Source: Alphaproteobacteria bacterium (GTDB taxonomy: Bacteria > Pseudomonadota > Alphaproteobacteria > UBA6615). From it: a stretch of 64,000 nucleotides of DNA. The stretch is from NCBI GenBank assembly GCA_049601915.1, contig JBMYRB010000002.1, positions 90,553 through 154,552 of the forward strand. The letters run 5' to 3'. Under the pieces are notes generated by a model. It had not been told where the DNA came from, made no database searches, and worked only from the letters and a program-made list of their open reading frames with translations. A program made the translations under genes and the position numbers. Positions 1-64,000 of the stretch are shown piece by piece (positions within the stretch are counted from its first letter, which is position 1; every line of letters starts with the position of its first letter).

Positions 1-1
1 G

Positions 2-1180
2 CGTATTCAGGTCACCCTGGTCACCGGCTTTCTCGGTAGCGGCAAGACAACCCTCCTCAACGCGTTGCTGCAGCACCCGGACATGTCGCAGGCCGCGGTG
101 ATCGTGAATGAGTTCGGCGAGATCGGCCTCGACTATGACCTAGTCGAGCGCAGCGATGAATCGGTCGTGCAACTGGAAAACGGATGCCTGTGCTGCACGG
201 TCAAGAGTGACCTGATCGATACCTTTCGGGACCTGCATCTTCTGCGTCTCAGCGGGAAATTTCCGAAGTTCGACCGGGTGGCGATCGAGACAACGGGGAT
301 TGCCGACCCCGGGCCTGTCCTGCAGATCATTCTCACCGACCCGCTCGTGAGCAATGTCTATTCGCTGGATGGCGTGGTCACGACGATCGACGCGATCAAT
401 GGCGAGGATTCGCTCGACCGGTTCGCCGAATGCGTCAAGCAGGCCGCCATCGCGGACCGGATTTTCATCACCAAGAGCGACCTGCTGGCCGACGATGAGC
501 GCGAAGCGAAGATTGCCGTACTCGAAGCACGACTGAAGGCCATGAACCCGGGTGCGAATATCGTTCAGGCCGATGCCCGGGACATCAAGCCGTCAGATCT
601 GTTCGGGCATGGACTTCTGGATCCGCGAAGTAACACGGTCGACGTCGAGGCATGGTTGCGGGCTGAGGCCTATGTCACGGAGGATGGCACGCCGGTGTCC
701 AATGCCGGGGTTCGCTTGCCGCGCAGCGGTCAGGCGGAGGGCGATACGAAGGCGTATTACGAAAGTTACGGTCACCAGCCTGCGGACATGCAGGATTCAC
801 TGGACGATGACGATCATGAACACGCCCATGACCCGCTGATCAATTCCTTCTGCCTCGTCCGTGAAGAGCCGGTAGCGATGGACACGCTGCGGATGTTCCT
901 AGAAGCGTTGGCCAACGAGGCGGGGCCGGACCTGCTTCGTGTCAAGGGTATCGTCAATGTAGCCGAACGCCCCGACAACCCGGCGGTGATCCAGGGTGCC
1001 CAACAAATATTTCATTCCCTGGAATGGTTGACCAATTGGCCGACCGATGACCTCCGCACGCGGATCGTGTTCATCACCCGCGGGCTCGATCAGGCCTATA
1101 TCGAGGATTCGTTCGAACTGATCGAGCGGGTCGCTGCCCGCACCATTGCGGCGGGCGCCGGCATGCCGGCCCAGTTCTGA
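2..1180 (+). CDS. COG0523/CobW-family G3E GTPase (metallochaperone-like), 5'-truncated by the window edge
   Basis: The reading frame is open from nt 2. A P-loop GFLGSGKTT sits at the window start. The CxCC motif (GCLCCTV) and a His/Asp-rich stretch (DDDDHEHAHD) are typical of Zn-chaperone COG0523 members. Confidence 0.8.
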   Translation, partial: RIQVTLVTGFLGSGKTTLLNALLQHPDMSQAAVIVNEFGEIGLDYDLVERSDESVVQLENGCLCCTVKSDLIDTFRDLHLLRLSGKFPKFDRVAIETTGIADPGPVLQIILTDPLVSNVYSLDGVVTTIDAINGEDSLDRFAECVKQAAIADRIFITKSDLLADDEREAKIAVLEARLKAMNPGANIVQADARDIKPSDLFGHGLLDPRSNTVDVEAWLRAEAYVTEDGTPVSNAGVRLPRSGQAEGDTKAYYESYGHQPADMQDSLDDDDHEHAHDPLINSFCLVREEPVAMDTLRMFLEALANEAGPDLLRVKGIVNVAERPDNPAVIQGAQQIFHSLEWLTNWPTDDLRTRIVFITRGLDQAYIEDSFELIERVAARTIAAGAGMPAQF

Positions 1181-1285
1181 GGCCCGTATGAAACTGACAT
1201 TCGTTCAACATCCGATTCATATCCCGACCTCGGCCCTGATGGGACCGCTGGCACGTGGGACGATGAATCAATGCAGGAGCCGATC

Positions 1286-3481
1286 ATGGTGAAACACATC
1301 AACCTGAGTCCTGAGGCGCCGTGGCAGGAAATTTGTTCCACCGCCAAGGACTGGGACAATGTCGGCGAGGATGAGGTAATCCGGATGCTCCAGCATCTGC
1401 ATCTCGTCCGCGCGTTCGAAGAGACGGTGCTGGAGCTGGATGGCGAGGGACTGATCCATGGTCCGGCCCATTCGAGCATCGGACAGGATGGTGGTGCGGT
1501 TGGCGCTATCGCGGCGATGCGCGGCAGTGACCAGATCACCGGCTCTCACCGCGGGCATCATCAGTTTCTTGCCAAGGCGCTGCGCTATGTGGACGAAGGT
1601 GCACCCGATCCTCGCGAGACTCCGCCGTCGGGCGAGGTCGAGACGCTTCTGAGACGGAGCCTAGCAGAGATCCTGGGTCTGTCCGACGGTTACTGCAAGG
1701 GACGTGGTGGCTCGATGCATTTGCGATGGGAAGAGGCCGGAGCGCTTGGGACCAACGCGATTGTCGGCGGTGGCGTACCCCTGGCGAATGGCGTCGCCTG
1801 GGCGCGTAAGCGCAAAGGGGAGGGGGATGTCGTTTTCACCTTCTTCGGCGATGGCGCGGTCAACATCGGATCGATCCCCGAATCCCTGAACCTCGCGGCA
1901 CTTTGGGATTTACCGATCTGCTTTTTCATCGAAAACAACGGCTATGCCGTTTCTACCACCCTGGAAGAAGAAACGCGGGAAACCCGATTGTCTTCGCGTG
2001 GGCTCGCCTACGGGATTACGTCCTTCAGGGTCGACGGGATGGATCCGATTGCGGTTCGCGTCGCGGCCCAGGAGGCCGTCGGTCTGATGCGTGCGGGCAA
2101 GGGCCCGGTCATCATCGAGGCCAATGTCTATCGTTTCTTCCATCATGGTGGTGGCATCGCCGGCAGCGCGTTCGGCTATCGCGACAAGGAAGAAGAGGCC
2201 GAGTGGCGTGCGCGCGATCCCTTGGCGAAGATCGCCAAGGAGGCGATCAAGCGCAGCTGGATCGATGAGGATGGCGACGCGGCAATGCGCGCCGGTGCCC
2301 AGGAGATCATGCAGCGTGCCGCAGAACACTTGACGGAGCAGGACGGCAACCAGCGTCAGATCATCCCGGCCCTGTGGCCCGACACTGCTTTCCGGGACGA
2401 GGGGCTGCGCGGCGACATGTCCGAGTTCGACGGCGTTCGCTACGAGGAACTGGAAACCTTCTCCGGCGAAATTACCGAGATGAAGTATGTCGAGGCCTGT
2501 TCCGGCGTCATGAACCGGCGGATGGAAACCGACGAGCGAATCTTCTGTATCGGCGAGGACATTCACCGTCTGCGCGGCGGCACCAACGGCGCCACCAAGG
2601 GATTGGCCGATCGTTGGCCCGACCGGACAGTCGGAACCCCGATCGCCGAGCTCGGTTTCACCGGCCTGGCGGGCGGCGCGGCCATGGAAGGCACTTATCG
2701 CCCGGTGGTCGAGCTCATGTATCCCGACTTCGCGCTGGTGGCGGCCGACCAGTTGTTCAACCAGATCGGAAAGGCGCGCCACATGTTCGGCGGCGAGACC
2801 AACATGCCGGTTGTTGTACGCACCAAGATCGCCTTGGGGTCGGGTTATGGATCCCAGCATTCCATGGATCCGGCCGGGCTCTATGCCCAGTGGCCGGGCT
2901 GGCGGATCGTCGCGCCGTCGACGCCGTTTGACTATGTCGGGTTGATGAACAGCGCGTTGCAATGCGAGGACCCGGTGCTCGTGATCGAGCATGTCGAGCT
3001 TTACAATGCGGACGGTCCGGGGCCGGCCGAAGACCTCGATTACTACATCCCGCTGGGCAAGGCCAAGGTGGTACGCCCGGGCGAGACCTTCACGGTGCTG
3101 ACCTATTCCGCGATGACGGCCAAGGCGATCAGCAGCGCCGAGCAGATGGGACTGGATGCAGAGATCATCGATCTACGCTCCCTCGATCGGGCCGGGATCG
3201 ACTGGGATTGCATCGGCGAGAGTATCCGCAAGACCAATAATGTCGTGGTGGTCGAGCAGGGCCCACTGACAGTCTCATATGGGGCGATGCTCACCGATGA
3301 GTTGCAGCGGCGCTTCTTCGATTATCTTGACCAGCCGGTTAAGCGAATCCACGGCGGCGAATCCTCGCCGAGCGTGTCGAAGATCCTGGAGCGATCCTCG
3401 ATGGTCGGGGAAGAGGAAATCCGCGCAGGTTTTGCCGAGATCATGGCGGACATCGGCCTCGGCCTGATGGCCGCACAGTAA
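1286..3481 (+). CDS. Fused alpha/beta TPP-dependent 2-oxo-acid dehydrogenase E1 component (about 731 aa)
   Basis: The N-terminal half has E1-alpha features: GSHRGHH and the TPP motif GDG...NN (FFGDGAVNIG...FIENNGYA). The C-terminal half is E1-beta/transketolase-like (FTGLAGGAAMEG..., C-terminal domain). An AGGAG RBS lies 7 nt before the ATG at 1286. An upstream ATG at 1271 is also possible. Confidence 0.8.
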   Translation: MVKHINLSPEAPWQEICSTAKDWDNVGEDEVIRMLQHLHLVRAFEETVLELDGEGLIHGPAHSSIGQDGGAVGAIAAMRGSDQITGSHRGHHQFLAKALRYVDEGAPDPRETPPSGEVETLLRRSLAEILGLSDGYCKGRGGSMHLRWEEAGALGTNAIVGGGVPLANGVAWARKRKGEGDVVFTFFGDGAVNIGSIPESLNLAALWDLPICFFIENNGYAVSTTLEEETRETRLSSRGLAYGITSFRVDGMDPIAVRVAAQEAVGLMRAGKGPVIIEANVYRFFHHGGGIAGSAFGYRDKEEEAEWRARDPLAKIAKEAIKRSWIDEDGDAAMRAGAQEIMQRAAEHLTEQDGNQRQIIPALWPDTAFRDEGLRGDMSEFDGVRYEELETFSGEITEMKYVEACSGVMNRRMETDERIFCIGEDIHRLRGGTNGATKGLADRWPDRTVGTPIAELGFTGLAGGAAMEGTYRPVVELMYPDFALVAADQLFNQIGKARHMFGGETNMPVVVRTKIALGSGYGSQHSMDPAGLYAQWPGWRIVAPSTPFDYVGLMNSALQCEDPVLVIEHVELYNADGPGPAEDLDYYIPLGKAKVVRPGETFTVLTYSAMTAKAISSAEQMGLDAEIIDLRSLDRAGIDWDCIGESIRKTNNVVVVEQGPLTVSYGAMLTDELQRRFFDYLDQPVKRIHGGESSPSVSKILERSSMVGEEEIRAGFAEIMADIGLGLMAAQ

Positions 3482-3495
3482 GCCGGGGGCGACAG

Positions 3496-4038
3496 ATGAC
3501 CGTAACGTCAAAAGGTATCCCCGGCCTCCGGGGCACCGACCATATCGGGATTACCGTGCCGAACCTGGAGGAGGCGGTCGCGTTTTTCATCGACGTGATC
3601 GGTTGCGAACCGTTCTACGAGATCGGCCCATTCAAGTTCGATGATGACTGGATGATGGAACGTCTCAATGTTCATCCGCGCACGGTGATGCGAAAGCTGA
3701 AGTTCCTGCGCTGCGGCAACGGATCCAACTATGAGCTGTTCGAGTATGAGGCCCCGGACCAGAACACCAAACCGCCGCTGAACAGCGATATCGGCGGCCA
3801 TCATCTGGCGCTATATGTCGATGACATGGACGCGGCCCTCGATTATCTGCGCGCCCATGGCGTACAGATCCTGGACGAACCCACGGTTCGCACCGACGGG
3901 CCGAGTGCGGGCCAGAGCTGGGTCTATTTTCTTGCGCCCTGGGGGTTGCAGTTCGAGCTCGTATGTTTCCCTGACGGTAAGGGCTATGAGCGCGAGACCG
4001 ATCGGCGTCTCTGGCATCCCGCCTTTCCGGACCAGTAG
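3496..4038 (+). CDS. VOC-family (glyoxalase/bleomycin-resistance/dioxygenase) protein
   Basis: 180 aa. The N-terminal HIGITVPNLEEAVAFF motif and the length are typical of VOC proteins. Confidence 0.7.
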   Translation: MTVTSKGIPGLRGTDHIGITVPNLEEAVAFFIDVIGCEPFYEIGPFKFDDDWMMERLNVHPRTVMRKLKFLRCGNGSNYELFEYEAPDQNTKPPLNSDIGGHHLALYVDDMDAALDYLRAHGVQILDEPTVRTDGPSAGQSWVYFLAPWGLQFELVCFPDGKGYERETDRRLWHPAFPDQ

Positions 4039-4056
4039 GCCAACGGCTTTCGAACC

Positions 4057-5136
4057 CTAGTCCACCGTATAGCGTTTCACCGCGTCGGCGCTGAAGATCA
4101 TGCCGTGACCGGGCCGGTCGGGCGGTGCCATATGTCCGTCTGTAATCACCGGCGGATGTTCCCACAGATCGTCCGGTGATCCGGCGAGTACTTCGACGAG
4201 TGCGGCGTTGGGGATGGCCGCCAGGACCTGGATCGACAATTCCGGCACCAGATGTGGCGCGATCTTCACGTCATAGGCGGCCGCGAGATGGGAAATCTTC
4301 ATCATCTCGCTGAATCCGCCGCAGCGGTGAATGTCCGGATTGAGGAATTGCGCCGCGCGCGCCTCGATCAGGTCACGAAAGCCGTAGCGTGTGTACTCAT
4401 TCTCTCCGGTCGCGACCGGTATTGAGATTCCCGCCGCTACATCGGCGCATTGCTGGATGTTGTCGGCCAGCACCGGTTCCTCGTACCAGCACAGCCCGAA
4501 CTCCTCGAGCATGCGGCCGACACGGATGTTGGTGGCGACATCCCAGCGTTGATTGGCATCGACCAGGATTTCCATATCGAAGCCGAGCGCCTCGCGGACA
4601 CGCCGAACCCGGTCGATATTCTCCGCCACGTTGGGCAGGCCGAGTTTGAATTTGTAGTGACGACAGCCTTGCGCGCGAAAGGCTTCGGCCTCAGCGACGA
4701 TTTCGTCGACCGAGTAGGACAGAAATCCGCCGCTGCCATAGACCGGTACACGTTCATTATGTGCGCCGAGCAGGTGCCATACGGGGCGGTTTACCGATTT
4801 GCCGAGGATATCCCACAGGCCGATGTCGATCGCGCTCATGGCGTAGACGGGGATGCCTTTCTTGCGCAGGCCGCGATCGTTCTCATACATGGCCTGCCAG
4901 ATGGCACCGATCTGCAGCGGGTCCGCGCCGATCACCAGTGGCAGGATGCTGTCTTCCAGATAGGCCTTGACCGCGCTCGCCCCCATGCCGCCGACCAGCA
5001 TCGTGTAGCCTAGGCCCTCAATGCCCTCGTCGGTTTCGATACGGGTGACGATATAGGTGTTGGCGGCATAGTAGGTATTGACCGGTGGGCCGTTCGGGAC
5101 CGCCATCGTCGAAATGGTCACGTTCGTGATCTTCAT
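4057..5136 (-). CDS. Enolase-superfamily enzyme (mandelate racemase / muconate-lactonizing / acid-sugar dehydratase family)
   Basis: Motifs VDANQRWD, EEP and FDMEILVDAN. Start chosen at MKITNV (ATG 5136) because a GGAGA RBS precedes it. The longer ORF back to 5367 has an R-rich, non-protein-like N-terminus. Confidence 0.75.
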   Translation of the reverse strand: MKITNVTISTMAVPNGPPVNTYYAANTYIVTRIETDEGIEGLGYTMLVGGMGASAVKAYLEDSILPLVIGADPLQIGAIWQAMYENDRGLRKKGIPVYAMSAIDIGLWDILGKSVNRPVWHLLGAHNERVPVYGSGGFLSYSVDEIVAEAEAFRAQGCRHYKFKLGLPNVAENIDRVRRVREALGFDMEILVDANQRWDVATNIRVGRMLEEFGLCWYEEPVLADNIQQCADVAAGISIPVATGENEYTRYGFRDLIEARAAQFLNPDIHRCGGFSEMMKISHLAAAYDVKIAPHLVPELSIQVLAAIPNAALVEVLAGSPDDLWEHPPVITDGHMAPPDRPGHGMIFSADAVKRYTVD

Positions 5137-5286
5137 CTGGTGATCTCCCCATGCGATCGGCCGAATATCCTTGTGCCGATTACGATAGCTGGCGATGTGG
5201 GTCACACCAAGATCATCTTGCGCCGATGTTGTATAGGATATGGAACAGCGGCGAGGGTTTGCGGCCGATCGAAAGGTAGAACAACA

Positions 5287-5490
5287 ATGACCAAGGCGCG
5301 GGCCCGGCAGCGGGCGAAAGCAAAAGCGGGCCAGAAGGCCAAGAAACGAGCGGCGCAAGCCGATCAATCGAACTCGAACACCCCACCGGGCCGGTTCGAT
5401 CCGGGGACGAGTTCGATCACCAAGCTGGGTGGTGGTGCGAACAATTCGAACTTTGCCGAAGCGCGGCGCGGTGCCGCCAGATCTCGCTAG
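5287..5490 (+). CDS. Hypothetical small basic Lys/Ala-rich protein (67 aa)
   Basis: An ATG-initiated ORF with high GC3, lying between divergent genes. The product MTKARARQRAKAKAGQKAKKRAAQ... is low-complexity. No strong RBS. Confidence 0.25.
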   Translation: MTKARARQRAKAKAGQKAKKRAAQADQSNSNTPPGRFDPGTSSITKLGGGANNSNFAEARRGAARSR

Positions 5491-5604
5491 TGAGTCACCC
5501 GACAGTCACGACGCGTTGAAGCCCGCATTGTTTTCCTTCCGGTCGGGAATGCCCATATGAAGGGCGTGCTTCCGCTTCGCCCTTGGTTACCAGAGGACCG
5601 ACCC

Positions 5605-7683
5605 ATGTCCGCGACCCCGACATCTGACATCAACACTGCGCTTGTCCATTGGGAGGGCCCGATGGGGCTGCCCGAATTTGCGCGGATCGAGGATCGTGAT
5701 TTCAAGACCGCTTTTGCTGCGGCCCTGCAGGCGCATCTGGCCGAGATCGATGAGATTGCGAATGATCCGGCCAAGCCGACATTCGTGAACACGATCGTAG
5801 CGCTTGAGCGCGCGGGCGAGATGTACGGCCGTGTGTCGGGTGTGTTCTGGAATCTGTCGGGCGCGAACACAAACGAAACGCTGCAGGCCTTGGAACGCAA
5901 ATTGTCGCCGGAACTGTCACGGCATCAATCCAGGATCATGATGAATGCCGGGTTGTTTGCACGCATCGATGCGCTTTATCAGGATCGCGAAAACCTCGAC
6001 CTAGATGCCGAGGCTGCGCTTGTGCTGGAGCTGACATGGAAAGCCTTCGTCCGCTCCGGTGCTAAACTCGACCCGGCGAACCAGAAGCATCTCGCAGAAA
6101 TCGACGAGCGGCTCGCGGGGCTGGGAACAGCCTTTGCGCAAAACGTACTGGCCGATGAGCGTGACTATGCGCTGGTGTTGGGGCCCGATGACGACCTTGC
6201 GGGCTTGCCGGACTTCCTGATCTCCGGCATGGCCGCCGCAGCCGAGGAACGCGGATACGAAGGCAAGTATGCGGTGACCCTGTCCCGCTCGATCATCGAA
6301 CCGTTCCTGACGTTCTCGACCCGTCGGGATTTGCGCGAGCAGGCCTTCCGGGCCTGGGGTGCGCGTGGCGAAGGACGGGGAGAACGGGACAACCGTCCCA
6401 TCGTCGCGGAGATGGTCAGATTGAGGGCCGAGAAGGCGGCGCTTCTGGGCTATGCGACCTTCGCCCATTTCAAGCTCGACAACACGATGGCCAAGACCCC
6501 CGAGGCTGTGCGCGAACTTCTCGAAACGGTTTGGGAGAAGGCACGCACCCGCGCGTCTGAGGAGGCCGACGACCTGTCGGCCTTGATCGCGGGGGAGGGC
6601 CACAATCATGGCGTGGCCCCTTGGGATTGGCGGCACTATGCCGAGAAACAACGCGCGGCGCGGTTCGACCTCAATGAGGCTGAGATCAAACCCTATCTCC
6701 AGCTTGAACGGATGATCGAGGCGGCGTTCGATACGGCGAACAGATTGTTCGGAATAAGCTTTCGCCAGCATCCGGAGATCGAGGCCTATCATCCCGACGT
6801 TCGGGTTTTTGAGGTACTCGACGCAGATGGTGCGCGGATCGCGGTGTTTCTCGCCGATTATTTCGCCCGCCCGTCCAAGCGTTCGGGTGCCTGGATGACG
6901 TCATTTCAGGATCAACATCGGCTTGCCGGTGAAGCCGGTGATCACGACCAGATTTCCATCGTCGTGAATGTGATGAACTTCGCCAAGGCGGCGGCCGGTG
7001 CGCCGGTCTTGATCACCATGGATGATGCGCGGACACTGTTTCACGAGTTCGGGCACGCTCTGCACGGTATGCTGTCCGACGTCACCTATCCCTCGATCTC
7101 CGGCACGTCGGTGAGCCGCGATTTCGTAGAGTTGCCGTCCCAGCTTTACGAGCATTGGCTGACCGTGCCCGATGTGCTGCAGCGCTTCGCGGTGCATTAC
7201 GAGACCGGTGAACCCATGCCCACAGCGCTATTGGACAAACTTCGCGCGGCGGAGAAGTTCAACAAGGGCTTCGCCAATGTGGAGTTCACCTCGTCGGCGT
7301 TGGTCGACATGGCATTCCACGCCCTCGACCCGACGCAAGCCACGGATGTCGACCCGGTCGCGTTCCAGGCCGAGATCCTGGCCGGCCTCGATATGCCAGA
7401 GGCGATCGTCATGCGTCACGCGACACCCCACTTCGCCCATGTGTTCTCCGGCGACGGCTACTCCGCGGGTTACTATTCCTACATGTGGTCGGGTGTTCTC
7501 GACGCCGATGCTTTCGAAGCCTTCACCGAGGCAGGCGATGCGTTCGACCCGGCGACGGCCCGCAAGCTGCATGAGCATATATACGCGTCGGGCGGGTCCA
7601 TGGACCCAGAGGACGCCTATCTGGCTTTCCGCGGCAAGCTGCCGACGGCCGATGCTTTGCTTGCGAAGGAAGGCCTGGTCTAG
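5605..7683 (+). CDS. dcp: M3-family peptidyl-dipeptidase Dcp / oligopeptidase A
   Basis: About 690 aa with the HEFGHALHG zinc motif and thimet/oligopeptidase architecture. Start at MSATPTS; the ORF is open from 5557. Confidence 0.85.
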   Translation: MSATPTSDINTALVHWEGPMGLPEFARIEDRDFKTAFAAALQAHLAEIDEIANDPAKPTFVNTIVALERAGEMYGRVSGVFWNLSGANTNETLQALERKLSPELSRHQSRIMMNAGLFARIDALYQDRENLDLDAEAALVLELTWKAFVRSGAKLDPANQKHLAEIDERLAGLGTAFAQNVLADERDYALVLGPDDDLAGLPDFLISGMAAAAEERGYEGKYAVTLSRSIIEPFLTFSTRRDLREQAFRAWGARGEGRGERDNRPIVAEMVRLRAEKAALLGYATFAHFKLDNTMAKTPEAVRELLETVWEKARTRASEEADDLSALIAGEGHNHGVAPWDWRHYAEKQRAARFDLNEAEIKPYLQLERMIEAAFDTANRLFGISFRQHPEIEAYHPDVRVFEVLDADGARIAVFLADYFARPSKRSGAWMTSFQDQHRLAGEAGDHDQISIVVNVMNFAKAAAGAPVLITMDDARTLFHEFGHALHGMLSDVTYPSISGTSVSRDFVELPSQLYEHWLTVPDVLQRFAVHYETGEPMPTALLDKLRAAEKFNKGFANVEFTSSALVDMAFHALDPTQATDVDPVAFQAEILAGLDMPEAIVMRHATPHFAHVFSGDGYSAGYYSYMWSGVLDADAFEAFTEAGDAFDPATARKLHEHIYASGGSMDPEDAYLAFRGKLPTADALLAKEGLV

Positions 7684-7773
7684 GCGGTTTCCACTAGGGG
7701 ATAGCCGATCGATATGCGCGGGCGTTGCCGCACGTCGCCGCATGATGAATATTCATGCCGTGCCAGAGGGAAT

Positions 7774-8844
7774 GTGAATGGGGGAAACGACGTGGCGAAG
7801 AGCTATTCAATTTGCATGCTGCCCGGGGATGGTATCGGGCCCGAGGTCGTCGATTGCGCGCGCAGGGTGCTCGATGCGCTGACGGCGGGTGGCGGTCCGG
7901 CTTTCGCGTATGACGTCCAGCCGGCCGGTCATGGCACTTATCTCGACTGCGGAAACTCGATCCCGGCCGCATCGATTGCGGCGGCGAAGGCGGCTGACGC
8001 CGTGTTCCTCGGTGCGATGGATGTCGCAGAAATTCCGCCTGGTGCGGGTGACCCGCTGCTGGATCTGCGCGGTGAACTGGAAGTGGAAGCCAGTGTCCGG
8101 CCGTCCCGAACGCTCGCCGGCATCGCGTCTCCGGCCGCCGATATCGACTGTGTTGTCGTCCGTGAGATGACGGAGGGGCTTTACTCCCAGATCGAGTATC
8201 AGGTCGGTGCGGACACGGCATGCGCGGTTCGCGTGATTACGCGCGGTGCCTCCACGAAAACCGCACGCATGGCCTTCGAGCAAGCGACCGCGCGACAGCG
8301 CGCACGCGCTGCTGATGGGTCCGACAAACCGGCGAGGGTGACCGCGGTGCACAAGGTCGGCGTCCTCAAACTCACGGATGGCTTGTTCCTGGAGGCCTGT
8401 GCCGAAGTGGCGAGGGACTATCCGGATATCGAATACGAGAGCAGAAATATCGATGCCTGTGCCATGGAGATGATGCGCGAACCGGACCATTTCGACGTCA
8501 TCCTGGCGACCAACGCCTTTGGTGACATCCTGTCCGATATTGCAGCGGGTCTGGCCGCGGGCCTAGGCCTTGCGGCCTCGGCATGTATCGGCGCGCGCTG
8601 GGCCTATTTCGAGCCGGTCCATGGCACCGCGCCGGATATCGCGGGCCAAGGAGTCGCAAACCCCTGCGCGACGATCCTCAGCGCGGCGATGATGCTGCGG
8701 TATCTGGGCGAGGAAGTAAGCGCCGATATAGTCGAGAATGCCGTCTATTCGGTGCTCGCGGCAGGTGCCGTCCGCACCGGCGACCTCGGCGGTTTGGCGA
8801 ACAGCACCGAGATGACCGACGCAGTTATCCAAGCGATGAAATAG
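7774..8844 (+). CDS. Isocitrate/isopropylmalate dehydrogenase family protein (LeuB/tartrate-dehydrogenase-like)
   Basis: Motifs [25 protein letters not shown] and [13 protein letters not shown] at 7774 is preceded by a GAGGG RBS; a GTG at 7792 is an alternative. Confidence 0.75.
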
Positions 8845-9336
8845 TTAAGACAGGACCCGCGCCAGCCCCGGCAGAAAAACGATCAGCAGCAGCCGTGCGA
8901 TGTCGGCGGCGAAGAAGGGCACGATACCCTTGAAGATCGCGCCGATCGGTACTTCGGGCGGCATCGATTTGATCACGAACACGTTCAGCCCGATGGGCGG
9001 GGTGATCAGGCTGATCTCGACGACCATCGCCATGACGATGCCGAACCAGATTAGGTCGAAGCCCAGGGCGTCCAACACGGGCACGAAAATCGGCACGGTG
9101 AGGAAGATCATCGCCAGTCCCTCGATGATCGTTCCCAGCAGGATGTAGATCAGCAGAATAACGAGGATCACCGTGAGCGGCTCGATGTTCAGGGTCCGGA
9201 TGAAATCCACGATCGCGTTGGGCAGGCCGGCGACGTTGACGAAGTTGTTCAGGATCAGCGCGCCGAAGGCGATGGTGAAAATCATCGCGATGGTCTCGGC
9301 CGCCTCGGCCAGGGCGGAGAAGATGCGCAGGTTCAT
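8845..9336 (-). pseudogene. TRAP transporter large permease (DctM) C-terminal fragment (about 163 aa), N-terminal two-thirds absent
   Basis: Only the C-terminal 163 aa of the 441-aa ORF look like DctM: hydrophobic TM helices and ...LITPPIGLNVFV.... The upstream part of the ORF is R/S-rich non-protein sequence and overlaps an opposite-strand fragment. Confidence 0.5.
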
Positions 9337-9363
9337 GCGCCGGCGCGCGCGGCGTTTCGTGAC

Positions 9364-9783
9364 ATGGGGCCCCGTGTTTCGGAATTCCCGACGACGGAAG
9401 CGACGGCCAAGGCTGCACGCGATGCGGGCGAGCATACGGTGCTCGGTGCGCCCAATGTTGTGCGTGGCGGCATCCATAACGGCGCCATGGATGCCACGCG
9501 GGCGGTCCTCGATGGCCTGTGTTCGGTATTGACGTCGGACTACTACTATCCCGCGACCCTGATGGCACCGTTCTGCCTTGCCACGGACCATGGCCTGTCG
9601 ATCGCCGAGACCTGGCCCCTGGTTTCCGCCAATCCGGCGGAGGCCGCGGGACTGGATGATCGTGATGTGCTTGAACCCGGCCGCCGCGCAGATATGCTGC
9701 TGGTCGATGCGTCCGACCCGAGGGCGCCATGCCCGGTGTGCTGTTTCGTGGCGGGGCGAAAGTTTTTCGACCGGCGAGCGTGA
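9364..9783 (+). pseudogene. Amidohydrolase-superfamily C-terminal fragment (PhnM/dihydroorotase-like, about 139 aa)
   Basis: Contains ...SDYYYPATL... and a C-terminal ...GRRADMLLVD... motif typical of amidohydrolase C-termini. The N-terminal roughly 250 aa that would carry the metal-binding His residues are missing. Confidence 0.45.
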
Positions 9784-9793
9784 ACTTCGCCGG

Positions 9794-10675
9794 CTAGGCC
9801 GCGAGGCCGAGGATCTCCCGCGCCTGGGCGGCCGTGGCGACATCTTCACCCAGGGACTGCACGATCCCGACCGCATGCTCGACAAGTTCGGCGTTGCCCG
9901 CGGCGAGCTTGCCCCGCGAAATGTAGAGATTGTCCTCAAGGCCCACGCGGCAATGGCCGCCCAGCTTGGTGGCCGTCTCGACCATCGGCATCTCGTGACG
10001 CGAGATGCCGAAGGACGCCCACACGGCATTCTCGGGTGCCAAGTCCCGCATGAGCGCCATGGCCTCGCGTGAGGCGGGGGCCCCCCAGGAAATGCCGAGG
10101 CAAAACTGAAACAAGGGGATCGGGTCGGTGATATCGCCGTCTGCGCACATCTGTGCGGCCAGGCGCACATGGCCGGTATCGAACACTTCCAGTTCGGGTT
10201 TGACCCCGGCTGCCTGGATCATCCGCGCCATGTCGCGCAGGATCGCGGGCGAGTTGACCATGTTCCATTCGCCGAAATTCATCGAGGCGACGTCGAGCGA
10301 GCAGATATCCGGCTTGAGCTTTACGACATGTTCCACCCGTCGTTCGGCGGTGAACATTCCGCTTGTCGCCCCCGCCGTCATCGGGTCGGCGGGGTCGGGC
10401 ACGAATCGGCCGCCGGGACCGGTCGTGAGGTTGATGATGACCGGCGAACCGGAATCGCGAATGCGCTTCACGACCGCCTCGTAATATTCGAGCTTGGTAC
10501 TCGCCTTGCCGGTGTTCGGGTTGCGTACATGGATATGCGCGATCGCCGCACCGGCCTTGTTGGCGGCGATGGCCTCGTTGGCGATTTCCTCGGGCGTGAC
10601 GGGGACCGCCGGGTTCATGGCGGTGGAATCCGCCGAGCCGGTGACGGCGCAGGCGATGATGACGGGACGGGCCAT
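9794..10675 (-). CDS. kce: 3-keto-5-aminohexanoate cleavage enzyme family (BKACE/DUF849)
   Basis: N-terminal IIACAVTGS...TPEEIA...AAIAHIHVRNP is the BKACE signature. A GAGAGGAAA RBS lies upstream of the ATG. Confidence 0.8.
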   Translation of the reverse strand: MARPVIIACAVTGSADSTAMNPAVPVTPEEIANEAIAANKAGAAIAHIHVRNPNTGKASTKLEYYEAVVKRIRDSGSPVIINLTTGPGGRFVPDPADPMTAGATSGMFTAERRVEHVVKLKPDICSLDVASMNFGEWNMVNSPAILRDMARMIQAAGVKPELEVFDTGHVRLAAQMCADGDITDPIPLFQFCLGISWGAPASREAMALMRDLAPENAVWASFGISRHEMPMVETATKLGGHCRVGLEDNLYISRGKLAAGNAELVEHAVGIVQSLGEDVATAAQAREILGLAA

Positions 10676-10736
10676 GGGTATTTCCTCTCGGGAATTGAGT
10701 GTTAGTGATGAATCACCCTAAATGGGTCAAGGTCTT

Positions 10737-11636
10737 TCAACTTTTGAAACAGTGCTCTCGATGCCACTCAAGAAAGTGTGGATGGGGGCGATCCACTGAA
10801 CGGACTAGTGGTGTCGCACGGCCATTTGAGTTGATGAAGGATTCTACGCTGGCCCTGTCATTCACTTGTCGGGAAATCAGAATCTCGAGGTCGTTCGACA
10901 AACCGATTAGGCCCCGGTCGAACATCCAGTGTGCGGTGCCGGACAATGCTATTCCATTGTGAACGATGTCCGGACCATTGTACTCCACGGGCTTAATGTG
11001 GGCAGCATTCACCTCGGCGCCTCCACCACCGTTGATGAGTTTGAGCCCGGTAAAAGCGCAGCGCTCGTCATATGCGCGAAGCACAACTCGACGAAATGCA
11101 CGATCACGTAGCGGTCGGCTTGCGAGCTGATCGACGCGCTGACGTTCAGTCTCAAGCGTGAACGGGGATTGTTGTTCCTCCGCACCAGGAGCCGAGTCTT
11201 CGAGATCCTGACGCGGTAATACTTGATCGGATTGGTCAAGTCCGCGATCCACAATACGCATGAAATCTGCGGATGATACAGGTCGGACTGCGGCTTGCGC
11301 GCGACCAGATAGTTTACCGTTTTCATTAAGGAGCCCGCGTTCGACCGGAGCGATTCCATCGTTGAAGGGGACTGGATTGGGGAAGACGAGATAGCTACCC
11401 GGCGCTATGTGAGCAAGAAACCTTCTGGGTTCTGATATGTCGGGAGTAATCATCTCAACGCGTGCGATCGCGAAATAGCCACGTGTCTCCCTTACCTTCT
11501 TCGGTTCGAGGTACACAATCCGATCGCCGACTGCGGTATTGGCGCGGTCGAGATACTGTTTCGGAAATTGATACTGCTCTGACGGGCTGTCGTCGTAGAT
11601 CAAGTCTGGATGAAGCATGAATACACAATGGCCCAT
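10737..11636 (-). CDS. HNH endonuclease (HNH_2-type motif) with an uncharacterised N-terminal domain of about 170 aa. It sits in a lower-GC islet next to tRNA-Ser.
   Basis: The C-terminal CAFTG...AAHIKP...HNGIAL...HWMFDRG is an HNH motif. The N-terminal domain has no obvious catalytic motif and may be DNA-binding or modification-sensing. GC content is visibly lower than in the flanking genes. Confidence 0.7.
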   Translation of the reverse strand: MGHCVFMLHPDLIYDDSPSEQYQFPKQYLDRANTAVGDRIVYLEPKKVRETRGYFAIARVEMITPDISEPRRFLAHIAPGSYLVFPNPVPFNDGIAPVERGLLNENGKLSGRAQAAVRPVSSADFMRIVDRGLDQSDQVLPRQDLEDSAPGAEEQQSPFTLETERQRVDQLASRPLRDRAFRRVVLRAYDERCAFTGLKLINGGGGAEVNAAHIKPVEYNGPDIVHNGIALSGTAHWMFDRGLIGLSNDLEILISRQVNDRASVESFINSNGRATPLVRSVDRPHPHFLEWHREHCFKS

Positions 11637-11846
11637 GCAAATACCCTAACCCGCTCGCGTTGATGGCGTGTGCTCCGCTGTTGGTGATTGGGAGCGCGAT
11701 GGTGGCGTCGCCTCGTGGAGGTTTTGTCGAGAGCATACCGTATCAGAGCAAAAACCAAACCTCGCAAACAGTGGGCAACGTTTGTCAGTGCGGGCTCACG
11801 TAGCAACTTTGAGTGAATGAAAGCGCTAGCGCAAAACACGGAAAAA

Positions 11847-11936
11847 TGGCGGAGGGAGAGAGATTCGAACTCTCGGAACGCTTACACGCTCAACAGTTTT
11901 CGAGACTGCCCCGTTCAACCACTCCGGCACCCCTCC
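11847..11936 (-). tRNA. tRNA-Ser (anticodon CGA), 90 nt, CCA encoded
   Basis: Manual fold: acceptor GGAGGGG/TCCCTCC; 3-bp D-stem with a GAGTGGTTGAA loop; anticodon stem-loop GCAGT-CTCGAAA-ACTGT; long variable arm; T-arm GAGAG-TTCGAAT-CTCTC; discriminator G. Confidence 0.85.
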
Positions 11937-12076
11937 GCCGATATTCGGGTATCGTATGCGATATCCTGAACGGACCCGTGATATGTACGGGCGCACGGGT
12001 TCTACCCCACCCGGCGACAAACCTGCAACCCGCTGTGGGTGGGCGATTTTTCGGCCTTTTCGCACACGTTGGGCGG

Positions 12077-12104
12077 TTGACACGCGGCTCTGGCGGCGTA
12101 TAGT
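12077..12104 (+). promoter_or_regulatory. Sigma70-like promoter for rplU-rpmA
   Basis: TTGACA (12077-12082), a 16-nt spacer, then TATAGT (12099-12104), about 120 nt upstream of rplU. Confidence 0.5.
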
Positions 12105-12227
12105 CCGCCCGCATCGGCTGGACCGACTGATTTATTCGCGGCCCGCCTTGTTTTTGCTGGAACATTCGGCACTCGTGAGACCGCGCTTGGGCGTGGCACG
12201 ATGGCCACGACATAACGGATGCGGAAC

Positions 12228-12779
12228 ATGTACGCAGTCATTCAAACCGGCGGGAAGCAGTATCGCGTCGCCAATGGCGATGTGATCACCGTCGAGAAGC
12301 TCGAAGGCGAAGCGGGAAGCACCCTGGAGATTTCGCCGGTGCTGATGCTCGACGACGGCAAGGAAACCCAGGTCGGCACGCCGATCGTCGAGGGTGCCGC
12401 CGTCACTGCCGAGCTGGTCGAGCAGACCCGGGGCAAGAAGATCGTTGTCTTCAAGAAGAAGCGCCGCCAGGGCTATCAGCGCACGCATGGCCATCGCCAG
12501 GATCAGACGGTTCTGCGCATCGTCGACGTAACCGGCAAGGCGAAGGCGCCGGCGAAGAAGGCCGCGAAGGCTGCGGAACCGAAGACCAATGACGCGCCGG
12601 CCGAGGCGGCACCTGCCGCGGAGGCCAAGCCCGCCGCGAAGAAGCCCGCCGCCAAGAAACCTGTTGCGAAGAAGCCGGCCGCCAAGAAGGCCGCTTCGAG
12701 CACGACCAAGAAACCTGCGGCCAAGAAACCTGCCGCGAAGAAACCTGCAGCCAAGAAACCGGCTGCGGACAAGGAGTAA
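12228..12779 (+). CDS. rplU: 50S ribosomal protein L21 (bL21) with a Lys/Ala/Pro-rich C-terminal extension
   Basis: [14 protein letters not shown]... is canonical bL21. The C-terminal (KKPAAKKPA)n repeats form an extension. Confidence 0.95.
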
Positions 12780-12785
12780 TCAGAC

Positions 12786-13043
12786 ATGGCGCATAAAAAA
12801 GCAGGCGGTAGTTCACGCAATGGTCGCGATTCAGCGGGCCGGCGCCTCGGCGTCAAGAAATATGGCGGCGAAGCGGTCATTCCGGGCAACATCATCATCC
12901 GCCAGCGCGGTACCAAGTTTCATCCCGGCGAGAATGTCGGCATTGGCAAGGACCACACCATCTTCGCGATGAGCGAAGGCAAGGTGCAGTTCACCCGTAA
13001 GCGTGGCGGCCGTAACTTCGTATCTGTGGTTCCGCCGGCCTAA
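12786..13043 (+). CDS. rpmA: 50S ribosomal protein L27 (bL27)
   Basis: [16 protein letters not shown]... is canonical bL27. Confidence 0.95.
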
Positions 13044-15325
<2,282 letters not shown>

Positions 15326-15335
15326 GTGTTTCGAG

Positions 15336-16241
15336 ATGGACGTTCCTCGCGCCGAAAGCCCCATCACATATGCCGTCGTCCTGGTGGCCGCGCTGATCGC
15401 GGTTGCCCATGCCGCGATCTTCGTTCGTATGGCGGATGCGGATCCGCTTGTGACGGCCGCCTACCGGATGCTGATCGCGTCGGCTGTGTTGTTGCCGTTC
15501 GCGGCCGTGACGGCGCGACGGGAAATATGCTGGCTCAACAAGCGAGAATGGAAGTTGATCGCCGGCGGGGCGGTGTTTCTGGCGCTTCATTTCGCCACCT
15601 GGATTGCTTCCCTCGACTTCACCTCGATCGCCAATTCCGTTGTGCTGGTCGCTCTGACACCGGTCTGGCTGGCCGTCTGGGCCGTGGTGGCGCTGCGTCA
15701 GCCCCCGGGCCTGCGCACATGGCTGGCCGTCGGGCTCGCGCTGGCGGGTGGTATCATCATGGGGTGGGGCAGCGCCCGGGTCGGGACGGAGACATTGTTC
15801 GGCGACGGTCTAGCACTTTTGGGCGGTTTGCTTTTCGTTGGTTTTCTGCTGCTGGCCGAGGCTGCCCGGAGGACGATCGGCATCTTCGCATTCGTCACCT
15901 TGGTCTATAGCGGCGCGGCGATCATGCTCTGGGTGGCGGTGCTTGCACTGGACCTGCCGCTTGTCGGGTTGTCTGTGGAGACCTATCTGGCTTTCATCGG
16001 GTTGGGCCTAGTCAGCCAGATCATCGGGCATACGGGTTTCAACTGGGCGGTGCGCGCGATCTCACCAATGGTGCTGGCACTTCTGTTTCTCACCGAGCCG
16101 CTTTTGAGCACCGCGCTGGGCTGGTTTTACTTTGGCGAAGGATTTGCCAGGGAAACGGCGATCGGCGGGGTGTTGGTACTCGCGGCCATCTATCTGGGCG
16201 TGCGGGCGAGCGACATCCGGTTGACGGAGCAAACGGGATGA
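15336..16241 (+). CDS. EamA/DMT-family transporter
   Basis: A 10-TM hydrophobic profile with two EamA repeats. Confidence 0.7.
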
Positions 16242-16302
16242 AATTTGCGGGCAAATTGACTATCGTCGCCCGCCAGGCCGCAGAAACGGTCGGAGAAGAG
16301 AC

Positions 16303-17592
16303 ATGACGGCTGCACATGACATCTCGGCGGATACCGCCGACATCGCTGCGACGATGCAAGCTATCGGCGCGGCGGCGAAGGCGGCTGCGCTCGAACTGGC
16401 GACCGCCACACCGGAATCGAAGAATGCCGCGTTGCACGCTGCCGCGGATGCCATCCGCACCCGGAAGGATGAAATCCTCGCGGCGAACGCCAATGATGTC
16501 GCGCGCGCAGAAAGCAACGGGGTGAAGGGCTCCTTCCTCGATCGTCTGGTCCTGAACGACGACCGGGTTGAGGGGATGGCCAACGGCCTTGAAGAAGTCG
16601 CCGCACTGGACGAGCCTATCGGTACCGTGCTGGCGGAGTGGGGCCGGCCGAACGGACTGCGGATTGCGCGGGTGCGCGTGCCGTTGGGCGTGATCGGCGT
16701 GATTTATGAATCGCGCCCGAACGTGACTGCGGATGCCGGCGGGCTGTGCCTCAAAGCCGGGAACGCGGCGGTATTGCGCGGCGGCTCTGAGAGTTTTGAA
16801 TCCTCGAACGTCATTCTGTCCTGCCTGCAGGACGGTCTTCGCGCGGCAGGGTTGCCCGAGGCAGCGATTCAGGCGCCCCCGACGACCGATCGTGCGGCTG
16901 TCGGTGCGATGATGACCATGGTCGACCATATCGATGTGATCGTGCCGCGCGGCGGCAAATCACTGATCGAACGGGTGCAGACCGAGAGTCGTATCCCGGT
17001 GTTCGCCCACCTCGAAGGGCTCTGCCATACCTACGTGCATGGTGCCGCTGATCCGCAAATGGCGCGGGATATCGTGCTCAACGCCAAAATGCGCCGGACC
17101 GGGATCTGCGGTGCGACCGAGACCGTGTTGATAGACCGGTCGGTCGCGTCGGACATGCTGGGACCCATCGTCGATGACCTTGCGAGTGCGGGGTGTGAAG
17201 TGCGCGGCGATGATGCGGCGCAAGCCATCGATGATCGCATCGTCCCGGCCGATGATGAAGACTGGAATACCGAGTATCTCGACGCGATTGTCTCGGTCCG
17301 GGTGGTCGATGGCGTCGAGGCTGCCATCGATCATGTGAACAGCTATGGCTCGAATCACACCGATGCAATCGTGACATCGGATGATGATGTGGCCGAGCGT
17401 TTCCTGGCACGCATCGATAGCGGTATCGTACTGCACAACGCGTCGACGCAGTTCGCCGACGGTGGCGAGTTCGGCATGGGTGCCGAAATCGGGATATCGA
17501 CGGGCAAAATGCATGCGCGCGGCCCGGTCGGTGCCGAGCAGTTGACCAGCTACAAGTATATGGTGCGCGGCGCCGGGCAAACCCGACCCTGA
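16303..17592 (+). CDS. proA: Gamma-glutamyl phosphate reductase
   Basis: Aldehyde-dehydrogenase fold with ProA motifs ([10 protein letters not shown], catalytic Cys region). Confidence 0.9.
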
Positions 17593-17597
17593 CCCGG

Positions 17598-18248
17598 ATG
17601 ACGACTTCGGGGAATCAGGTGCTCGCGTCCGGCGTCTTTCGCCATCGCGGACGGCGAATCGGACTGTTGGGCGGGTCGTTCAATCCTGCGCATGACGGGC
17701 ATCGTCATATCAGCCAACTGGCGCTAACCAGACTGGGCCTTGATGAGGTCTGGTGGCTGGTCTCGCCACAGAACCCGCTCAAGTCCGAAGACGGGATGGC
17801 GACCTTCGAGTCGCGGCTGAAATCCGCCAACGAGGTCGCCCGGGACGGGCGAATCCGAGTGTCTGCGATCGAGGCGGAGCTCGGCACACGCTATACGGCC
17901 GATACCCTCGATGCCCTGCAAAACCGGTATCCGGCGGCGCGATTCGTCTGGTTGATGGGGGCCGATAATCTGATCCAGATATCGCGGTGGCGCGCATGGA
18001 AACAAATATTTAACAAGGTTCCCATTGCCGTCTTCGCGCGTGATTCATATGATTCGAAGGCGTTGTCGGGGCTCGCGGCAGTTCGTTTTCGCCGCGCACG
18101 ACTGCCGGAACGTGCAGCGCAGTTGCTGCCAGATACCGCGCCACCTGCCTGGGTGTTCTTGCGTATAAAGCCGCACCCGGCAACGGCGACGGAGATACGC
18201 AGAAGTGGTGTTTGGCCTGCGGCTGACGTCGCTGATACAGACGAGTGA
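17598..18248 (+). CDS. nadD: Nicotinate-nucleotide adenylyltransferase
   Basis: GLLGGSFNPAHDGH, the (H/T)xGH nucleotidyltransferase motif. Confidence 0.85.
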   Translation: MTTSGNQVLASGVFRHRGRRIGLLGGSFNPAHDGHRHISQLALTRLGLDEVWWLVSPQNPLKSEDGMATFESRLKSANEVARDGRIRVSAIEAELGTRYTADTLDALQNRYPAARFVWLMGADNLIQISRWRAWKQIFNKVPIAVFARDSYDSKALSGLAAVRFRRARLPERAAQLLPDTAPPAWVFLRIKPHPATATEIRRSGVWPAADVADTDE

Positions 18249-18300
18249 ATGCAGCGGGGATACCCGATTGCATCCGGAAGCGTAGTTTGAGAACGAGGGA

Positions 18301-18696
18301 ATCGTTATAGCACGCAAGAAAAAGGCGGCTCCGCGGCCCACAGCGGAGGAACTTCTCGCCCTCGTCGAGGAATTCCTCGATGAAGACAAGGCCGACGACG
18401 TCAAGGTCGTACCTCTTGCCGGTAAATCAGACATCGCCGACTTCATGGTTGTTGCCAGCGGCACGTCTTCACGCCGATTGGATTCGATCACAGAGCATCT
18501 CATTGCGCGCCTCAAGGCGGCGGGTGTGAAAGACACGCACGCCGAGGGGCGTCGGTCGGGAGAATGGGTGCTGGTGGATGCGGGCGACGTCATCGTCCAT
18601 CTGTTCCGACCCGAATCCCGCGAGCATTATGCGATCGAGAAGCTGTGGGAAGCTGAATTCATGGATCGGGCGTCGCAGGAATCCGTGCCGGCCTGA
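18301..18696 (+). CDS. rsfS: Ribosome silencing factor RsfS (Iojap family)
   Basis: The conserved C-terminal ...WVLVDAGDVIVHLF...REHYAIEKLW is present. No canonical start codon exists between the stop at 18283-18285 and the first ATG at 18445. Homology begins near 18300, so the start is uncertain (non-ATG or rare codon). Confidence 0.7.
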   Translation: MVIARKKKAAPRPTAEELLALVEEFLDEDKADDVKVVPLAGKSDIADFMVVASGTSSRRLDSITEHLIARLKAAGVKDTHAEGRRSGEWVLVDAGDVIVHLFRPESREHYAIEKLWEAEFMDRASQESVPA

Positions 18697-18705
18697 TAGC
18701 GGAGC

Positions 18706-19173
18706 TTGGCATTGCAGATCACCATTGGTGCGATCGGTAGGCTGCGAGCTGGACCCGAGGCCGCGCTCCTCGAACATTTCCAGAAACGAATCACGGCGTG
18801 GCCCCTGGCGCTGCGTGAATTCGAAGTGAAGAAAAAGGTTGCGCCGGATCGTGTCTCGGATGCCGAGGGCGCGTTGCTGCTGGCGGCGATCCCGGACGGC
18901 GCGCATGTGGTGATGCTTGATGAAACGGGAAAAATGTCGACCAGTGCGGGAATTGCGAAGGATATGGCGGATCTTCAGGATTCAGGCTGCCGGGATCTCG
19001 TGTTTCTGATCGGAGGGGCCGACGGGCATGGGGATGCCGTGCGTGCGCGTGCTGACCGGGTGATCGCGTTCGGCCGCAACACATGGCCCCATATGCTAAT
19101 GCGGACTCTTCTCGTCGAGCAGATATACCGCGCGCAACAGATCATTGCCCGACACCCGTATCATCGGGCCTGA
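18706..19173 (+). CDS. rlmH: 23S rRNA (pseudouridine1915-N3)-methyltransferase RlmH
   Basis: SPOUT fold, 155 aa, C-terminal ...QIYRAQQIIARHPYHR. Confidence 0.85.
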   Translation: MALQITIGAIGRLRAGPEAALLEHFQKRITAWPLALREFEVKKKVAPDRVSDAEGALLLAAIPDGAHVVMLDETGKMSTSAGIAKDMADLQDSGCRDLVFLIGGADGHGDAVRARADRVIAFGRNTWPHMLMRTLLVEQIYRAQQIIARHPYHRA

Positions 19174-19272
19174 TTTGACCGTCGCGCTTGATGCTGGCGG
19201 ACCAGTATCGAATCGGGCAAAACCACGGGCACGCGAACCGTTAAACCGCAAAGATACAAGGAAATGCGGATG

Positions 19273-19911
19273 AACTATCTGATCCTCATGCGCCACGGCC
19301 AGAGCCAGTGGAATTTGGAGAACCGATTTACCGGATGGGAGAATGTTGATCTGACTTCGGCAGGCGAAGATGAGGCGCGCAATGCAGGCGTGCTGCTGAA
19401 GGATTTCCCGATCGATGCAGTCTATTCATCGACCCTGAAGCGCGCGCGCCGGACGGTCGAGATGGCGCTGGACTCCGCCGCCGAAGCCGGGGCCGATCTA
19501 GCGGGGCTGCGTGACGGAGACGGCTGGAATACCACCCGCGACGATGCATTGCGCGAGCGCCACTATGGCGATCTGGTCGGGTTGAACAAGGCTGAAACGG
19601 CCGAGAAATACGGTGACGAGCAGGTCCATCTTTGGCGGCGTGGGTTTGAAGTTCGCCCGCCCAATGGTGAGAGTCTCGCAGATGTGGTCGAGCGGGTGCG
19701 GCCTTATTATGAATCTGAGATCGGCCCCTTGGTTCGCACGGGCAAGAACTTGCTGGTGTCCGCCCATGGCAATAGCCTGCGCGCACTCTTGCTTATTCTG
19801 GGTGAGTACACGGCGGATGAGATCCCGGGCGTGGAATTGCCGACCGGCCGGCCGCTGGTGTTTGAGTTCGTCGATGGCGTCAAACAGAAGAGCTATTACC
19901 TCGGCGAGTAG
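19273..19911 (+). CDS. gpmA: 2,3-bisphosphoglycerate-dependent phosphoglycerate mutase
   Basis: LILMRHGQSQWN and RFTGW histidine-phosphatase motifs. Confidence 0.85.
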   Translation, partial: NYLILMRHGQSQWNLENRFTGWENVDLTSAGEDEARNAGVLLKDFPIDAVYSSTLKRARRTVEMALDSAAEAGADLAGLRDGDGWNTTRDDALRERHYGDLVGLNKAETAEKYGDEQVHLWRRGFEVRPPNGESLADVVERVRPYYESEIGPLVRTGKNLLVSAHGNSLRALLLILGEYTADEIPGVELPTGRPLVFEFVDGVKQKSYYLGE

Positions 19912-19948
19912 CCGGATATTCGGGACCGCCCGCCGCCTGCGGGGTGCG

Positions 19949-21226
19949 GTGGTGATCGCGTTTGTCCCCATTCTTCTAACGAGTATTACGGCTCCCGGTG
20001 CGATCGCGCAGTCGGATGAACCCGACGAGGTGCAGGATCGCCTCCAGTCGGTCCGAGAGGCAATCGCGACGGACCAGAAATCTGCCGAATCTTTGGCCAG
20101 AGAGGCGACCGCTCAGGCTCGCGAACTTCAATCCCTGCGGGCAGAATTGCAGGCTGCGGCGCGCGCGGTGCAATCTCACGAAGCCGCCCTCGATACCATC
20201 GAATCCGAACTCACCGTGCTTCGCGGGGACGCTGCGCGAAAGGAAGTCGCTCTCGAAGAACGTCGCGCTCAACTCGGCGGCACCTTGGGTGCGCTGCAGC
20301 GCCTGTCCCTGCGGCCCACGGCGGCTTTGCTCGTCAGTCCCGGCGATCCGAATGACATTGTCCGCAGCGGTCTGTTGCTGCGTACAGCGGTGCCGGAAAT
20401 CGAGGGCCAAGCCCGAATATTGCGCGACGATATCGCGGAGCTGGCGGATTTGCGAAACCGGATTGAGCTTCGTCGCGACGCCTTGCAGCAGGCGGCGGTC
20501 GATCTGAATCGCGATAGAGACCGGCTTGAAGCCTTCTCTAAGGCAAAGAACGAAATCCTGGAACAAACACGCGGTGCACAATCTGCCGCCGAGGCGCGTG
20601 TCTCCGATCTGCGTCGCGAGGCGCAAACGCTGGAGGAACTGGTGTCACGTCTGCGTGACAGTGCATCGGCTACGAGGCCTCAGTCACGGCCTCGGCCGGG
20701 TACCCCACCGGCAGATTTCGTCACACCGCAACTGGCACCGGCGGGTCCGTCGATAGCATCGGCGCGCGGGAACCTGACGCCACCCGCCTATGGCACGGTG
20801 ATACAGGGCTTTGGCGACGATACACCGGCGGGACCAAAGGCGCGTGGAGTTACGTGGCAAACCCGTGCCGACGCGTCAGTGGTGGCGCCCTGGGATGGTC
20901 GCATCGCGTTTGCTGGGCCGTTTCGCCGCTTCGGGCAAATCTTGATCATCGATCATGGCGAGGGATATCATACACTTATCGCCGGACTGGGGCGTATCGA
21001 GGCAGAGGTTGGCCAGTGGGTCCTCGCGGGAGAACCGTTGGGACGCACGACCGATCATGCAGGACGAGCTCGGGACTCTGGCGAAGGCACGAAAAGCGGG
21101 GGGCAGGCCGCGAGGGCCGAAGACCGATCGAGCGGATCGAAGCTTTATGTGGAGCTCCGCCTCGAGGGAAAACCGATTAATCCGTTGCCCTGGTTGGCAG
21201 CGCAAACGAACAGGACACAAGGCTAA
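19949..21226 (+). CDS. EnvC-like murein hydrolase activator: coiled-coil plus C-terminal M23/LytM domain
   Basis: A signal-peptide-like segment ...VVIAFVPILLTSITAPGAIAQ, then a long coiled coil and a C-terminal LytM-like IIDHGEGYHTLIAGL. The start codon is uncertain (GTG at 19949 or earlier). The part of the ORF from 19613 overlaps gpmA in another frame and is not coding. Confidence 0.7.
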   Translation: MVIAFVPILLTSITAPGAIAQSDEPDEVQDRLQSVREAIATDQKSAESLAREATAQARELQSLRAELQAAARAVQSHEAALDTIESELTVLRGDAARKEVALEERRAQLGGTLGALQRLSLRPTAALLVSPGDPNDIVRSGLLLRTAVPEIEGQARILRDDIAELADLRNRIELRRDALQQAAVDLNRDRDRLEAFSKAKNEILEQTRGAQSAAEARVSDLRREAQTLEELVSRLRDSASATRPQSRPRPGTPPADFVTPQLAPAGPSIASARGNLTPPAYGTVIQGFGDDTPAGPKARGVTWQTRADASVVAPWDGRIAFAGPFRRFGQILIIDHGEGYHTLIAGLGRIEAEVGQWVLAGEPLGRTTDHAGRARDSGEGTKSGGQAARAEDRSSGSKLYVELRLEGKPINPLPWLAAQTNRTQG

Positions 21227-22494
21227 TGCGCAAACTGATCACCGCGTTCGCATTCTCGGCGATGCTCACTGCCGCTCCCGCCGCTGCGGTTGCCGCAGAT
21301 TCCGATGAGGAAACATTCCGACAACTCGAACTGTTCGGCGATATCTTCGAACGGGTGCGTTCCCAGTATGTCGACGAAACGGAAGATGGGGATCTCATTG
21401 AGGCTGCAATCAACGGCATGCTGCAATCTCTCGACCCTCATTCGAGCTATCTGAATGAAGACAATTTCCGCGACATGCAGGTGCAAACCCGCGGCGAGTT
21501 CGGCGGTTTGGGCATCGAGGTGACCATGGAACAGGGGTTTGTGCGGGTGGTTTCGCCCATCGACGAAACCCCGGCAGCGCGTGCCGGCATCGAGGCGGGT
21601 GATTTTATCACCCATCTGGACGGCGAGACCGTGCTTGGGCTCACCCTTGCGGAAGCGGTTGACAAGATGCGCGGCCGGGTCGGGTCTGATATCGAGCTCA
21701 CCATCCGCCGCGAAGGCCAGGATCCGTTTGATGTGGCGGTCACCCGTGACGTCGTTCGCATCAAGTCGGTGCGCAGCCGGGTTGAGGGCAAGGTTGGTTA
21801 TGTCCGTATCACGACGTTCAATGAGCAGACCAATGATGGCCTAGAGGCCGCCATGGCCGATATCAAGCAGGAGCTGGGCGACGAATTGATCGGTGTCGTA
21901 CTCGACCTGCGGCGTAATCCTGGCGGGTTGCTCAATCAGGCCGTGAAGGTATCCGATGCATTTCTGGATCGTGGCGAGATTGTCTCGACGCGGGGGCGCG
22001 ATGACGATGACTCGCAACGCTTCAACGCGCGGGAGGGAGATCTGGCAAACGGTCTGCCGATGGTGGTGCTGATCAATCGGGGTTCGGCTTCGGCATCAGA
22101 GATCGTCGCCGGTGCGCTGCAAGATCATAAGCGCGCGGTAATCATGGGAACCGAGAGCTTCGGTAAGGGATCCGTACAGACGATCATGCCCATTCCGGGC
22201 CATGGTGCCATGCGCCTGACGACTGCCGCCTATTTCACTCCGAGCGGACGCTCGATTCAGCAGACCGGAATTACACCGGACATCGAGGTCGAACAGGTGA
22301 CCATCGAGACCGAGGATGTGCAGCAGGGGCCGCGTGAGAGTGATCTTCGCAATGCTCGTGACAATGAAGGGCTGGATGCGGAAGACAATTCTGCCGGGGC
22401 CAAAGAGGCCTCTACGCTGCAGGATTACCAACTTGCCCGGGCGCTCGACCTGCTGAAGGGTATCGCAACCTATAATGTTCGGGCGACGAACTAG
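21226..22494 (+). CDS. ctpA: Carboxyl-terminal processing protease (S41)
   Basis: Signal peptide, a PDZ domain and the S41 catalytic region (GSASASEIVAGAL...K). Confidence 0.85.
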   Translation: MRKLITAFAFSAMLTAAPAAAVAADSDEETFRQLELFGDIFERVRSQYVDETEDGDLIEAAINGMLQSLDPHSSYLNEDNFRDMQVQTRGEFGGLGIEVTMEQGFVRVVSPIDETPAARAGIEAGDFITHLDGETVLGLTLAEAVDKMRGRVGSDIELTIRREGQDPFDVAVTRDVVRIKSVRSRVEGKVGYVRITTFNEQTNDGLEAAMADIKQELGDELIGVVLDLRRNPGGLLNQAVKVSDAFLDRGEIVSTRGRDDDDSQRFNAREGDLANGLPMVVLINRGSASASEIVAGALQDHKRAVIMGTESFGKGSVQTIMPIPGHGAMRLTTAAYFTPSGRSIQQTGITPDIEVEQVTIETEDVQQGPRESDLRNARDNEGLDAEDNSAGAKEASTLQDYQLARALDLLKGIATYNVRATN

Positions 22495-22528
22495 GGAGCC
22501 GGCCGCATCTCGGGGTGCGGATCAAGGT

Positions 22529-23824
22529 ATGAGCGAGGAATTCGGCGAAGCGAAGTTCGGGTTGAACTGGTGCGTTCTTCTGCCGTCCGCAATTGCCGTC
22601 ACGCTTTTTGTTGTGTTGGCCGGGCTGATTGCGGCTGTCGCCATCGGCATTACGGCCGATCCGCCTGAGAATCCGGAAATCGCGGCGACAATGCCGCTCG
22701 ACCAAACACCAGACGAAGTCGTGGAAAAGGAAGAGACTGAAACGGCGATGGCCGGTGAGGGTGCGTCGACGCCGCCCACTGTGCCGGCACTGGGCGAACA
22801 GGCGTCGGTCCCGCATCCGGACGACACAGCCGGTCGGTCCGACGATGAATCCGCGAAAGATGATCCGGAAGTACAGAGTGACGAGGAGGCCGCCAAACCC
22901 CCTGCCGCGCCAACGCCCGACCCGGCCCCGGTCGCCGAGCCGGAAACCCAAAAGCCAGCCGAAACGGCTGCCGCGCCGCCGCCGGTTCCGCAATTGCCGA
23001 TACAACCTGGACGCGGTTTGCGGCCAGCGCCAAATCCTGCGTTGATCGAGCAGTCGAGTTTTGGCCCGCTGCCGAAGATCGGTGTGAACGGGCTCGAACC
23101 ATGGCAGGCCTATGCGCGCCCGGTCAAAAGCGGTGACGACCGCCCCCGTGTTGCGGTTATTCTCAGTGGGCTTGGCCTCTCGAGCGCGGCGACGGAAGCC
23201 GCCATTCAGGGTTTGCCGAGTGAGGTCACATTGGCATTTCAGCCCTTTGCCGACAACATCCAGCAATGGATCAGGCTTGCGCGCGCAGCGGGGCACGAGG
23301 TGTTGCTCAATCTTCCTATGGAGCCTGTTGACTTCCCTGCGAACGACCCGGGGCCGCGTGCGCTGTTTGTAACCCTGACACCGGATGAGAACGAAGAGCG
23401 GCTGCGTTGGGCGTTATCGCGCGTGACGGGTTATGTGGGGGTGGTCAATCACATGGGATCTCGGTTCACGACCTCGCGTGAAGCAATGAAGCCCATACTG
23501 GCCGAGATCAAGGCGCGCGGTCTGCTGTATGTCGACGCGCGCTCCTCGGCGCGAAGTATTGCAACCGTGATGGCCTCGCAGATGCAGGTCCCGCGTGCGA
23601 TCAATGACCGGTTTTTGGATTCGCGCGAAGTCTCTCGCGTGACCATTGATGCCCGATTGATAGAGCTCGAGCGGATCGCCAAGGATGCGGGCGTCTCAAT
23701 CGCGATCGGACAGGCATTCCCCGTGACGATCGAACGTGTTCGTGAGTGGGCGCAAACCCTGGAAAGCAAGGGCCTGGCCCTAGTGCCCGTGTCCGCGGTG
23801 GTGAACACACAGGCCGACCGTTGA
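22529..23824 (+). CDS. Divergent polysaccharide deacetylase family protein (YibQ-like) with an N-terminal TM segment and a Pro/Glu-rich linker
   Basis: ...VAVILSGLGLS...VTLAFQPFADN...HEVLLNLPMEP... are YibQ/DUF610 motifs. Start at MSEEF, preceded by AAGG. Confidence 0.7.
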   Translation: MSEEFGEAKFGLNWCVLLPSAIAVTLFVVLAGLIAAVAIGITADPPENPEIAATMPLDQTPDEVVEKEETETAMAGEGASTPPTVPALGEQASVPHPDDTAGRSDDESAKDDPEVQSDEEAAKPPAAPTPDPAPVAEPETQKPAETAAAPPPVPQLPIQPGRGLRPAPNPALIEQSSFGPLPKIGVNGLEPWQAYARPVKSGDDRPRVAVILSGLGLSSAATEAAIQGLPSEVTLAFQPFADNIQQWIRLARAAGHEVLLNLPMEPVDFPANDPGPRALFVTLTPDENEERLRWALSRVTGYVGVVNHMGSRFTTSREAMKPILAEIKARGLLYVDARSSARSIATVMASQMQVPRAINDRFLDSREVSRVTIDARLIELERIAKDAGVSIAIGQAFPVTIERVREWAQTLESKGLALVPVSAVVNTQADR

Positions 23825-24300
23825 TCGCGAACGACGCCGACACAGAATTCTATCGTCCGTGCGCCGGCATCATGCTGGTGAATGCCGAGGGCCGGGTTTG
23901 GGTTGGTGAGCGCCATGATTTTCCCGGCGCTTGGCAGATGCCTCAGGGAGGGATCGATGCCGGGGAAGATCCCCGATCCGCGGCCTTGCGGGAACTCAAA
24001 GAGGAAACCAGTGTTTCGAATGTCTCGTTCCTGGCCGAGGCGCCGGATTGGTTGAAGTATGATCTGCCACCGGCACTGGCGGGTCGGGCCTGGAAAGGAC
24101 GCTGGCGTGGCCAGATGCAGAAATGGTTCGCCTTTCGCTATCTCGGCAGCGATTCCGAAATCGATGTGAGTGGTGTGGAATCACCCGAATTCGCACGTTG
24201 GCGATGGGTCGATCTCGACGAAGTACCGCAGCTTATTGTCGAGTTCAAAAGCCCCCTGTACGAGGCCGTGGTCGATATCTTTCGGCCTTATATCGCCTGA
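23821..24300 (+). CDS. rppH: RNA pyrophosphohydrolase (Nudix)
   Basis: YRPCAGIMLVN...GGIDAGEDPRSAALRELKEETSV Nudix box. A TTG start overlaps the upstream stop. Confidence 0.8.
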   Translation: MIANDADTEFYRPCAGIMLVNAEGRVWVGERHDFPGAWQMPQGGIDAGEDPRSAALRELKEETSVSNVSFLAEAPDWLKYDLPPALAGRAWKGRWRGQMQKWFAFRYLGSDSEIDVSGVESPEFARWRWVDLDEVPQLIVEFKSPLYEAVVDIFRPYIA

Positions 24301-25136
24301 GGTCGCCCGGACGGCGTCTCGTCGCGATCGCTGGCGCGAAAGTTCATGAACCAGCAGGTCGCGCGGGCGATCCAGTTGGCAATCTTCCCGTGCGGCGAAA
24401 AGCCCACAGCCTTGAAGATCAATGTGACAGCGCGCTCTACGTGGTGCGTTTCGTAGAAGCCGTAAGCCCGAGACATATAGGCGCGAATACAGCGTTTGCG
24501 GTCATACGGCTCGCCATTGTTGTTGGCTGCGTAATAGGCATAGGCGAGCTCGTCGTCTTCGCTTTCGCCGATTCTACCGATCCCGACCATAAGACGTTTG
24601 ATTTTCCCCAACTGCTCGATGGTTCGGTAACGCTCCATATGCGTATAGAAGAGCTTGTAGTGCCGGATTTCGTCCGCCGCGATTCGTCGACAAATCTCCC
24701 GCATCACGGGTTCATCGGTCGCCTCGCGCAACGCGGTGTAATAGGACGACGTGCCGACTTCCACCATGCAACGTGCGACTAGCTCGCCGCAGCGCGTGCC
24801 CCGAACCGATTCTTCCGCCGCCATGGGGAGTTGAATTTTCTCCGAGAAATCGGCGAAACGGGCTTTGAAATCGAACGCAGGGTCGGCCATCTGGGCCCAG
24901 CGCGCCAACACCTCGCCATGTTGGACCTCTTCCAGAGACCAGCGACGTGCGGCCTGCTGGAAACCCGGATCATCGTTGAAGACGTTGCACAAATAGTCGG
25001 CATAGGTGTTGCCGTTATACTCGACCATCGCCGCTGCTTTGACGATGCTCAGCATCTCCGGATCAACCTTCGTCGGATCAAACTGATCCCACGGGATGTC
25101 GTCGGGTGTCCAATGTCGGCTTTGGTCTTCGATCAT
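24288..25136 (-). CDS. Ferritin-like diiron-carboxylate protein (acyl-ACP desaturase/AurF-like EExxH x2)
   Basis: Two E...EExxH motifs (EEVQHGE and ADEIRHYK), each preceded by a helix with a Glu, in a protein of about 280 aa. Confidence 0.55.
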   Translation of the reverse strand: MIEDQSRHWTPDDIPWDQFDPTKVDPEMLSIVKAAAMVEYNGNTYADYLCNVFNDDPGFQQAARRWSLEEVQHGEVLARWAQMADPAFDFKARFADFSEKIQLPMAAEESVRGTRCGELVARCMVEVGTSSYYTALREATDEPVMREICRRIAADEIRHYKLFYTHMERYRTIEQLGKIKRLMVGIGRIGESEDDELAYAYYAANNNGEPYDRKRCIRAYMSRAYGFYETHHVERAVTLIFKAVGFSPHGKIANWIARATCWFMNFRASDRDETPSGRPQAI

Positions 25137-25256
25137 GACGTCACATCAACGAATGGCGTGCGGACCCGATGTCCACAGCACTATTATATATCGTCGGATA
25201 TGCCGTGCAGTCAAAACCCTATGCACAGAAGTGAAAAATAGGGCAAATCGTTGATT

Positions 25257-25679
25257 TTATTGATAGACTAGGTTGTCGAGTGAGGTGAGTTTTGCGCGTG
25301 CCGTCGCTGCGCGCGCTTCCGCCAGGCCCAACTGGGCCTCATCACCGGCAGCATCACGAATATCCTCATTCGCGTCCTGCAGGTCTTTCTCGACACCGGC
25401 GCGGTCGATCTCGTCGAGCGGCACGGCTTCTTCGGCCAGAACGGTGCAGCGCTCCGCCGTGACTTCAGCGAAACCGCCTGCCACGAAAATGCGTGATTTA
25501 ACCGATCCACTTTCGAAAACGTGGATCACGCCGGGGCGTACGGTCGAAATCATGGGCGAATGTCCCGGCAGAACACCGAAGTCGCCTTCGGCACCGGGAA
25601 CCACCACCATCTGGACTTCTTCCGAGAGCAAAAGCTTCTCGGGTGAAACAAGTTCGAACTGAACCGCGTTGTCAGCCAC
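25257..25679 (-). CDS. atpC: ATP synthase F1 epsilon subunit
   Basis: Sequence VADNAVQFELVSPEKLLLSEEV.... A GTG start with an AGGAG RBS. The longer ORF overlaps atpD. Confidence 0.9.
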   Translation of the reverse strand: MADNAVQFELVSPEKLLLSEEVQMVVVPGAEGDFGVLPGHSPMISTVRPGVIHVFESGSVKSRIFVAGGFAEVTAERCTVLAEEAVPLDEIDRAGVEKDLQDANEDIRDAAGDEAQLGLAEARAATARAKLTSLDNLVYQ

Positions 25680-25692
25680 GCTTCGTCTCCTG

Positions 25693-27147
<1,455 letters not shown>

Positions 27148-28050
27148 CTAGAGCGCTTCCGCGCCAGAGATGATTTCAATGAGTTCTGTTGTGATCGCCG
27201 CCTGGCGTGTTCGGTTGTACTCGATAGTCAAGCGGTTGATCATATCGCCCGCGTTTCGTGTGGCGCTGTCCATGGCCGTCATTCGCGCGCCCTGTTCGGA
27301 GGCGAATGATTCGAGCATGGCGCGGAAAACCTGAACCGACAGGTTGCGCGGCAGCAAATCCGTGAGGATTTCTTTTTCGTCGGGTTCGTATTCGTAGGCC
27401 GCGTTGCCGGCGACATCCGGGTTGACGTCTTCTGCGTCGGATTCATCGGCCTCGGACAGCGCGAAGGGTATCAGCTGCTGTGGCGTGACATCCTGGGTCA
27501 GCGCAGAAATGAACTTGTTGTAAACAATCGTGCAGACGTCGATTTCGCCCGCCTCGAACATGGTGCGCACGCGCTGGGCGATTTCAACCGCGGTCTCGAA
27601 GCGGGGCGCGGGACGCGCGGTGTCTTCGAGGGTGTCGATGATAATGCTGTCGAACTCGGAGCGGAGAATGCCGCGCCCCTTGCGGCCGACCATGAGAAGC
27701 TTGACCTCTTTGCCGTCGGCGCGGAGTGCAAGAATTCGCTGGCGGGCCCAGCGGGTGATGCTACCGTTGAAGCCGCCGCACAGGCCGCGATCGGTGGTCA
27801 TGACCACGAACAGATGGACATTGTCCTTGCCGCTACCGGCGAGCAGGGGGGGGGCATTGCCCGACGCCACGGCACTTTCCGCGAGTGACCCCAGCATGCG
27901 TTCCATGCGTTCGGAATAGGGACGGGCCGCGATCGCTTCTTCCTGCGCACGGCGCAGCTTTGCGGCGGCGACCATCTTCATCGCCGACGTAATACGTTGC
28001 GTCGACTTCACCGAAGCGATCCTGACGCGGAATTCCTTGAGACTGGCCAT
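27148..28050 (-). CDS. atpG: ATP synthase F1 gamma subunit
   Basis: [36 protein letters not shown]. Confidence 0.95.
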
Positions 28051-28079
28051 CGTCTTGTCTTTGCCCTGTCCAGTCGGTG

Positions 28080-29609
<1,530 letters not shown>

Positions 29610-29612
29610 CCT

Positions 29613-30170
29613 CTACGCTCCCTTCATGGCGTATTGCAGGCGCTGAAGCTTTGTTTTCAGCGATGCATCGATCATCCGCGAACCAACCCGGACCACCAGC
29701 CCGCCAATGAGCGAGGCGTCCACTTTCGGTTCGACGGCTATTTTTCCACCCAGTTTTGCACGCAGGCTCTCGGTGAGCTGCTGCAGTTGTTCGTCATTCA
29801 GCGCGCGGGCCGATGTCACCTCGGCGGTGATTTCGCCGCGTCGGCGCGCGAGTTCGGCCAGATAGGCCTCGATCATGGCGGATAACGCGAACAGCCGGTT
29901 GTTTCCGGCGGCCACACCGACAAATCGGCGGGTGAGTTCGTTCGCGGCGCCCCGCTCAAGGATCACCCCCATCGCACGCGCCTTGTCGTCGCGGTCGATC
30001 AGCGGGGATCGCAGGAGCTTTGTCAGCTCCTCGCTGTCCGTAATGAGTTGTTTCAGGTCCGCCAGATCGCCGGCCACTTCGTCGAGGCATTTTGCCTCGT
30101 CCGCGAGCTCGTACAATGCGAGCCCGTACCGTTCTGCGATATCGCCGACAACACTTGTATCTGCCGCCAC
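29613..30170 (-). CDS. atpH: ATP synthase F1 delta subunit (OSCP)
   Basis: 185 aa, OSCP-like, immediately upstream of atpA. Confidence 0.9.
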   Translation of the reverse strand: MAADTSVVGDIAERYGLALYELADEAKCLDEVAGDLADLKQLITDSEELTKLLRSPLIDRDDKARAMGVILERGAANELTRRFVGVAAGNNRLFALSAMIEAYLAELARRRGEITAEVTSARALNDEQLQQLTESLRAKLGGKIAVEPKVDASLIGGLVVRVGSRMIDASLKTKLQRLQYAMKGA

Positions 30171-30428
30171 TGTGCGACTGCCCCCCCGGAGCCCGTTTTT
30201 GCTTGCGCGATTAGTTGTAACCGATTGATATCAATTAATATTTTTCGGCTGCCACTAGACGGAAGAAGACCCGTCGATAAGGCAGGCGCTTGGTAGCATA
30301 CGGCTTGGGGGCTGGCAAGCGTACCGCAGCGCAAAAACTGTAGAAAAACGCCGGATTTTCAGAGGTTCATACGGGCGGCCTTTCTTCGCGCATATTCTAG
30401 GCAAGCAATTGGACGGCAAACCGCTCCT

Positions 30429-32645
30429 CTAGAGGAAGCTGTAGGGGTCGATATCCACCCGCACCCGCGCACTTTTCGGGACCTTGATCTGTTCCAGCCA
30501 GTTGCGAACCAGGCCCTGAATCGACTGGTCCAGGCCGGCCTTGAGCAAGAGCCGCCGCCGGTGACGGCCCCGCAAGAGCGACAGCGGGGCCGGCGCGGGC
30601 CCAAGCACGCGCACGCCGGGTCCGTCGGGTGCACTACGCGCGAGTGCGCGTGCAAGTTCATCGGCCACCTGCGGATCCCGGCTGGACACAATAATGGCAG
30701 CCAGACGTCCGAATGGCGGCCAGTCACCCATTCGCCGCGCATCCGTCTCGAGCGCCATGAAACCGTCCCTGTCACCGGAAGCCAGTGCTTCCATGACGGG
30801 ATGGTCGGGCTGGAAGGTTTGAATGAGCACCCGGCCCGGACGCTCGGCGCGCCCCGCTCTGCCGGAAACCTGTTGCAATACCTGATATGTGCGCTCGGCC
30901 GCGCGCAAGTCACCGCCGGCAAGGCCCAAATCCGCATCGACGATCCCGACGAGGGTCAGATTCGGAAAATGGTGACCCTTGGCGACCATCTGGGTGCCGA
31001 TCAGGATGTCGATCTCCTGGTCCTCGACCGAACGGACCAGCCGCTGCGCGGCCTCCGGGCCGCGCATGGTGTCACTGGTCATGATTTCCATGCGCGCTTC
31101 GGGCAGCAACGCTCTGACCTCTTCGGCGATGCGTTCGACACCCGGGCCACACGCCACGAGCGTGTCTGTGTTGTCGCAAGACGGGCAATTTGTCGGGATC
31201 GGGACCTCATAGCCGCAGTGATGGCACTGGAGCCGCTTTCGGAAACGGTGTTCCGTCAACCACGCGCTGCAGCTCGGGCAGGCGAAGCGGTGGCCACAGG
31301 TGCGGCACAAAGTCAGTGGTGCATAGCCGCGGCGGTTGAGGAACAGCAGTGCCTGCTCGCCGTCGGCCATGTTCGCCTTGAGTGCGTCGACCAGCGGTTC
31401 GGAGAGAAAGCGGTCGGCACGCAAGTCGCCGTCTCGCATATCGATGGTCTCGATCGTCGGCAGCGCCGAGCGGCCAAACCTTTCGGGCAGCGCGATCGCC
31501 TTGTAGCGTTCTCGCGCTACATTGACGCGGGTTTCCAGGGATGGTGTTGCGGACGCGACAATGATCGTGCAATCGGCGATCCTGGCGCGCACGACGGCCA
31601 TGTCGCGCCCGTGATAGGCCACCCCGTCTTCCTGCTTGAAGGCGGATTCATGCTCTTCATCGACGACGATCAGGCCCAGTTCGGAAAAGGGCAAGAAAAG
31701 CGCCGAGCGCGCGCCCACCAAGACACGCGCTTCGCCGTCGGCTACAGCGCGCCAGGTCTTGCGGCGGCGAACCTGGCCGAGATCCGAATGCCAGACCGCG
31801 GGTACGACGCCAAAGCGCCGTTCGAAACGGTCGAGCCATTGCGGCGTCAGGGCTATTTCCGGCAAAAGCACCAACACCTGCCGGCCAGCGCCAAGCGCGG
31901 TCGCGAGTGCTTCGAAATAGACTTCCGTCTTACCCGAACCTGTGACCCCATCCAGCAATGTGACCGAGAAACTATCGGCCTCCACATCATTACAGAGAGC
32001 GGTCGCGGCCTGGGTCTGGTCGTTCGACAGCGCCATGCCTGGCCGGGAGACGTCCGGAACGGTGAAGGCGGGCGGCGGCGCAAGCTCGACCCGCTCGACG
32101 GCACCGGCATCGGCAAGCCCCTTGATGACACCCTGTGTGACACCGGCTTCATTCGCCAGATCGCGGGCAGTAAGAGGGGGGGCGTCACGCAATATATCGA
32201 GAACCCGGGTCCGTGCCGGCGTCATGCGCAGCCCGTCGGGCGGTGTCGCGGCCAGAAAAGCCGTTACAGGCTTCGGCGGCGCCAGTGCATCGGGGGAGCG
32301 TAGCGCCATCCGTAGCACGGCGCCGGGCGCACTCAACGTATAGGCGGCGACCCAGTCGACGAAGCGCCGGAGCTCTTCTGGCAGCGCGCGGGTGTCGATC
32401 CGGTCTGTGACGGGGCGCAGTTTCTTCTCGTCCACGTCGCCGATGGCCGGGCCCCATACCACGCCGGTCATCTCGCGTGACCCCAGGGGGGCGTGCACGA
32501 AGTCACCCGGTTGCAGAATCATGCCCGGCGGCACCTTGTAGTCATACGGTCCGGCGACCGGCAGCGGCAGCAAAACACTGACCGTTTCGCCGGCCTTGTC
32601 CGTCGGGTCATCCCGTCTGGGTGCGGTGGTGTCGGTCAGGGGCAT
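30429..32645 (-). CDS. priA: Primosomal protein N' (replication restart helicase PriA)
   Basis: N-terminal 3'-DNA-binding domain, DEAH helicase, and a Cys-rich Zn-finger insertion (CRTCGHRFACPSCSAW...CHHCG). Start at MPLTD; the ORF is open to 32681. Confidence 0.9.
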   Translation of the reverse strand: MPLTDTTAPRRDDPTDKAGETVSVLLPLPVAGPYDYKVPPGMILQPGDFVHAPLGSREMTGVVWGPAIGDVDEKKLRPVTDRIDTRALPEELRRFVDWVAAYTLSAPGAVLRMALRSPDALAPPKPVTAFLAATPPDGLRMTPARTRVLDILRDAPPLTARDLANEAGVTQGVIKGLADAGAVERVELAPPPAFTVPDVSRPGMALSNDQTQAATALCNDVEADSFSVTLLDGVTGSGKTEVYFEALATALGAGRQVLVLLPEIALTPQWLDRFERRFGVVPAVWHSDLGQVRRRKTWRAVADGEARVLVGARSALFLPFSELGLIVVDEEHESAFKQEDGVAYHGRDMAVVRARIADCTIIVASATPSLETRVNVARERYKAIALPERFGRSALPTIETIDMRDGDLRADRFLSEPLVDALKANMADGEQALLFLNRRGYAPLTLCRTCGHRFACPSCSAWLTEHRFRKRLQCHHCGYEVPIPTNCPSCDNTDTLVACGPGVERIAEEVRALLPEARMEIMTSDTMRGPEAAQRLVRSVEDQEIDILIGTQMVAKGHHFPNLTLVGIVDADLGLAGGDLRAAERTYQVLQQVSGRAGRAERPGRVLIQTFQPDHPVMEALASGDRDGFMALETDARRMGDWPPFGRLAAIIVSSRDPQVADELARALARSAPDGPGVRVLGPAPAPLSLLRGRHRRRLLLKAGLDQSIQGLVRNWLEQIKVPKSARVRVDIDPYSFL

Positions 32646-32755
32646 CGGGTACACTTTATCCGGCGACTCGCAGCGGGCCAACGTATGGCGCAGGTGACTG
32701 AGGGGATAGAGTCCTGGCGCTTCGAAAACATGGCGCAGAAGAAGGAATTCGGGGA

Positions 32756-33445
32756 ATGAAGTTTTTTGTGGATACTGCCGATCTGGCGGAAATTCGTGAT
32801 CTGGCCGAGAGCGGCCTTGTGGATGGTGTGACCACGAACCCGTCCCTGATCGCGAAGTCAGGACGCAACATGCTCGATGTCATCGCCGAGATTTGCGACG
32901 TCGTTCCCGGGCCGGTCAGCGCAGAGGTCACCGCGCCGGATTTCGAGACCATGATGGCCGAAGCCGATGTGCTCGCCGCCATCGCGCCGAACGTGACGAT
33001 CAAGGTCCCGTTGACGCCGGACGGCCTGAAGACATGCAAGACGCTGCGTGATCGTGACATCATGGTCAACGTGACCCTTTGTTTCTCTGCCGCACAGGCT
33101 GTTCTGGCGGCCAAGGCGGGCGCGAGTTTTATTTCACCGTTTGTCGGCCGTCTCGACGACATGGGTTTGCGTGGCCTCGACCTGATCGAGGATATCGTCG
33201 AAATCTATTCCCAGTACGACAATTTCGAGACCGAGGTGCTGGTCGCGTCAATCCGTGGCCCGGCGCATGTGGTCGAATCCGCGATGGCCGGCGCGCATGT
33301 CGCGACCTTGCCGCCGGGCGTTTTGCGGCAGCTCTATCAGCATCCGCTGACGGATAAGGGGCTCGCGGCATTCATGAAGGATTGGGAGGCAACCGGGCAG
33401 TCGATCCTGGAACAGGCGAATGACCGGAAGAATGCCGCAGAATAG
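32756..33445 (+). CDS. tal: Transaldolase (short type 3B) / fructose-6-phosphate aldolase family
   Basis: [16 protein letters not shown]...GVTTNPSL.... Confidence 0.85.
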
Positions 33446-33469
33446 GAAACCAATTGCGAGGGTGCGGGC

Positions 33470-34201
33470 GTGAGCACCAAGGCCCCGCGGCAGGATGCGC
33501 CGGAACCGGTCGAGCTGAGCGAAGACCGGGTCGTGGAGTTTCTGAAAACCAACCCCGATTTTCTCAAGCGCCGCCCCGAGCTGCTGTCGGTTCTCGAAGC
33601 ACCTGAGCGCGCGTTCGCCGATGTTGACCCGGCGGGTGGCGAGGTTGTCGATTTACAGGATGCCATGCTCGCACGTGTGCGTGCGGACCTCGGCAAACAA
33701 CGTGCTCAGTGTACCGATCTTATCGATGCCGGCCGCTCGAACCTGCAAAGCCAGAACCGGGTTCATGCCGCCGTCGTCGCGCTTCTTAAGGCGCGTTCGC
33801 TCGATCATCTGATTGAAATTCTTACGATCGACCTGGTCGGTCTTTTGCACGTCGATGCAGCCGCGCTGTGTCTCGAGGGCGGCACGGTTGCGCCGGGCAA
33901 CAATCAGGGTGTGCGCGTTGTTCCCGTGGGCACCATCGAGCGTCTTATTGATATCTCGCGTGCGGTAACCCTTCGTGAAGACATAGAGGGTGATCGTAGG
34001 CTCTATGGCGAGGCGGCAGGTCTCGTGCGGTCTGAGGTGTTGTTGCGCCTGACCGTGCGCGAGGATGCGCCGGTCGCGCTATTGGCACTCGGCAGCCGGG
34101 ACCCGCAACGCTTTCACGAAGGCCAGGGGTCCGAACTTCTGGTGTTCCTGGCGGCAATCATGGAGCACAGCATCCGCACATGGCTCGACCTGCCGCGCTG
34201 A
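33470..34201 (+). CDS. DUF484-family protein (GAF-like), the typical partner gene upstream of xerC
   Basis: ...VVEFLKTNPDFLKRRPELL... N-terminal motif and its position relative to xerC. Confidence 0.7.
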   Translation: MSTKAPRQDAPEPVELSEDRVVEFLKTNPDFLKRRPELLSVLEAPERAFADVDPAGGEVVDLQDAMLARVRADLGKQRAQCTDLIDAGRSNLQSQNRVHAAVVALLKARSLDHLIEILTIDLVGLLHVDAAALCLEGGTVAPGNNQGVRVVPVGTIERLIDISRAVTLREDIEGDRRLYGEAAGLVRSEVLLRLTVREDAPVALLALGSRDPQRFHEGQGSELLVFLAAIMEHSIRTWLDLPR

Positions 34202-35151
34202 AAAAGTTCGATTTCTCATCAGTGCCGGCCGCCCGTGACCTGAGCGGTGCGCTGGAACGTTGGCAGAACCTGCTTCTCACCGAACGTCGTGCATCTGAAC
34301 ACACGATATCGGCCTATCTCCGCGATGTAAGCGCGTTCCTGGAGTTTCTGTCCGAACATTTCGGTGGAACGATTTCACTCGCGATCCTTTTTGCCCTCAA
34401 GCAGGGCGACTTCCGCGCCTGGCTGGCGATGCGCAGCACGTCCGGATACGCCCGAAGTTCGACCGCCCGCGCGCTTTCATCCGTGCGCATGCTGTTCCGG
34501 TATCTTGACCGGGAAGGGTTTGGTCACAACCCGGCCATAGGTGCGGTGCGCGGCCCCCGGTTGTCCCGCGCCGTTCCCAAGGCGTTGAGTCGCCCTGAAA
34601 CGGAAGATCTGCTGCAGGCCCTGGGTCAGGGGGAGGCGGGGCCGGCTTGGATCACGGCGCGCGATATCGCGGTCATCCTGTTGCTCTACGGTTGCGGGCT
34701 GCGGATCTCCGAAGCACTGGAACTCAACAAGAAAGACATGCCCCGGGACGGCAGCCTTACGGTGGTCGGCAAGGGAGGGAAGACGAGGATGGTGCCTGTT
34801 TTGCCGGCCGTCAGCGAGGCACTCGACGTCTATCTGTCGACCTGTCCGTATCGGTTAACGCCGAACGGTCCGCTGTTTGTAGGGGTCAGGGGTGGCCGAC
34901 TAAGCCCGCGGGTGGTGCAAAAGCGGGTGCAGACCCTGCGTCTCGCCCTGAGGTTGCCACGCGAGACCACCCCGCATGCGTTGCGCCACTCCTTCGCGAC
35001 GCATCTGCTGTCTGCCGGCGGTGATTTGCGGGCCATCCAGGAGCTGCTCGGCCACGAATCCTTATCGACCACCCAGCGCTATACCGACGTCGATAGAGCA
35101 CGCCTGCTTGATGTCTACAGCAAGGCGCATCCCCGGGCGCAGAAAAGCTAG
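34180..35151 (+). CDS. xerC: Tyrosine recombinase XerC
   Basis: Phage-integrase fold with the catalytic R...HxxR...Y region (HALRHSFATHLL...GHESLSTTQRYT). Confidence 0.85.
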   Translation: MARPAALKKFDFSSVPAARDLSGALERWQNLLLTERRASEHTISAYLRDVSAFLEFLSEHFGGTISLAILFALKQGDFRAWLAMRSTSGYARSSTARALSSVRMLFRYLDREGFGHNPAIGAVRGPRLSRAVPKALSRPETEDLLQALGQGEAGPAWITARDIAVILLLYGCGLRISEALELNKKDMPRDGSLTVVGKGGKTRMVPVLPAVSEALDVYLSTCPYRLTPNGPLFVGVRGGRLSPRVVQKRVQTLRLALRLPRETTPHALRHSFATHLLSAGGDLRAIQELLGHESLSTTQRYTDVDRARLLDVYSKAHPRAQKS

Positions 35152-35310
35152 TCGCGGAAACACACCACGTCATACTCCAGTATCCGGCCATAGTGGCGGC
35201 TCCAGTGGCCAGGGATCACGAGATGTGGCCGCAGTCCCTGCGCGGCGAGCTCGGCGAGCAGGGGAAGATGGTCGGGCTGTCCGTCATAGATCGACTGGAT
35301 GGAAAGTTCG
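35148..35310 (-). pseudogene. Possible C-terminal remnant of an MBL-fold (metallo-beta-lactamase superfamily) gene
   Basis: The C-terminal ...HLVIPGHWS... resembles the terminal His motif of MBL-fold hydrolases. Only about 55-90 aa are present and there is no upstream body. Confidence 0.25.
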
Positions 35311-35625
35311 AGCTGTATCCCCGAGACGCGCTCCCACGAAGCGCCGATGCCGACGGGCAGCGGGCACAGCGCTTTGGCCCTCCATTCAAGAGACCCCGCC
35401 GACATGATCGTGACCGATTTGCGCATGCCGGACGGTTATGGGGTGGAGTTGATTCATGCCATTCGGTCCAGCGACACGAAACTGCCGATCATCGTCGTGA
35501 CGGGCCAGGTTCTGCGTGAAGCAGAGGCAGAGGCCCTTGATGCGGGCGCAACGGTGCTGCTGCGTAAGCCACCCGATCTGAACGAACTTGCTGCCGCCTT
35601 CAGCGCCAACTTGAAGACCGGCTGA
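35299..35625 (+). pseudogene. Response-regulator receiver (REC) domain fragment lacking the N-terminal beta1-alpha1-beta2 and acidic pocket
   Basis: ...MIVTDLRMPDGYGVELIHAIR...LPIIVVTGQ...EALDAGATVLLRKP matches REC from the phospho-Asp onward. The first roughly 20 aa of the ORF are not REC-like, and an in-frame stop lies at 35287. Confidence 0.45.
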
Positions 35626-35644
35626 CACCTGTCCACACGCAAGT

Positions 35645-37057
35645 CTAGATGTGAATGGTGCGCCCGCCGACGGCGAGCGCGGCTTCCTTGACCGCTTCGG
35701 CTAGGGTCGGGTGACCATGGCAGGTGCGCGCGATGTCCTCGGCCGATGCACCGAACTCCATACCCACGACGATCTCGTGAATCAGGGTACCGGCATCCGG
35801 TCCGATGATGTGGGCACCGAGAACACGATCGGTGTTGGCGTCTGCGAGGATTTTCACGAATCCGTCTGTTTCGTTGGCGGCGCGTGCCCGGCCGTTGGCG
35901 GAAAAGGGGAAAGTGCCGCTGGTGTACTCGACCCCGGCCTCCTTGAGTTGTTCTTCGGTCTTGCCGACCGCCGCGACCTCCGGCCAAGTGTAGACGATCC
36001 CCGGGATGGTGTCGTAATTCACATGTCCTGTCTCGCCGGCGATAATTTCGGCTGCCGCCACGCCTTCATCTTCGGCTTTGTGCGCCAGCATCGGGCCCGG
36101 CACGCAGTCGCCGATGGCGAATATGCCCGCCACATTGGTCTGAAAATGGGCGTCGATCTCGATGAATCCGCGGTCGTCGGTTTTGACGCCGGCACCGTTC
36201 AGGCCGAGACCGTCCGTGTAGGGCCGACGGCCGATCGCGACCAGCACCGTATCGCATTCGACAATCTCGCTCTCGCCACCCGCGGCGGGTTCGACCGAGA
36301 GCTTGATCTTGGTCTTCAGGGTTTTGGCACCCGTCACCTTGGTGCCGAGCTTGAAGGTCATGCCTTGTTTCTTGAGGGTTCGCTGGAAGGTCTTGGCGAC
36401 CTCGCCATCCATACCGGGCGTGATCCGGTCAAGGAATTCGACCACCGTTACATTGGCGCCCAGACGGGCCCAGACGGAGCCCATCTCGAGGCCGATGTAA
36501 CCGCCGCCGATAACCACCAGATGCTTGGGGACGCTCTCGAGTTCGAGTGCACCTGTCGAAGTGACGATGCGTTTTTCATCGGCGTCCACGCCGGGCAGGG
36601 GCATGGACTCGGAGCCTGTTGCGATCAGGACATACTTTGTTTTGAGGGTTTGTGGCGCGCCGTCATCCGGTGTCACCACAACTTCCTGCGCGTTTTTGAT
36701 TTCGGCAGTGCCGAACACGGAGGTCACCTTGTTCTTCTTGAACAGGAACTCGATGCCCTGGGTGTTGTCGTCCACGACCTTGGTCTTGTGCGCCATCATC
36801 GCGTCGAGGTCGAACGAAACCTTGCCAACCTTGATGCCGTGCGCCCCCAGCCCGTGCTGTGTGTGGGTGTAGTGCTCGGATGATTGCAGCAGGGCTTTCG
36901 AGGGAATGCAGCCAATGTTGAGGCAGGTGCCACCCAACGTCGCGCGTTTCTCCACGCAAGCGACATTGAGGCCGAGTTGCGCGGCGCGGATGGCGGCCAC
37001 ATAGCCGCCGGGGCCGGCACCGATTACGACCAGTTCGAAACTCTGTTCGTCAGCCAT
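35645..37057 (-). CDS. lpdA: Dihydrolipoyl dehydrogenase (E3)
   Basis: [20 protein letters not shown]...[13 protein letters not shown] redox-active disulfide motif. Confidence 0.95.
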
Positions 37058-37063
37058 ATCGTT

Positions 37064-38644
37064 CTACACCTCGATCAGGAGACGTTCCGGATCCTCGATC
37101 GCCTGTTTGATCCGGACCAGGAAGGTCACCGCTTCGCGGCCATCGATGATCCGATGGTCGTAACTCAGGGCCAGGTACATCATCGGCCGGATGACGATTT
37201 CGCCGTCGACGACGACCGGCCGCTTGACGATGTTGTGCATGCCCAGGATGCCCGACTGCGGCGGGTTCAGGATCGGCGTCGACAGCATCGAGCCGAAGAT
37301 GCCGCCATTTGTGATCGTGAAGGTGCCGCCGGTGAGCTCCTTCATGGAGAGCTTGCCGTCACGCGCGCGCTGGCTGAAGTCGGCAATCTGGCTTTCGATG
37401 CCGGCGAAGCTTTGCTGGTCGGCGTCGCGCAGCACGGGGACGACCAGCCCCTGTTCGCCGCCGACGGCGATCCCGATATCGTAGTAGTTCCGGTAGACGA
37501 TCTCGTCGCCGTGGATCTCGGCATTGACCGACGGCAGCTCCTTCAGCGCGTTGATCGCGGCCTTTACGAAGATGCTCATGAAGCCCAGTTTCACGCCGTG
37601 CTTCTTCTCGAAATCATCGCGGTAGCGCGCGCGCAGGTCCATCACCCCTTGCATGTCCACCTCGTTGAAGGTGGTCAGCATGGCCGCGGTGTTCTGGGCC
37701 TGTTTCAGGCGACTGGCAACGGTCTGGCGCAACTTGGTCATGCGCACGCGTTCCTCGCCGCGTGGGTCTTCAGCGCGTTCCGGCAGGTCGCCGGCCGAAA
37801 CAAAGGCCGCCGTCGTGGGTGCGGGGGCGGCTGTCGGGGTCGCGCCGCCGGAAGCACGCGTGTCGAGGTAGCGCATCACGTCACCCTTGGTGATGCGTCC
37901 GTCGCGGCCCGTCACCGGTATGGCCGACGGGTTGAGGCCGGTCTCGTCGACTAATTTCTGCACCGCCGGTGAGAGCGGATGGTCCGTGTTTACGCTGGCG
38001 GTCGGCGCTTCGGCCGGTGCGGAAGATGCGGTGTCCGTCTCGGGGGCGGCTGCGGCCGGGGCGTCGCCTGTCGTAATGCGCCCCACGATGGTGCCCACTT
38101 CCACGTCGACGCCTTCATCGGCGATGATTTCGATCAGGGTGCCGGCTCCGGGGGCCGGCAGTTCCGTCGTCACCTTGTCGGTTTCGATCTCGACCAGCGG
38201 TTCGTCGGCGGCGAAGCTCTCGCCGACCTGCTTGAGCCAGCGCCCCACCGTGCCTTCGGTCACGGATTCGCCCAGTTCGGGCACCGTCACATCCATGGTC
38301 TCGCCGCCGGCAGCCGTAGCGGCGTTCGTCGGTGCAGGCTTTTCCTCGGCGGGTGAAGCCTCCGCGGCAGGGGATGCTGCCGCAGCAAGCGTGGCGGTCG
38401 CTGTTGCGTTTTCATCGATGGCGCCGATTACCGTGCCGACCTCGACATCCACGCCTTCGTCGGCACCGATCGCGGTAAGGACGCCGGCGCCTGGCGCGGG
38501 CACTTCCACCGTGACCTTGTCGGTCTCGATCTCGACCAGGGGTTCGTCGGCGGCGACGGCCTCGCCCACGGCCTTGAACCAGCGCGCGATGGTGCCCTCG
38601 GTCACGGACTCGCCCATATCGGGCACTTTGATTTCGATGGTCAT
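37064..38644 (-). CDS. sucB: 2-oxoglutarate dehydrogenase E2 (dihydrolipoyllysine succinyltransferase) with two tandem lipoyl domains
   Basis: Two ...EIETDKV... lipoyl domains, Ala/Pro linkers, a PSBD and a catalytic domain ([11 protein letters not shown]). Start at MTIEIKV with a GGGGA RBS. Confidence 0.9.
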
Positions 38645-38672
38645 TTCTAAATCCCCGTTGTGGTCGCCCGGC

Positions 38673-41603
38673 TCAGATCGTGAGCGCTTCGTCGACCAAT
38701 TTGTCCTGTTCGCGCCGGTGGCGTGCGGCGCTTCCTGTGGCAGGTGATGCCGATTCCACGCGCCCGACATAACGCGGACGGGTCTGATTGGCGCCGATCT
38801 TCTCGAGGACGGCCTCAAGTCGGCGATCGACGAATGTCCAGCCGCCCATGTTTTCGGGTTCTTCCTGGCACCAGACGATCTCGGCATGTTTGAAGCGTGA
38901 AAGCTCCTCGATCAGCGCCTTGCGCGGAAAGGGGTAGAGCTGTTCGAGGCGCAGGAAGAAGACATCGGTGACGCCGCGTTTCGCACGCTCTTCATACAGG
39001 TCGTAATAGACCTTGCCCGAACAGAGCACGACCCGTTTCACATCCTTGTCGTCGCATAGTTTTTCGTTGTCATAGAGGACGCGGTGGAAGCTGGTGCCGG
39101 GCCCGAAATCCTCGAGTGTCGAGACACAGAGCTTGTGTCGGAGGAGTGATTTCGGAGTCATTACGATCAGCGGCTTGCGGAAGTTGCGTCGCATCTGTCG
39201 GCGCAACGCGTGGTAATAGTTCGCCGGTGTCGTGATGTTGCAGACTTGCATGTTGTCGTCGCCACACAGCTGCAGATAACGCTCCATCCGGGCCGACGAA
39301 TGTTCCGGACCCTGACCCTCGAATCCGTGCGGCAGGAGCAGGACTAGTCCGGACATGCGCAGCCACTTGGACTCACCCGAGGCAATGAACTGATCGATGA
39401 TCACCTGGGCACCGTTGGCGAAGTCGCCGAACTGCGCTTCCCAGAGCACGAGCGCGTGGGGTTCGGCCTGGCTGTAGCCATATTCGAATCCGAGAACGCC
39501 GAACTCCGAGAGCGGACTGTTGATCACCTCGATCGGGGCCTGGCCGTAACGGATATTCGCCAGCGGCAGGTACTTTTCTTCATGCGTCTGGTCGACCAGG
39601 ACCGCGTGACGTTGCGAGAAGGTGCCGCGGCCCACATCTTCGCCGGACAGCCGGACGGGTGTGGATTCACAGAGCAGCGTGCCGAACGCCAGGGCTTCGC
39701 CGGTCGCCCAGTCGACGCCCTCGCCGGTTTCGATCATCTTGCGTTTGTTCTTGAGCTGCCGAAGGATCTTCGAATTCATCTCGAGGCCCTGCGGGGGCTC
39801 CGAAATGGCGTGCCCGACCTCATTCAGGAGGTCATTGTCCACGGCGGTTTCACCGCGCCGCTCATCGCCTTCCGCCATGCCCAGATCGGCCCAGCGGCCC
39901 TCGAGCCAGTCGGCCTTGTTCGGTTTGTAGCTCTGGGCGGCCTCGAATTCCTGCTCCAGATGAGCTTGGAATTCCTCGACCATGCGGTCGCCGCCGCCGG
40001 ACTCGATAACCCCCTCGGCCTCGAGCTGTTCGGCGTAGAGCGCCCGCGTCGTCGGCTGCTCGGATATGGATTTGTACATCCGGGGCTGGGTGAAGGCCGG
40101 CTCGTCGGACTCGTTATGTCCCGCGCGGCGATAGCCCCACAGATCCATGACCACGTCGGCCTTGAAACGGTAGCGATACTCGGTCGCGATTCGGGCCACA
40201 TGGACCGCCGATTCCGGATCGTCGCCATTCACGTGGAAGATCGGCGACTGGATCATCTTCGCGACGTCGGAGGAGTAGGGGGAGGAACGCGCCGCCGTCG
40301 GATTGGTCGTGAACCCGATCTGGTTGTTGACGATCAGATGGAAGGTGCCGCCGGTGCGGTAGCCACGCAGCTGGGACAAGTCGAGGGTTTCGGCCACGAG
40401 ACCCTGGCCGGCAAAGGCCGCGTCGCCATGCATCAGCAGGCCCATGACCTTGTCGCGCTCGGTATCGCTGCGCAGCTGCTGCTTGGCTCGAACCTTTCCC
40501 AGGACGACGGTGTTGACCGCCTCCAGGTGGCTGGGGTTCGGCGTCAGGGAGAGATGCACATTGTTGCCGTCGAAGGAGCGGTCCGACGAGGTGCCGAGAT
40601 GGTATTTCACATCGCCGGAACCCATGACATCGTCCGGGTTGGGCGAGTTGCCCTCAAATTCCGAGAACATCGCGCGGAACGGCTTGTCCATGAAGTTGGC
40701 CAGCACGTTCAGGCGTCCGCGATGGGGCATGCCGATCACCAGTTCACGCAGGCCCAACTGGCCGCCGCGTTTGACCAGCTGCTCGAGGGCTGGAATCAGG
40801 GTCTCGCCCCCTTCCAGTCCGAACCGTTTGGCACCGGTGTATTTCTTGTCGAGGAACTGCTCGAAGACTTCCGCGCGTGTCAGGGCGCCGAGGATCGCTT
40901 GTTTGCCCTGCTCGGTGAATTCGGTGTGATTGCGGACTCCTTCAATGCGCTCCTGAATCCAGGCCTTCTCTTCCGGGCCCTGGATGTGCATGAACTCGAT
41001 GCCGATATTGCCGCAATAGGTCTCCCGCACCACGTCGATAATCTGGCGCATCGTCGCGGTTTCGAGGCCGAGCACATAGTTAATGAAGATCGGGCGGTCG
41101 AGGTCCGAATCTGCGAAACCATAAGTGCGCGGATCGAGTTCCGGGTGGGCATCGGGTTTCACCAGGCCGAGCGGGTCGAGCCGCGCCTCGAGATGTCCGC
41201 GCACACGGTAGGCGCGGATAAGCATCAGGGCACGAATGGAATCGAGAGTCGCGCGGCGAACCTGGTCGGGTGAGGCCCGCGAATCGCCACCCGCACCATA
41301 GGACAGCGGCGCGCCTTTCAGGGGTGCATCATTCGCGGCGGGGGTTGCATGGCCGTTGCCCGGCTGCGCGCCATTGGCGCCGTTTCCACGATTTTCGCCG
41401 ATGACGCGCGCGTCGCGCGGCGCCCAGCTGGCGCCGCGCAGATCTTCCAGTAGGGCGCGGGCGTCGTCATGCAATGTGGCGAAAAACTCGCCCCATTCGG
41501 GATCGACACTATGCGGCTGCTCGAGGTAGTTCGCGTAAAGTTGCGCAACGAAGGTTGCGTTGGCGCCATTCAGAAACGAGGAGTGGCCAATATAGCTGTT
41601 CAT
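38673..41603 (-). CDS. sucA: 2-oxoglutarate dehydrogenase E1 component
   Basis: 976 aa with the canonical SucA N-terminus [23 protein letters not shown]. Confidence 0.95.
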
Positions 41604-41681
41604 GTCCTAGCCGCGGTACGAGGCTGCGGTCCTTGGTTACAAAGCGTTGGCGTCCCCCTCACCAACAGATAGGTGACCTAC

Positions 41682-42557
41682 CTAGCCCTTCAATGCCTTC
41701 ATCATCGTGGTACCGAGCGCCGACGGCGACTCCGCAACCAGAATGCCCGCAGATTTCATGGCGTCCATTTTTGCATCCGCGGTGCCTTTGCCGCCCGAAA
41801 TGATGGCACCGGCATGGCCCATGCGCTTTCCGGGAGGCGCCGTGACGCCGGCGATGAACCCGGCGACCGGCTTTTTGATCTTTGAGGATTTCAGGAAGTC
41901 GGCGGCGTCTTCTTCGGCGGAACCACCGATTTCGCCGATCATGATGATGCCTTCGGTCTCATCGTCGTCCAGGAACATGTCTAGGCAGTCGATGAAGTTG
42001 GTGCCGTTCACGGGGTCGCCACCGATGCCGATGCAGGTGGTCTGGCCGAGCCCGACAGCGGTCGTCTGTGCGACGGCCTCATAGGTCAGGGTGCCCGAAC
42101 GCGAGACGATACCGATATTACCGCGCTGATGAATATGGCCGGGCATGATGCCGATCTTGCACTCGTCAGGCGTAATGACACCGGGACAGTTCGGGCCGAT
42201 TAGGCGTGTGTTCGAGCCGGTCAGCGCGCGTTTCACAGCAACCATGTCGAGGACCGGGATTCCCTCGGTGATGCAGACCACCAGCTCGATTCCGGCGTCG
42301 ATCGCCTCGAGGATCGCGTCGCCCGCAAACGGCGGCGGCACATAGATGACCGACGCGTTCGCACCCGTGGTGCTGACGGCCTCATCCACCGTGTCGAAGA
42401 CGGGGAGGTCGAGATGAGAGGTGCCACCCTTGCCGGGCGTCACGCCGCCGACCATCTGGGTGCCATAGGCGATGGCCTGCTCGGAGTGAAAGGTGCCCTG
42501 GGCTCCGGTGAAGCCTTGGCAGACGAGTTTGGTTTCTTTGCCGACGAGTACGGACAT
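41682..42557 (-). CDS. sucD: Succinyl-CoA ligase alpha subunit
   Basis: CoA-binding and phospho-His region (GHAGAI). Confidence 0.95.
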
Positions 42558-42561
42558 GGCG

Positions 42562-43758
42562 TTAGGCTGCCTCCTTCACCGCGTTTACGATCTTTTCGGC
42601 GGCATCCCCGAGGTCGTCTGCTGAGACGATCGGGAGCCCCGACTCTGCAAGGATCTTTTTGCCGAGATCGACGTTTGTGCCTTCCAGGCGGACAACCAGC
42701 GGTACATGGAGCGAAACTTCGCGGGCCGCGGCAACGATTCCTTCGGCGATGACGTTACAACGCATGATGCCGCCGAAGATGTTGACCAGAATGCCTTCGA
42801 CATTCGGATCGGACAGGATGATCTTGAAGGCCGACGTGACCCGTTCCTTGGTCGCGCCGCCGCCGACATCGAGGAAGTTGGCCGGTGCGCTGCCATGCAG
42901 CTTGACGATGTCCATCGTGGCCATGGCCAGGCCGGCGCCATTCACCATGCAGCCGATCACGCCGTCGAGCTTGATGTAGTTGAGCTCATGCTTCGAGGCC
43001 TCGAGCTCCATCGGGTCCTCTTCGTCCTCGTCGCGCAGCGCCTCGACATCGGCCTGACGGTAGAGCGCGTTGTCGTCGAAGTTCATCTTCGCATCTAGCG
43101 CGATCACGTCACCCGACCCGGTGACCACGAGCGGGTTGATCTCGACCATCGAGGCGTCGAGTTCGAGGAACGCCTTGTACATCGCGGACAGAAATTTGGC
43201 CGCGCTCTTGATCTGGCTGCCCTCGAGTCCAAGCCTGAAGGCGATCTCGCGGGTGTGGAAGGGCATGATGCCGGTGACGGGGTCGATCGCGACCTGTGCG
43301 ATCTTCTCCGGCGTTTCCTCCGCGACGGTCTCGATGTCCATGCCGCCTTCTGTCGACGCAACGATGACAATCCGCGAGGTTTCGCGATCCACCAGCAGGC
43401 TCAGATAAAGCTCGCGCGCGATATCACAGCCTTCCTCGACATAAATCCGTTTCACTTCTTTGCCGTCCGGGCCGGTCTGTTTGGTGACCAGCGTCTTTCC
43501 CAGCATCGCCTCGGCATGGGCGCGGACTTCCTCGTCGTTCTTGGCGAGGCGCACACCGCCGCCGCCGTCCGGGTCTTCGGCGAAATGTCCCGCGCCGCGT
43601 CCGCCGGCATGAATCTGGGACTTCACAACCCAGATCGAGCCGCCGAGGTCCTGGGCCGCCTTGCTGGCCTCGTCCGGTGTGTATGCAACCGTGCCGCGGG
43701 GTACGGCGACGCCAAACTTCGCCAGCAGGCCTTTTGCCTGATACTCATGAATGTTCAT
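42562..43758 (-). CDS. sucC: Succinyl-CoA ligase beta subunit
   Basis: [17 protein letters not shown]... ATP-grasp. Confidence 0.95.
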
Positions 43759-43959
43759 TTGACGCTTTTTCCGAAAGGCAGATGAGGTGAGCTGCGGTGA
43801 CGATGAACGTACGGGATTACCGCATGGTTAATATTCTTTTCGCCCATCATCGCGATTGAGGCCCGGTTGTCGGGGCCAAACATGGTTAACGAAGTCCGAC
43901 TGTAACACTCATGTTGCACTGCGCAACGGGCCGAAAGTCCAATCTTTTGCAGGTGTCGG

Positions 43960-44994
<1,035 letters not shown>

Positions 44995-45066
44995 TCAGGG
45001 GTGGTTCAAGGCGCGGCCGGGGCAAGACATTTGTGTCAATGGATCGGTGATCCTTTCACCAGTAAT

Positions 45067-46209
45067 TTACGGCGCGTGCGGGCGGTTCAGATAGTCCTCG
45101 GCCTGCATTTCTATGAGCCGCGACACCGTGCGCTGAAACTCGAATGCGGTATCGCCTTTCATGTATAGCGCGCCTGGATCACCGTCGGCGCTGGCGAACA
45201 GGTTCACATGGTGCTCGTAAAGCGAATCGATCAGGACGACGAAACGCTTTGCGGCGTCACGCTCGCGTTCGTCGAGAACGGGCACGTTGTCGACCATGAC
45301 CGTGTGGAACTGGGTTGCGATAGCCAGGAAATCCGAAGCACCACGCGGTTTGTTGCACAACTCGTCGAATGTGAACCGGGCGATGCCGCGCGCAGCCTGG
45401 TGGGCATGGATGCACCGGCCCTGGACCTCGATTTCTAACGGGACCGGGTCGGCATTGTCTGTCAGGGTGGCGAAGGCGGCATCGAGCTTGGAAGTGGCGG
45501 CGCGCCCGATGGGGGTGTGCCAGACGGGCTCACCCTTCAATCGGTCAAGCCGGAAATCCGTACCGGCGCCGATATCGAGCACGTCGAGTTTCTCGATGAT
45601 CAGATCGATGAAAGGCAGAAACCGATCGCGCTGCAGGCCGTCCTTGTAGAGGTCGCGCGGTGCGACGTTGGATGTCGCGATCACCACCACGCCGTGATCA
45701 AAGAAGGCCTGGAACAAACGGCCTAGGATCATGGCTTCGGCGATATTGACGACATGAAACTCGTCGAAACAGAGGAGCCAGCTCTCGTCGGCGACGTCTG
45801 CGGCGACCTGCATCAGCGGGTCGGCGCGTTTCTCGCGCCTGCGCATTTCGTTCAGGCGTTGCTGTATCTCCAGCATGAAGGCGTGGAAATGCACGCGGCG
45901 TTTGCGCTCGACCGAGGCTGTGTCGAAGAACAGATCCATCAACATGGATTTGCCGCGCCCGACCGGGCCGTAGAGATAAAGCCCCATCGGTGGTTCTTCG
46001 TTGCGTCGGCCCAACCCGAACCGGTCTTTCCAACCCGACAGAAAGCCGTCACCTGCTGGCTGATAGCCCTTCAGCGCATGATGCAGGCTCTGGAGTTTTT
46101 CGACGGCCAATTTCTGCGCCGGGTCGCGCATCAACTCGTTCGCTTCTCGCATGTTGCGATAGCGTTCGAGCGGGGTCAGCAATTTCGAATCGGGCGTATC
46201 GTCGGGCAT
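45067..46209 (-). CDS. zapE: Cell division protein ZapE (AFG1-like ATPase)
   Basis: GPVGRGKSMLMDLFF Walker A and the AFG1 family architecture. Confidence 0.85.
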   Translation of the reverse strand: MPDDTPDSKLLTPLERYRNMREANELMRDPAQKLAVEKLQSLHHALKGYQPAGDGFLSGWKDRFGLGRRNEEPPMGLYLYGPVGRGKSMLMDLFFDTASVERKRRVHFHAFMLEIQQRLNEMRRREKRADPLMQVAADVADESWLLCFDEFHVVNIAEAMILGRLFQAFFDHGVVVIATSNVAPRDLYKDGLQRDRFLPFIDLIIEKLDVLDIGAGTDFRLDRLKGEPVWHTPIGRAATSKLDAAFATLTDNADPVPLEIEVQGRCIHAHQAARGIARFTFDELCNKPRGASDFLAIATQFHTVMVDNVPVLDERERDAAKRFVVLIDSLYEHHVNLFASADGDPGALYMKGDTAFEFQRTVSRLIEMQAEDYLNRPHAP

Positions 46210-46259
46210 GGCGGCGGTTACGTAGGCCAGCTTGGCGCCGGGCGCAACCGGCGGCGGCG

Positions 46260-47618
46260 TTATTGTGCGGCTTCGTGTGCGGCCGGGTTGGCGAACATCG
46301 CCTCCATATCACGGCGCACTTGCACCGCCTGAATGTTCGCGTCGATCTCGACATCAGCCCAGCCGACGGGTTGATCCTTGGGAACGGCACGCTTGAGCGT
46401 CACGTCGTGTGCCAGCCCGATCGGAAGTCCGCCAGCGGCGAGACTGGCCGCAGCCGGCATGAGTTTCCCATAGACCGTGAATCCGCCCTCGCCATCCAGC
46501 GTGTCGCCGGTTTGCAGGTCGCGCTTCGCGGTCGCCACGGCGTCGCCAAGGAAACCGGTCGGGGATCCTGTGGGTTCGTTGCGCAAAGCCGCACTGGCGA
46601 CGGAGATACCGAGTTCGAGCCCGATCAGGTGGTAGGGCTTCCACTGGGCGGCATAGTTGCCCGAGACATCCGTGACCAGCCCGTATTCATCGAAGCAGGC
46701 GCGGACATATTCGCTCGGCGCCTCGAACACCACATACACCCCCCAGCGCAGATCGCCGGTCACATGGCGGCCGTCGCGTTCCTCAGAGCTGATGACCTCG
46801 ACTTGTCCCTTGTGGTGCAGCTGGCCACCCTCGGCGGCAGGCCGCATTACATGCGGCAGGTCGCGGACGCCGCAGGCCGGGAAGGAGAGCCCGTCAGGCG
46901 CGGGTGTGAGCCCCGTGGCGTTGGCGACGGCGGCCATCTCGATCGCCGATTTGGTCCCGTCGAGGAACGAATTGAACATCTGCGGGTTCATGCCGCCCGC
47001 CGCGGCCTGTTCCGGCGTCAGTCCGTAATGCTCCCAAACGTCGTCCGGCGTCATATAGTGATAGCCGTCGAGATACTTTGTGCCCTTGCCGGCGGCGATC
47101 ACCTCGAGGCCGCAGGCCCGGGCCCAATCTACCTGCTCATGGATCAGCGCCGGCTGGTCGCCATAGGCTAATGAGTAGACGATGCCGGCCTGTCGTGCGC
47201 GTTCGGCCAGCAGTGGTCCGGCCAGAACATCGGCTTCCACGTTGACCATCACGATGTGCTTGCCGAATTCGCAGGCCACCAGCGCGTGGGCGATTCCGGC
47301 GGCAGGGCTGCCGGTCGCATCGATCACCACATCGATCCCGTCGGCGGCGACCAACGCCATCGAATCGTCGGTCAGATGGGTGTTGCCGCCCGACAGGGCC
47401 GCGTCGAATGTCGCGGCAGACGGGTCAAACCCGCCGACCCGCGCGCAGGCCGCACGGGCGCGCTCGGGGTCGAGGTCGGCGATGGCTAAGACATGGATGC
47501 CCGGCGTGCGTGCCGCCTGGGACAGATACATGGTGCCGAACTTACCCGAGCCGATCAGGCCAACCCGGACAGGCCGTCCGTCTTCGGCGCGCCGGCCGAG
47601 CATCGCGTGGAGGTTCAT
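46260..47618 (-). CDS. NAD(P)-binding oxidoreductase with a C-terminal SAF domain (COG4091-like, predicted homoserine-dehydrogenase-like)
   Basis: N-terminal VGLIGSGKFG Rossmann fold and a C-terminal SAF-like region. Start at MNLHAM, supported by an AAAGGA RBS. Confidence 0.6.
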   Translation of the reverse strand: MNLHAMLGRRAEDGRPVRVGLIGSGKFGTMYLSQAARTPGIHVLAIADLDPERARAACARVGGFDPSAATFDAALSGGNTHLTDDSMALVAADGIDVVIDATGSPAAGIAHALVACEFGKHIVMVNVEADVLAGPLLAERARQAGIVYSLAYGDQPALIHEQVDWARACGLEVIAAGKGTKYLDGYHYMTPDDVWEHYGLTPEQAAAGGMNPQMFNSFLDGTKSAIEMAAVANATGLTPAPDGLSFPACGVRDLPHVMRPAAEGGQLHHKGQVEVISSEERDGRHVTGDLRWGVYVVFEAPSEYVRACFDEYGLVTDVSGNYAAQWKPYHLIGLELGISVASAALRNEPTGSPTGFLGDAVATAKRDLQTGDTLDGEGGFTVYGKLMPAAASLAAGGLPIGLAHDVTLKRAVPKDQPVGWADVEIDANIQAVQVRRDMEAMFANPAAHEAAQ

Positions 47619-47695
47619 TGCAACGTCCTTTGCATTTCCCGCTATTCTATCGATGTAGCCTACAATGAATTGCATTCAAAATCTGGAGGGGAACC

Positions 47696-48253
47696 ATGAC
47701 CGACTACAACGAGGACGCGCGGGTGCCACATGTGTCGCGGGAGGATTTCCCCGCCGAGCAGGTCGGCATCTACGACCACATCATGGAAACCCGGAAGCTC
47801 GAATTCATGGCGGAACTGTTTGCGCGGATGGCCAGCAGCCCCGGCGCGCTAGAGGCGGTGGCTTCTGTGGGCGAGCATGTGCGCTTCCACAGCGTCTTCG
47901 ACGAGGTCCTGCGCGAGATGATCATTTGCACGGTCTCGAAAGAGGTCGGCAATTGGTACGAATGGACCCATCATATTCACCGGATGCCTGATGATATGCG
48001 CGCGGTCTGCGGTACGCCGGCGGCCGAGGACCTGCCGGCACCGGTCGGCCCGGTGCTGCGGTTCTCACGCATCGTCGCCAAAAACGGCAAGGCCGAGGAT
48101 GCACTGATCGAGGAAATTCGCGACACCCTGGGTGACCAGGGTCTCGTCGATCTGACGGTGATGGTCGGCTATTACCAGCTCGTCGGCACCTTCTGCACGA
48201 CGCTGCATGTGCCGATCGAGGACACGATCGAACGCACCCCGATGCCGGATTAG
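47696..48253 (+). CDS. Carboxymuconolactone decarboxylase (CMD/AhpD-like) family protein
   Basis: AhpD-like helical protein with a CxxxH-like region (ICTVSKEVGNWYEWTHH). A GGAGGGG RBS. Confidence 0.6.
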   Translation: MTDYNEDARVPHVSREDFPAEQVGIYDHIMETRKLEFMAELFARMASSPGALEAVASVGEHVRFHSVFDEVLREMIICTVSKEVGNWYEWTHHIHRMPDDMRAVCGTPAAEDLPAPVGPVLRFSRIVAKNGKAEDALIEEIRDTLGDQGLVDLTVMVGYYQLVGTFCTTLHVPIEDTIERTPMPD

Positions 48254-48260
48254 GCTCAGG

Positions 48261-49064
48261 CTACTCCGCCGCAGTCGCGCGCTCCCGCGCGAGTTCCAGC
48301 AGGCAGTCATCGTCGAGGGGTTCGATCGGGGTGAAGTCGCGGTGGGCGATCCATTCCTCGCGCTTGAACTGGCGGATATGATTGTCGACATGGCACAGGC
48401 TCAGATAGACGATCACCCGGCCCCAGGGACTGATGTTCGGCGCCGAGGCATGCACCAGGTTGGAATGGAACAGCAGCACCGAGCCCGGCTTTCCCTTCGG
48501 CGCAATCATGCCGCCTTCTTCGGCCAGCTTCGCGACGCTTTCCTTGTCCAGTGTCCACAGCGGGTATGACGTGGTGGCCAGGTCGTGCCCGGCCTCGATC
48601 ACGCCGTCCTTGTGGCTGCGCGGGATCAGATAAAGCGGGCCGTTGAATTCGGTGACCTCATCGATGAACAGCGCGATGTTCATGGCACGGGCTTCGGGCA
48701 TCTTGTCGTCGCGCGCCCAGGTGCCGTAATCCTGATGCCATTGCCAGACATCGCCGTCGAAGGCGGCCTTCCCGTTGATCTTGTACTGGTGCATGTACAC
48801 GTCGCCGTCGAGCAGCTGCTGCACCGGGCCGATCAGGCGCGGGTGGCGGCCCAGGCGGCGGAACGCCTCGTTGTAGTAATGGGCGGCAAATGCCGTGCGC
48901 ACCGCCTCGCCGTTGGATTCGCGCCAGACTTCATCACGGTCCATCGCGAAGATCTCGGGCAACTCGCCGGACAGGACGTCCATCTCCGCCTGACTGAACA
49001 CGTCGGGCAAAAACACCCAGCCTTCGGTATCGAATTGTTCGAGCTGGTCCTGATTCAATTCCAT
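48261..49064 (-). CDS. PhyH-family Fe(II)/2-oxoglutarate dioxygenase, ectoine-hydroxylase (EctD)-like
   Basis: WQWHQDYGTWARDDKMP aligns with the EctD signature FxWHSDFETWHxEDGMP. HSNLVHAS is the distal His. Start at MELNQ. Confidence 0.65.
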   Translation of the reverse strand: MELNQDQLEQFDTEGWVFLPDVFSQAEMDVLSGELPEIFAMDRDEVWRESNGEAVRTAFAAHYYNEAFRRLGRHPRLIGPVQQLLDGDVYMHQYKINGKAAFDGDVWQWHQDYGTWARDDKMPEARAMNIALFIDEVTEFNGPLYLIPRSHKDGVIEAGHDLATTSYPLWTLDKESVAKLAEEGGMIAPKGKPGSVLLFHSNLVHASAPNISPWGRVIVYLSLCHVDNHIRQFKREEWIAHRDFTPIEPLDDDCLLELARERATAAE

Positions 49065-49227
49065 GGCACGGCTCCCGGCCAATGTATTTGTCGTTCGGGC
49101 GATTATAGCTCGCATGTTGCTGACAGACGAGTAGGTGCGGGCGGTAATCCCTGCAGGGGTATCCCGGCTGGTGACGCGAGGTATTTGTCGCTAGATTCAA
49201 ACGGCTTGCTAACCGCCGGACCGACCG

Positions 49228-49578
49228 ATGCTTTCATACCTGAATCTCGCCCTCGAGCTTACCGCGAGCCCGATCGCATTGGCCGGCTATATCGGGCTTG
49301 GCGTCTACGCCACGACACCTTGGCGGGCGTTTAAGTATGCGTTTCTCTGGGGTTCGGCAGTTCAGATTTTTGCCCTGGCGCTTGGCCGGGTCTCGTTCCT
49401 CGATCTGGAAGGGCTCCTCACCCAGACCTGTCTCAGGCTTGTCGGTGCTTTGATCGTCACCATGGGTGTCTTTTATCTGTATCGCTTGATGCGCCGGCGT
49501 TCCGGCGGCAACGGGCCACGTGACGGCGCGCCTCCGACGCAGGGCCGCAAGCCGTCGCATCTGCGGCGGGTCAAGTAG
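49228..49578 (+). CDS. Hypothetical small membrane protein (3-4 TM)
   Basis: Hydrophobic segments. No homology recognised. Confidence 0.4.
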   Translation: MLSYLNLALELTASPIALAGYIGLGVYATTPWRAFKYAFLWGSAVQIFALALGRVSFLDLEGLLTQTCLRLVGALIVTMGVFYLYRLMRRRSGGNGPRDGAPPTQGRKPSHLRRVK

Positions 49579-50086
49579 TGCCTGCGTGGACGGGCCCCGC
49601 GGCAATAATGTCGCGAGGTCCCGTTCCGGTTCTTTGCGAAGCCGGCGACAATATGAAGCTGCAGGTGCCGCGGGCAATACTTCGGAAGGTGATCCGCCCT
49701 CCACCGGCGGGAAGTTCAGCCTCGAACAGGTCGGAGGCCCGGTCCGGGACATCGATTTGCGGCGTTCGGCTGTCGTTTTCCGTGACCCGGACGAAGCGCT
49801 GCTCGTTCGCGACCAGATAGACACGTTTGTCACCCACGGCGCCGAAGAGGGTCAGCCGGTCGTCGCTGGCGCCTTCGACGATGAAGTCTTGCTGGGAGAA
49901 TTCGATCGTGCCGTCCGGCATGGCGCAGGTGCCATTTGTTTGCAGCTCGTAGCCGCCCTCCAGATCGCGTGGCGGCGTTTCGACGCGCATTCTCTTGCCG
50001 GCGCTCACCACACGCAAGGAGTGCACCGCCGCGGCCAGCAGGATTGGCAAATCGATGGTTTCGCCGTCCGACAAATGAATATTCAT
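49571..50086 (-). CDS. Hypothetical protein: the C-terminal portion of a secreted protein interrupted by an in-frame TAG (see the next feature)
   Basis: In the same frame as ORF 50153..50536 and separated from it only by one TAG plus 22 sense codons. No RBS precedes its ATG. Confidence 0.45.
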   Translation of the reverse strand: MNIHLSDGETIDLPILLAAAVHSLRVVSAGKRMRVETPPRDLEGGYELQTNGTCAMPDGTIEFSQQDFIVEGASDDRLTLFGAVGDKRVYLVANEQRFVRVTENDSRTPQIDVPDRASDLFEAELPAGGGRITFRSIARGTCSFILSPASQRTGTGPRDIIAAGPVHAGTT

Positions 50087-50152
50087 CTGCGCGGTCTGAA
50101 GAACTTGGCCGAACGCCAGGTCGGTCCGGGAGAGAGCTTGCAGGAAACCGGC

Positions 50153-50536
50153 CTACACTTCGACCGAGAAGGTGCCTTCAATACTCGACGCCACAGTGCG
50201 GGGGAGGTCGTCCAGGCTGCTTTTGGCCACACCCTTGCTGATTCCGGATTGGACGGATTGCATGGCCGCGGCGGTCTCGGCACTTTGCGCGGTCATCGTG
50301 TTGAGAGCTGCATTGAGACCCTCGATCCGGGCCGGGTCCTTTGTGCCGTCGTAGTACAGGAATGCAGCGCCGGGCTTGAACATGTCGGCGGGACCTGCGG
50401 GAACTCGCTCGCTCTGACCCTGGCCATGTGCTGTGAGGGCTGGCAAAAACACGACCGCCGCGGACAGGGCCGCGGCGGTTATGAAGTAAGGGACGGATGT
50501 CCCGAGCGCGCGCAGGTGCGCGCCGAATATTTTCAT
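50153..50536 (-). CDS. Hypothetical secreted protein, the N-terminal portion with a signal peptide, ending at an in-frame TAG
   Basis: MKIFGAHLRALGTSVPYFITAAALSAAVVFLPALTAHGQ is a signal peptide. Start at MKIF; the ORF is open to 50653. Confidence 0.5.
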   Translation of the reverse strand: MKIFGAHLRALGTSVPYFITAAALSAAVVFLPALTAHGQGQSERVPAGPADMFKPGAAFLYYDGTKDPARIEGLNAALNTMTAQSAETAAAMQSVQSGISKGVAKSSLDDLPRTVASSIEGTFSVEV

Positions 50537-50550
50537 GTGTTTACGGCCGG

Positions 50551-51330
50551 TCAAATCTGACGTTCCACCATCATCTTCTTGATCTCCGCAATCGCCTTGG
50601 CCGGGTTCAGATGTTTCGGGCAGGTGCGCGTGCAGTTCATGATGGTGTGGCAACGGTACAGGCGGAACGGATCCTCAAGCTGGTCGAGGCGGTCGCCGGT
50701 TGCCTCGTCACGGCTGTCGACAAGCCACCGATAGGCCTGTAGCAGGATAGCCGGGCCCAGATACCGATCTTCGTTCCACCAATAGCTCGGGCAGGATGTG
50801 GAACAGCAGGCGCACAGGACGCATTCCCACATGCCGTCGATCTTGGCTCGGTCTTCGGGGCTCTGCAGGCGTTCGCGCTCGGGGGGCTGACTGTCGGTCT
50901 TGAGCCAGGGCTCGATCTGCCGGTACTGGGCGAAGAAATGGGTCTGGTCGGGCACCAGATCCTTGATCACCGACTGATGGGGGAGCGGATAGACCCGCAT
51001 GTCCTTCTTCGCGTCGGCGATATATTTGGTGCAGGCCAGCGTGTTGGTGCCATCGATGTTCATCGCGCACGAGCCGCATACACCCTCGCGGCATGACCGC
51101 CGGAAGGTGAGCGTCGGATCGACCTCATTCTTGATCTTGATAAGCGCGTCCAGAACCATCGGTCCGCAATCGTCGAGATCGATATGGTAGGTGTCGATCC
51201 TCGGATTTTCGCCGCTGTCCGGGGACCAGCGGTAAATCTTGAAGGCCTTGGTGTTGGTCGCGCCCGCGGGCTTGGGCCATTCCTTGCCTTCGGTCACTTT
51301 GGAATTCTTAGGCAGCGTAAACTCAGCCAT
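50551..51330 (-). CDS. sdhB: Succinate dehydrogenase iron-sulfur subunit
   Basis: Cys clusters for 2Fe-2S, 4Fe-4S and 3Fe-4S ([15 protein letters not shown]; [12 protein letters not shown]). Confidence 0.95.
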
Positions 51331-51361
51331 GTCTTAAATTCTCCTCGTCGCCGGGGTCGGC

Positions 51362-53155
51362 CTAGTAGGACCGCACCTTCGGCGGGAAGCTCTGGACTTC
51401 GTTGGTCATTGTCTGGAGGTGCACCGGGCGATATTTGAGGTCGACCTTGCCCTTCTCGTCGACCCAGGCAAGCGTGTGCTTCATCCAGTCATCGTCGTTT
51501 CGATCGGGGAAGTCTTCCCGGGCATGCGCGCCGCGGCTTTCTTCGCGCTCCTTCGCGCCGTTCATCGTGATCACCGCCTGCATCATCAGATTCTCGAGCT
51601 CGAGAGTTTCGACCAAGTCGGAATTCCAGATCAGCGAGTCATCGGACACGTTCAGATCGTCGCGCGCGCCCCAGAGCTCGTCCAGTTTGCTCGCACCTTC
51701 CTGCAAGACCTCGCCGGTGCGGAACACGGCGCAGTTGTTCTGCATCGTGCGTTGCATCTCGAGGCGCAGCTTCGCGGTCGGCGTGCCGCCAGAGGCGTGG
51801 CGCAGCTTGTCGAAGCGCGCGAGCGCCTCATCGCCGGCGCCTTCGGGAAGCGGTTCGTGCGGCGTGCCCGGTGTGACCAGTTCGGCCGCGCGCAGCGCTG
51901 CGGCCCGGCCGAAGACGACTAGGTCGAGCAGCGAGTTCGAGCCCAGTCGGTTGGCGCCATGTACCGAAACGCTGGCCGCCTCGCCGATGGCCATCAGGCC
52001 GGGCGTGATCGCCTCGGGATCGTCCTCTGTCCAGGTCCGGACTTGGCCCTGATAGGTCGTCGGGATGCCGCCCATATTGTAGTGGCAGGTCGGCAGGACC
52101 GGGATCGGCTCCTTGGTCACATCGACACCGGCGAAAATGCGCGCTGTCTCAGAAATACCCGGCAGGCGCTGGGCCAGCACGTCGGGGTCGAGATGTTCGA
52201 GATGGAGATGGATATGATCTTTCTCGTCACCGACGCCACGACCCTCCCGCATCTCGATGGTCATCGAACGACTGACAACATCGCGGCTGGCGAGATCCTT
52301 GGCCGACGGGGCATAGCGTTCCATGAACCGCTCGCCCTCGGAGTTGGTCAGGTAGCCGCCTTCGCCGCGTGATCCTTCGGTGATCAGCGCGCCGGCGCCG
52401 TAAATCCCCGTCGGGTGGAATTGTACGAACTCCATGTCCTCCAGCGGCAGTCCGGCGCGCGCGACCATCGCGTTGCCGTCGCCCGTGCAGGTGTGCGCGG
52501 AGGTGGCCGAGAAATAGGCCCTGCCGTAGCCGCCGGTCGCCATGCATACGAGGTGTCCGCGAAAGCGGTGCATGGTGCCATCGGCCAGATTCCAGGCCAT
52601 AACGCCGCGGCATTTACCGTCTTCCATGATCAGGTCGAGGGCGAAATACTCAATGAAGAATTCGGCGTTGTAGCGCAGCGATTGCTGATACAGCGTGTGC
52701 AGGATCGCGTGGCCGGTTCGGTCGGCCGCCGCGCAGGTGCGCTGGGCCGTACCTTCGCCATAGTTCGTGGTCATGCCGCCAAAGGGGCGCTGGTAGATCT
52801 TGCCCGCTTCGGTTCGGCTGAACGGCACGCCCTGATGCTCAAGTTCGATGATCGCTGGGATCGCTTCGCGCACCATGTATTCGATGGCGTCCTGATCGCC
52901 CAGCCAGTCCGACCCCTTGACGGTGTCGTACATGTGCCAGCGCCAGTCATCCTCGCCCATATTGCCGAGCGCCGCCGAAATACCTCCCTGAGCCGCCACC
53001 GTGTGGGAGCGTGTGGGAAACACTTTCGAGATGCATGCCGTTTTCAGGCCCTGGTTCGCCATGCCGAATGTGGCACGCAACCCGGCACCGCCCGCGCCCA
53101 CGACAATAACGTCGTAGTCATGGTCGATGATCTCATAATCGCCGTTGGTCGCCAT
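51362..53155 (-). CDS. sdhA: Succinate dehydrogenase flavoprotein subunit
   Basis: [14 protein letters not shown] motif and the covalent-FAD His region. Confidence 0.95.
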
Positions 53156-53165
53156 CGTTAACCCC

Positions 53166-53543
53166 TTAATTCAATGCGATTGCGATCACGGCGTAGACAG
53201 AGGCGACGCCAAGGAAAATGGCTGCGCCTTTGACCGCGATGATCAGGCCCACTTCGAGCCAGCGTGTGTGGATGTAGTCCTCGATCACCACCGTCAGGCC
53301 GAGTTGCCCATGATGGAATGTGGCGACGATCAGAAGGATAAGCAGAACCGAGTTGATCGGGCTGCTTATAAAATCGGTGGCCGCCGCGTGGTCGGCGCCA
53401 GTAACAATAATCATGGACACCACGAACCAGATCACGAGCGGGATCAATGCCAGCGCTGTGAGCCGCTGTGCCCACCAATGGCTGGTGCCGCTCTTGGCGG
53501 TTCCGAGGCCGCGTGCGCGGCTCAGGGGGGAGCGCATGTTCAT
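53166..53543 (-). CDS. sdhD: Succinate dehydrogenase membrane anchor subunit
   Basis: About 126 aa with 3 TM helices and [14 protein letters not shown]. Start at MNM, supported by a GGAGGG RBS. Confidence 0.8.
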
Positions 53544-53545
53544 CT

Positions 53546-53941
53546 CTAGAGCCCTCCGAGGCTGGCGTAACCAACGACCCAGCTGATGACGGTGAGCACG
53601 GTTGCGGCAACCACCACCAGCCAGGCAGAAGCGAATGCGGTACTCAGTTCGAATCCCTTGCCGGCGTCCCAGACCAGATGCCGGATTCCATTGCAGAGGT
53701 GATAGTAGAGCGCAAAGCTCCATGCGAGCAGCAGGATTCGCCCGATGACCGAGCCAATGAATTTCTGCACCACGTCAAATTCCGTGGGTCCTGCGGCGGC
53801 GGCGATCAGCCACCAGACCAAAAGCAGTGTGCCGATGGCGAGGCCGATACCCGTGATGCGATGAAGGATCGAAAGCACCGATGTGAACTGCGGGCGATAG
53901 ACCTGAAGGTGCGGCGATAGCGGTCTGTTGTCGGTCGCCAT
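53546..53941 (-). CDS. sdhC: Succinate dehydrogenase cytochrome b556 subunit
   Basis: MATDNRPLSPHLQVYRPQ... start with 3 TM helices. The ORF is open to 54154, but the upstream part is not protein-like. Confidence 0.85.
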   Translation of the reverse strand: MATDNRPLSPHLQVYRPQFTSVLSILHRITGIGLAIGTLLLVWWLIAAAAGPTEFDVVQKFIGSVIGRILLLAWSFALYYHLCNGIRHLVWDAGKGFELSTAFASAWLVVVAATVLTVISWVVGYASLGGL

Positions 53942-53966
53942 GAGGCCCCCTGACTTTGCTGCGAAG

Positions 53967-53999
53967 CCGGAACCAGGTAAATGGTTCCGGTGGTTTTCC
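53967..53999. promoter_or_regulatory. Perfect 9-bp GC-rich hairpin (CCGGAACCA-GGTAAA-TGGTTCCGG) followed by TGGTTTTCC. It lies in the sdhC 5' leader and looks like a terminator on the plus strand.
   Basis: An inverted repeat read directly from the sequence. Its function is unknown. Confidence 0.35.
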
Positions 54000-55302
54000 G
54001 TGTGCCGCGAGCCGCCAAACAGTCGTTCGTGACGGTCACGTGCGTATGTGTTTCCAGAAAGCAGATTTAGACCCCCGCCCCCCGTTTCGTCAATGACACT
54101 GCCGCGCGCAACAGCTTGGATCGACGGGCACAGCGTCCGGGTCGTGGGTGGCATGTGGAAAACCTGTGGAGGAGTTGTGATCTACCGGGTGAGTTTTGCA
54201 CAAGAATCTGGATGCCGGGGTCGATTGGACATTGCCGCCCTTGCTGTGGAGGTCGAACATGTCCGTGCACGCATTGACGTGTCGACGGGTTTTCGTCGGG
54301 TCCGATTAGCCGCTCTGCGGTTGGCGCGGACAGGTTCGGAACGGCCACCAGGGGGCGGGCCGAATCGACGGGAACCGAACGCCGGATCAACGGGGTTGCC
54401 GCAAGGTGGCACCAGGTCGGGGGGAAAGTCGGCGGATGGACATGATCCTTCGGGATCGATCGCCTCGGTAGATGTTCATTCATGTGTTCGGTCCGATACA
54501 TGGGTAACCATGCGACGGTCAGGGCACGGTCGGCAGACCAGACGGAGGTGTACTTCCTCGGAAGAACGCCGCCAGAGGTCGGCCGGTAAGGAAGGCACCG
54601 TTGCGCAATCTAGCGGTCTTTCCGGCAGCGCAAGCTCCTCGGAGCGCGCGCTCCGCCCGGATGCCAGCTTCGGCCGGCTCGGGGCGAAGGAAGGACGGCA
54701 GCGTTTCGTTATCCAGGCTCTCGCCGGCCAGGAATTCGAGACGACGGCCGGTCGGAAGCTTCGGTTCTTCGGAGCCGCGGCGACCAATCGGGCGGGTTTG
54801 CAGGACGGCGGCTGACCGGGGCTTCGATCCCCTCGGGGGCGGTATAGGACGTGTAAAAGCGGACGGTACCGGAAAAGCGAAGCGCGATGGACGACGTATC
54901 GGCCAGGGGTGCGTCCCACGCGCGGAGCGATGAGAAGCTGGATGTCGGTGTGGGTATTGGGTCGAAGCCGGTGGGGCGCAAGCCCGGCGGGTGGGACCTG
55001 AAAGGTCTGAAGTCCCGGGGGTAACCTGGGGTTGGAAGATCGAGGAAGGCGTCAGGCGTCACGGGCTCCGCGTCCATGCACCTGGCGCCTTCTTCATTTC
55101 CGCAAGCTGCGCGTCGGGCCGTGCGAGACCTATCGGGAAACGAAAAGAGCCCGGTGCTTTCGCACCAGGCCCTTTCTCAGGCGTCTTAGGCCGGGCTCCG
55201 CATCCAGGCAGATCGATATTCGACAGGTATCAATGGCGTTTCGCGTCGGTCAAACGAATTCTTGTGCTGGCGCCGCGACAAGCGCAAAACCGATACCCAG
55301 CG

Positions 55303-56181
55303 ATGCATATTCTTTCGATCCAGTCTCAAGTGGTGTTTGGGCATGTCGGCAATTCGGCCGCTACATTCCCGCTTCAGTGTCTTGGGCATGAAGTCTGGTC
55401 CGTTCCCACAGCGATCCTCTCGAATCATGCCGGCTACCCGGACGTTGGCGGTCAGGTCTTGCCGCCCGAAATCCTCTCGGATTTGCTCCGCGGGCTTGGT
55501 CATCGCGGAGTTTTCTCGAATTGCGACCTCATGCTCACTGGCTACCTGGGCAATTTGGATATTGCAGCGTTGGTCATGCAAACTGTGGGGCATGTCCGGG
55601 CGGCCAATCCGGACATGATCTATTGCTGCGACCCGGTCATGGGCGATGACGGGTCCGGAGTTTATGTGGATGCGGCGCTGCCGGATCATTTTCGGGCAAC
55701 AGCGCTACCGGTTGCCGATGTGACAACCCCCAACTTGTATGAACTTTCGCTTTTGTGCGGCCTCGAACCGGGGGGCTTGAATGCTGCGCCCGTCCGCGAA
55801 ATCGTGGAGGTGGGCCGCAAGCTTTTGGCGCATATGCGGCCGGGTGCTGTTGTCATGGTGACCAGTGCCGAATATCGAGAACTGGATCCCATGCGCGTGG
55901 CGGTCGTGGCATTTAGAGACTCGGAGGCCTGGTGCGTGGAGACTCCCCGGTTGGTCTTCGCGTCGGAACCGCATGGCGCGGGCGATCTACTTAGCGCCCT
56001 TTTTGCGACGTCCGTCGCCACCCGTTGTCCGCTCGCCGGGGCGCTGGAAGATAGCGTGGCTGCCGTCTTCGCCATTCTATCGGAGACCGCGCGGCGGGGC
56101 GGTGCAGAGCTCGAGCTGGTCGCAGCACGCGATGCGATCGCACCACCGGTGCATCATTTCGTCGCGCGATCGATCGACTGA
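55303..56181 (+). CDS. pdxY: Pyridoxal/pyridoxamine kinase
   Basis: MHILSIQSQVVFGHVGNSAATFPLQCLG matches the PdxY N-terminus. Ribokinase fold. Confidence 0.85.
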   Translation: MHILSIQSQVVFGHVGNSAATFPLQCLGHEVWSVPTAILSNHAGYPDVGGQVLPPEILSDLLRGLGHRGVFSNCDLMLTGYLGNLDIAALVMQTVGHVRAANPDMIYCCDPVMGDDGSGVYVDAALPDHFRATALPVADVTTPNLYELSLLCGLEPGGLNAAPVREIVEVGRKLLAHMRPGAVVMVTSAEYRELDPMRVAVVAFRDSEAWCVETPRLVFASEPHGAGDLLSALFATSVATRCPLAGALEDSVAAVFAILSETARRGGAELELVAARDAIAPPVHHFVARSID

Positions 56182-56279
56182 TCTGGTCCGGTTTTTTACT
56201 GCGACCTTAATCTGCTAAGAACGGTTGGGGGATGGCGCGCCGCTAGGCGACGCATATCGGGGAACAGGGACAAAGTACT

Positions 56280-56936
56280 TTGGTCGTAACTGATTACATT
56301 CTGATCCAGGGTATTGTGTTCGGATTCTTCCTCGCACTGCCGGTGGGGCCGGTCGGCGTTCTATGCGTTCAGCGCACCCTGTCACAGGGCCGCATGCACG
56401 GCCTTATTTCCGGGCTCGGGGCCGCTTTTGGAGACGCACTTTACGGCGCGGTTGCTGCCTTCGGAATCTCGGCAGTGGAAGATTGGATTACGGGTCACCA
56501 GGGCGGACTGCGCCTTGTGGGTGGCACAGTGCTCCTGCTCCTGGCGCTGCGAACGGTTGCTCCGATGTTGCGTGCCCGCCCGGTCACCGATGGTACAAAC
56601 GAAAAAATTCAGCGGCGGATCGAAACCCATAGTCTGGTGAATGACTTCCTGTCGACATTCATGCTGGCAATTACCAATCCCATAACCTTCATTGCTTTTG
56701 CCGGCTTGCTGGCGACACTCGGCTTTACCGAGGCCGGCCGCTCCATCGGCAATGCCTCGATCCTGGTTGCGGGTGTTTTTGCCGGGTCGGCGCTGTGGTG
56801 GATCGCGCTCTCGACAACCGCGAACCTTTTCCGACCGATCGTCGACGGATCCTATCAACTCTGGATGGATCGGATCGTCGCCCTCTTGCTCGCCGGTTTC
56901 GGGATATACGCCCTGCTGACATCCTTCTTCTATTAG
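56280..56936 (+). CDS. LysE/RhtB-family amino-acid exporter
   Basis: 6-TM profile with the LysE N-terminal motif (FFLALPVGPVGVLCVQRTL). TTG start. Confidence 0.7.
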   Translation: MVVTDYILIQGIVFGFFLALPVGPVGVLCVQRTLSQGRMHGLISGLGAAFGDALYGAVAAFGISAVEDWITGHQGGLRLVGGTVLLLLALRTVAPMLRARPVTDGTNEKIQRRIETHSLVNDFLSTFMLAITNPITFIAFAGLLATLGFTEAGRSIGNASILVAGVFAGSALWWIALSTTANLFRPIVDGSYQLWMDRIVALLLAGFGIYALLTSFFY

Positions 56937-56963
56937 ACGCAGGTCCCGAAGTTTCGTGCGCGA

Positions 56964-57566
56964 TCAAGCTTCCGGGTCGGTCTCGATCATGGACGGGCGT
57001 TCGGCAAAGGTCGCGTACCAAGCCGCGAGTATCGGTCGGCTGGCGCGCCAGTCGGTTTCGGCAAATCTGAAGTCCCGGTAGCCGAGCGCGCAGGCCACCG
57101 CGACCTGTCCGATGGTGACTGGTCCGCTGAGATCGTTGGCTTCCGCCTCGAGCTGGTCCAGGGCGGCATTGACGGAGAGTTCCTGGCGGTCGACCAGCTT
57201 GGCGGATACCGCGTCACCCTCGTGGAACATGCCTTCCATTCGCACGACGACCGACGCGTCGAGGGTGCCGTCTGCGGCTGCGATCTGGCGCAACGCGGTC
57301 CACCGAGCGGGGCCCGGGTCCGGGAAGATTTGGGTTGTGCCATGAGAGTCCAGATATTCGCAGACCAGGTTGGATTGATAGAGCGGCGGCCCGTCGTCGC
57401 GTATCAGGGCCGGTACCTTTCCCACCGGGTTCACGTCACGGTATCCGGCCGGGTCTTCCCAGGGGAGTATCCCCTCGAGTTCGAGTTCGTCGCCGACGCC
57501 GGATTCGATCGCGGCGACCCGGGCCTTTCGCGCATAGGGAGAGGCGGCGGAGTAAATGAGTTTCAT
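56964..57566 (-). CDS. Glutathione S-transferase
   Basis: Thioredoxin-like N-terminus (MKLIYSAASPYARKARVA...VPAL) and a GST C-terminal domain. Confidence 0.75.
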   Translation of the reverse strand: MKLIYSAASPYARKARVAAIESGVGDELELEGILPWEDPAGYRDVNPVGKVPALIRDDGPPLYQSNLVCEYLDSHGTTQIFPDPGPARWTALRQIAAADGTLDASVVVRMEGMFHEGDAVSAKLVDRQELSVNAALDQLEAEANDLSGPVTIGQVAVACALGYRDFRFAETDWRASRPILAAWYATFAERPSMIETDPEA

Positions 57567-57724
57567 GGCTTCCTCGCTGGGCCGGGCGACCGAATGCTCT
57601 TTGGTGGGGTTCAATTCCGGTCGGCAGGATACACGGCGGCGAAACCGAACAGAACTGCGTTTGAAACAGACTTGCCAGTTTCGTGCAGGCACTCATGGTG
57701 AACGCTTGTGTTAATGTAGCGGCC

Positions 57725-58585
57725 ATGATTCTCGATGTTGTCGATCTGCGCGATTTCTACGCCTCCAGTATCGGATCCATTGCCCGCCGCATGATCCGCC
57801 GGCAGGTGCGCAAGCTATGGCCCGACATGCGCGGCATGCGGGTGTTGGGGTTTGGCTACGCGACTCCTTACCTTACACCATTCGTCGATAAAGCCGCTCA
57901 TGTGGCGGCGGTGATGCCGACACGTATGGGTGTCTTGGCCTGGCCCGAGCGGATCACGGAGGAACGCAATCTCGCGCTTGTTGCCCATGAGGATGAAATT
58001 CCGTTGCCCGATCTGTCCGTCGACCGAATCCTTGTTGTCCATGGGCTGGAGTACAGCGAGAATGCCCATCTGATGTTACGGGAGATGTGGCGGATTCTTG
58101 CAGAAGGCGGTCGGCTGATGGTGGCCGTGCCCAACCGCCGCTCGATCTGGGCGCGTACGGATCACACACCATTCGGTCACGGGTATCCGTTCTCGACAGA
58201 GCAGCTCAACAAGGCCTTGCGGCAATCGATGTTCACGCCGGTTCGAAGTTCTCGGGCGTTGTTCTTTCCGCCGTCGCGGCGCCGGTTCTGGCTCTCGGCG
58301 GCGTCGGCCTGGGAGCGCATGGGGCTGCGTTGGCTCAATCCGGTAGGCGGGGTGACGATTGTCGAGGCGACGAAACAGATCTATGGCGGCGCCACGGCGG
58401 GTGAGAAAGTACGCCGCCGGTCCTATGTCCCGTTACCGGCCGGCGGGGCCGCGATGACGCCGGTCGAGGCGCGTCGATACGCGATTAATTCCGGCCGATC
58501 AGAAAGATCGCCTGCTCCGTCAGCAGATTCGTCCAATGACCGATCTCATTTTGGGATCGCGCCTTTCCCCGCCGATCGATCGTGA
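57725..58585 (+). CDS. Class I SAM-dependent methyltransferase
   Basis: Motif I-like RVLGFGYA and post-II LAEGGRLMV. The ORF's 3' end overlaps convergent metW by about 100 nt, and its C-terminal 30 aa are low-complexity. Confidence 0.55.
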   Translation: MILDVVDLRDFYASSIGSIARRMIRRQVRKLWPDMRGMRVLGFGYATPYLTPFVDKAAHVAAVMPTRMGVLAWPERITEERNLALVAHEDEIPLPDLSVDRILVVHGLEYSENAHLMLREMWRILAEGGRLMVAVPNRRSIWARTDHTPFGHGYPFSTEQLNKALRQSMFTPVRSSRALFFPPSRRRFWLSAASAWERMGLRWLNPVGGVTIVEATKQIYGGATAGEKVRRRSYVPLPAGGAAMTPVEARRYAINSGRSERSPAPSADSSNDRSHFGIAPFPADRS

Positions 58586-59117
58586 TGATTTGCTGGGCGG
58601 TCAGGTCCAGCTCGGCCAGGAGATCCGTGAAATCTGTCACGGTGAAAAACCGGATATTCGGCGACTCGTACCAGGTGTTGGGCAGATTATCCGAGACAGG
58701 GCTGCGACCTCGGAACAGCAAATCGGTGCGCACACGCCAATAGCCAAAATTGGGAAAACTGACGACGGCGCAGCGGCCGATTCGCAGCAACTCATGCAAC
58801 ACACCCTTCACATCGAAGATTGCCGGCAACGTCTGCGACAGAAGGGCGAAATCGAACGCGTCGGCGGGATAATTGTGTAGATCGGTTTCGGCATCGCCCT
58901 GCACCACAGCTAGCCCGCGCGCCACGCAGGTGTTCACACCTTCCTGGCTGAGCTCGATACCGCGACCGTCGACCTGGCGTTCCCGGACCAGCAGGTCGAG
59001 CAGCACACCATCGCCACAACCGACATCGATCAGGCGGCTGCCGGGGGTCACCATATCGGCGATCAGCTTCTGGTCGACGCGAATGCGTGCCGCGCTGGTT
59101 GTTTCCTGTCTGTTCAT
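58485..59117 (-). CDS. metW: Methionine biosynthesis protein MetW
   Basis: [15 protein letters not shown] motif. Its start overlaps the metX stop, as in a metXW operon. Confidence 0.85.
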
Positions 59118-60325
59118 GCGTTGGCCCCGCTCGCGGCGCGCGCGCGTTGGTCTGCCGCCCCACGAAGGAAACCGGACAGGATTCGAAAGAATTCCGGCTC
59201 GTCGAGGAGGAAGGCGTCGTGTCCTGAATCCGTCTCGATTTCGACAAAACTGACCGACGCGGCCACGGCGTTCAGGGCATGGACGATTTGCCGGGATTCT
59301 GCGGTCGGGAACAGCCAGTCGGATGTGAAGCTGACCAGACAGAACCGGACCGGAGAACCCTCGAAGGCTGCGGGCAGAAGTCCGTTATGTTCGGTGGCGA
59401 GGTCGAAATAATCCATCGCGCGGGTGATGTAGAGATAGGAATTTGCGTCAAACCGCTCGACGAACGAACGGCCTTGATGGCGCAAATAGCTCTCGATCTG
59501 AAAATCCGCGTCGAAACCGAATGTGATCTCCTGCCGATCCTGCAGGTTGCGTCCGAACTTTCGATGCAATGCGGAATCGGAAAGATAGGTGATGTGCGCG
59601 GCCATGCGCGCGACCGCGAGGCCGCGCTCCGGGTGGACGCCCTGATCGTAATAGGCACCCCCACACCAGTTCGGGTCCGCCATGATCGCCTGACGGCCGA
59701 CTTCGTGGAACGCTATGTTCTGGGCGGAGTGGCGCGCGGCGCCGGCGATTGGAATCGCGCAAAATACCATCTCGGGGTAGCGCGACGCCCATTCCAGCGC
59801 CTGCATGGCGCCCATGGATCCACCGATGACGGCGAATAGTTGGGTGATGCCCAGATGATCAATAACGCGCTTCTGGGCTGCCACCATGTCGGCGATGGTG
59901 ATGACGGGGAAATTAAGCCCGAACGGGACCCCGGTTCGCGGGTCGATATCTTTCGGCCCTGCAGTCCCCATGCACCCGCCGAGAACGTTGATGCAGATAA
60001 CAAAATATGTGTCGGTGTCGATCGTGCGGCCAGGGCCGACGATGCTCCCCCACCAGCCGTCCTTGCCGGTCACGGGATGCGTTTCCGCGACATACTGGTC
60101 ACCGGTCAGGGCGTGGCAGACGAGTATTGCGTTCGACCTGTCGTCGTTGAGTGTCCCGTAGGTCTGATAGGAGACCGCAAACGGCCCCAGCATCTGCCCG
60201 GAGGCAAGCCGCAAAGGACTTTCCTTACCCAGCACAAGCTGATGGCCCGGCAGGTCGGTGACCGCCGGTTCAACTGCGATTGCCTCGCCGGCGCTCGGAG
60301 CGCCGTCTGGTTCGTGCTTTGTCAT
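59114..60325 (-). CDS. metX: Homoserine O-acetyltransferase
   Basis: Alpha/beta hydrolase with GGSMG nucleophile and the MetX N-terminus. Confidence 0.9.
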
Positions 60326-60482
60326 CGTCTGAGCGTGTTTTGAAGCCAGTGTTGCAGGGCAAAATGCAACCGCAACGGGGGCATAGCTATGTGGGGCCGT
60401 GGAGGGGTGTCAACGTTTTCTTTGCCAAATTCCCGAGGGAGCGATACATATTTGGCCGCTAATTTCCCGGAAGAGTAAGCCA

Positions 60483-61355
60483 ATGAGCCCCGCGCCAGAC
60501 GACCTAGCGGCGTTTCGCCGCGAGATCGATTCGATCGATGAGCAGTTGCATGATCTGCTGATGCGGCGTGGTGAAGTCGTGTCCGAGATCGGCCGTCGCA
60601 AGGCAGCAGACGGTCAGGTCACGTTTCGTCCGGCCCGCGAAGCCCAACTTCTGCGCCGGTTGCTGGCGCGCCATCAGGGCGATTTGTCTCACGCCTCCAT
60701 CTTTCGTCTCTGGCGCGAGATCATTGCCGCATCGATCCGAATCCAGGGGCAGCTGACTGTCGGTTATTGCCCGATCGAAGGACATGGTTCTGCACTGCGC
60801 CTTGCGAGTGGACATTTCGGTCTGGACACGTCCGCGCAGCATTTTGAATCTGCATCTCATGTTGTCTCCGCTGTCCATCGTGGCGAGATTTCGGTTGGTC
60901 TGGTGCCGCTTCCCGAAGCGGCCTATGCGCCGGGTTGGTGGGGCGATATTCGCGATGCGTCGGATGTGTATGTGGTCGCACGCCTGCCCTGGTTCGACGA
61001 CGTGGCGGTTGCGGCCGGCGGGGCTTCCGTTGGCGCACTTGTCCTGGCCCGTGGCGTACCGGAGAAATCCGGCGATGACTGCAGCTTGTTGATGTTCACC
61101 TGCGCCAAGCCAGTGAGCAGTGCGCGGGTGGGCGATGCATGCGCGGAGACCGGCCTTGCAGTCGCCGCCCAGGCCGTCACAGACGATCCCCACGCGGCCG
61201 ATGCGCGTATACATATTGTCGAACTAAATGGCTTCATCGACGCTGACGACGACCGCATCCAGGCCGTTGCCATGATGCTAGAGGCCTCGAATGTCCGATT
61301 GCTGGGCGCGTTTGCCCGGCCGCACGTGCCTGACGGCACAACAGGAGTAAAATAG
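60483..61355 (+). CDS. Chorismate mutase (AroQ) domain protein with a C-terminal extension
   Basis: N-terminal LAAFRREIDSIDEQLHDLLMRRGEVVSEIGRRK AroQ helix-bundle motif. Confidence 0.65.
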   Translation: MSPAPDDLAAFRREIDSIDEQLHDLLMRRGEVVSEIGRRKAADGQVTFRPAREAQLLRRLLARHQGDLSHASIFRLWREIIAASIRIQGQLTVGYCPIEGHGSALRLASGHFGLDTSAQHFESASHVVSAVHRGEISVGLVPLPEAAYAPGWWGDIRDASDVYVVARLPWFDDVAVAAGGASVGALVLARGVPEKSGDDCSLLMFTCAKPVSSARVGDACAETGLAVAAQAVTDDPHAADARIHIVELNGFIDADDDRIQAVAMMLEASNVRLLGAFARPHVPDGTTGVK

Positions 61356-62447
61356 GTGGCACCGCCAAAAGCCAAACCCGGTGTGCTCCAGATTACGCCC
61401 TACGCGGGTAGCGAGGTCGGATCAGGCGGCGCGGACCGTATTGTCATCAGCTCGAACGAAAGCGCGTTCGGGCCGTCCTGGCGTGCGATGGAGGCCTATT
61501 CTGCGTCCAGCGAGGAGATGCACCGCTATCCCGAGATCGATGCGCGGAGCCTGCGCGTGGCGCTCGCAGAGCATCATGGGCTTGAGGTCGAGCGTATCAT
61601 CTGCGGCTGTGGCTCGGACCAGCTTATCGATCTGCTCGCACTGGCCTATGCCGGGCCCGGCGATGAGACCATCTACAGCGAACATGGTTTCACCATGTAC
61701 CCGATTTCCACGCGTGGTGTCGGCGCGACACCCGTGGCGGCACCCGAAACCGATCTGACGGCCGATGTGGATGCGATCCTTGACCGGGTGAACGAACGTA
61801 CCAAGATTGTGTTTCTGGCCAATCCGAACAATCCGACCGGTAGCTATCTGGGTGATGAAGCGTTGCGCCGCTTGCATGCGGGCCTGCCGGAAGATGTCCT
61901 GCTGGTCCTTGATGCAGCCTACGCCGAATATGTGACGGCTGCGGACTATGACCCTGGCATCGCGCTGGTGCGCGAGGCATCGAATGTGGTGATGACGCGG
62001 ACTTTCTCGAAGATTTATGCGCTTGCGAGCCTGCGCATCGGCTGGGCCTATGGCCCCGCCGAGATCATCGAAATTCTCGACCGCGTGCGGCCGCCGTTCA
62101 ACGTGTCCACGCCTGCGATTGCGGCAGGCGTCGCCGCGCTTGACGATGTCGAACACACTGTGCGCTCGCGTGATCTCAACGCCGAGCTCTTGCCCTGGTT
62201 CACGGCAGAGGTCGAGGCGCTGGGGCTTACGGTTAATCCATCGGTGGGCAACTTCGTGATCGTCCGTTTCGATCCCGATAGCGACCGGAACGCCGAGGCG
62301 GCCTATCGGTTTCTGTTCGACTGCGGGATCGTGACTCGCCGCGTGGCCGGCTACGGCCTGCCCGACTGGGTGCGGATGTCAATTGGCACGCGCGACGAGA
62401 TGCGAGACGTCCTGGAAGCGCTGCGCGCGTTTGTTGAGGGCGCATGA
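61356..62447 (+). CDS. hisC: Histidinol-phosphate aminotransferase
   Basis: Class II aminotransferase with a PLP-Lys region (TFSKIYALASLRIGWA). GTG start with an AGGAG RBS. Confidence 0.9.
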   Translation: MAPPKAKPGVLQITPYAGSEVGSGGADRIVISSNESAFGPSWRAMEAYSASSEEMHRYPEIDARSLRVALAEHHGLEVERIICGCGSDQLIDLLALAYAGPGDETIYSEHGFTMYPISTRGVGATPVAAPETDLTADVDAILDRVNERTKIVFLANPNNPTGSYLGDEALRRLHAGLPEDVLLVLDAAYAEYVTAADYDPGIALVREASNVVMTRTFSKIYALASLRIGWAYGPAEIIEILDRVRPPFNVSTPAIAAGVAALDDVEHTVRSRDLNAELLPWFTAEVEALGLTVNPSVGNFVIVRFDPDSDRNAEAAYRFLFDCGIVTRRVAGYGLPDWVRMSIGTRDEMRDVLEALRAFVEGA

Positions 62448-63412
62448 CCGATACGCAGATATTCGACCGGGTGGCCATCATCGGGATTGGTCTCATCGGC
62501 TCGTCCCTGGCCCATGCGATCCGGGCGAATAGGTTGGCGGCACATGTCGCCTGTCACGATGCCGATGCGGACGTGCGTGCGCGCGCTGAAGCTCTCGATA
62601 TTGTCGACAGCATGCATGCCGATATTGGTGCGGCCGTGGACGGGGCCGACCTGATCATCGTTGCAACACCTGTGGGTGCAGTCGGCGCCGTCGCGGCGGC
62701 GATGGCGGAGCATCTGAAACCGGGTGCAATCGTCACCGATGTGGGTTCGGTCAAGGGTTCGGTCATCGCGGCGATGACGCCCCATATTCCTGATGGCGTA
62801 CATCTGGTCCCGGGTCATCCTGTTGCGGGTACGGAGCATTCCGGGCCGGAATCCGGTTTCGCCGAGCTGTTCCAGAACCGTTTCTCGATTCTAACCCCGC
62901 CGCCCAACGCTGATGCCGGCGCGGTTGATAGCCTGTCGCGGCTCTGGCAGGGAATGGGAGCGGATGTCGAGGTTATGGATGCCGAACATCACGACCGCGT
63001 GCTAGCGATCACCAGTCATCTGCCGCATCTGATTGCGTTCACCATCGTCGCCACCGCCGCCGACCTCGAGACAGAATTGGAAGCAAAGCCGCAAGACGAC
63101 GAGGTGGTGACAACCCGTGAGGTGATCAAGTACTCGGCTGGCGGGTTCCGTGATTTCACGCGGATCGCGGCGTCCGATCCTGTCATGTGGCGTGACGTCT
63201 TCCTGCTTAACAAGGATGCGGTTCTCGAGATGCTCGGCCGGTTTACCGAAGATTTGACGGCCCTGCAGCGTGCGATCCGCAAGGATGATGGCGACGCCTT
63301 GTTCGAGATGTTCACCCGCACGCGCGATATTCGCCGGGGTGTCATCGAGGCGCGCCAGGCGGGGCGCTTCCAATATACCGAGAACGGCCAGTCGTCCGAG
63401 GACGACAGCTGA
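62444..63412 (+). CDS. tyrC: Prephenate/arogenate (cyclohexadienyl) dehydrogenase
   Basis: VAIIGIGLIGSSLA Rossmann fold and a TyrA catalytic region (HLVPGHPVAGTEHSG). Confidence 0.85.
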   Translation: MTDTQIFDRVAIIGIGLIGSSLAHAIRANRLAAHVACHDADADVRARAEALDIVDSMHADIGAAVDGADLIIVATPVGAVGAVAAAMAEHLKPGAIVTDVGSVKGSVIAAMTPHIPDGVHLVPGHPVAGTEHSGPESGFAELFQNRFSILTPPPNADAGAVDSLSRLWQGMGADVEVMDAEHHDRVLAITSHLPHLIAFTIVATAADLETELEAKPQDDEVVTTREVIKYSAGGFRDFTRIAASDPVMWRDVFLLNKDAVLEMLGRFTEDLTALQRAIRKDDGDALFEMFTRTRDIRRGVIEARQAGRFQYTENGQSSEDDS

Positions 63413-63413
63413 T

Positions 63414-64000
63414 CTAGTGCCAGTGAACGGTTGGCAAGCGCAGTAGCGGGATCGGGCCGATCGAGAGCTGCCGGTCCTGAATTGAAACCGGAACCCGGGC
63501 CTGTGGCGCTCCGCCATTTGCGGGTGCGCGGGTCAGCACCGCCAACGCGATCCGCGCAATCGTGGCCTGTTGCGGGCGCATCTGTCCGGTTTTCTCCAGC
63601 AGACTAACCACCCGGTCCAGGCCTGCGATTTGGGCCGTGAAAGCGCCGATCGGCTGCAAGGCGTCATCGACAGCGAGTGCACCTTCACCGGTGATCTGTA
63701 GCGGGCCCCAGGCCAACGAAAAATCCGTGAGCTCGAGGGTTCCACCCGCGTCGCGCCAGCGTGCCAGGACATCGGGTGACAAATCAGTCGGGTTAAGCAG
63801 ACCGCGGACAGAGAATTGTCCTGCCAGTTGATCGAGATTGCGGCCGAGCGTATCTACGAGGTTTGGATCAAGTTCGGCCGAGGCCAGAGATACGCCCGAC
63901 AAGGAAAATGTCAGGGATTGGCCGATGGAATCTGGATGAATTTCGTCTGTGGAGCCGTCGCCGTGGGCGCCCTTTTGGGACCATTCGAACGCGGCGCGCT
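63414..64000 (-). CDS. DUF2125-like hypothetical protein, 5'-partial (continues beyond the window end)
   Basis: The reading frame is open to the window edge. Its position downstream of tyrC is typical for DUF2125 genes in alphaproteobacteria. Confidence 0.45.
   Translation of the reverse strand, partial: RAAFEWSQKGAHGDGSTDEIHPDSIGQSLTFSLSGVSLASAELDPNLVDTLGRNLDQLAGQFSVRGLLNPTDLSPDVLARWRDAGGTLELTDFSLAWGPLQITGEGALAVDDALQPIGAFTAQIAGLDRVVSLLEKTGQMRPQQATIARIALAVLTRAPANGGAPQARVPVSIQDRQLSIGPIPLLRLPTVHWH

Follow-up and report, generated by a model that had tools for sequence, protein, structure and literature searches.

How did a single nuclease gene of foreign composition come to stand among the housekeeping genes of an alphaproteobacterium, and what might it do there? 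The gene was examined within its window, the whole stretch of 64,000 nucleotides that was analysed. It was taken from the list of ORFs (10737..11636, minus strand, stop codon included) and encodes a 299-aa protein with an EVE-like N-terminal domain and a C-terminal HNH domain. It is the single ORF of an inserted islet of about 1168 bp (10677..11844), which was delimited by blastn of the window against related genomes (L165/L166/L169/L170) and by a minimum in GC content. On one side lies the host gene kce (BKACE family; 9794..10675, minus strand; Pfam BKACE, E 1.3e-96), then an Iso_dh gene (Pfam), and all called neighbours are housekeeping or metabolic genes. On the other side lies the host gene for tRNA-Ser(CGA) (11847..11936, minus strand; ARAGORN; Rfam RF00005, 51.1 bits), with its 3' end towards the HNH gene; the islet begins 2 nt beyond this end. 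The tRNA is followed by rplU, rpmA and obg (Pfam for the three proteins) and by an ORF beyond obg that we read as proB.

The base composition of the islet was compared with that of the window. The window averages 61.7% GC (sd 1.9 for windows of 1157 bp), and positions 10690-11846 have 53.3%. These positions form the lowest-GC stretch of 1157 bp in the 64 kb, and 0.01% of such windows are equally low. At the third codon position, GC is 53% in the HNH gene versus 83% in kce. The preliminary description of this DNA had proposed a low-GC islet with a single gene, wedged between kce and the 3' end of tRNA-Ser(CGA), and both GC content and codon use do deviate strongly from those of the host. It had also reported neither an integrase nor a direct repeat of the tRNA end, and the searches agreed: no integrase gene was found at the islet, and a search for a repeat of the tRNA 3' end gave nothing within 10500-12100 or, by blastn-short, over 4737-17636 (6 kb on either side of the gene). 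Rfam gave no match over the islet besides the tRNA.

Genomes with an empty site were reached via close homologues of kce and then via the contigs carrying them. Two related marine alphaproteobacterial genomes (L165/L166 and L169/L170) keep the order proB-obg-rpmA-rplU-tRNA-Ser(CGA)-kce without the HNH gene; the islet was therefore considered a lineage-specific insertion, and the strain specificity that had been suspected for this junction was observed. The DNA homology of the window to these genomes (blastn) runs from rplU, at 12898, down to 11845, 2 nt beyond the 3' end of the tRNA, and then breaks off. It picks up again at 10676 (L169/L170) or 10687 (L165/L166), which corresponds to the ribosome-binding site and start of kce, and kce itself is 82-83% identical at the DNA level. 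The spacer between the tRNA and kce measures 158 bp in L170, 883 bp in L165 and 1168 bp in the window; that of L165 contains a 99-aa ORF that is unrelated and lacks any Pfam match. When the spacers of the window and of the empty-site genomes were compared, no common sequence, HNH remnant or target-site duplication was found. In a fourth relative, whose kce is 91% identical, a 299-aa HNH_2 gene is located three genes from kce. The tRNA-Ser(CGA) gene stands beside rplU in L165-L170 and also in L003 and L005. The islet occupies a variable slot directly 3' of tRNA-Ser(CGA). It shares with tRNA-integrated genomic islands the position at a tRNA 3' end and the existence of empty sites, and it is without their integrase and far direct repeat. 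Neither at the islet nor in 80 related loci were att sites, target-site duplications or tRNA fragments found.

The C-terminal half was identified from sequence. The nuclease domain extends over residues 173-299 (10740..11120, minus strand), and the protein carries the motif string CAFTG...AAHIKP...HNGIAL...HWMFDRG. Pfam HNH_2 matched residues 193-246 (E 3.2e-9), as expected from the HNH_2-type nuclease already recognized in the preliminary description. Throughout the family (alignments of 97 and 16 sequences), C193, H213, N227 and H236 do not vary, and the catalytic His-Asn-His (H213, N227 and H236) is intact. Sequence matches of this half in the PDB were VcaM4I (6yex) and TagI (6ghs), and its sequence relative in viruses was the archaeal-virus enzyme HHPV4I. 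All characterized sequence relatives of the HNH domain (VcaM4I, TagI, the NF045808 family and HHPV4I) are modification-dependent restriction enzymes. In the AlphaFold2 monomer model the HNH core (residues 178-226) was, unexpectedly, of low confidence.

The model was computed with 97 homologues as input. Residues 1-133 (11238..11636, minus strand) were modelled confidently, with block-mean pLDDT values of 77-93. They are followed by a poorly conserved linker (residues 134-172; 11121..11237, minus strand; delimited from pLDDT and dN), in which residues 136-162 are predicted to be disordered (pLDDT <50) and a helix starts at 162. The linker has the highest dN of the three segments. The N-terminal domain had been thought to comprise about 170 residues; its folded part is shorter and stops at residue 133.

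Sequence searches with this domain gave little. Pfam, NCBIfam and PADLOC matched the HNH half only and not the N-terminal half. The Pfam EVE profile (PF01878) did not match the 299-aa protein even at E <= 5 and matched weakly in three of 16 distant relatives (best E 0.01). A profile built from 21 N-terminal sequences of the family detected no PDB chain at E <= 10. The domain was thus placed by fold comparison alone. Foldseek on the PDB returned VcaM4I as the top match (E 2.8e-5). The fold-comparison list contained PH1033 (1wmm) at 12.3, a Leishmania protein (2ar1) at 10.6, Rpa0253 (2gbs) at 10.5, the N-terminal domain of S. marinus McrB (6n0s) and human THYN1 on 5mC DNA (5j3e) both at 10.1, VcaM4I (6yex) at 10.0, YTH domains at 8.5-9.5, an ASCH domain (5guq) at 8.9 and TagI (6ghs) at 5.4. 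Complexes of YTH domains with m6A RNA were among the matches, and a search of the viral folds in BFVD gave no significant match. The predicted fold of the domain belongs to the PUA superfamily (EVE, SRA, YTH or ASCH), as had been thought possible for it, and the domain was annotated as an EVE-like, putative modified-base reader. When it was used alone as the query of an exhaustive search, 537 cluster representatives were retrieved; among the best 150 of these 537 there were fragments and proteins close to 300 aa in length (388 at most), and no other architecture. A C-terminal HNH region was present in all 15 full-length distant members that were aligned.

Taken together, a reader of the PUA superfamily and an HNH domain related to those of restriction enzymes point to a solitary restriction endonuclease of the modification-dependent kind (type IV) that resembles VcaM4I in its build and has a divergent reader, and we consider this the probable identity of the protein. 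A type IV-like restriction function had been suggested before, and the reader-linker-HNH layout, which is that of VcaM4I, argues for it by analogy. On the same analogy we infer modified-base binding, nuclease activity, modification-dependent cleavage and a role in defence.

The conserved residues of the reader were then compared with the pocket of VcaM4I, in which Q10, T11, E15, W22 and P24 line the site, W82 and Y130 stack on the base and Q128 acts as the wedge, or intercalating, residue (PMC7897488). In the family studied here, the loop between the first two strands carries the invariant or near-invariant residues D11, Y14, D16, P18, Y22, F24 and P25. Among the aromatic positions, Y28, Y54 and Y82 are, like Y14, Y22 and F24, invariant or nearly so. 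Q114 is invariant and lies in the segment GRAQAAVR, just ahead of the last strand; the position two residues further on is an invariant Ala (A116). By positional mapping without superposition, Q114 would be the counterpart of Q128 of VcaM4I, and A116 that of the base-stacking Y130. With Ala in place of this Tyr, the base pocket may work differently from that of VcaM4I. These positions suggest a pocket of related design and of different detail. Residue 39 is Arg in the window protein, versus Trp in at least 90% of close relatives; a defect of the pocket was considered at this position and set aside, given that distant relatives carry His, Leu or Phe there.

A bolder, rather doubtful extension is that the N-terminal domains form an unrecognized EVE-like clade whose pocket is built differently (an invariant Ala for the stacking Tyr, and an invariant Asp/Tyr-rich N-terminal loop). 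Instead of 5mC or 5hmC, such a clade might read some other modification; candidates include a bulky hypermodified base of the phages of Alphaproteobacteria and a modified RNA base. If this were true, a novel reader specificity could explain the strong conservation of the family and its wide spread in Alphaproteobacteria. The genomes of Alphaproteobacteria generally bear CcrM-type adenine methylation.

The family is large. More than 7000 sequence clusters match the 299-aa protein, and the best 120 homologues are 66-100% identical to it and mostly about 299 aa long. Matches in genomes (55-86% identity) came from Rhodospirillales, Hyphomicrobiales and Sphingomonadales, and the family is essentially alphaproteobacterial. 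Against the closest relative (L001), dN/dS was 0.13 overall; by segment it was 0.14 (reader), 0.19 (linker) and 0.10 (HNH domain). Comparisons with the other relatives gave a saturated dS. The family is under strong purifying selection, and its conservation is unusually high for a defence gene. At 70 of the 80 genome loci the GC content of the gene fell short of that of its flanks (average difference, 6 points), and some genomes have two copies of the gene (L035 and L075). Its context is conserved within genera and variable between them: in Mesorhizobium the gene has a fixed position between a patatin-like gene, a gene with a RibD_C domain and efp/epmA; in Bradyrhizobium it keeps its place after guaA; in Xanthobacter and Ancylobacter it lies between a Fic gene and the conjugation genes TrbB/TrbE. 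Among plasmids, 128 records matched, of which 60 are predicted to be conjugative; full-length copies were found on 43 records, from Rhizobium, Sinorhizobium, Agrobacterium and Sphingomonas. Phage genomes yielded no full-length copy. A literature search returned no paper on this alphaproteobacterial family and no biochemical or phage-restriction data for it.

The preliminary description had looked to an association with defence islands and had named its absence as evidence against the proposal. Of the checks suggested there, this was the single one with an unfavourable outcome: no defence island was seen in the contexts inspected, where the neighbours were housekeeping genes, genes of conjugative elements or accessory genes of plasmids. 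In the abstract of Lutz et al. 2019 (PMC6765204), DUF3427 fusion genes are frequent in defence islands and are contrasted in this respect with the ORFs of PUA-domain endonucleases. Because of this contrast, the result was taken to agree with this class of enzymes and was not counted against a type IV restriction enzyme.

The same family data bear on the alternative that survives best, namely that the protein is a conserved cellular nuclease which responds to a modified or damaged base, be it in RNA or in DNA, and serves, for example, repair or the turnover of RNA or tRNA, and not defence against phages. A cellular role would fit the high identity (60-86%) across several alphaproteobacterial orders, the saturated dS, a length that is almost always about 299 aa and the housekeeping neighbours in several genera; it would also fit the YTH-m6A RNA complexes among the fold matches, as EVE and YTH domains read modified RNA too. 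Such a gene would not be expected to be missing from the same locus in close relatives, to have a systematically foreign GC content, to occur in two copies or to be carried by conjugative plasmids and a conjugative element, and the sequence relatives of its HNH domain are restriction enzymes. We regard a cellular function as unlikely.

The position next to a tRNA was surveyed in 134 related loci with enough upstream sequence, drawn from genomes and from a metagenome sample. Eleven of them have a tRNA on the same strand 96-378 nt upstream of the gene (limit of 400 nt), versus about 0.15% expected. These tRNAs are Ser-CGA, Ser-GGA, Ser-GCT, Thr-GGT and Arg-CCT. Three further loci have a convergent tRNA-Gly(GCC) 155-174 nt downstream. 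The tRNA background in the remaining flanks was about 0.3% per 400 bp, and the nominal p value of about 2e-16, in which shared ancestry is ignored, goes with at least six tRNA identities. About 90% of the loci are without a nearby tRNA. Specific targeting of tRNA-Ser was considered on the basis of the first 60 loci, in which all adjacent upstream tRNAs were tRNA-Ser (8/8, three isoacceptors); it was overturned by tRNA-Thr, tRNA-Arg and tRNA-Gly in the metagenome sample. The gene tends to be associated with tRNA 3' flanks in general and not with tRNA-Ser specifically. The 3' flanks of tRNA genes are the usual landing zone of acquired DNA. A single gene next to a tRNA without an integrase may be what is left of larger elements, or may have arrived by recombination of flanking DNA.

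The islet includes the 210-nt spacer that separates the tRNA 3' end from the ATG (11637..11846, minus strand). This spacer has no homology to those of the empty sites, and it presumably holds the gene's own promoter. The motif TTGGCA-N16-CTAnnn, ending 7-8 nt before the ATG, was found in ten relatives, and in the window a -10-like TTAGGG alone is recognizable, by eye from the sequence. Apart from this short promoter-like motif, in a subset of the family, no conserved non-coding element travelling with the gene was found.

A selfish, free-standing homing endonuclease, which would cleave naive genomes close to their tRNA genes and have its own gene copied into the cut, would account for an islet of one gene without integrase or att repeat, for the excess of tRNAs upstream (and the three tRNA-Gly downstream) and for a GC content below that of the host. 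It agrees badly with the diversity of the tRNA partners (six, with Gly-GCC), with the large tRNA-free majority of the loci and with tRNA-side spacers that are not conserved. The stable position between housekeeping genes in Mesorhizobium and Bradyrhizobium and the strong purifying selection on both domains also speak against it. Moreover, the N-terminal fold is that of a modified-base reader and not the sequence-specific DNA-binding module expected of a homing enzyme. This explanation was considered very improbable.

The best match to a curated family could suggest another specificity. NCBIfam NF045808 (PT-DNA_restrict, 'phosphorothioated DNA-binding restriction endonuclease') was matched with an E value of 6.8e-29, which would make the protein a phosphorothioate-dependent enzyme of the SprMcrA/ScoMcrA type, with a sulfur-binding domain joined to an HNH domain. 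The alignment covers residues 173-298 only (profile positions 157-284), and with 100.9 bits against a cut-off of 180 the protein falls outside this family on account of its N-terminal half; dependence on phosphorothioates has accordingly a very small probability, a shade below that of homing. The least credible explanation of all is a classical type II restriction-modification system, of which the gene would be the nuclease half or what is left after decay. A weak match to PADLOC PDLC03546 ('Type II restriction enzyme', E 1.6e-6) and the name 'restriction endonuclease', given in several sources, might suggest it. The match, however, is confined to the HNH part, no methyltransferase adjoins the gene either in the window or in the six annotated contexts inspected (of 160 loci), and the intact ORF is under purifying selection.

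For a modification-dependent restriction endonuclease, the following scheme is proposed. On incoming DNA, for example from a phage or plasmid, the EVE-like domain would act by flipping a chemically modified base out into its pocket, and the HNH domains, probably as a dimer, would then cut nearby. Host DNA would be spared through the absence of the modification from it, and the scheme would need no partner methyltransferase. The gene itself would be an accessory, horizontally moving unit with its own short promoter. Its accessory status is seen in the empty sites, the low GC content, the plasmid copies, the place beside TrbB/TrbE in Xanthobacter and Ancylobacter and the enrichment at tRNA 3' flanks.

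If this reading is correct, a very common alphaproteobacterial gene, which bears no more than the labels 'HNH endonuclease' or 'putative restriction endonuclease' in databases, encodes a type IV restriction enzyme whose EVE-like reader has stayed hidden. The enzyme could then influence how DNA is transferred into rhizobia and their relatives, copies of the gene being present on rhizobial and Agrobacterium plasmids. It would be one more entry for the catalogue of modification readers and, if its specificity differs from that of the known 5mC/5hmC enzymes, a possible tool enzyme. The conceptual addition would be small, since fusions of a PUA-type reader to HNH are already established.

The closest known systems are the EVE-HNH enzymes of the VcaM4I/TspA15I/CmeDI group (6yex; Lutz et al. 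2019, PMC6765204; Pastor et al. 2021, PMC7897488). The layouts run parallel: reader, linker and HNH domain occupy residues 1-133, 134-172 and 173-299 here, and residues 1-147, 148-178 (a helical linker) and 179-309 in VcaM4I (PMC7897488). The reader nevertheless has no detectable sequence similarity to that of VcaM4I, with about 10% identity in the structural alignment, and the protein falls outside EVE-HNH enzymes in the strict sense (VcaM4I/TspA15I), which belong to Pfam EVE (PF01878) by sequence. Stand-alone EVE proteins (PH1033/UPF0310, 1wmm; Rpa0253, 2gbs; the Leishmania protein, 2ar1; human THYN1, 5j3e) differ in being single-domain proteins with no nuclease, and their identity to the reader is 8-16%. 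By curated profile the closest HNH domains are those of the SBD-HNH phosphorothioate-dependent endonucleases (NF045808), whose N-terminal sensor is not matched here. The SRA-HNH enzymes TagI (6ghs) and HHPV4I have a homologous HNH domain and follow the same logic, in which a reader of the PUA superfamily is joined to HNH. The protein has the predicted fold, the intact HNH and, in the contexts inspected, the lack of an adjacent methyltransferase that characterize the class of PUA-superfamily-reader and HNH fusions of Lutz et al. 2019. This class is established, and the gene described here adds to it a member with a divergent reader.

Loci of the HNH family were compared for tRNA genes in their flanks. 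Among 134 related loci, tRNA 3′ flanks were strongly enriched for members of the family, against a tRNA background of about 0.3% per 400 bp. A same-strand tRNA gene lay 96-378 nt upstream in 11 of the 134 (loci L003, L005, L014, L018, L036, L042, L053, L086, L126, L137 and L157), and these tRNAs were Ser-CGA, Ser-GGA, Ser-GCT, Thr-GGT or Arg-CCT. Three further loci (L040, L093 and L094) carried a convergent tRNA-Gly(GCC) gene downstream. Neither an integrase nor an att repeat was found with the tRNA-flanked HNH-family genes.

The slot between tRNA-Ser(CGA) and kce was occupied differently in a related genome lacking the HNH gene (L165/L166, 4101-5000). A distinct 883-bp insert was found there, so the slot has at least three states, of 158, 883 and 1168 bp. 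The insert encodes a 99-aa ORF, which had no match in a Pfam search and does not resemble the HNH gene. The neighbouring rplU gene (ribosomal protein L21; window 12219-12779, + strand) encodes 186 aa. Past the Pfam domain of roughly 100 aa, the protein continues into a long C-terminal tail made of an Ala/Lys/Pro-rich, KPAAKK-like repeat.

A promoter-like motif, TTGGCA-N16-CTAnnn, was found in the roughly 45 nt preceding the ATG in 10 of 79 HNH-family loci (L007, L008, L010, L014, L015, L022, L036, L042, L054 and L062), where it ended exactly 7-8 nt 5′ of the start codon. It was absent from a control region. Upstream of the window gene (11637-11680), only a −10-like TTAGGG is kept. The position of the motif suggests that the mRNA is leaderless or nearly so, and that the HNH gene is a very compact mobile unit.

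In the window protein, residue 39 (codon at window 11520-11522) is Arg; it is Trp in at least 90% of close relatives, within GDWIVY, and H, L or F in distant ones. Conservation in the protein is highest in the HNH core (residues 178-226, window 10959-11105), yet AlphaFold2 modelled this core with pLDDT below 50. A metal or a dimer partner may be needed for this core to be modelled well.

The HNH gene keeps a constant position among housekeeping genes within Mesorhizobium (L024, L047, L050, L057, L064 and L068), between patatin-like and RibD_C genes and efp/epmA, and likewise, after guaA, within a set of mostly Bradyrhizobium loci (L058, L067, L071, L074, L076 and L078). Despite this fixed position, its GC and third-position GC are well under those of the flanks in loci of both types. 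Repeated replacement of the gene may explain this non-amelioration, as may selection that keeps a toxic nuclease weakly expressed.

In some genomes or replicons the gene is present as two diverged copies, as in Ancylobacter tetraedralis DSM 5895 (L035 and L075) and in two S. meliloti plasmid records (H19 and H20), each matched in two places. Different specificities may be the reason for such pairs. In Xanthobacter, Ancylobacter and Aquabacter loci (L023, L027, L035, L039 and L051, at about 4700-11100), a Fic/DOC gene is located on one side of the HNH gene and type IV secretion genes of the TrbB/TrbE type on the other. Because it lies between them, the HNH gene is apparently carried as cargo by a conjugative element in these genera.

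Follow-up and report, generated by a model that had tools for sequence, protein, structure and literature searches.

In the 64-kb stretch of DNA from an uncultured marine alphaproteobacterium analyzed here (the window), one open reading frame (ORF) on the minus strand ends at a TAG and another starts 22 codons further on in the same frame. The locus thereby raises the question of whether it holds two genes, one gene broken by a nonsense mutation, one gene containing a sequencing error, or one gene whose stop codon is read through. A sequence-only reading of this DNA had proposed the last three options side by side.

Layout of the locus and its relatives

The upstream ORF starts with an ATG at 50536 (-) and runs for 127 codons to the TAG at 50155-50153. 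The downstream ORF starts with an ATG at 50086 (-) and has 171 codons, terminated by a TGA at 49573-49571. The 22 codons between the TAG and the downstream ATG (50152-50087, minus strand) read AGFLQALSRTDLAFGQVLQTAQ and share a single frame with both ORFs. When we re-read the sequence, every coordinate previously given for the two ORFs, the TAG, and the 22 codons proved correct. A frame shared by two adjacent ORFs is weak proof of a single gene when taken alone, because it is expected by chance in one case out of three. The interrupted gene lies 14 nt downstream of sdhB (50551-51330), with sdhA at 51362-53155. It comes last in the row that begins with sdhCDAB, and the gene beyond it, which encodes 116 aa (49228-49578, plus strand), is convergent. 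In GenBank, the N-terminal fragment is the hypothetical protein MGB0571396.1 (ACPGQM_04880), and the C-terminal fragment is contained in the hypothetical protein MGB0571395.1 (ACPGQM_04875). Two other in-frame pairs of ORFs separated by a TAG in the window (25693/27148 and 35645/37064) were considered as interrupted genes and rejected; they are atpG and atpD, and sucB and lpdA, respectively, which are normal neighbors.

A search with the joined translation returned 23 homologs, which, a few truncated entries aside, are single proteins of 284-307 aa. Since the homolog alignment continues straight across the TAG and the 22 codons without a break, it proves that the two ORFs belonged to a single gene. 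The 22 codons, which had been described as protein-like, align with conserved homolog sequence, including the invariant A129, F131, and A134. A scan of GTDB with one genome per species yielded seven loci, all from uncultured marine Alphaproteobacteria or Rhodospirillaceae MAGs. At each of the seven, the N- and C-terminal parts are contiguous, with exactly one codon separating the tblastn segments, and the gene order is conserved as sdhA-sdhB-gene-(optional FMN_bind_2 gene)-orf116-phyH-orf185-DRL. The alignment suggested by the sequence-only reading, which was to establish whether the orthologs are interrupted, thus shows uninterrupted single genes at the same locus; none was found as two genes, and fused homologs exist. 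The FMN_bind_2 neighbor is also missing from the lineage of the window. In some species, the start codon of the family gene overlaps the stop codon of sdhB (ATGA).

From the end-to-end homolog alignment, the nucleotide alignment with the two closest relatives (L002 and L001), and synteny, we assigned the ancestral gene, now a pseudogene, to 49634-50536 on the minus strand, that is, 300 sense codons and the ancestral stop position. The family evolves much faster than the neighboring genes, with 45-78% vs 85-99% identity. A profile search of 1.84 billion representative proteins gave only 71 relatives, mostly of 260-300 aa; as judged from these searches, this is a small family of single-chain proteins. 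The Pfam search that had been proposed for the joined translation was run and gave no family match; the two fragments and the homologs likewise showed no Pfam domain. NCBIfam gave nothing except a sub-threshold FlgM match on one homolog, and a profile search of PDB sequences had no match. Pattern scans of JGI metagenomes around the TAG, built for the TAG and CAG alleles (n=2), returned no match, and no intact allele closer than 78% amino acid identity was found.

The sequence-only reading had also pointed to the start of the downstream ORF, where the palindromic dodecamer ATGAATATTCAT (50075-50086) sits exactly at the restart and no Shine-Dalgarno motif precedes the ATG. The position of the dodecamer is as described, and, read on the minus strand, it begins with the ATG itself. 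It is coding sequence, however, specifying M-N-I-H within the conserved internal motif Q-M-N-[IV]-[HR] of the homologs, and the palindrome is not conserved: the closest relatives have the non-palindromic ATGAACATTCGT at this position, and two changes in the coding sequence, one synonymous and one R>H, account for the palindrome. Because it is not conserved, it was rejected as a signal for regulation or restart. A second exact copy of ATGAATATTCAT occurs at 7745-7756, in an intergenic region. As for the Shine-Dalgarno motif, a purine-rich sequence is indeed lacking before the ATG at 50086, but the argument drawn from this was weak: the fact does not discriminate, because the true start at 50536 has none either. 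The conclusion that had been reached with its help is nonetheless correct. Such a motif precedes atpD, atpA, sdhA, sdhB, and orf185.

Origin of the TAG and sequence evolution after it

The column occupied by the TAG is Q in 22 of the 23 homologs and K in the other one, and the codon is CAG in L002 and L001. The alignment indicates that the TAG at codon 128 (50153-50155) arose when one coding-strand C>T transition changed the CAG codon of a near-invariant Gln128. Gln or CAG at this codon in uninterrupted homologs supports the nonsense mutation among the three options proposed earlier. The exact 127-aa and 171-aa products were found in four Logan assemblies (SRR27204701, SRR28326280, SRR36426612, and SRR36426655), one of which includes no more than the TAG and the C-terminal part. 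Identity of their contigs to the window is 99.88-100%, and three of the four differ from it by a synonymous SNP at 50249; every contig that covers the site has the TAG. The TAG is carried by L003-L005 of the window lineage (lineage A) and by L014-L025 of a sister lineage (lineage B). At least 13 runs, belonging to several projects, contain lineage B, which encodes products of 127 aa and 150 aa. L023, the longest of its contigs, aligns with positions 44647-52925 of the window at 99.2% identity (8279 bp, 65 mismatches, no gaps).

Consensus errors typically show up in MAGs as lone base differences, and with such an error here the true genome would have CAG and an intact gene. However, the identical TAG in independent assemblies of four runs of the window strain, and again in the many runs of a sister lineage with 65 further differences across 8.3 kb, speaks against a sequencing or assembly error, which moreover would not produce the nonsynonymous excess found around the TAG (see below). 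We regard the probability of an error as practically negligible, and this earlier option can be set aside.

Because the TAG is present in both lineages and thus predates their split, the differences between A and B accumulated in a gene that already bore it. In this comparison, the target gene had ~20 mismatches per kb and a nonsynonymous:synonymous ratio of 16:2 (pN 0.024, pS 0.009, omega ~2.7), whereas eight flanking genes had 2.6-10.5 mismatches per kb and a ratio of 15:27 (pN 0.003, pS 0.0165, omega 0.17). The two ratios differ significantly (Fisher p=1.8e-4). The overall divergence of the gene between A and B was 0.020, vs the flanking pS of 0.0165. The ratio of 16:2 fits strict neutrality (p=0.28) and rejects both the level of constraint seen in the flanks (p=2e-6) and the omega of 0.21-0.28 that the gene itself had historically (p 1e-5 to 2e-4). 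Split by the TAG, it was 6:1 upstream and 9:1 downstream. Derived replacements, polarized with the outgroups, were found even at family-invariant columns (A134V and V176A in lineage B, A249V in lineage A), and four further changes common to A and B (R96Q, A112P, P140L, and P156S) are at columns conserved in at least 90% of the homologs. These patterns indicate that purifying selection has been relaxed in both halves since the TAG arose, as read from only 18 substitutions in the relaxed phase; in principle, positive selection and not neutrality could be the cause of an omega above 1. Recombination with a diverged allele was considered as the source of the high divergence between A and B and was rejected: imported changes would be mostly synonymous, whereas those observed were 16:2 nonsynonymous.

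On the long branch to L002 and L001, three-taxon dN/dS analysis gave an omega of 0.28 for the window branch. This value is still low, which means that constraint persisted along most of that branch and that the pseudogene is young. The three-taxon analysis alone could not reveal the relaxation, for which the comparison with the sister lineage was needed.

The ancestral stop position (49634-49636, minus strand) has CAA in the window, vs TAA in L002 and TAG in L001. Lineage B has the TAG at codon 128 yet keeps the ancestral TAA. The CAA codon and the 20 codons that follow it add 21 residues to the downstream product; this tail, which together with its TGA spans 49571-49633 and overlaps the 3' end of the convergent 116-aa gene by 8 nt, occurs in no homolog. 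The stop loss (TAA>CAA) appears to be specific to the window lineage and later than the TAG, because lineage B retains TAA while the window has CAA. Of the earlier proposal of one protein of about 320 aa, the single protein stands and the length does not: the last 21 residues stem from the lineage-specific stop loss, and the ancestral protein had about 300 aa.

The encoded protein

The encoded protein was modeled with AlphaFold2 from a 24-sequence alignment (mean pLDDT 80.7, pTM 0.77). In the model, residues 1-41, including the hydrophobic N-terminal segment, are disordered; helices occur between residues 57 and 148 and are followed by a hairpin (150-164), a helix (165-186), and an eight-stranded beta domain (194-298). 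The N-terminal segment (K2, R9, then YFITAAALSAAVVFLPALTA, then AHG|Q) resembles a Sec signal peptide, and the ancestral protein was presumably exported. The N-terminal fragment (50156-50536, 127 codons) thus extends from the predicted signal peptide (approximately residues 1-38) into the helical domain, of which it has the first helices. The formerly coding 22 codons (50087-50152), which belong to neither annotated ORF, encode two modeled helices (130-138 and 140-148) with block-mean pLDDT of ~84-88. The C-terminal fragment (49637-50086), which has no signal peptide of its own, comprises 150 ancestral codons from the conserved internal Met150 and contains the hairpin, the helix, and the beta domain. 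Residue 128 is located between helices 111-126 and 130-138 in the model, and because this places it inside the helical domain, neither fragment would be a complete domain. A product restarted at Met150 would, according to the model, lose the signal peptide and the two helices.

The beta domain is modeled as an antiparallel up-and-down barrel within the range of 8-10 strands that characterizes calycin-like folds. Two of its residues, the invariant Cys204 and the nearly invariant Cys292 of the homolog alignment, both lie within the barrel and are consistent with an extracytoplasmic disulfide. Foldseek against the PDB gave no match at E<=1e-3. In comparison with known calycin-like barrels (lipocalin, avidin/streptavidin, FABP, and the Cap15 domain), identity is 6-16% and there is no sequence similarity; this family has no Pfam, NCBIfam, or PDB sequence match, and its barrel is fused to a helical domain of ~90 residues that has no structural match. 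Our best guess is that the ancestral product was an exported small-ligand-binding protein co-transcribed with sdhCDAB.

Interpretation of the locus

These results lead us to the view that the locus is very probably a young unitary pseudogene, which a nonsense mutation made out of a single gene encoding an exported protein of ~300 aa and which has drifted neutrally since. The ancestor of the window strain and the sister lineage would have had such a gene directly downstream of sdhB, and its product would have combined a signal peptide with a helical domain and a calycin-like beta-barrel. The CAG of the conserved Gln128 would have become TAG through one C>T change, so that translation from the native start would stop partway through the helical domain, at 127 residues. 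The whole gene would have evolved neutrally thereafter, and the window lineage would later have lost the original stop by TAA>CAA; the order of TAG first and stop loss second is the one that the two lineages suggest. Residual function is presumably absent. The frame has so far stayed open on both sides of the TAG, with no frameshifts or indels, which is expected at ~2% divergence yet leaves room for residual function.

Decoding of the TAG, whether by programmed or leaky read-through, a Gln suppressor tRNA, pyrrolysine, or reassignment of TAG to Gln, would allow a full-length functional protein to be made, and it would account for a stop that stands exactly at a Gln codon, for a frame that remains open for a further 172 codons, and for the retention of the TAG by both lineages. 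TAG is, however, an ordinary stop in this genome region: within the same window it ends atpG (...GAEAL*), sucB (...LLIEV*), and sdhA (...VRSY*, 597 aa as in relatives) at their normal, conserved C-termini. A tRNA scan of the 64-kb window detected tRNA-Ser(cga) as the sole tRNA and no suppressor tRNA with a CUA anticodon, and an Rfam search of 49000-51000 gave no match. The homologs have Gln at the site rather than Lys or pyrrolysine, and CAG>TAG is the simplest possible nonsense change. A protein that was still needed would not tolerate neutral evolution up- and downstream of the TAG, invariant residues included, and the nine nonsynonymous changes to one synonymous change in the C-terminal part, together with the stop loss, argue against purifying selection downstream. 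TAG-to-Gln recoding occurs in some phages and some eukaryotic nuclear codes. The locus resembles these cases in that the in-frame TAG aligns with Gln of the homologs; it differs in that TAG terminates conserved housekeeping genes in the same window and in that just one gene, one without purifying selection, has an in-frame TAG. It differs from the phage cases also in its setting, a chromosomal region of TCA-cycle and ATP-synthase genes. We therefore consider decoding highly unlikely, and the read-through option raised earlier is disfavored, given that both halves lack purifying selection after the TAG and that TAG terminates conserved genes.

We assign a similarly low probability to a functional gene fission, in which the 127-aa and 171-aa fragments would now be two working proteins, as annotated in GenBank. 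Gene finders call both ORFs, which were deposited as MGB0571396.1 and MGB0571395.1, and an ATG is available at 50086. On the other hand, the modeled cut splits the helical domain instead of falling between two domains, and fission would discard the 22 codons for two helices; the C-terminal fragment lacks a signal peptide though it holds the conserved Cys pair; and the supposed start, Met150, is a conserved internal residue with no Shine-Dalgarno motif ahead of it. Two genes are seen in no relative, and both fragments are relaxed (6:1 and 9:1). Adaptive loss or diversifying selection, in which inactivation and rapid change of an exposed protein were favored, for example, by escape from a phage or predator, would fit the omega nominally above 1 (~2.7), the much faster change of the family than of its neighbors, and the loss of the adjoining FMN_bind_2 gene in the window lineage. 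Nevertheless, omega does not differ significantly from 1 (p=0.28), the changes strike buried and invariant as well as variable positions, and there is no indication of surface exposure, so that this explanation appears extremely unlikely. Two further ideas, which we hold together to be very unlikely, are that the gene is still alive through low read-through of the TAG or a secreted 127-aa N-terminal fragment, and, separately, that the intact family is an undescribed exported partner of succinate dehydrogenase, with a helical domain and a calycin-like barrel and always located after sdhB in a clade of marine Alphaproteobacteria, whose expression would be set by a hairpin attenuating the sdh transcript.

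A unitary pseudogene made by a nonsense mutation is an ordinary early stage of gene decay in bacterial genome reduction. As in such cases, the pseudogene reading of this locus involves a conserved sense codon turned into a premature stop by one base change, orthologs that are intact in the same syntenic context, and relaxed selection afterwards with a secondary lesion, the stop loss. No difference is essential: the pseudogene is very young, with ~2% neutral divergence and no indels, and GenBank lists two intact hypothetical genes without a pseudogene label. It is an ordinary, population-fixed pseudogene in a small uncharacterized family and has no bearing on the evolution of the genetic code or on recoding. 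Its value lies mainly in annotation: under this reading, MGB0571396.1 and MGB0571395.1 are pieces of a single pseudogene, and in large databases pieces of this kind give rise to spurious protein clusters (127, 150, and 171 aa). The locus also offers a cleanly dated gene loss, from nonsense mutation through neutral drift to stop loss, and suggests that the uncharacterized sdhB-adjacent family is dispensable in at least one free-living marine lineage.

The codons for the predicted signal peptide also contain a GC-rich hairpin of 10 bp (50479-50454, minus strand; ACCGCCGCGG-CCCTGT-CCGCGGCGGT) followed by a T-rich tract, at a position 30-90 nt after the sdhB stop. As RNA, it has a folding energy of -23.5 kcal/mol and a z-score of -3.15. 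The hairpin was found in all nine species-level sequences, with seven invariant pairs that include synonymous third positions of Ala codons, and the hairpin cells were paired in 98.9% of cases vs 33-69% in slid controls. In one relative (L009), a double compensatory change converts GG/CC to AC/GT. With this one covarying lineage, the hairpin, located inside the next ORF, may terminate or attenuate the sdh transcript.

Conserved hairpin in the signal-peptide codons

The target gene, which follows sdhB on the minus strand and is split by an in-frame TAG at 50153-50155, carries within its signal-peptide codons a GC-rich 10-bp hairpin (50454-50479, minus strand) followed by a T-rich tract. The hairpin lies 30-90 nt past the sdhB stop. 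The hairpin is conserved at the nucleotide level, synonymous sites included, in 9/9 species (the window, the close relative L002, and the further related species L007-L013), with one double compensatory change, seen in L009. Embedded in the ORF that comes next, the hairpin is a candidate for terminating or attenuating the sdhCDAB transcript.

Gene content and divergence downstream of sdhB

In L001, one of the two closest relatives with an intact copy of the target gene, a gene of 208 aa encoding an FMN_bind_2 protein (PF04299) is located at 8941-9567, between the target gene and the convergent 116-aa gene. The FMN_bind_2 gene is present in L001/L007, L008, L010, L011, and L013, and is missing from L002, L009, L012, and the window, where it would fall between 49571 and 49578. 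This distribution among relatives shows repeated gene loss in the region downstream of sdhB.

The 116-aa gene (49228-49578, plus strand) and a 185-aa gene (47696-48253, plus strand) keep their order in 7/7 related species, with 62-90% and 83-95% identity, respectively; neither has an NCBIfam match. Synonymous divergence between the window and L002, its closest relative, is mosaic across 48261-51330: 0.03 in phyH, 0.17 in the 116-aa gene, 0.45 in the target gene, and 0.46 in sdhB. This mosaic suggests a recombination breakpoint near 49100-49600.

Deposited fragments, coding strand, and palindrome

The two parts of the pseudogene were deposited in GenBank as separate hypothetical proteins, MGB0571396.1 (50153-50536) and MGB0571395.1 (49571-50086). 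In a large protein collection, they give rise to 90% clusters of their own (127 aa; 150/171 aa), and the first homology search was without these clusters among its matches, despite their identity to parts of the query. Two database homologs from other metagenomes are irregular: P0025 (167 aa) diverges from the family sequence past ...AAGEK in a frameshift-like manner, and P0023 (177 aa) ends past ...AAAVH. Both could represent additional damaged members of the family, or else artefacts of assembly.

An ORF of 346 aa on the plus strand (49520-50560) covers the entire pseudogene. This is the kind of shadow ORF that is common in GC-rich DNA; the homologs fix the minus strand as coding.

The palindrome at the downstream ATG, ATGAATATTCAT, has a second exact copy in the window, at 7745-7756, which is intergenic and sits upstream of a dehydrogenase-like gene. 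The chance expectation is 0.04 copies per window, counting up to one mismatch as a match.

Follow-up and report, generated by a model that had tools for sequence, protein, structure and literature searches.

What occupies the 1361 nt (positions 53942-55302) that separate sdhC from pdxY in this alphaproteobacterium? The interval lies within the 64,000-nucleotide stretch of DNA that was analysed (the window, 64 kb), and an initial annotation had described it as a gene-free, high-GC gap that might hold an unannotated structured non-coding RNA, a decayed gene or an extended regulatory region of the sdh operon. The gap is real, and both of its flanks are confirmed by Pfam domains: sdhC on the minus strand (53546-53941; Sdh_cyt, 1.9e-33) and, on the plus strand, a gene for a PdxK/PdxY-type kinase, pdxY, with its ATG at 55303 (Phos_pyr_kin, 2.6e-14). 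The gap is high in GC only marginally, at 0.60-0.67 locally compared to ~0.61 for the window; its odder compositional trait is a strong positive GC skew, which reaches 0.245.

The interval does not behave as protein-coding sequence. None of its six ORFs has a Pfam match at E ≤1, in agreement with the earlier view that no frame is protein-like, and the mean pairwise difference by position modulo 3 is flat in the gap (0.258/0.264/0.225), but strongly periodic in both pdxY (0.25/0.19/0.53) and sdhC (0.10/0.05/0.33). Most indel runs in the gap (151 of 174) are not multiples of 3; in the AT-rich homologs, stop-free stretches of >160 codons were not found in any frame, and no frame is shared among homologs. 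With no conserved frame, no codon periodicity, no Pfam match and indels that are out of phase, both a protein gene and a pseudogene are rejected, and the decayed-gene option is refuted as well by the purifying selection seen across lineages of 38-68% GC. The window copy of the gap contains GC-rich ORFs of up to 255 aa, and spurious ORFs of this kind, such as the 255-aa ORF itself, are to be expected from gene callers at this locus.

Similarly, we find no known RNA family in the interval. Rfam 15 comprises 4227 families, including riboswitches, group I and II introns, OLE, GOLLD, ROOL, HEARO, raiA, IMES and alphaproteobacterial sRNAs; a cmscan search of the gap at E ≤10 returned two noise matches, which scored 17 and 16 bits where the cut-offs are 40 and 48, and ARAGORN reported no tRNA or tmRNA in the gap. 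These results bear out the earlier statement that hallmarks of RNase P, tmRNA, SRP and 6S RNA are lacking. A single tRNA was the only Rfam match in the whole window at gathering thresholds, and five diverse homologous loci gave no match at E ≤1. Searches of the literature, by topic and by exact sequence strings, yielded no description of the locus.

The initial annotation had suggested a comparison with relatives, and we find that the interval is present and conserved in them, in ~36 sequence-distinct versions from 51 marine loci that range in GC content from 38 to 68%. The full 1.36 kb can be aligned in relatives, at 69-95% nucleotide identity, and its conservation equals or exceeds that of the PdxY protein (71% nucleotide versus 60% amino acid identity at locus L007, and 69% versus 53% at L009). 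A search with an invariant 24-mer identified 36 further loci in marine metagenomes, none of them viral. The order of landmarks beside sdhC is identical at every locus with sufficient flanking sequence; the sdhC side is the invariant context of the element, while the downstream gene varies (pdxY, lysE-type or others). AT-rich lineages keep the whole element with no pdxY downstream, the next gene being a LysE-type transporter ~290 nt away, and still other genes follow the related RNAs of Pelagibius (L019) and Pacificispira (L036). There appear to be distant versions with diverged sequences in Pelagibius, in many MAGs and in Pacificispira spongiicola KN72, where the candidate region is ~151.4-152.2 kb of NZ_JABBNT010000004.1. 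Several of the contigs with the element come from Tara Oceans and Saanich Inlet. The element is single-copy within the window, and searches of viral contigs and of phage and plasmid collections yielded no match to it. An RNA of a mobile element, phage or plasmid was rejected on the basis of this single copy, the constant sdhC context and the lack of a match in the mobile collections.

The substitutions in this conserved interval are those expected of a folded RNA. RNAalifold applied to nine sequences predicts 378 pairs, 74 of which show compensatory changes. Our main helix model is based on a 28-sequence alignment (A2), made with MAFFT and imperfect for the most distant groups, and has 273 pairs in 42 helices, more than 30 of which are supported. 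In this model, 87.7% of cells are paired, compared to 36-47% in controls in which the partner was slid, and 153 pairs exhibit double-sided changes (78-93 with slid partners). Covariation scores 0.311, while the controls reach 0.08-0.115 and none of 500 shuffles attained it. Some of the long-range helices compete with local hairpins, and the global fold is therefore provisional: helix 7 of A2 competes with a well-supported local hairpin, CACGC-NNNN-GCGUG. The long-range helix 54267-54278 with 54944-54955 competes with a well-supported local hairpin.

The fold belongs to the plus strand. The alifold energy is -375 for the plus strand and -281 for the minus strand, and the single-sequence minimum free energy is -445 kcal/mol (z = -6.1) for the plus strand compared to -344 kcal/mol (z = -0.9) for the minus strand; an additional comparison of strand asymmetry is partly confounded by GC skew. 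Five of the ten plus-strand cUUCGg hairpins in the window cluster inside the region, and many invariant G-U pairs of the model would turn into A-C mismatches if read on the minus strand. On the folding asymmetry and the G-U content, a minus-strand reading of this structured RNA was rejected. The features generally expected of a structured non-coding RNA, compensatory changes beyond those of controls and stability that is specific to one strand, are both found here, and the earlier suggestion of such an RNA is strongly supported by the conservation of the interval, the abundance of compensatory changes and the strand-specific folding. Most likely, the interval holds a highly folded and previously undescribed RNA of ~0.9 kb that is conserved across marine alphaproteobacteria.

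We place this large RNA at ~54193-55100 on the plus strand, from the covariation, the strand asymmetry and the clustering of cUUCGg hairpins. Its putative 5' end at ~54193 could lie anywhere in 54150-54230, and its 3' end would fall just after a terminal hairpin. The putative promoter has no -35 element and a -10 element that is weak in GC-rich lineages; inspection by eye for sigma-54, sigma-32 and ECF-type promoters yielded no consistent match.

Several parts of the RNA are particularly well defined. The cUUCGg hairpin GAUCC-UUCG-GGAUC at 54444-54457 (helix 17 of A2) is paired in 100% of cells, and three of its five pairs have changed on both sides. An internal domain (54617-54695), which encloses hairpins 23 and 24, is closed by helix 22 (UCUUUCC/GGAAGGA), with 91.7% of cells paired and double-sided changes in all seven pairs. 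It is followed by a hairpin formed from helices 25 and 26 (54702-54743) that bears the invariant block GGCUCUCGCCGGCCAGGAAU, and by a domain closed by helix 29 (54820-54939) that contains helices 30-33 and includes a hairpin with the invariant loop region CGUAUCGGCCAGGGGU (54882-54923); double-sided changes are seen in 6/7 pairs of helix 29 and 9/11 of helix 31. Two hairpin modules, helices 34-35 and 36-37 (54959-55041), lie 5' of the terminal hairpin and carry GNRA-type loops (GCAA and GUAA). Helices 35 and 37 have double-sided changes in 9/9 and 8/9 pairs, respectively, and the 34-35 module is missing in seven lineages. The hairpin GACCTGAAAGGTC, which had been pointed out earlier, is found at 54995-55007.

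The RNA probably ends at an intrinsic terminator composed of the terminal hairpin (GGAAGGCGUCAGGCGUCACGGGC...GUCCAUGCACCUGGCGCCUUCU) and a U-rich tail, UUCAUUU (together 55044-55100). The 50-nt hairpin (55044-55093) is nearly invariant in 31 sequences, each of which also has the T-rich tail, and 99.6% of the cells of its helix 38 are paired. This 3' hairpin is the most conserved element of the locus, and had not been remarked upon in the initial annotation. An ORF that begins at the invariant AUG of the hairpin has 37 aa in the window and 8 aa in L015, and is not preceded by a Shine-Dalgarno sequence; a type I toxin-antitoxin system was rejected since the large RNA has no conserved ORF. Beyond the tail, a variable spacer (55101-55135) is unalignable, with many indels, and in L002 carries an insertion of roughly 50-60 nt.

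On the opposite strand, a second gene probably converges on the large RNA from the pdxY side. We predict a small RNA of ~85 nt, read from 55219 to 55136 on the minus strand, with conserved promoter, seed and terminator and with ends that we infer from these elements. Its probable promoter (55226-55253, minus strand) has a -35 element, TTGACC (55253 to 55248), a 16-nt spacer and a -10 element, GATACC (55231 to 55226; GATAAC in other lineages), in which the bases are invariant or nearly so in 32 sequences. The distance from this promoter to the seed is fixed at all loci, while the next gene lies at a variable 50 to ~290 nt from it. The 5' part of the sRNA, UGCCUGGAUGCGGAGCCCGG...GACGCCU, is the antisense of 55179-55210 and is predicted to be unstructured and single-stranded. 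It would be followed by a terminator hairpin (55175 to 55144, minus strand) and a U tract; 11 of 16 pairs of the hairpin show compensatory changes across 32 sequences, and in 29 of the 32 it is the minus strand that has the better U tract. The features generally sought in an sRNA gene, namely its own promoter, a single-stranded seed and a same-strand terminator with a U tract, are thus present in the sequence. The initial annotation contains no mention of an opposite-strand small RNA; it did name the hairpin GGTGCTTTCGCACC, which we found at 55153-55166, and did not recognize it as the terminator of the predicted sRNA. The remaining sequence before pdxY (55254-55302, plus strand) is moderately conserved and may be its upstream region, with a weakly assigned candidate -35 element, CTTGTG (55261-55266).

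The predicted sRNA is complementary to the terminal hairpin of the large RNA, because that hairpin has a partial direct copy, to which the seed is antisense: the direct repeat D1 occurs at 55062-55080, in the terminal hairpin, and at 55192-55210, in the seed region. The seed is complementary to the 5' arm of the hairpin (GACGCCU with AGGCGUC) and to its apical part, and the predicted duplex covers 19 nt with one mismatch and one G-U pair. In 27 of 28 lineages, the best site that RNAduplex finds for the sRNA is the terminal hairpin, at -38 to -60 kcal/mol; the exception is L083, in which the seed has diverged and the best site is elsewhere. In 23 of the 28 lineages only 0-2 of 60 shuffles were as good, although in GC-rich sequences shuffled seeds also pair strongly (shuffle means of -36 to -47 kcal/mol). 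Central substitutions in the seed keep pairing to the hairpin in 22 cells and do not in 12. The terminal hairpin, where the sRNA is predicted to dock, is invariant, which puts the pairing beyond the reach of covariation. The window has one more near-match to the target of the seed, at 36600-36616, inside a 470-aa ORF that by eye we take to be dihydrolipoamide-dehydrogenase-like; this match was judged to be due to chance. Targeting of the sdhC leader or start by the sRNA was rejected, as duplex energies there equal those of shuffles and no site is conserved.

The sdhC side of the interval differs in character from the large RNA. The probable 5' leader of the sdhC mRNA (53942-54065, minus strand) is conserved in sequence among close relatives only, and varies in A2 beyond group 1. 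The perfect 9-bp stem reported at 53967-53990 is indeed present, with 10 pairs if counted over 53966-53991, and the hairpin is retained in the eight closest sequences. It is part of this leader and not of the large RNA, a distinction that had not been drawn. A probable sigma-70 promoter of sdhCDAB (54066-54093, minus strand) has a -35 element, TTGACG (54093 to 54088), and a -10 element, TCTAAA (54071 to 54066), that are invariant in all 28 A2 sequences, and it fits the Caulobacter promoter consensus, quoted as TTGAC-16-(G/C)CTANA (PMC2724300). A consensus promoter scan of the window returned no match, and inspection upstream of sdhC by eye did not find a Fur-alpha box of the kind present in Caulobacter.

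Between the sdhC promoter and the body of the large RNA lies a cluster of TGTG boxes on both strands (54154-54202), which is invariant and has an 11-bp phasing. Three boxes are on the plus strand, TGTGGAAAA (54154-54162), TGTGGAGGA (54165-54173) and TGTGATC (54176-54182), and one is inverted, TGTGCAAAA (54202 to 54194, minus strand). The boxes resemble the DnaA box (TGTGNATAA), which we examined as matches to TTATNCACA in close proximity. Eight boxes with at most one mismatch occur in the 64-kb window, two of them in this cluster; these two best boxes, the first forward and the reverse, have 8/9 matches each, are 40 bp apart and are not perfect. Perfect DnaA boxes with the same geometry are found upstream of sdhC in 22 of 80 loci, a 25-fold enrichment, and many distant loci have the TGTG module, often with perfect boxes, at 140-630 nt upstream of sdhC. 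Substitutions in the reverse box have no compensating counterparts in the forward boxes, and we therefore read the cluster as an element that acts at the DNA level; an RNA hairpin formed by this 5' block was rejected because changes in its 3' arm are uncompensated. Probably, the cluster serves the large RNA as its control region or promoter, or serves both it and sdhC. Response regulators of the OmpR/PhoB type bind 7-bp direct repeats spaced at 11 bp, and such a regulator would fit the geometry of the boxes equally well as DnaA. The literature search returned no described precedent for a DnaA-box cluster beside sdhC together with a large RNA gene. An origin of replication was rejected, as GC skew is positive on both sides of the site and the cumulative skew has no turning point there; nearly the whole window has positive skew, the exception being a 4-kb segment near 28-32 kb with a slightly negative value. 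The initial suggestion of a regulatory region for the sdh operon holds to the extent that a probable sdhC promoter and a DnaA-box-like cluster are present, but these are not the sole content of the interval.

We consider it probable that the interval is a compact four-part non-coding locus, composed of a large structured RNA, a partner sRNA, a DnaA-box-like element and the sdhC promoter. In this arrangement, sdhCDAB would be transcribed leftwards from 54066-54093, and the TGTG cluster (54154-54202) would act at the DNA level, probably to control the divergent transcript. The large RNA would be transcribed rightwards from ~54193 and fold into many helices capped by UUCG or GNRA tetraloops, with the invariant 50-nt hairpin and the U tract at ~55100 serving as both terminator and 3' protective structure. 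The sRNA would be transcribed leftwards from its own promoter and end at the 55175-55144 hairpin. We envisage the large RNA as a stable, trans-acting ornate RNA, either a scaffold for an RNP or an RNA machine, and its invariant 3' hairpin as a point of RNA-RNA control, at which pairing by the sRNA would open the hairpin and alter how the large RNA terminates or how stable its 3' end is; in an equivalent view, the sRNA might be titrated by the large RNA. Transcription, the exact ends, DnaA binding, pairing of the RNAs in vivo and the cellular role are all matters that we infer from sequence. A more far-reaching proposal is that a large RNA divergent from sdhCDAB and starting at a conserved DnaA-box module is a widespread and unnoticed component of Alphaproteobacteria that links DnaA to respiration, the TCA cycle or other housekeeping functions, to which the marine clade has added an anti-RNA that opens the terminal hairpin; this we offer as speculation, with a distinctly minor chance of being correct.

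Some of the same observations can be read differently. It is conceivable, if rather unlikely, that there is no separate sRNA and that the large plus-strand RNA runs through 55144-55175, which would then be its real terminator or an internal hairpin; the two copies of GGGCUCCGC(G/A)UCCA(U/G)GCA would do the same job, such as providing two sites for one protein, and 55226-55253 would be a promoter or operator of pdxY/lysE. Indeed, the motif is directly repeated on the plus strand, RNAalifold with close relatives reaches across the hairpin to pair 54944-54955 with the downstream motif copy, and the 55144-55175 hairpin is nearly symmetrical, with some U residues on the plus strand too. However, the preference of its U tract for the minus strand noted above, the U-rich tail that the 55044-55093 hairpin itself has in all sequences and the indel-rich spacer between the two hairpins all argue for two convergent genes, as does the element at 55226-55253, which reads TTGACC-N16-GATA(A/C)C on the minus strand at a distance that is fixed to the seed and not to the next gene. 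Moreover, the seed changes A14G (7 cells) and C18U (9 cells) keep G-U pairs to the hairpin but break the identity of the plus-strand motif. We regard as improbable a second possibility, that the structured region acts in cis, as a giant riboswitch or attenuator leader of pdxY-lysE, rather than as a stand-alone RNA. The region has the same orientation as pdxY and lies directly upstream of it in most loci, with terminator-like hairpins between RNA and gene as in an attenuator, but AT-rich lineages keep it in the absence of pdxY, with the LysE-type gene ~290 nt off, the Pelagibius and Pacificispira loci have other genes downstream, and the invariant association is with sdhC. In addition, Rfam matched no known aptamer, and two terminator hairpins and a convergent promoter intervene before the gene. 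Known riboswitch leaders are far smaller than 0.9 kb.

A function at the level of DNA only, whether extended sdh regulation, a DnaA locus like datA or DARS, or an origin, with no functional RNA, would account for the 5' block, in which boxes are individually conserved and changes are uncompensated, and for the enrichment of perfect DnaA boxes upstream of sdhC in the 80 loci. Binding sites leave unexplained the 153 double-sided pairs, the tetraloop hairpins on one strand and the z of -6.1 on that strand, and the positive GC skew along 64 kb contradicts oriC, such that we give this explanation very little credence. We give even less to a minus-strand transcript, that is, a long structured leader of sdhCDAB initiated at 55226-55253, or a decayed protein gene. 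The promoter-like element at 55226-55253 is a good one on that strand, and the window copy has the GC-rich ORFs described above; yet the minus-strand fold is no better than shuffles, alifold favours the plus strand, invariant G-U pairs become A-C mismatches, a strong U-tract terminator would halt minus-strand transcription after ~85 nt, and conserved frame, periodicity and Pfam match are all missing.

The four-part locus that we favour has features in common with several known systems, and differs from each of them. The large ornate RNAs OLE, GOLLD and ROOL (cryo-EM structures in PMC12286853) are likewise at least 0.6 kb in length, have dozens of covarying helices with interspersed invariant nucleotides, and occupy a fixed genomic locus from which their function is not obvious, as is the case at sdhC. 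The RNA described here has no sequence or structure homology to them by cmscan, is hosted by marine Alphaproteobacteria and exceeds both OLE and ROOL in size. Its synteny is with sdhC, whereas the ornate RNAs are found in phage or tRNA contexts or with oap genes, and unlike them it has a predicted complementary sRNA and DnaA-box-like boxes on its 5' side. In ColE1 RNA I/RNA II, sponges (3'ETS-leuZ, SroC) and type I toxin-antitoxin pairs, a short RNA is similarly encoded beside a longer structured RNA, with an unstructured seed, its own terminator and complementarity to an exposed hairpin. In contrast to such antisense pairs, the two genes at the sdhC locus do not overlap; the complementarity comes from a partial direct duplication that is read in opposite directions, so that the predicted sRNA would act in trans although adjacent, and its target would be the 3' terminal hairpin rather than a 5' primer or leader region. 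The large RNA also has no conserved small ORF and is not a toxin mRNA.

Clusters of DnaA boxes outside oriC (datA and DARS1/2 of E. coli, the B. subtilis clusters and DnaA-regulated promoters) likewise have several TGTGNATAA-like 9-mers within 50 bp. The boxes at the sdhC locus share with them helical-turn phasing, one inverted box, an intergenic position and conservation across genera, but, compared to datA and DARS, the two best boxes in the window match at 8/9 positions and are not perfect, and DnaA binding is only putative. Finally, sdhCDAB is under the control of sRNAs in other bacteria, RyhB, Spot 42 and RybB in E. coli and NrrF in Neisseria, as cited in PMC2724300. The likeness is that an sRNA gene and the sdhC operon here share one regulatory neighbourhood; the predicted sRNA differs in having no sequence relation to these by Rfam and no pairing to the sdhC leader beyond that of shuffles.

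OLE, GOLLD and ROOL each opened a line of research of its own, and we know of few bacterial non-coding RNAs that approach a kilobase and have dozens of covarying helices. If abundant marine alphaproteobacteria have a new class of large RNA, structural and functional studies would gain a further target, with two leads on its function, the neighbouring predicted sRNA and the DnaA-box-like module on the 5' side. The probable distant homolog in the cultured Pacificispira spongiicola KN72 would enable experiments. The DnaA-box module upstream of sdhC is conserved far beyond the marine clade, and through it the succinate dehydrogenase operon could be tied, in a way not recognised so far, to the replication initiator or to a response regulator. 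If these proposals are correct, the giant ornate RNA of this locus would belong to a new class, one that comes with its own RNA antagonist and receives an input from the cell cycle.

The interval at 53942-55302 is bounded on the left by the start of sdhC (53546-53941, minus strand; Pfam Sdh_cyt, 1.9e-33) and on the right by the ATG, at 55303 on the plus strand, of a PdxK/PdxY-type kinase gene, pdxY (Pfam Phos_pyr_kin, 2.6e-14). All of the hairpins named in the initial annotation were found where it had placed them; its description of the gap as high in GC is correct in direction, but the GC content is just slightly above the window average. The GC skew of the gap is strongly positive (maximum 0.245).

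To compare this interval among relatives, we searched for SdhC over one genome per species and compared the sequence upstream of sdhC among the returned loci. The entire 1.36 kb could be aligned in nine relatives (69-95% identity), and patches only in six further ones. The gap DNA is conserved at least as well as the adjacent PdxY protein (71% nucleotide versus 60% amino acid identity in locus L007; 69% versus 53% in L009). An invariant 24-nt string (55055-55078) matched 36 additional marine metagenome contigs, and no viral contigs carrying it were retrieved. There are about 36 sequence-distinct versions of the locus; in every locus with flanks, sdhC is divergent and lies 770-1300 nt upstream, and the order of landmarks is constant. 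The pdxY gene is downstream in most loci but is missing from an AT-rich group (GC 38-46%), in which the locus is directly followed by a LysE/RhtB-type transporter gene, which is syntenic across the clade (L015:3586-4218; L091:3856-4494) and lies downstream of pdxY in the window (56280-56936). In a close relative, an insertion of ∼2.3 kb (L001:1828-4189) splits pdxY and leaves the neighbouring RNA locus intact; it carries a 295-aa ORF that by eye resembles a zinc-ribbon/IS1595-type transposase (putative).

The initial annotation proposed that the gap could hold a decayed gene, a regulatory region for the sdh operon or a structured ncRNA. There were no Pfam matches among the six longer gap ORFs, no common reading frame was found among the homologs, and no frame of the AT-rich versions stays free of stops for more than 160 codons. 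Codon periodicity of substitutions is absent within the gap (0.258/0.264/0.225 by codon position, compared to 0.25/0.19/0.53 for pdxY and 0.10/0.05/0.33 for sdhC), and 151 of the 174 indel runs have a length not divisible by three. Thus, a decayed gene is excluded by the frame, periodicity and indel tests. An Arg/Gly/Pro-rich ORF of 255 aa (54048-54815, plus strand), which is not conserved in the homologs, crosses the RNA gene and is likely to be called a hypothetical protein by gene callers. The regulatory option holds in part, as a probable sdhC promoter and a block of boxes are present.

We consider it very likely, based on covariation and plus strand-specific folding, which bear out the ncRNA option, that the interval encodes a conserved structured RNA on the plus strand (∼54193-55100, the large RNA). 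In nine sequences, RNAalifold predicted 378 pairs, of which 74 had both sides changed in at least one sequence. We then evaluated covariation in an alignment of 28 sequences (A2; 273-pair consensus, 42 helices), using as controls the same pairs with partners slid by 1-3 columns. The observed values differ substantially from the slid controls in the cells that are paired (87.7% versus 36-47%), in the pairs with double-sided changes (153 versus 78-93), in the cells with such changes (671 versus about 200) and in the covariation score (0.311 versus 0.08-0.115); none of 500 shuffles equalled any of these observed values. Many of the helices are short hairpins with cUUCGg or GNRA loops, whose stems are wholly different between lineages (for example, helices 17, 19, 22, 31, 35 and 37). 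The strand assignment follows from three observations: the alifold energy is -375 for the plus strand versus -281 for the minus strand; 54193-55100 folds at -445 kcal/mol (z = -6.1; 0 of 20 shuffles as good), but its complement at -344 kcal/mol (z = -0.9); and five of the window's ten plus-strand cUUCGg hairpins lie within the large-RNA kilobase. The covarying structure starts by about 54232. The modelled arrangement of long-range helices is provisional, and one predicted closing helix conflicts with a local hairpin that covaries in its own right. One homolog, on a complete MAG chromosome (OZ244931.1; L013:4985-5999), is missing ∼370 nt of the 5′-middle part (A2 columns about 445-890) and still has its 5′ block and 3′ half as well as the probable convergent sRNA described below, which suggests that the fold is modular with a dispensable domain.

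On the sdhC side, an invariant minus-strand element, TTGACG-N16-TCTAAA (54093->54066), agrees with the sigma-70 consensus of alphaproteobacteria as given for Caulobacter, TTGAC-16-(G/C)CTANA (PMC2724300), and probably serves as the sdhC promoter. A hairpin of 9-10 bp (53966-53991), about 25 nt before the sdhC start codon and kept in the closest relatives only, probably sits in the minus-strand sdhC 5′ leader; its plus-strand reading has a terminator-like score. Located 59-94 nt beyond the promoter element are three TGTG boxes phased at 11 bp (TGTGGAAAA, TGTGGAGGA and TGTGATC), with an inverted box, TGTGCAAAA, 40 bp from the first; together they span 54154-54202, and all are invariant in 28 of 28 sequences. 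The inverted box varies (TTTTGCACA to TTTATGCACA) with no compensating changes in the forward boxes, which argues that the block acts as DNA and not as an RNA stem. In several lineages the third box is followed by a -10-like motif (TCTACA, TCTATA or CCTATG), from which we infer that the large RNA starts near 54193.

Against the DnaA box TTATNCACA, both the first forward box and the inverted one agree at 8 of 9 positions, and only eight matches of this quality occur in the 64 kb. Among 80 sdhC loci (856 kb), 27 of the 42 perfect DnaA boxes are within 700 bp upstream of sdhC, a 25-fold greater density (0.485 per kb versus 0.019 per kb elsewhere), and these are mostly inverted pairs, 40-41 bp apart, within the phased box module. 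This module, 140-630 nt upstream of sdhC (L012, L015-L017, L021-L030, L035, L036, L039, L042, L051, L074, L077-L079), has a range in Alphaproteobacteria that far exceeds the clade with a sequence-similar large RNA. It resembles non-origin DnaA-box clusters, and no description of it upstream of sdhC was found in the literature searched. We tentatively suggest DnaA as the factor that might bind the boxes; an OmpR/PhoB-type regulator is another candidate. An origin of replication was rejected because the GC skew has no turning point at the site.

The most conserved element of the locus is the long hairpin at 55044-55093. Across 31 sequences that range in GC from 38 to 68% it is virtually invariant, and each copy is followed by a U-rich tail (in the window, UUCAUUU); we read it as the intrinsic terminator and 3′ structure of the large RNA itself. 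Beyond it lie 35-45 nt that are indel-rich and cannot be aligned. Locus L002 has an insertion of roughly 50-60 nt between this terminal hairpin and the sRNA terminator described below, at the equivalent of 55101-55135, consistent with this stretch being a non-functional spacer.

Past the spacer, conserved blocks read on the minus strand have the textbook layout of an sRNA gene: an invariant -35-like TTGACC (55253->55248), a 16-nt spacer, a -10-like GATACC (55231->55226; GATAAC in other lineages), about 12 variable nucleotides, a conserved single-stranded UGCCUGGAUGCGGAGCC, a variable linker, GACGCCU, and a terminator hairpin (55175->55144) with compensatory changes in 11 of 16 pairs, then a U tract. 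In 29 of 32 sequences, the minus strand has the better U tract (5.9 versus 4.0 U per nine nucleotides), and the predicted fold of the sRNA has an open 5′ half, then the terminator. The distance from the promoter block to the conserved single-stranded part (the seed) is constant in every locus while that to the next gene varies (from 50 nt in the window to about 290 nt in L015), which argues that the promoter block is part of the sRNA and not of pdxY. A convergent sRNA gene is thus the likely reading of these blocks.

Read on the plus strand, the seed (55179-55210) partly repeats the terminal hairpin's 5′ arm and apex in direct orientation, and the minus-strand sRNA is therefore complementary to that hairpin over 19 nt that include one mismatch and one G-U; GACGCCU is also complementary to AGGCGUC. 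RNAduplex placed the best site in the entire large RNA at the terminal hairpin in 27 of 28 lineages (-38 to -60 kcal/mol). The hairpin partner is invariant, and central seed variants retain pairing in 22 cells (e.g. A->G opposite U, U->C opposite G) and disrupt it in 12. The seed and sRNA promoter were found only together with the hairpin-loop motif, and no conserved pairing of the sRNA to the sdhC leader or start was found. An sRNA-hairpin interaction is plausible, if somewhat short of probable. Such an interaction would unfold the terminator or 3′ hairpin, altering termination or stability of the large RNA; alternatively, the sRNA would be sequestered by the large RNA. The relation resembles antisense/sponge pairs, but differs in that the complementarity comes from the opposite-strand reading of a duplicated segment and is aimed at the 3′ terminal hairpin. 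A 15/17 match to the hairpin-loop motif, the target of the seed, at 36600-36616 (minus strand) is probably due to chance, since it is internal to a 470-aa coding ORF (35645-37057, by eye a putative dihydrolipoamide-dehydrogenase-like protein).

The initial annotation saw no convincing hallmarks of RNase P, tmRNA, SRP or 6S in the gap, and an Rfam search agreed, with two noise matches only at E≤10. No Rfam family matched the gap or five diverse homologs, ARAGORN found nothing in the gap, and no plasmid or phage records matched; the one gathering-level Rfam match across the window is a tRNA at 11850-11936 (minus strand). No description of the locus was found in literature searched by topic and by exact sequence. 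The large RNA is similar in size and complexity to OLE, GOLLD and ROOL and is a member of none of them; we class it as a new RNA family without known relatives. The locus is a real and interesting finding, in which the claims of transcription come from sequence and comparison.

Related RNAs may occur beyond this clade. Weak nhmmer and 3′-domain covariance-model matches fall upstream of sdhC, with the expected position and strand, in L019, L023, L024, L026, L027 and L039. L019 (a Pelagibius sp. MAG; 4561-5600, minus strand) has a related RNA of ∼1 kb that carries eight cUUCGg hairpins in addition to the phased TGTG boxes; its terminal hairpin, GAGGCGUCGGG...CCCGGCGCCUC, is related to that of the window and is followed by AUUCAUU. 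The loop is different, and there is no sRNA next to it. Clusters of cUUCGg hairpins lie upstream of sdhC in L016, L017 and L051 too. In 13 distant box-module loci, the RNA orientation of the next 600 nt folds better than its complement, by a factor of 1.10-1.38; this ratio is partly confounded by GC skew and is 0.99-1.18 for window coding sequence. The cultured Pacificispira spongiicola KN72 (L036; NZ_JABBNT010000004.1, 4762-5650 of the locus, minus strand) carries the boxes together with a structured region (z = -2.35, compared with -0.75), with no evident sRNA; its RNA end, GGGCGUCCGG-UCCAUGCG-CCGGACGCCC, then GUUUCAUUUCC, has a hairpin recognisably related to that of the window, and the RNA is a probable distant homolog. 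Based on L019, L036, the weak model matches and the fold asymmetry, the large RNA may extend far beyond the sequence-similar clade, and P. spongiicola KN72 provides a cultured carrier usable for experiments.
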